A stretch of DNA of 14,215 nucleotides from a bacterium (lineage in GTDB: Bacteria; Hydrothermota; Tepidihabitantia; Tepidihabitantales; Tepidihabitantaceae): assembly GCA_046485285.1 (NCBI GenBank), contig JAWOHE010000009.1:1-14215 (forward strand). Reading direction: 5' to 3'. Shown here piece after piece: positions 1 through 14,215 of the stretch. The position numbers were made by a program, and so were the translations under genes. Position 1 is the stretch's first letter, and every line of letters starts with the position of its first letter. The notes below the pieces were generated by a model. It saw nothing but the letters and a program-made list of their open reading frames with translations, did not search any database and was not told where the DNA came from.

Positions 1-101
1 AGCTCGAGCATCTCGTCCCGGTCCAGCGCAGCCAGCACCTGCGCACCCGCCGACCGGACCCTTCGACTTGCGGCCGACGACCATCTGCTGTACCTTCTCA
101 C
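1..101 (-). CDS. 5' part of a CDS, probably the IS256-family transposase N-terminus (partial)
   Basis: AAAGGAG SD (114-108), GTG at 101-99, open to the edge: MRRYSRWSSAASRRVRSAGAQVLAALDRDEMLE. Not in the ORF track. Family call rests on the adjacent terminal repeat. Confidence 0.55.
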   Translation of the reverse strand, partial: MRRYSRWSSAASRRVRSAGAQVLAALDRDEMLE

Positions 102-128
102 GCGGTTCTCCTTTCGTTGTTAACCCAG

Positions 129-137
129 ATGATACCA
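129..137 (-). promoter_or_regulatory. Extended -10 promoter (TGGTATCAT) for the putative transposase
   Basis: TGnTAnnnT motif about 28 nt upstream of the GTG start, inside the IS end. Confidence 0.45.
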
Positions 138-252
138 TCCGGGCAGGGGAACCGCTCTCCCTAATTTCAACTAAGATCGGGACATCCTCCATCCAAGGGC
201 ACCTCCTGCCGGGCTATCCGGCGTGCCAACTGCATACCCAGCCGCCCTCCCG

Positions 253-375
253 GAGCACCCGGGCAGGGCACCAGGCAGGCCGCCCAGATGGCGCACCGGG
301 CAGGCGCCCGGACGGGTCTCAGGACGAGCGCCCGGACGAGCACCGCGGCAGCGGCTACCCGGATGTCCCTCGGAC
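253..375. repeat. Degenerate ~12-bp tandem repeat tract (about 10 units)
   Basis: Units such as GGCGCACCGGGC, AGGCGCCCGGAC, GGGTCTCAGGAC, GAGCGCCCGGAC, GAGCACCGCGGC at a 12-bp period (290-349), with looser units on either side. Confidence 0.55.
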
Positions 376-699
376 AGTGCCCTCCTCGGCGGTCTGGCAC
401 TCGAAGACTATACTCGCGCTGGAGCGGCAAGAGCCTGCAATCGGTTGAGTCGGGGAGACCCGGGCCGGTTTCGCGTCCCGCTGACTAACGATTTGGCGTT
501 GGACTTTCCGGCGAGCGGCATCTAACAGGCGTGAGCCGAGCGCGGACGCGAAGAGAGGACGAGACTCGAAGACATGAAGTCAGGGAAGGGGGGCATCTCG
601 GTCAGGATGGGAACGAATCAGGTCAGTGCCGCGGGCCGCAGGGTCTCGGGCGAGCGAAGGGCCGCAAGGCGCCAAGCGCGGGGCGGGCGCGGGACCCGC

Positions 700-729
700 T
701 TGACCCGCGGCCGGGGTCGGCTATATGTT
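700..729 (+). promoter_or_regulatory. Sigma70-type promoter of the fhs operon
   Basis: TTGACC (700-705), then TATATG (722-727, 16-bp spacer) or TATGTT (724-729, 18-bp spacer). An AT patch in GC-rich DNA about 40 nt before the start; SD AGGAGG at 758-763. Confidence 0.65.
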
Positions 730-768
730 ATGCCGTGCTGAGATGGCCGAACCGGCAAGGAGGTCCGA

Positions 769-2436
769 GTGCTAACCGATATTGAGATTGCCCACAGCAT
801 CAAGCTCAGGCCGATAACCGACATCGTCAGGGCGCTGGGCATCGACGATATGGACCTGGTCCTGCCCAACGGCAACTACAAGGCGAAGCTGTCGCTAAGG
901 CTGTTCGACCGGCTCGCCGACCGGCCAAAGGGGAAGCTGGTGATGGTGACCGCGACGACGCCGACGAAGTACGGCGAGGGCAAGACGACTGTCTCGGTCG
1001 GGCTGTCGATGGCGCTCAACCGGATCGGGAAGAGGTCAATCGTCGTCCTGCGCGAGCCGTCGCTGGGGCCGGTGTTCGGCATCAAGGGCGGCGCGGCGGG
1101 CGGGGGATATTCCCAGGTCCTGCCGATGGAGGACATCAACCTTCACTTCACCGGCGACATCCACGCGGTCAGCTCGGCCCACAACCTGCTCGCGGCCCTG
1201 CTCGACAACTCGATTCACTTCGACAACCCGCTGCGGATTGACGAGCGCGAAATCTTCTTCCCGCGGACGATGGACATGAACGACCGCGTGCTCCGGACGA
1301 TGGTCGTCGGGCTGGGCGGCCGTGCCAATGGGCCGGCCCGCGAGGACCGGTTCGTCATCACCGCCGCGTCCGAGGTGATGGCGATTCTCGCGCTGTCGGC
1401 CTCGCGGCAGGAGCTCAAGGAGCGGCTGGGCCGGATTCTCGTCGCGATGAGCTACGACGACAAGCCGGTGACCGCGGCCGACCTGCACGCGACCGGGGCG
1501 ATGGCGGCCCTGCTCAAGGACGCGCTCAAGCCCAACGTCGTCCAGACCAGCGAGCACACGCCGGCGTTCATCCACGCCGGGCCGTTCGCGAACATCGCCC
1601 ACGGCACCGCGAGCGTGGTCGCGGCGAACATGGCCCTGCGGCTGAGCGAGTACGCGGTCATCGAGGCCGGGTTCGGGTCCGACCTCGGGGCCGAGAAGTT
1701 CGTCGACATCGTCGCGCCGGCCGCGGGCTGGGACATCGCCGGCTGCGTGCTGGTGACGACGGTGCGCGCGCTCCGGCACCAGGGCGGGGCGCGGGACGCC
1801 CGCCGGGGCAAGCTGACCGACCTGTGGCAGGGGATGGGCAACCTCGTGCGGCACATCGAGATCTGCCGGGCGCTCGGGCTCGAGCCGGTGGTCGCGCTCA
1901 ACCGCTTCGGCGACGATTCGGACGAGGACATCGGGCTGATCCGGAAGTACTGCGCCGAGCATGGTGCTGAGTTCGCGACGAGCGACGGGTTCGTACGCGG
2001 GAGCGAGGGCTGTGTCGAGCTGGCCGAGGCGGTCACGCGCCAGGTCGAGGCGAAGCCGGGCGCGAGCCGGCGCATCTACGACCCGGATGCGCCGGTCGAG
2101 GAGAAGATCGAGGCGGTCGCGATGAAGATCTACGGGGCGGAACGGGTCGTGTTCACGCCCCGGGCCGAGCGCGACATCCGGCTGGCGAGGGCGCTCGGCT
2201 ACGACAAGCTGCCGGTCTGCATCGCCAAGACGCCGCTTTCGCTGTCCGACGACCCGGAGTGCACCGGCGCGTGCCGCGGGTTCAAGGTCGCGATCTCGGC
2301 GGTGAACGTCTCGGCCGGGGCCGGGTTCCTGGTGCCGGTCGCCGGCGACATGATGCTGATGCCCGGGCTGGCGAAGCGGCCGAACGCGGCGGGCGTGGAC
2401 ATGGCCGAGGACGGCAGTATCACCGGGCTGTCGTGA
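769..2436 (+). CDS. fhs: Formate--tetrahydrofolate ligase (formyltetrahydrofolate synthetase)
   Basis: 555 aa with FTHFS motifs TPTKYGEGKTT, LREPSLGPVFGIKGGAAGGGY, PMEDINLHFTGDIHA, HAGPFANIAHG, EAGFGSDLGAEKF, PVCIAKT and C-terminal MPGL. GTG start with a strong SD. Confidence 0.97.
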   Translation: MLTDIEIAHSIKLRPITDIVRALGIDDMDLVLPNGNYKAKLSLRLFDRLADRPKGKLVMVTATTPTKYGEGKTTVSVGLSMALNRIGKRSIVVLREPSLGPVFGIKGGAAGGGYSQVLPMEDINLHFTGDIHAVSSAHNLLAALLDNSIHFDNPLRIDEREIFFPRTMDMNDRVLRTMVVGLGGRANGPAREDRFVITAASEVMAILALSASRQELKERLGRILVAMSYDDKPVTAADLHATGAMAALLKDALKPNVVQTSEHTPAFIHAGPFANIAHGTASVVAANMALRLSEYAVIEAGFGSDLGAEKFVDIVAPAAGWDIAGCVLVTTVRALRHQGGARDARRGKLTDLWQGMGNLVRHIEICRALGLEPVVALNRFGDDSDEDIGLIRKYCAEHGAEFATSDGFVRGSEGCVELAEAVTRQVEAKPGASRRIYDPDAPVEEKIEAVAMKIYGAERVVFTPRAERDIRLARALGYDKLPVCIAKTPLSLSDDPECTGACRGFKVAISAVNVSAGAGFLVPVAGDMMLMPGLAKRPNAAGVDMAEDGSITGLS

Positions 2437-2437
2437 G

Positions 2438-3163
2438 ATGAGCGCGGCCGCCTGCGAGGCCCGGGAGCTCGGCCGCGACTACGGCCGCCTGCGGGCGCTC
2501 GACGGGGTGAGTTTCGCGGTCGCGCCGGGCGAGGTGTTCGGGATCATCGGCCCGAACGGCTCGGGCAAGACCACGACCCTGCGGATCTTCGCGACCCTGC
2601 TGCGGCCGACCCGGGGCGCGGCGACCGTGTTCGGGCGGGACGTCGTGCGCGACGACCGCGAGGTGCGGCGGATGATAAGCTACCTGCCCGAGGACGCCGG
2701 CGCGTACAAGGGGCTGACCGGGTTGCAGTACCTCGAGTTCATGGCCGAGCTCTACGCCCGGGACCGGGCCGAGCGGGACCGGACCGTCGCGGCCGCGGTC
2801 GAGCTGGCCGGGCTGGGCGAGCGGCTGAGGAGCAAGGTCAGGACCTACTCCAAGGGGATGGCCCGGAAGCTGCTGCTGGCCCGCGCGCTCGCGACCGGGC
2901 CGAAGCTCGCCATCCTCGACGAGCCGACCTCCGGGCTCGACGTCGCGAACTCGACCGAGCTGCGCGCCCGGATCCGTGAGTTCGCGCGCCGGGGCACGAC
3001 CTTCCTGCTCTCCTCGCACAACATGCTCGAGGTCGAGTTCCTGTCCGACCGCGTGGCGCTGGTCGCCGCCGGCCGGGTCATCGAGCAGGGCACTCCGGCC
3101 GGGCTCAAGGAGAAGTACCGGGCGCGCAACCTCGAGGAGGTCTTCCTGGGGGCGACGCGATGA
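2438..3163 (+). CDS. ABC transporter ATP-binding subunit (NatA/DrrA-like exporter)
   Basis: Walker A GPNGSGKTT, signature variant YSKGM, Walker B ILDEPTSGLD, switch SSH. Starts 1 nt after the fhs stop. Confidence 0.93.
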   Translation: MSAAACEARELGRDYGRLRALDGVSFAVAPGEVFGIIGPNGSGKTTTLRIFATLLRPTRGAATVFGRDVVRDDREVRRMISYLPEDAGAYKGLTGLQYLEFMAELYARDRAERDRTVAAAVELAGLGERLRSKVRTYSKGMARKLLLARALATGPKLAILDEPTSGLDVANSTELRARIREFARRGTTFLLSSHNMLEVEFLSDRVALVAAGRVIEQGTPAGLKEKYRARNLEEVFLGATR

Positions 3164-4419
3164 GGGCGTTCGGGGCGATCGTCCTGAAGGAGCTGCGCGA
3201 GCTTGTCACGTTCCAGACCCTCGCGCCGATGCTGGTCGTCGTCGTCATCTACGGGTTCATCGGCCGGGCAATCCGGGGCGAGCGGGCGAAGGAGTCCGGC
3301 CCGGAGCTGGTGCTGGTCGTGGACGAGGACCGCTCCCGGCCCGCGGAAAGCATCCGCGCGCTGCTCGAGTCCGCCGGCTTCGTGCTCCTCGACGCGCCGG
3401 ATACCGCCGCGGCGCTGGCCGAGGCCCGGGAGGTCGACGCCGGCTGGGTCGTCGTCCTGCCGGCCGGGCTGGGCGACTCCGTGGCCGCGCGCCGGCCGGC
3501 CGGGATCGAGGCCTACGCGCTGGTCCGGGGTTTCGCGGTGAGCTGGATGATGCGAAGCGGCCGGTTCGGGGCCGCGCTCCGGGGCATCAACGCCGAGCTG
3601 GTCCGCGAGCGGCTGGCGGCGGACCGGCCGGGCGAGCCGCCCGAGCGAGCGCTCGAGCCGGTCACCATCCGCCAGTTCGTGATGGTGCGGGACCGGGTCG
3701 CGCCGGGCACGCCCGAACAGCTGGCCGAGGTCGCGATGTCGCAGACCGTGCTCATCCCGGCGATTCTGCTGCTGCTCATCATCGTCGCGAGCCAGATGAT
3801 TGCCGGCTCGGTCGGACAGGAGAAGGAGAACAAGACGCTCGAGACCCTGCTCACCGTCCCGGTGAACCGGATGACGGTGGTACTGGGCAAGATGCTCGGG
3901 GCGGTGCTGTTCGCGCTGGTGTCGAGCGCGCTCGTGTTCGCCGCGCTCTACTACTACATGGGCTCGATGACCGGGGGCGCGGGTCCGGGAACCGCGATCG
4001 CGGCCGCGCTGGGAATCGCGCCCGGGCCGGGCGACTGGCTCCTGCTCGGGCTGGCGCTCTTTCTCGCGGTCGTCTGCGCGCTGTCGCTGGTCTCGGTGCT
4101 GGCGGTGTTCGCCGACGACGCGCGCACCGCTCAACTCGCGACCACGCCGGTGATGGTGCTGGTGCTCCTGCCGTTCATGCTGACGACGTTTCTCGACGTC
4201 GGCTCGGCCGCCCTGCCGATGCGCGTGCTGGTCTATGCGATACCTTTCTCCTACCCGTTCCTCATCCAGCGCGCCGCGATGTTCGGCGACTACCGCCTGA
4301 TCGCCTTCGGGCTCGGCTACATGGCCGCGTTCGCCGCACTGATGGTGTTCATCGCCGCGAGGCTCTACTCGACGGACCGAATCTTGACCGCCCGGCTCAA
4401 CCTGCGCCGGCGCAGGTAG
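3160..4419 (+). CDS. ABC-2 type permease (NatB-like)
   Basis: N-terminal KELRE plus a TM helix, a large extracytoplasmic loop, the EKENKTLETLLTVP...GK motif and about 5 further TM helices. ATGA overlap with the ATPase gene. Confidence 0.9.
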   Translation: MRAFGAIVLKELRELVTFQTLAPMLVVVVIYGFIGRAIRGERAKESGPELVLVVDEDRSRPAESIRALLESAGFVLLDAPDTAAALAEAREVDAGWVVVLPAGLGDSVAARRPAGIEAYALVRGFAVSWMMRSGRFGAALRGINAELVRERLAADRPGEPPERALEPVTIRQFVMVRDRVAPGTPEQLAEVAMSQTVLIPAILLLLIIVASQMIAGSVGQEKENKTLETLLTVPVNRMTVVLGKMLGAVLFALVSSALVFAALYYYMGSMTGGAGPGTAIAAALGIAPGPGDWLLLGLALFLAVVCALSLVSVLAVFADDARTAQLATTPVMVLVLLPFMLTTFLDVGSAALPMRVLVYAIPFSYPFLIQRAAMFGDYRLIAFGLGYMAAFAALMVFIAARLYSTDRILTARLNLRRRR

Positions 4420-4427
4420 CCGGCACT

Positions 4428-4471
4428 GAAAAGCAACAGGACTGCGACCTCCAAGGGCTGCAGTCCTGTTG
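4428..4471 (-). terminator. Intrinsic terminator, minus-strand polarity
   Basis: Perfect 12-bp stem CAACAGGACTGC (4434-4445) / GCAGTCCTGTTG (4460-4471). It is followed by CUUUUC on the minus strand but by TCAAAA on the plus strand. May also stop the convergent ABC operon. Confidence 0.75.
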
Positions 4472-4510
4472 TCAAAACCCCAGTCTTGGCCCAGACTCCT
4501 GATTGCCTGA
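4428..4510 (-). ncRNA. Candidate sigma54-dependent small RNA (~80 nt)
   Basis: Bounded by a consensus -24/-12 promoter and a terminator on the same strand. No ATG or GTG start inside; one small hairpin (AGUCU/AGACU) plus the terminator hairpin. Confidence 0.65.
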
Positions 4511-4520
4511 GTACTTCCTA

Positions 4521-4537
4521 TGCAATTCCCGTGCCAA
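4521..4537 (-). promoter_or_regulatory. Sigma54 (RpoN) -24/-12 promoter
   Basis: Minus strand TTGGCACGGGAATTGCA matches TGGCACG-N4-TTGCW. GG at 4535-4534 and GC at 4523-4522 have the canonical spacing. Predicted TSS about 4510. Confidence 0.85.
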
Positions 4538-4561
4538 GTTCAGTCTTGGCGGCGCAAGATA

Positions 4562-4574
4562 CAACGTCTTGATA
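4562..4574 (-). promoter_or_regulatory. IHF-type binding site
   Basis: Minus strand TATCAAGACGTTG is an exact WATCAANNNNTTR match, at about -52 to -64 from the sigma54 TSS. Confidence 0.65.
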
Positions 4575-4625
4575 AACAGCGGCTTATGGTTATGGGTGGA
4601 TGGGCAGATACTCCTCGAGTAGCCA

Positions 4626-4671
4626 CTGCCGCTGAATTCTGCGTTAAGGCTGTTGCAGATTTCGGCGGTAG
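4626..4671. promoter_or_regulatory. Candidate upstream activator sequence (enhancer) for a sigma54 activator
   Basis: 17-bp imperfect inverted repeat CTGCCGCTGAATTCTGC (4626-4642) / GCAGATTTCGGCGGTAG (4655-4671), 14/17 matches, 12-bp spacer, at about -116 to -161. Confidence 0.5.
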
Positions 4672-4739
4672 GAGGGTGATGTTCGCGGGAAGCCTATGTG
4701 GGAAGGTCGGCGTCTAAGTACCATTAGGCAACACCGTGT

Positions 4740-6929
4740 TTGAGTAGCATACTGCTTCTAACCCTGCTCGGCGCAGGGCATTTTTCAGTTACCGGTTCGG
4801 TCCTGGACGCCTTGTCCGGAGCCGGACTTGCGCGCGCCAACGTCGTGGTTGGCGAAGCCGGTGCCGGTGCGGCAACCTCGATTGACGGGAGGTTCGCCAT
4901 TGCTGGCCTTGCGCCCGGCCGCTACTTGTTGGTCGCGAGTCACGTGGGGTTCCTGCCAGAGACGCTCCCGGTCGTCACCCAATCGGACGCGAGCCCGCAC
5001 GTCGAGTTTCGACTCCGACCTGAGCCGGTCGCGGTGCCGGAGGTCGCGGTGCGCGCGGCCCGGACCGTGCGCGGCGAGGCGGTGACAACCCGGGTCGTCA
5101 GCGCCGATGACCTGCGCGATCGCGCCGGCGGGTTCGTCCAGGACCCGGTGCGCTCATTGAGCTTCCTGCCCGGGGTATCGCACAGCGCGCGTGGCGAGTG
5201 GAGCGGCCAGTACGTCGTCCGGGGCGGGGACCCGGATGAAAACCGGCTCTGGTTCGACAATGTCGAGCCGCTCTGGCCTTACCACCTGCTCGGGTTCAGT
5301 TCGGCAATAAACCCGGATGTGATATCGAGCATCGAGTTCTACCCGACCGCGTTCCCGGCCCGGTACGGCGGCGCGCTGTCGAGCGTCACGGTCGTCCGGC
5401 CGCGGACCGAGGGAAGGGCCGAGGGCGCGTTCGCGTATGACCCGATGAACCTCAAGGCGAGTTACGCCGGTCGGCTCGATGACATCGAGGTGGCGGCCTC
5501 GGTGCGCCGGACGTTCTACCACGTTCAGTTCGGGCCGCTCGGGTCAGGCCGCGACAACCAGCCCAGCTACAATGACCTGTCGGCGCGGCTGGGCGTGCCG
5601 CTCGGCCGCGAGCACCGGGTCCGGGTGACGGTGCTGACCGGCTCGGACCGGATCCTCACCGAACTGCGCGGGACAGCGACCGATGTGTCCGAGTCCGGGC
5701 GTGCGGTCGGCCTGACGCTGGAGTCCGACTACGGCCGGGTCCGGACCGAGGTCACCGGCTGGTACACCGACCACGAGTTCGCGCTCGAGCCGACCCGGTG
5801 GCAGGGCCGGGGCGGCACCGCCGAGCGCGAGGCCGGGGCCAGGTTCGAGGCCTTCACCACGGTCGGGGCCGCGGACCTCAGCGGCGGGCTCCAGGCCGGC
5901 GAGGCGACCTTCTCAGGCAACCTGCTCGAGCGCGAGGGGTTCGGCCGAAGCGACCCCATCGCCGCGGGCTGGCTCGACGCCCGGTTCCGGCTCGGACCGC
6001 GGCTGGCTCTTGATGGCGGCCTGCGGGTCGAGGAAGTGCGTTGGGTCGCGGACCGCGCAATCGAGCCGCGGCTCGTCGCGAGCTACCGGCTCGGGCCGGG
6101 CGCGGCGGTCCGGGCCGGCTGGCGCCGGGTCCACCAGCACCCGTACGGCTTCCTGCGCCGGAGCGTGGCCGCGGTCGTCTTCGACAACGAGTACTCGCTC
6201 TACGAGACCTACCGGGACGGCGTGCTGTCGGCCAAGGCGGCGGACCACTTCTCGCTTGCGGGCGAGGTCGCGCTCGGCGAGCTCGCCCGGCTCGACGTCG
6301 AAGCCTACCAGAAGGAGTACTCGCGCCTGCCGAGCTGGCAGGAGGATTCACTCGGTCGGGGGATCGGGTACGGTGCCGAGGGCTTCGGCCGCGCGCGGGG
6401 CGTCGAGCTGGCGCTCGAGACAGGGCCGGCCGCGGGCTGGAGCGGCCAGCTCAGCTATGGGCTCGCCTGGTCGCGGAAGCAACAGGGCGCGGACACGATA
6501 CCCTACTGGGACGAGTACGACCGCCGCCACTCGGTAAACCTCATCGGGATGAAGGAGTGGCCGGGCGACTGGCGGCTGACCGCGACCCTGCATCTCCACA
6601 CCGGCTCGCCCTACACGCCGCTCGTCTACTACCGCAACCGGCGGGAGGTCGGCGGGTCGGACCTGCGGCGCGAGGGCAGCGGCTGGGTGGTCACTGGCGA
6701 GAAGAACTCGCTTCGGGTGCCGGCCTACCACCGGCTCGACCTCAAGCTCCAGAAGGAGCTCGCCCACCTGCCGCTCCGGCCGTTTTTCTACGTCGAGATT
6801 CTCAACGTCTATAACCACGAGAACGTCTACCACCTCGTCCAGTTCGAAACCGCGAGGGGCGACATCCGGACCGGCCGGTTCACCGGCATCCAGTTCATCC
6901 CGCTCATCGGGATGGGCGGCCGTTTCTGA
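4740..6929 (+). CDS. TonB-dependent outer-membrane receptor with N-terminal carboxypeptidase-regulatory-like domain
   Basis: Signal peptide; VTGSVLDA...GAAT..DGRF.I...PGRY.L..SHVGF domain; plug motifs (DPVRSLSFLPGV, VRGGDPDEN, FPARYGGALSSV); beta-barrel motifs (EPRL, ARGVEL, DRRHS, PAYHRLDL, NVYNHEN); C-terminal Phe. TTG start is uncertain. Confidence 0.9.
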   Translation: MSSILLLTLLGAGHFSVTGSVLDALSGAGLARANVVVGEAGAGAATSIDGRFAIAGLAPGRYLLVASHVGFLPETLPVVTQSDASPHVEFRLRPEPVAVPEVAVRAARTVRGEAVTTRVVSADDLRDRAGGFVQDPVRSLSFLPGVSHSARGEWSGQYVVRGGDPDENRLWFDNVEPLWPYHLLGFSSAINPDVISSIEFYPTAFPARYGGALSSVTVVRPRTEGRAEGAFAYDPMNLKASYAGRLDDIEVAASVRRTFYHVQFGPLGSGRDNQPSYNDLSARLGVPLGREHRVRVTVLTGSDRILTELRGTATDVSESGRAVGLTLESDYGRVRTEVTGWYTDHEFALEPTRWQGRGGTAEREAGARFEAFTTVGAADLSGGLQAGEATFSGNLLEREGFGRSDPIAAGWLDARFRLGPRLALDGGLRVEEVRWVADRAIEPRLVASYRLGPGAAVRAGWRRVHQHPYGFLRRSVAAVVFDNEYSLYETYRDGVLSAKAADHFSLAGEVALGELARLDVEAYQKEYSRLPSWQEDSLGRGIGYGAEGFGRARGVELALETGPAAGWSGQLSYGLAWSRKQQGADTIPYWDEYDRRHSVNLIGMKEWPGDWRLTATLHLHTGSPYTPLVYYRNRREVGGSDLRREGSGWVVTGEKNSLRVPAYHRLDLKLQKELAHLPLRPFFYVEILNVYNHENVYHLVQFETARGDIRTGRFTGIQFIPLIGMGGRF

Positions 6930-6941
6930 CCCGGGCCGCGC

Positions 6942-6969
6942 TTGACCGGCCGGGTCGGCGGCCTAGAGT
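6942..6969 (+). promoter_or_regulatory. Sigma70-type promoter, probably giving a leaderless mRNA
   Basis: TTGACC-16 bp-TAGAGT, with 6 nt between the -10 box and the ATG at 6976; no SD. Confidence 0.65.
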
Positions 6970-6975
6970 CAGTTG

Positions 6976-7542
6976 ATGTCAGCGGTCAGCCGCGCGGTCG
7001 TCGCGCTCGTGTTCGCGGCCGGTTGCCGGCCTGCCGCGCCCGGTCCGGTGCACTTCGCGCGCGAGGAGGTGTCGGTTACGGTCCGTCCGGGCGCGGTCGA
7101 GGTGCTCGGCACCTACCATTTCACCAGCTCGGCCCGGGACACAATCGCGGCCGTCATCAGCTACCCGTTCCCGCTCGACTCGTTCCACGACTACCCGGAG
7201 TCGGTTGCCCTGCCCGGGCACCGGTTCCAGCTCGCCGAGTCGGCGGCGCGGTTCGTGATGCGCTTCCGGCCCGGGGGCGAGGACTCGTTCACCGTCCGGT
7301 ATCGCCAGCCCCTGCGCGGGCCGCAGGCGCGCTACATCGTCACCACGACGCGGCAGTGGCGGCGGCCGATCGACCGGGCACAGTTCCGGGTGACGGTGCC
7401 GGCCGGGCTTGCGGGCGCGACGCTCAACTACCGGCCGGACAGTACCCGGCGTGACGACAGCACGCTGACCTGGTTCTTCACCCGGTCCGGGTTCTTCCCC
7501 GAGGAGGACGTCGTCGTCAGTTGGTCCGACAGCGTGCGCTAG
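6976..7542 (+). CDS. Probable lipoprotein, DUF4424-like hypothetical protein
   Basis: MSAVSRAVVALVFAAG-C lipobox-like signal and a beta-rich body. ARYIVTTTRQWRRPI resembles the Y-L-TG--W-GPI motif I recall for DUF4424 (tentative). Confidence 0.6.
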   Translation: MSAVSRAVVALVFAAGCRPAAPGPVHFAREEVSVTVRPGAVEVLGTYHFTSSARDTIAAVISYPFPLDSFHDYPESVALPGHRFQLAESAARFVMRFRPGGEDSFTVRYRQPLRGPQARYIVTTTRQWRRPIDRAQFRVTVPAGLAGATLNYRPDSTRRDDSTLTWFFTRSGFFPEEDVVVSWSDSVR

Positions 7543-8552
7543 CGCCCGCCCCGCGGGACGACCAGCTTGCCGGTAATGGCCCTGTCTTCGAAGTCGAGCC
7601 GCACGAGATGAACCCCTGGCCTCAGGCCGGGCAGGGCGAGCCGGCTGTGGCCCGCGCGCAGGAACAGACGCCGGTTGAACTCGCCGCGTCCCGCCGGGTC
7701 GAACACGCTCAGCCGGATCACGGCGTCGCGCTCGAGGTCGAGCACCAGCCGGTCGCGGGCCCAGCGGAAGCCGGGCTCGGCCGGCACCGGCTCGGCGATG
7801 CCGACCGGCACGAGAATGACATTGATGCCGCCGACGACCTCGTTCACCTCGACGGCAATTGACTCCGGCCAGACGTCGGGCAGGTAGCCATCCTTCGACG
7901 CTGAGAGCAGGAACGTCCCGAACCCCGGGCGGAGTTCGAAGTCGCCGCCCGGCCACTTGGCCCAGCCGGTCTCGCGGCCCTCCGGTCCGGATATCCGGAC
8001 CATCGCGCCGGGGAGCGGCACGCCGCCCGGGCCGGAGACCGTGCCGTAGATTCGGGCGCTGTCGTCGTCGTTGGGCGCGCCGAAGGTCGGGGTCCGGTCA
8101 ACGTACCAGTCGAAGCACTCAACCGGGTCAGGCCAGCCGTACGTCCAGTAGTCCATCGCGCAGGACATCCCTTCGGGCGGAGTCCAGGCCTCGTCGGTGT
8201 TCAGTCCGGCATCGCCGGGCCAGGTCACCTTCTCGAAGGTGTCGCCCGAGGGTGGGACGAGTGCAATGAACCCGGCGCTGTCGGGCAGGCTGAAGGTCCC
8301 GGTCGTATTGCTCCGGTCGATGACCACCCAGTCGTCCGGGCCGTTGATTCCTATGCCGTCGTCAATCACCGCGACGCCGGCGGGCGTGACGACCCGCCAG
8401 CCGGCGAGACTGCCGACCCAGTAGTTCCAGCCGTGGAGTTCGATGCCCTCGAGCGAGTCGGGCGCGACCTGGAACTCGCTCAAGATGCGCACCATTATCG
8501 GGTTGGCGGCCGCGACCGCCGCCAGCAGCAGGCAGACGGTAACATACTTCAC
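7539..8552 (-). CDS. Secreted protein with carboxypeptidase-regulatory-like domain and T9SS type A-like C-terminal sorting domain
   Basis: Signal peptide MKYVTVCLLLAAVAAA; acidic N-domain ending in PTFGAPN (lamin-tail-like, tentative); IYGTVS...PLPGA.V...G.F.LSASKDGY domain; tail VGIAE...LSVFDPAGR...LRPGVHLVRL...KLVV. SD GGAGG at 8562-8558. Confidence 0.75.
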   Translation of the reverse strand: MKYVTVCLLLAAVAAANPIMVRILSEFQVAPDSLEGIELHGWNYWVGSLAGWRVVTPAGVAVIDDGIGINGPDDWVVIDRSNTTGTFSLPDSAGFIALVPPSGDTFEKVTWPGDAGLNTDEAWTPPEGMSCAMDYWTYGWPDPVECFDWYVDRTPTFGAPNDDDSARIYGTVSGPGGVPLPGAMVRISGPEGRETGWAKWPGGDFELRPGFGTFLLSASKDGYLPDVWPESIAVEVNEVVGGINVILVPVGIAEPVPAEPGFRWARDRLVLDLERDAVIRLSVFDPAGRGEFNRRLFLRAGHSRLALPGLRPGVHLVRLDFEDRAITGKLVVPRGGR

Positions 8553-8567
8553 TTCAGCCTCCGAGAC

Positions 8568-8595
8568 AGAGTAGGTCGGCAGGCCGAAAAGTCAA
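8568..8595 (-). promoter_or_regulatory. Sigma70-type promoter
   Basis: TTGACT (8595-8590)-16 bp-TACTCT (8573-8568). The -35 box overlaps the TGA stop of the upstream gene. Confidence 0.65.
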
Positions 8596-9086
8596 GAGGG
8601 CCCGGGTCGGCCGGCTTCCCGGCGGGCGCGGACCGCGGCGCAGTGCAGTCGCCAGGCGAGCCGGAGCAGGCGCTCGAGCCGGCGGCGCTCGCGGGGGTCG
8701 GCCGGGGCCGGGTCCGCCGGCGCGAGTTCCAGGCCGGGCGGCTCGTCCTCGGCCGTCGCCGGGGCAATGGTCACGAGCCAGTCGCGGCCGGCGTGGCTGA
8801 CCCGGGCAGTGCCCGCGTCGCCGGGGCGCCGGCCTCGCCAGAGCGCGAGGAACGGGCGAGCGGCGAGCGCGTCGCGCCGGCTCTCGATGCGCCTCAACAC
8901 CGGCAGGGCGACGGCGACGAGCGCGAGCAGGCCGAGTTCGACGCGCTCGAGCCCGGGGAGCTCGCGGAGCCACTCGTAGAGCAGGCCGTGGCGGAGCATC
9001 CCGAGCAGGCGGATGAGTTCCGGGGCGAGCAGGGCGAGGAGCAGGGGCAGGACCAGCCAGGCGAGGATTGCACGGAGCGTAGGCAT
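8592..9086 (-). CDS. Hypothetical membrane protein (164 aa)
   Basis: Likely start MPTLRAILAWLVLPLLLALLA, 14 nt after the tolB stop. Two hydrophobic segments followed by an Arg-rich soluble part; GC3-rich codons. Confidence 0.6.
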   Translation of the reverse strand: MPTLRAILAWLVLPLLLALLAPELIRLLGMLRHGLLYEWLRELPGLERVELGLLALVAVALPVLRRIESRRDALAARPFLALWRGRRPGDAGTARVSHAGRDWLVTIAPATAEDEPPGLELAPADPAPADPRERRRLERLLRLAWRLHCAAVRARREAGRPGPS

Positions 9087-9099
9087 CGAGCCGCGCCGG

Positions 9100-10458
9100 T
9101 CAGCGCAGCACCGGCGACCAGTCCGGCGAGAAGGCACCGCCGACCCGGGTGACCCGGGTCTGGTTCGCGCCGTTCCAGTCCATCACGTAGATTTCCGGCG
9201 CGCCCTCGCGGGTCGAGGTGAACGCGATGTGCAGGCCGTCGGGCGACCAGCACGGGTCCTCGTTGTTGCCCCGGCTGGTGAGCCGGACGTAGGTGTCGCC
9301 GAGGATGTTGGTGACGCAGATCTGGTTTCCGCCCCCGGGCTGGCGCTGGACAAAGGCGATGAGGTCGCCCTGCGGCGACCACGCCGGCGAGGTGTTGTAA
9401 CTGCCCTCGAAGGTCAGCCGCCGGACGTCGGTGCCGTCCGCGGTCATGATGTAGATCTGGGGCGCGCCGGTGCGGTCGGAGACGAAGGCGATGTGGCGGC
9501 CGTCGGGCGACCAGGCCGGGGAGATCTCGATGGCGCCGTCCTTGGTGAGCCGGCGCAGGCGGCCGCCCGACACGTCCATCAGGTAGAGCTCCGAATTGCC
9601 CTCGAAGCTGAGCGAGACGGCGAGCGTCCTGCCGTCCGGCGACCAGGCCGGGGTCGTGTTGAGCCCGTCCCGGGAGCAGATCTTCGTGTTCGCGCGGCTG
9701 GCGAGGTCGAGAATGTGGATGTCGAGCGAGCGGGCGGAGTAGCGGCAGTAGGCGAGCCGGCCGCCATCGGGCGACCACTCCGGGTAGAGCCGGATGCAGC
9801 CGTCGGAGGTGAGCTGGACCAGGTTCGCGCCGTCGTAGTCGACCAGCGCGAGTTCCTTGACCCCGGGCCCGGTCTGGCGGGAGAAGGCGAACCTTGTGCG
9901 GCTGACGCCTTCGTTGCCGGTCAGCAGCTTGATGATGTCGTCGGCGATTTCGTGGGCGAGCCAGCGCCGGTTGGGCCGGTGCGGGTAGCTCTTCGAGGCG
10001 ATGCGCCGGTTGGTGTTGAGGTCGTAGAGGTTGATGTCGAGCGCCGGTCCGCCGCGCTTCTCGACGACGGTGCCGGTGATGAGGACCTCGGCGCCGGTCG
10101 AGCCCCAGCCCTTGAGGTCGACCTTCGGGTCGGTCTCGAAGTTGAAGACATGGCCGGACTCCGGCTCCTGGAACGTGAAGTGGAGCGAGAACCGCAGGTC
10201 GGCCTCGAGGACCTGGCGGATTTCGCCGGTGTGGTTCCGGACCGAGTCCGGGATGCCAACCACGGCCCGGAACGGCGCGATGACCAGGCTCAGGCGGCGC
10301 CGGCCGCCGGTCTGGGTGAGCCGGAGCCAGATCTCGTCGCCGAAGCTCTGGGCCGGGGCGGTGAAGACGCTGTCCTCGGCCGCAAGCGTGCCGGCCAGGA
10401 CGAGGAGCACGGCGGAGACGACCGCGCGTCGGGTGCCTGCGGGCGGCCGGGCGAGCAT
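9100..10458 (-). CDS. tolB: TolB (Tol-Pal system beta-propeller protein)
   Basis: Signal peptide, TolB N-domain (QVLEADLRFS, RWLAHEIADDII..LTG..G....RFAF, DYDGAN) and repeated P.WSPDG (PD40) blades. Start moved to ATG 10458 because a promoter lies just upstream. Confidence 0.88.
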   Translation of the reverse strand: MLARPPAGTRRAVVSAVLLVLAGTLAAEDSVFTAPAQSFGDEIWLRLTQTGGRRRLSLVIAPFRAVVGIPDSVRNHTGEIRQVLEADLRFSLHFTFQEPESGHVFNFETDPKVDLKGWGSTGAEVLITGTVVEKRGGPALDINLYDLNTNRRIASKSYPHRPNRRWLAHEIADDIIKLLTGNEGVSRTRFAFSRQTGPGVKELALVDYDGANLVQLTSDGCIRLYPEWSPDGGRLAYCRYSARSLDIHILDLASRANTKICSRDGLNTTPAWSPDGRTLAVSLSFEGNSELYLMDVSGGRLRRLTKDGAIEISPAWSPDGRHIAFVSDRTGAPQIYIMTADGTDVRRLTFEGSYNTSPAWSPQGDLIAFVQRQPGGGNQICVTNILGDTYVRLTSRGNNEDPCWSPDGLHIAFTSTREGAPEIYVMDWNGANQTRVTRVGGAFSPDWSPVLR

Positions 10459-10466
10459 TGAAGGGA

Positions 10467-10494
10467 ATTCTAGGAGACCGGCGGGCCGGGTCAA
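10467..10494 (-). promoter_or_regulatory. Sigma70-type promoter of tolB
   Basis: TTGACC (10494-10489)-16 bp-TAGAAT (10472-10467), 8 nt before the ATG; no SD, so near-leaderless. Confidence 0.7.
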
Positions 10495-10504
10495 GCCCGG
10501 AGGC

Positions 10505-10532
10505 TTGACATCCGGCAACCCCCGACTAGCAT
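10505..10532 (+). promoter_or_regulatory. Sigma70-type promoter of the two-component operon
   Basis: TTGACA (10505-10510)-16 bp-TAGCAT (10527-10532), ATG at 10550. Confidence 0.7.
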
Positions 10533-10549
10533 CAGTCGTCAGACAGCCA

Positions 10550-11827
10550 ATGCTCTCCCGCCACAAGTCCTTCTTCAGCGCGCGCCTGCTCCAGCTCTAC
10601 TTCGCAATCGGGATACTCGTCCTGGGCGGGTTCTGGTTCGCATACTCGCAGGTGCTCCTGCACCGGCTGTCCCGGCTCTGGGCGAGCTACTCGACGACGC
10701 TCTCGGACCAGCTCGAGGCCGAGACCCAGGTCCGTTCCCGCATCTACGCCAAGTTCATGAGCCGGGCGACCGAGCCGTCCGAGGCCGGGTCGCCCGAGCT
10801 CGACATCATCTTCGAGGAGGTCATCAAGAAGATCGACTTCCCGGTTCTCATCACCGACGCCCGGGGCCGGCCGACCTCGACGCACCGCAACCTCGGGGTC
10901 GAGCACCCGGACAGCCTCGTCCTGGCGCGGATCGTCGGCGAGCTCGACGCGGAATGCGAGCCGATACCGCTGGTGCTGAGCGACCGGGACACGACCCGGC
11001 CCTTCGGGATGATCCACTACGGACTGTCGCCTTCGACCCGGACCCTGCGGACGCTGAGCGCGAGCCTCAACGACTCGGTGCGGTCGCTGTCGCTGTTCGC
11101 GATGCTCCAGGTGTTCCTGCTCGTCGGGTTCGTGGCAATCGGGGTCTGGGGCATCCTCGCCTACAAGCGGCGCGAGCAGGAGCACATCTGGACCGCGCTG
11201 GCCAAGGAGACCGCCCACCAGCTCGCGACGCCGATGTCGTCGCTGGCCGCCTGGCTGGATATCCTCCGCGGCCGGGAGGAGCCGGAGACGGTCGTCGAGC
11301 TCGAGCAGGACCTGCGCCGGATGCGCGAAGTGCTCGACCGGTTCAGCCGCATCGGCAAGCCGCCCGAGCTGGCCGACCAGCGGGTCGGCGGGCTCATCAC
11401 CGACTCGGTGCGGTTTGTCGAACGCCGGGCGCCGCGCGGCATCCGGTTCTCGGTCGAGGTCCGCGACGACCCGGTCGTCCGGGTCGACCCGGTGCTGTTC
11501 GCCTGGATGCTCGAGAACCTGCTCAAGAACGGGGTCGACGCGGTCGGCAGCGGGCCGGGCGAGGTCGCGGTGCGGGCCGGGCTGGGCCCGGACTGGCGCC
11601 AGTTCGAAATCGAGGTCATTGACAGCGGCGAGGGCGTCAAGGTCGAACGGGCGTTCGAGGCCGGGGTGACGACCAAGCCGCACGGCTGGGGCGTCGGGCT
11701 GGCGCTGGCCCGCCGGATCGTCGAGGACTACCACCGCGGCCGGCTGGTGCTCGGCGAGAGCGGACCGGGCCGGACGGTCTTCCTCATCACCCTGCCGGTT
11801 GAGCCGGGCCGCCAGGAGGCGAGTTGA
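10550..11827 (+). CDS. Membrane sensor histidine kinase
   Basis: Two TM helices around an extracytoplasmic domain; H box KETAHQLATPMSSL, N box ENLLKNGVDA, G1 DSGEG, G2 GWGVGL. True start is likely MLSRHK (10550), since the longer ORF overlaps tolB. Confidence 0.92.
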   Translation: MLSRHKSFFSARLLQLYFAIGILVLGGFWFAYSQVLLHRLSRLWASYSTTLSDQLEAETQVRSRIYAKFMSRATEPSEAGSPELDIIFEEVIKKIDFPVLITDARGRPTSTHRNLGVEHPDSLVLARIVGELDAECEPIPLVLSDRDTTRPFGMIHYGLSPSTRTLRTLSASLNDSVRSLSLFAMLQVFLLVGFVAIGVWGILAYKRREQEHIWTALAKETAHQLATPMSSLAAWLDILRGREEPETVVELEQDLRRMREVLDRFSRIGKPPELADQRVGGLITDSVRFVERRAPRGIRFSVEVRDDPVVRVDPVLFAWMLENLLKNGVDAVGSGPGEVAVRAGLGPDWRQFEIEVIDSGEGVKVERAFEAGVTTKPHGWGVGLALARRIVEDYHRGRLVLGESGPGRTVFLITLPVEPGRQEAS

Positions 11828-13335
11828 CGCGGCTTCTGTGGATTGACGACGAGATTGACCTGCTCCGGCCGTTCATCTACGGCCTGCGCGAGCGGGGCTA
11901 CGAGGTCGCTACCGCGTCCAACGGCCCGGACGGTCTCGATCTGCTCGGGAGCGGGAGCTACGACCTCATCCTGCTCGACCAGATGATGGCCGGGATGACC
12001 GGGCTCGAGGTCCTGCGTCGGGCCAAGGAGCGGGCGCCGAACGTGCTGGTGGCGATGATCACCAAGTCGGACGAGGAGGCGCTGATCGACGAGGCCTACG
12101 GCGACCTCGTCGACGACTTCCTCATCAAGCCGTTCACGCCCGCCCAGCTCCTGGCGGTCCTCAAGCGCCTGCTCGACAAGCGCCGGCTCGTCGGCGAGCG
12201 CATCGGCCGGCAGTACCTGGCCGCGGTCGGGCCCGGCGACCCGCCCCGGGACTGGCCCGGCTGGGTCGAGCGCTACCGCCTGCTGGTGTCCTGGCAGGAG
12301 AAGCTCGGCCGGTACGGCGACAGCGCGCTCGCTGAAATCCAGGAGGAGCGCTGGCGCGAGGAGAACGAGGAGTTCGGCCGGTTCGTCGAGCAGGGCTACC
12401 GTTCCTGGCTCGGGGGGGGCGGGCCGGTGCTGTCGCACCGGGTGATGACCGAGCACGTCCTGCCGCACTGCGACGAGCGGCCGACCTGCCTCCTGATCCT
12501 CGACGCGATGCGCACCGACCAGTGGCTCGCCATCGAGCCGGAACTGCGCGAGTTCTGCTCGGTCGAGACCGGGCACTACTGTTCGGTCCTGCCCAGCGCG
12601 ACGCCCTACTCGCGCAACGCGATGCTCAGCGGCCTCCTGCCACTCGACATCCGGCGCCGCTACCCGGACCGCTGGGTCTTCGAGGAGTCGGGCCAGAACC
12701 GCTACGAGGAGGAGCTCCTGACCGAGCACCTCCGGCGCGTCGGCTTCGGGCACCGCTTCGCCTACCATCGGGCCGGCAGCGGCGAGGAGCTCGAGCGGGT
12801 GCGCGGGCTCCTGCTCGACCGCGAGGTCCGGCTCTCGGTGCTGATCGTCAACTTCCTCGACCTGCTCATCCATTCGGTCAAGGCCAACCGGGTTCTCGAC
12901 GAAATCGTCGCGAACGACCCGGCGCTGGTCGCGATGACGCGGGTCTGGTTCCGTGCCTCGCCGCTCGCGTCAATCATCCGGGCGCTGGTCCGGCGCGACC
13001 GGACGGTGGTCGTGACCAGCGACCACGGTTTCATCCGGGTCCGACGGCCGACCGAGATCCACGGCGGCCGGAAGATGTCGGCCAACCTGCGCTACAAGCA
13101 CGGCGGGGCAATCCGGGTCGACGACCGGCACGCCCTGCTCATCCGTGACCCGGCCGAGTACCGCCTGCCGGTGGACGCGGAGACGAGCATCTTCGCCATC
13201 GCCCGGTCCGACTACTACTTCATCTACCCGACCAAGCCGCGCGAGTACGAGCGCACCTACAAGAACACCTACCAGCACGGCGGCATCTCGCTTCCGGAGA
13301 TGGTCGTGCCGGTCGCGACGCTCCGGCAGAAGTAG
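11824..13335 (+). CDS. PorX-like response regulator with PglZ (alkaline-phosphatase-superfamily) domain
   Basis: REC domain (LLWIDDE, LLDQMM, ITKS, IKP) plus PglZ motifs LILDAMRTDQW, LPSATPYSRNA, TSDHGF, YQHGGISLPEMVVP. TTGA overlap with the kinase gene. Confidence 0.92.
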   Translation: MTRLLWIDDEIDLLRPFIYGLRERGYEVATASNGPDGLDLLGSGSYDLILLDQMMAGMTGLEVLRRAKERAPNVLVAMITKSDEEALIDEAYGDLVDDFLIKPFTPAQLLAVLKRLLDKRRLVGERIGRQYLAAVGPGDPPRDWPGWVERYRLLVSWQEKLGRYGDSALAEIQEERWREENEEFGRFVEQGYRSWLGGGGPVLSHRVMTEHVLPHCDERPTCLLILDAMRTDQWLAIEPELREFCSVETGHYCSVLPSATPYSRNAMLSGLLPLDIRRRYPDRWVFEESGQNRYEEELLTEHLRRVGFGHRFAYHRAGSGEELERVRGLLLDREVRLSVLIVNFLDLLIHSVKANRVLDEIVANDPALVAMTRVWFRASPLASIIRALVRRDRTVVVTSDHGFIRVRRPTEIHGGRKMSANLRYKHGGAIRVDDRHALLIRDPAEYRLPVDAETSIFAIARSDYYFIYPTKPREYERTYKNTYQHGGISLPEMVVPVATLRQK

Positions 13336-13368
13336 CCGCGCCCCGGACGGTTGCTCGCCGGGGCGCGG
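13336..13368. terminator. GC-rich hairpin immediately after the response regulator stop
   Basis: 11-bp perfect stem CCGCGCCCCGG / CCGGGGCGCGG with an 11-nt loop; no clear U-tract on either strand. Confidence 0.55.
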
Positions 13369-13494
13369 GTCAGTCCTGTTGGCCGTCGGCCCGAATCAGG
13401 TCCTGAGCGTGGCGAACGCCCTGTCGGTCAGCTCGTCGGGCGAACTCCAGACCAGCCGGGCCGCTTCGATGACGGAGCGCAGAGGCTCACGAAC

Positions 13495-13690
13495 TGCCGG
13501 CCGGCGTCCTGGGGCGGCTTCGGACTGCCTCCCGCCCAAGGCGGCAGGCCGGCAAAGGGCCGGGGCCGGGACGCACCACGGTCGCGCGAGGGGGAGCGCA
13601 CGGCCGGAGGAGGGATGCAGCCCGGTCCCGGCGCCGGTCTCTGTGGGGCCGAGGCCTGCAATCAGGGGTGGAGCCTCGGCCGCCCCCGGC
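13495..13690 (-). ncRNA. Candidate structured RNA (~195 nt), possibly 6S-like rod
   Basis: Starts about 6 nt after a TTGACA-17-CACAAT promoter. Nested complementary segments span the whole length, and there is no credible start codon with SD. Confidence 0.3.
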
Positions 13691-13695
13691 AATTC

Positions 13696-13724
13696 ATTGT
13701 GATGCAGGCCGGGCCTGATGTCAA
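13696..13724 (-). promoter_or_regulatory. Sigma70-type promoter with no obvious downstream CDS
   Basis: TTGACA (13724-13719)-17 bp-CACAAT (13701-13696). The spacer contains the palindrome CAGGCC-G-GGCCTG. Confidence 0.5.
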
Positions 13725-14028
13725 GGACAAACGCGCACCGTGATTGCCGGCCGGGTGACGTGGATGCGTGGCGGGCGTGCTTGCCTGCCGGTCCCCGGCC
13801 GCTACTGCACAAGCGCCAGCCGGGCCGACTCGCCGGTGTCCCACCGTCGGACTAAGTAGACGCCCGGGCTCAGGTGCCGGATGTCGTCCTCGCCCGGGCT
13901 CCAGCTCCATCACGCCACAGGCCCGGGCCGCAGCCAGGACCCTTCACCCGGCCAGACCGCAGACCGACCCCGGGAGTTTCCCGACCCCACCCCCACCCGC
14001 ACTCCCGGAGTAACTCCCCCAGTAACCC

Positions 14029-14215
14029 GGTCAAGTGCCGAATTGTCTGCAAAATGAGCCGTGCCGCTGTCTGTCTTCACGATTCGTCTTCGCACTGACT
14101 CATATCGAGGTACTGGGGCTGACCGGCCCACTCGGCCGACTGCTCCATCGCGTGGGCGGTAACCAGTCGCAAGCAGGACGCTTCGTTCGGAAACACCCGG
14201 ATCACGCTGGTCCGC
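14029..14215 (-). mobile_element. Right end of an IS256-family element (truncated by window edge)
   Basis: Terminal repeat GGTCAAGTGCCGAATTGTCTGCAAAA from 14029, about 50 bp beyond the transposase stop, resembling IS256-family ends. Confidence 0.85.
14077..14215 (-). CDS. IS256-family (Mutator-type) transposase, C-terminal fragment
   Basis: Reads RTSVIRVFPNEASCLRLVTAHAMEQSAEWAGQPQYLDMSQCEDES*, matching the IS256 R(T)-V---FPN--S-LRL------E--E-W----YL-M pattern. Not in the ORF track. Confidence 0.92.
   Translation of the reverse strand, partial: RTSVIRVFPNEASCLRLVTAHAMEQSAEWAGQPQYLDMSQCEDES

Follow-up and report, generated by a model that had tools for sequence, protein, structure and literature searches.

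A predicted sigma-54-dependent small RNA gene and its probable activator in a lineage of candidate division WOR-3

Does a perfect sigma-54 promoter that is followed by a terminator, with no usable open reading frame (ORF) between them, mark a small RNA gene, and if so, what switches it on? This question was raised by the minus strand of the window (the whole stretch of 14,215 nucleotides analysed here), where an earlier note had read positions 4428-4671 as a sigma-54 small RNA unit. Our results largely support that reading. The elements of the unit are as follows.

4650..4668, minus strand: distal predicted activator (UAS) site, CCGCCGAAATCTGCAACAG, 132 nt 5' of the start of the -24 box, 14.6 bits
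4626..4644, minus strand: proximal predicted activator (UAS) site, ACGCAGAATTCAGCGGCAG, 108 nt 5' of the start of the -24 box, 13.8 bits
4562..4574, minus strand: IHF-consensus site, TATCAAGACGTTG, between enhancer and promoter at -64/-52
4521..4536, minus strand: sigma-54 -24/-12 promoter, TGGCACGGGAATTGCA, matching TGGCACG-N4-TTGCW at 12 of 12 specified positions
4428..4510, minus strand: predicted small RNA of about 82 nt, its ends inferred from the promoter geometry and the U-run
4473..4510, minus strand: 5' part of the predicted RNA with the G tracts CAGGAGUCUGGG and CUGGGGUUUUGA, a candidate interaction region whose G-tract columns are kept in six units
4428..4471, minus strand: intrinsic terminator, a 12-bp stem (4471-4460 with 4445-4434) and then CUUUUC (tail, 4433-4428)

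In the promoter, GG at -24 and GC at -12 are separated by exactly 10 nt, which is the geometry of a sigma-54 promoter, and setting the C of TTGC at -12 puts the predicted start at about 4510. We found that TGGCACGGGAATTGCA was the sole match in the window to TGGCAC-N5-TTGCW with at most one mismatch (shuffle mean, 0.12), and that the 2.34-Mb assembly, both strands included, has only two exact matches to TGGCACG-N4-TTGCW, one of them being this box. In addition, TATCAAGACGTTG was the sole match to WATCAANNNNTTR in the window, with 0.01 expected. When the units of relatives (described below) were read by eye, the IHF consensus was exact in opposite orientation in G002 and had one mismatch in G059, and no clear IHF site was seen in G004, G001 or G018. 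Counted from the predicted start, the centres of the two predicted UAS sites lie at about -149 and -125, and the sites would fit the usual range of sigma-54 enhancers, about 80-150 bp upstream. Together they form a 17-nt imperfect inverted repeat (arms 4671-4655 and 4642-4626), whose arms, read by eye, are complementary at 14 of 17 positions. The automated repeat search missed it because the repeat holds no 6-nt exact seed.

The stem of the terminator is 100% complementary over 12 bp, and the model of the family holds 16 pairs. The U-run after the hairpin is short (four U), and a generic terminator scan of the window left the hairpin site uncalled. The terminator lies 9 nt past the stop codon (4419) of a convergent ABC-2 permease gene. 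Furthermore, the folding energy of an 88-nt stretch is -39 kcal/mol (z = -2.82), a value that none of 200 shuffles matched. The 5' part of the RNA has no consistently conserved helix, the individual folds differing among six units, and outside the genus the sequence of this 5' half is only loosely conserved. Only three minus-strand ORFs of at least 20 aa overlap 4420-4540.

Minus strand: 36-aa TTG frame, continuing through the terminator and beyond the U-run
4564-4472, minus strand: 30-aa frame, with its start upstream of the promoter
4626-4540, minus strand: 28-aa frame, upstream of the sigma-54 box

We saw no ORF of conserved length in the ORF list of the window or in the sequences of the relatives, read by eye. 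Meanwhile, no Rfam family reached its gathering score in the window. The best sub-threshold match covering the RNA, obtained with permissive filters on 4400-4760, was RsmY (11.2 bits, E 1.9, threshold 57), and neither Qrr nor GlmY gave a match in the scans of the window. The earlier note had described a 17-bp inverted repeat at -161/-116, an exact IHF consensus at -64/-52, a consensus -24/-12 box, about 80 nt lacking a usable ORF, and a hairpin of 12 bp with a U-run, and had recognised no known RNA family. We found every one of these elements on the minus strand, ordered as the note had given them, and the Rfam scan agreed with the last remark.

To see how widely the unit occurs, we relied on synteny and covariance models in a comparison set of 44 genomes of the family, including the genome that holds the window (G000). 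A BLASTN search of 4400-4760 against 40 relatives gave no match. This is no argument against conservation, since protein identity between the neighbouring orthologues is itself as low as 53-59%. At the same-genus loci, the unit was found after the orthologue of the ABC-2 permease (53-59% protein identity) in all three that were read. A pattern scan 3' of the ABC-2 orthologues with the strict box matched the window alone, because the boxes of the relatives read CGGCAC or TGGAAC; several of the scanned stretches were also misplaced. An RNA-only covariance model built from the four same-genus units, with the promoter left out (R1), then matched G018 in another genus (41 bits, E 2e-8), and this match has TGGAACGCACATTGCA upstream at the correct distance. 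A second model of promoter plus RNA (R2) brought in G059 (46 bits), which bears TGGAACGGATATTGCA. In this way the unit was recovered in five other genomes spanning three genera of one family, and the covariance models count six carriers in the 44 genomes (G000, G001, G002, G004, G018 and G059).

The six aligned stretches are 113-119 nt long, from 8 nt before GG to 3 nt past the T-run (4 nt in G018). GG-N10-GC is present in 6/6 units, and GG, ACG and TTGC are invariant in the alignment. In the terminator stem, 11 of the 16 pairs were changed on both sides, that is, in a compensatory manner, and 94.6% of the cells were paired; slid controls were paired at 31-52%, and none of 500 shuffles attained the observed values. 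In addition, the genes flanking the unit in G018 and G059 differ, so the unit is independent of its neighbours. A possible seventh unit was found in G014 (G014:C44, 20.5 bits). The covariance models gave no match in the same-genus genome G003, which is 86% complete. We discarded a match in G041 (R1, 31.9 bits; R2, 26.7 bits) as being the terminator of a gene for an RRM protein; it carries no sigma-54 box. A pattern scan of metagenomes returned 13 stretches with one true unit (L069, 107.8 bits), identical in sequence to that of G002, and added no new members.

The assembly of G000 (2,337,807 positions) is 88% complete and has 69% GC. The family was placed through the homologues of the activator described below, to which NCBI gives the name candidate division WOR-3; the lineage is thus non-proteobacterial, as the earlier note had supposed. 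We found that G000 encodes rpoN (Sigma54_DBD, 156 bits, C37), two genes of the HU/IHF family and eight strong matches to Sigma54_activat, each above 160 bits; the earlier note had proposed to look for such factors. That note had also stated that the window encodes no activator, and this holds for the ten large ORFs scanned, none of which has a sigma-54 activator domain. It had named three outcomes as speaking against its reading, namely a genome without rpoN, no conservation of the unit with its promoter and terminator, and relatives with a coding sequence between the two. None of them occurred; the unit is conserved with a covarying stem, and the stretches of the relatives hold no coding sequence between promoter and terminator.

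Which of the activators acts on this promoter? One gene on another contig of G000 is the best candidate, on the basis of motif sharing and gene adjacency; seven further strong activator genes are present in the genome.

G000:C101:53284-54870: proposed activator gene, family-wide, encoding a receiver-like domain, AAA+ and HTH

In Pfam, the protein matches Sigma54_activat at residues 187-351 and HTH_8 at 486-526, and no match was obtained in residues 1-186. A model of residues 1-190 (pLDDT 84.3, pTM 0.83) had receiver domains as its best PDB matches, for example the FleR receiver 7w9h (TM 0.76, target-normalised). With a predicted receiver fold, a sigma-54 AAA+ domain and a Fis-type HTH, the modelled protein has the make-up of an NtrC-family activator. 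In G000 the acidic pair after strand 1 reads EG and not DD, which makes phosphorylation uncertain.

For the binding sites, a simple search for tandem GC-rich half-sites told us little at 69% GC. We turned instead to a palindromic matrix of 19 nt, for whose training only activator-adjacent promoters, from 27 genomes, were used. A sigma-54 box lies 3' of the activator gene in 27 of the 30 orthologous loci. This matrix reaches at least 14 bits at only 12 positions of G000. In 5/6 short-RNA units its top two matches are at -129..-135 and -108..-114, the same two positions as in the 27 independent promoters beside the activator gene. Furthermore, among 15 sigma-54-like boxes tested in G000, only those at C57, C101, C22 and C90 have matrix sites. 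The 12-mer GCCGAAATCTGC, which lies inside the distal UAS site, has four copies in G000 against 0.24 expected (C57, C90 and twice C101), and every copy is upstream of a sigma-54 box. The activator-adjacent sites of G000 itself score only 7.7 and 10.1 bits, because their spacer is 9 nt against the 7 nt of the matrix. The second perfect sigma-54 box of the genome (C5:21377, with a near-copy at C70:2517) was considered as a promoter of the same activator and rejected; it has no site for the trained matrix and so belongs to another activator. From the shared motif and its positions, the C101 regulator is probably the activator of the window promoter, being the likeliest one in G000.

A conserved, sigma-54-driven structured RNA absent from Rfam comes after the activator gene itself. 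In G000, core matches to this long RNA extend over about 150 nt. It was found in 13/16 sampled genomes of the family and in 0/135 sampled elsewhere in the phylum, and we regard it as a candidate new structured RNA family. The short RNA was also considered as a homologue of the long one, and this was rejected; an nhmmer profile of the long RNA matched only C101 in G000 (E 3e-25) and left C57 unmatched. A word like AGGAGTCTGG common to both RNAs was too weak to keep, with three copies in the genome against 4.5 expected. In other genera, the same arrangement of enhancer and sigma-54 box directly drives PAS-domain genes (G020:C91 and G012:C14). To judge from these sequences, the window RNA resembles a satellite within a regulon of several RNAs, like those of CbrB-CrcZ/CrcY, LuxO-Qrr or Nla19-Pxr. 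The fuller picture is an RNA-centred regulon of this WOR-3 family, in which a divergent activator is always followed by the structured RNA and has further promoters under its control, those of short RNAs, of long-RNA paralogs and of a few genes for sensors or secreted proteins; we hold this picture tentatively, at somewhat below an even chance.

What the unit has in sequence, namely a predicted promoter and terminator of its own, no conserved ORF and conservation as a unit, is what a stand-alone small RNA gene should have. We therefore consider it reasonably probable that this locus holds a noncoding RNA gene standing on its own, with a product of about 82 nt, a sigma-54 box, the C101 regulator as its likeliest activator, and a hairpin and U-run that stop transcription before the ABC-2 gene. 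RNA polymerase with sigma-54 would bind the -24/-12 box and would be activated by the C101 regulator from the two sites near -149 and -125, possibly with bending by IHF or HU at -64/-52. Transcription would end at the hairpin and U-run, just before the convergent permease gene, and an RNA of about 82 nt would be made. A look through sequencing runs listed none of RNA for this sequence. This RNA may act in trans through its G-rich and mostly unpaired 5' half, whose partner could be a C/U-rich RNA or some RNA-binding protein, and the regulon may also include the long activator-adjacent RNA and a few protein genes. A duplex-energy search for targets among 9,319 starts preceded by a Shine-Dalgarno sequence gave a best value of -46.4 kcal/mol, compared with -48.6 to -50.2 for five shuffled RNAs. 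As this is no better than the shuffles, we propose no target. On the protein side, CsrA (PF02599) was found in 0/44 genomes of the family, all three controls (E. coli, B. subtilis and T. maritima) being detected, and neither Hfq (PF17209) nor ProQ (PF04352) was found in the 88% complete assembly of G000. We therefore cannot point to any known chaperone or partner, and a Csr-type sponge was rejected on the CsrA result.

As a rival to base pairing, the RNA could be a protein-binding decoy in the manner of RsmY/RsmZ and CrcZ, with GGA or GGG tracts that titrate some RNA-binding protein. Such tracts recur in each of the six units and also in the possible seventh one, RsmY alone gave a sub-threshold Rfam match over the RNA, the search for base-pairing targets gave no signal, and CbrB-CrcZ/CrcY, the closest regulatory analogue, works by sequestration according to passages of PMC6296734. 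However, the score of RsmY is at noise level, about 82 nt with two or three tracts is small for a sponge, and CsrA, Hfq and ProQ were not found in the searches above. We therefore regard the decoy as unlikely. The sequence may instead be a leader or attenuator with a leaky terminator, whose downstream gene was lost or inverted in this genus so that a vestigial short transcript was left. Two of the relatives could be read in this way. In G059 a same-strand gene for a multi-PAS sensor begins about 200 nt beyond the hairpin, and the run after that hairpin is weak (CUUCGUUU); G018 has same-strand genes for a 2-hydroxyacid dehydrogenase and a DUF1015 protein about 415 nt downstream. The PAS-domain genes that stand directly under the same arrangement in other genera also fit. 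But these downstream genes of G018 and G059 are mutually unrelated, and in 4/6 genomes (G000, G001, G002 and G004) a convergent gene comes next and has its stop codon no more than about 10-20 nt from the terminator. Furthermore, the unit was kept with compensatory changes in its stem, although the orthologues nearby have diverged as far as noted above. A leader of this kind is rather improbable in our view.

The closeness of the convergent gene suggests a further possibility, in which the RNA acts in cis on the ABC-2 operon, by collision of its sigma-54-dependent transcription with the operon transcript or by pairing with the 3' end of that transcript, with the shared hairpin as a bidirectional terminator. 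The convergent layout is found in all four same-genus carriers, and in the window only 9 nt separate the terminator from the permease stop. Read on the plus strand, the hairpin is preceded by an A-run but lacks a U-run behind it, so plus-strand transcripts could run through and overlap the RNA. However, the units of G018 and G059 have no adjoining ABC-2 gene, a query with the window permease found no ABC-2 orthologue anywhere in G018, and simple antisense action needs no conserved 5' G tracts; we give cis action a low probability. Chance co-occurrence of motifs, or a non-functional remnant, has in its favour the short U-run and the fact that the sigma-54 pattern by itself, with one mismatch allowed, was matched at least once in 20 of 200 shuffles of the window. 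Against it, promoter, spacing and terminator are conserved jointly, with covariation, in six genomes of three genera, and the enhancer sites keep the two positions seen in the 27 independent promoters. This last explanation is very hard to credit. The stand-alone RNA gene thus remains our preferred reading.

The named sigma-54-dependent small RNAs (Qrr, GlmY, CrcZ/CrcY and Pxr) are from Proteobacteria and Myxobacteria, where they sit atop major switches of lifestyle. A limited search of the literature found nothing that joins WOR-3 with sigma-54, and the papers listed in a broader, likewise limited search, 20 of 451, dealt with other phyla. The window RNA is of an already known kind, a sigma-54-driven small RNA predicted to be under the control of an activator. 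What is new is that its UAS sites match the enhancer just 3' of a family-wide activator gene, which is itself followed by an RNA unknown to Rfam. If expressed, it would be a first regulatory RNA for this uncultured phylum, from which none is known to have been described, and would come with a likely activator, a binding motif and sibling promoters; the RNA, the activator link and the motif were all derived by comparing sequences alone. The regulon could be tested without cultivation, since the promoter, the activator and the RNA are transferable into E. coli. The long activator-adjacent RNA is a larger prize than the window RNA. If the RNA-centred regulon is true, it would have evolved independently as a counterpart to LuxO-Qrr or CbrB-CrcZ, and, with CsrA, Hfq and ProQ not found, it would imply a novel RNA partner or mode of action.

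Several known systems can be compared with this one. In Enterobacteria, GlmY is a short RNA with a sigma-54 promoter and upstream sites for its activator and IHF; it lies beside its two-component system (GlrR) and acts by protein mimicry towards RapZ. The Rfam scans of the window, which gave no GlmY match, set the window RNA apart from it. In Vibrio, several short sigma-54-dependent Qrr RNAs are under one response-regulator-type activator, LuxO, and they have a common conserved 5' seed and need Hfq. In contrast, the short and long RNAs here are not detectably homologous, Hfq was not found in G000, and the Rfam scans gave no Qrr match. CrcZ is about 400 nt long with A-rich Hfq/Crc-binding motifs, and crcZ lies directly downstream of cbrB, just as the long RNA adjoins the activator gene here. 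The window RNA differs from CrcZ in being about 82 nt and G-rich, in a genome where Hfq was not found, and the two have no relationship in sequence or in Rfam; the hosts also differ, candidate division WOR-3 as against Gammaproteobacteria. According to passages of PMC6296734, CbrB of Pseudomonas is a sigma-54 activator that directly switches on more than one regulatory RNA gene and some protein-coding operons, from IHF-dependent promoters in which activator subsites are joined by an IHF site and a sigma-54 box. For Myxococcus, passages of PMC5568312 describe Pxr as a small RNA of about 108 nt with several stem-loops, which in some genera is joined by paralogs that have sigma-54 promoters and enhancer sites of their own. 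The window RNA differs from Pxr in that it lies on another contig than the activator gene and that its sole conserved helix is the terminator. No Pxr match was seen in the Rfam scans, an observation of weight only if Rfam has a Pxr family. Nevertheless, the Pxr paralogs parallel the activator-adjacent RNA and its satellites in this family.

The earlier note had proposed a complete sigma-54 transcription unit producing an unannotated small RNA of about 80 nt. We found that this unit is a real conserved feature and that the interpretation is supported. From its sequence, the unit is predicted to be a sigma-54- and activator-dependent small RNA of a known type, here in an unstudied phylum. The window is the entire 14,215-bp contig C57 of the source genome G000 (2.34 Mb, 69% GC, 88% estimated completeness), and the unit lies on the minus strand within the 320 bp that separate an ABC-2 permease gene from a TonB-dependent receptor gene, heading towards the permease gene's 3′ end. 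The features are as follows.

769-2436, plus strand: formate-tetrahydrofolate ligase gene (Pfam)
2438-3163, plus strand: ABC ATPase gene (Pfam)
3160-4419, plus strand: ABC-2 permease gene (Pfam)
4471-4460 with 4445-4434, minus strand: terminator, perfect 12-bp stem followed by CUUUUC
about 4510 to about 4428, minus strand: predicted transcript of about 82 nt, with the C of TTGC set at -12
4536-4521, minus strand: sigma-54 box TGGCACGGGAATTGCA, the sole near-match within the window
4574-4562, minus strand: IHF consensus WATCAANNNNTTR, the single match in the window (0.01 expected)
4671-4655 and 4642-4626, minus strand: arms of an imperfect 17-nt inverted repeat, 14 of 17 positions complementary by eye
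from about 4740, plus strand: TonB-dependent receptor gene with CarboxypepD_reg and Plug domains (Pfam)

The box, the IHF consensus, the inverted repeat, and the hairpin with its U-run are all present as the note had described them, and a minus-strand ORF scan found no plausible ORF in the predicted transcript. Only two sites in the genome, this box among them, match TGGCACG-N4-TTGCW exactly, and the predicted RNA stretch folds better than all of 200 shuffles (z = -2.82). The U-run is short, and a generic terminator scan made no call at the hairpin site. In addition, the expected machinery was found in the genome, which encodes rpoN, eight strong sigma-54 activator genes, and two HU/IHF-family genes.

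Some other features of the window were also seen. An exact 10-nt direct repeat, GCCAAGACTG, occurs on the minus strand at 4481-4490 (within the RNA) and 4541-4550 (just 5′ of the -24 box); by eye it is absent from the relatives' units, and it may be due to chance. The motif TTAGACGCCG(A/G)CC lies on the minus strand at 4700-4715, some 30-40 nt ahead of the start of the TonB-dependent receptor gene, and is kept in G000 and at the matching place in the same-genus relatives G002 and G004 (loci L016 and L017); it may belong to the promoter or leader of that receptor gene. Meanwhile, 10031-13335 holds a histidine-kinase-type ATPase gene and, after it, a PglZ-domain response regulator, and no link to the unit was seen.

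BLASTN of the spacer gave no match in 40 relatives, which is expected because the permease orthologues are only 53-59% identical even within the genus. Although BLASTN was blank, the unit was recovered in five further genomes, with a covarying terminator stem. It lies on the opposite strand after the permease orthologue in all three same-genus loci that have this orthologue, with a box (CGGCACGATTCTTGCT, CGGCACGATTGTTGCA, or TGGAACGCTCATTGCA), a G-rich stretch (GGAGUCUGGG...GGGGUUUGAC), and then a long hairpin with differing stem letters and a T-run. A covariance model restricted to the RNA, promoter excluded (R1), was searched in all 44 genomes of the family, which the names of protein homologues place in candidate division WOR-3, and matched the four genus members, G018, and G041. 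The G018 match, in another genus, scored 41 bits and has TGGAACGCACATTGCA upstream at the correct distance; since R1 was built without the promoter, this is an independent confirmation of it. The G041 match was rejected, being the terminator of an RRM-protein gene without a sigma-54 box. A second model including the promoter (R2) additionally recovered G059, from a third genus, with the box TGGAACGGATATTGCA, and found nothing in 88 genomes of the class beyond the family. G014, from a fourth genus, gave a full-length but weak R2 match (20.5 bits, E 2e-4 over 26 kb, filters off) and is only a possible member. A metagenome pattern scan added no new unit sequence.

The six aligned stretches, which start 8 nt ahead of the GG and end 3 nt (4 in G018) beyond the T-run, are 113-119 nt long, and all of them keep the GG, ACG, and TTGC of the box. 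Pairing holds for 94.6% of the cells of the terminator stem, and 11 of its 16 pairs have both-sided changes, values reached by none of 500 shuffles (slid controls, 31-52% paired). Fitting the alignment to the model biases this count towards structure; the compensatory changes are also plain in the raw MAFFT alignment. Furthermore, the possibility of a protein-gene remnant was examined, and the relatives' units contain no CDS between promoter and terminator.

In the four same-genus genomes the unit and the ABC-2 operon converge, and in G000, G002, and G004 the unit also diverges from the TonB-dependent receptor gene. In G018 it stands upstream of 2-hydroxyacid dehydrogenase and DUF1015 genes, and in G059 it is flanked on its own strand by the genes for a HAD hydrolase and a multi-PAS sensor. 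Since the neighbours differ among G018, G059, and the genus, the unit moves independently of them, which fits an independent gene. In both G018 and G059, same-strand genes follow the unit, which may serve as a leader in those two genomes. We favour an RNA acting in trans, because the unit is retained while its neighbours change. Upstream of the unit in G018, a 1.6-kb stretch (locus L048, G018:C63, 1-1630) has no convincing long ORF, and its translations seem repetitive and of low complexity.

The 12-mer GCCGAAATCTGC, inside the distal repeat arm, has four copies in the genome (0.24 expected), one in C57, one in C90, and two, 21 nt apart, in C101, each upstream of a sigma-54-like box. The C101 copies lie immediately beyond the stop codon in the gene (C101:53284-54870, minus strand) for a 528-aa activator, which matches Sigma54_activat (187-351) and HTH_8 (486-526) in Pfam and nothing in residues 1-186. 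Full-length orthologues, 42-63% identical, occur in most of the 44 family genomes; of the rest, several have split or partial matches and five have paralog-level matches only. Among 5.8 billion proteins there are about 110 near-full-length relatives, beyond which the matches weaken abruptly, from E 1e-104 to 1e-48, and are with ordinary NtrC-type regulators; several close relatives carry the NCBI name "candidate division WOR-3 bacterium". The predicted model of the N-terminal 190 residues (pLDDT 84.3, pTM 0.83) resembles response-regulator receiver domains, which indicates that the C101 protein is a divergent response regulator of the NtrC family. At the acidic pair that follows strand 1 it has EG, against DD in most orthologues. 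The shared enhancer motif and the adjacency, and these only, make it the likely activator of the window unit.

In 27 of the 30 orthologous loci, the activator gene is followed on its own strand by a sigma-54-like box that matches at 9 or more of 12 positions. This box is mostly about 120-180 nt past the end of the matched activator region, and about 370-380 nt past it in a subgroup whose alignment ends about 55 residues early. A 19-nt palindromic matrix (consensus CTGCCGCATAATGCGGCAG) was trained on the 170 nt upstream of these 27 boxes, with the six window-type units excluded. Most training promoters have two sites, at about -131 to -137 and -110 to -116 from the box; the best two matches fall at -129 to -135 and -108 to -114 in five of the six window-type units, and the G059 unit has the distal site only. 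The window sites score 14.6 and 13.8 bits, and no more than 12 of the genome's 2.34 million positions reach 14 bits. Among 15 sigma-54-like boxes tested in G000, sites at those positions were found in C57, C101, C22, and C90 only. With at most one mismatch, the palindrome occurs 3-5 times per genome in four of five other genomes tested, and its reversed control pattern has no match in those genomes.

The activator-adjacent promoter is predicted to drive a conserved long RNA with the core (GAGAGUC)-GACCGAGCC-hairpin-GUCGCGCUC-...-ACUCUCGACGGGGACCGA and then a strong terminator. Promoters with the same enhancer and their products are as follows.

G000:C101:52950-53270 (locus L075, outside the window), directly after the activator gene (minus strand): long RNA, with two enhancer sites, IHF-like TATCAATGACTTA, sigma-54-like box TGGTACGCTCTGTGCA, structured RNA, and terminator
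G041:C27 and G020:C145: paralog of the long RNA
G020:C91 and G012:C14: PAS-domain genes
G041:C48, G020:C57, and G012:C10: transcripts with long conserved leaders
G000 C22:13959 (promoter region C22:13826-14110): secreted-protein gene with a signal-peptide-like start
G000 C90:7202 (C90:7202-7332): transcript of about 470 nt facing a convergent gene

The long RNA core aligns in G000 over 53100-52950 (about 150 nt). Six loci gave no Rfam family at E up to 0.1. Its model (R3) matched 13 of 16 sampled family genomes, G000 included, and none of 135 sampled from the remainder of the phylum; the matches outside the training set (G005, G015, and G024) each lie just 3′ of an activator orthologue. The long RNA accompanies this orthologue across the family. 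We consider it a candidate new RNA family, and it has no detectable homology to the short window RNA. The C22 and C90 enhancers are at the same distance from the box as in the window. The C22 leader has AGGAGTCTGG in common with the window RNA. The C90 transcript may hold a small ORF, and by eye the product of its convergent gene begins hexapeptide-repeat-like. A weak nhmmer match to the long RNA core (E 0.26) at G000:C45:20890-20950, minus strand, keeps GGACCGAGCC and CGCGCUC and may represent either a diverged second copy or a chance match. Apart from that of the window, the genome has a single perfect sigma-54 box, at G000:C5:21377 (plus), with a near-identical copy at G000:C70:2517 (plus); both have CTGCCG-N17-CGGCAG about 116 nt upstream and are followed by a strong Shine-Dalgarno, a 10-codon ORF, a GC-rich hairpin, and a convergent gene. 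Since they lack an enhancer-matrix site, another activator is likely there.

The 5′ half of the window RNA has no conserved helix and carries two or three G tracts in every member, and it is the likely interaction surface. A Csr-type decoy was ruled out as such because CsrA was found in none of the 44 family genomes. Neither Hfq nor ProQ was found in the 88%-complete G000 assembly, and a duplex-energy search over 9,319 candidate translation starts did no better with this RNA than with shuffled RNAs. From these null results, the RNA would act in one of two ways: by base pairing to C/U-rich sites, with no known chaperone involved, or through an unknown protein that it binds.

The window RNA has no Rfam match and thus stands outside the CrcZ/CrcY, Qrr, and GlmY families and probably outside Pxr. 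A limited literature search found no publication joining WOR-3 and sigma-54, and all 20 listed among 451 papers on sigma-54-dependent small RNAs concern other phyla; from that search alone, we take this RNA to be unpublished. For the unit, a candidate activator can now be named, the enhancer motif is defined, and sibling promoters are known. LuxO-Qrr and GlrR-GlmY are analogues of such an arrangement, in addition to two systems with a similar regulon. The promoters through which CbrB activates crcZ, crcY, and some operons combine activator subsites with an IHF site and a sigma-54 box (PMC6296734). The pxr gene, with a sigma-54 promoter of its own, is found downstream of nla19, which encodes a sigma-54 response regulator, and some genera carry pxr paralogs (PMC5568312). 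The regulon logic predicted for the window RNA is like that of CbrB-crcZ/crcY and nla19-pxr.
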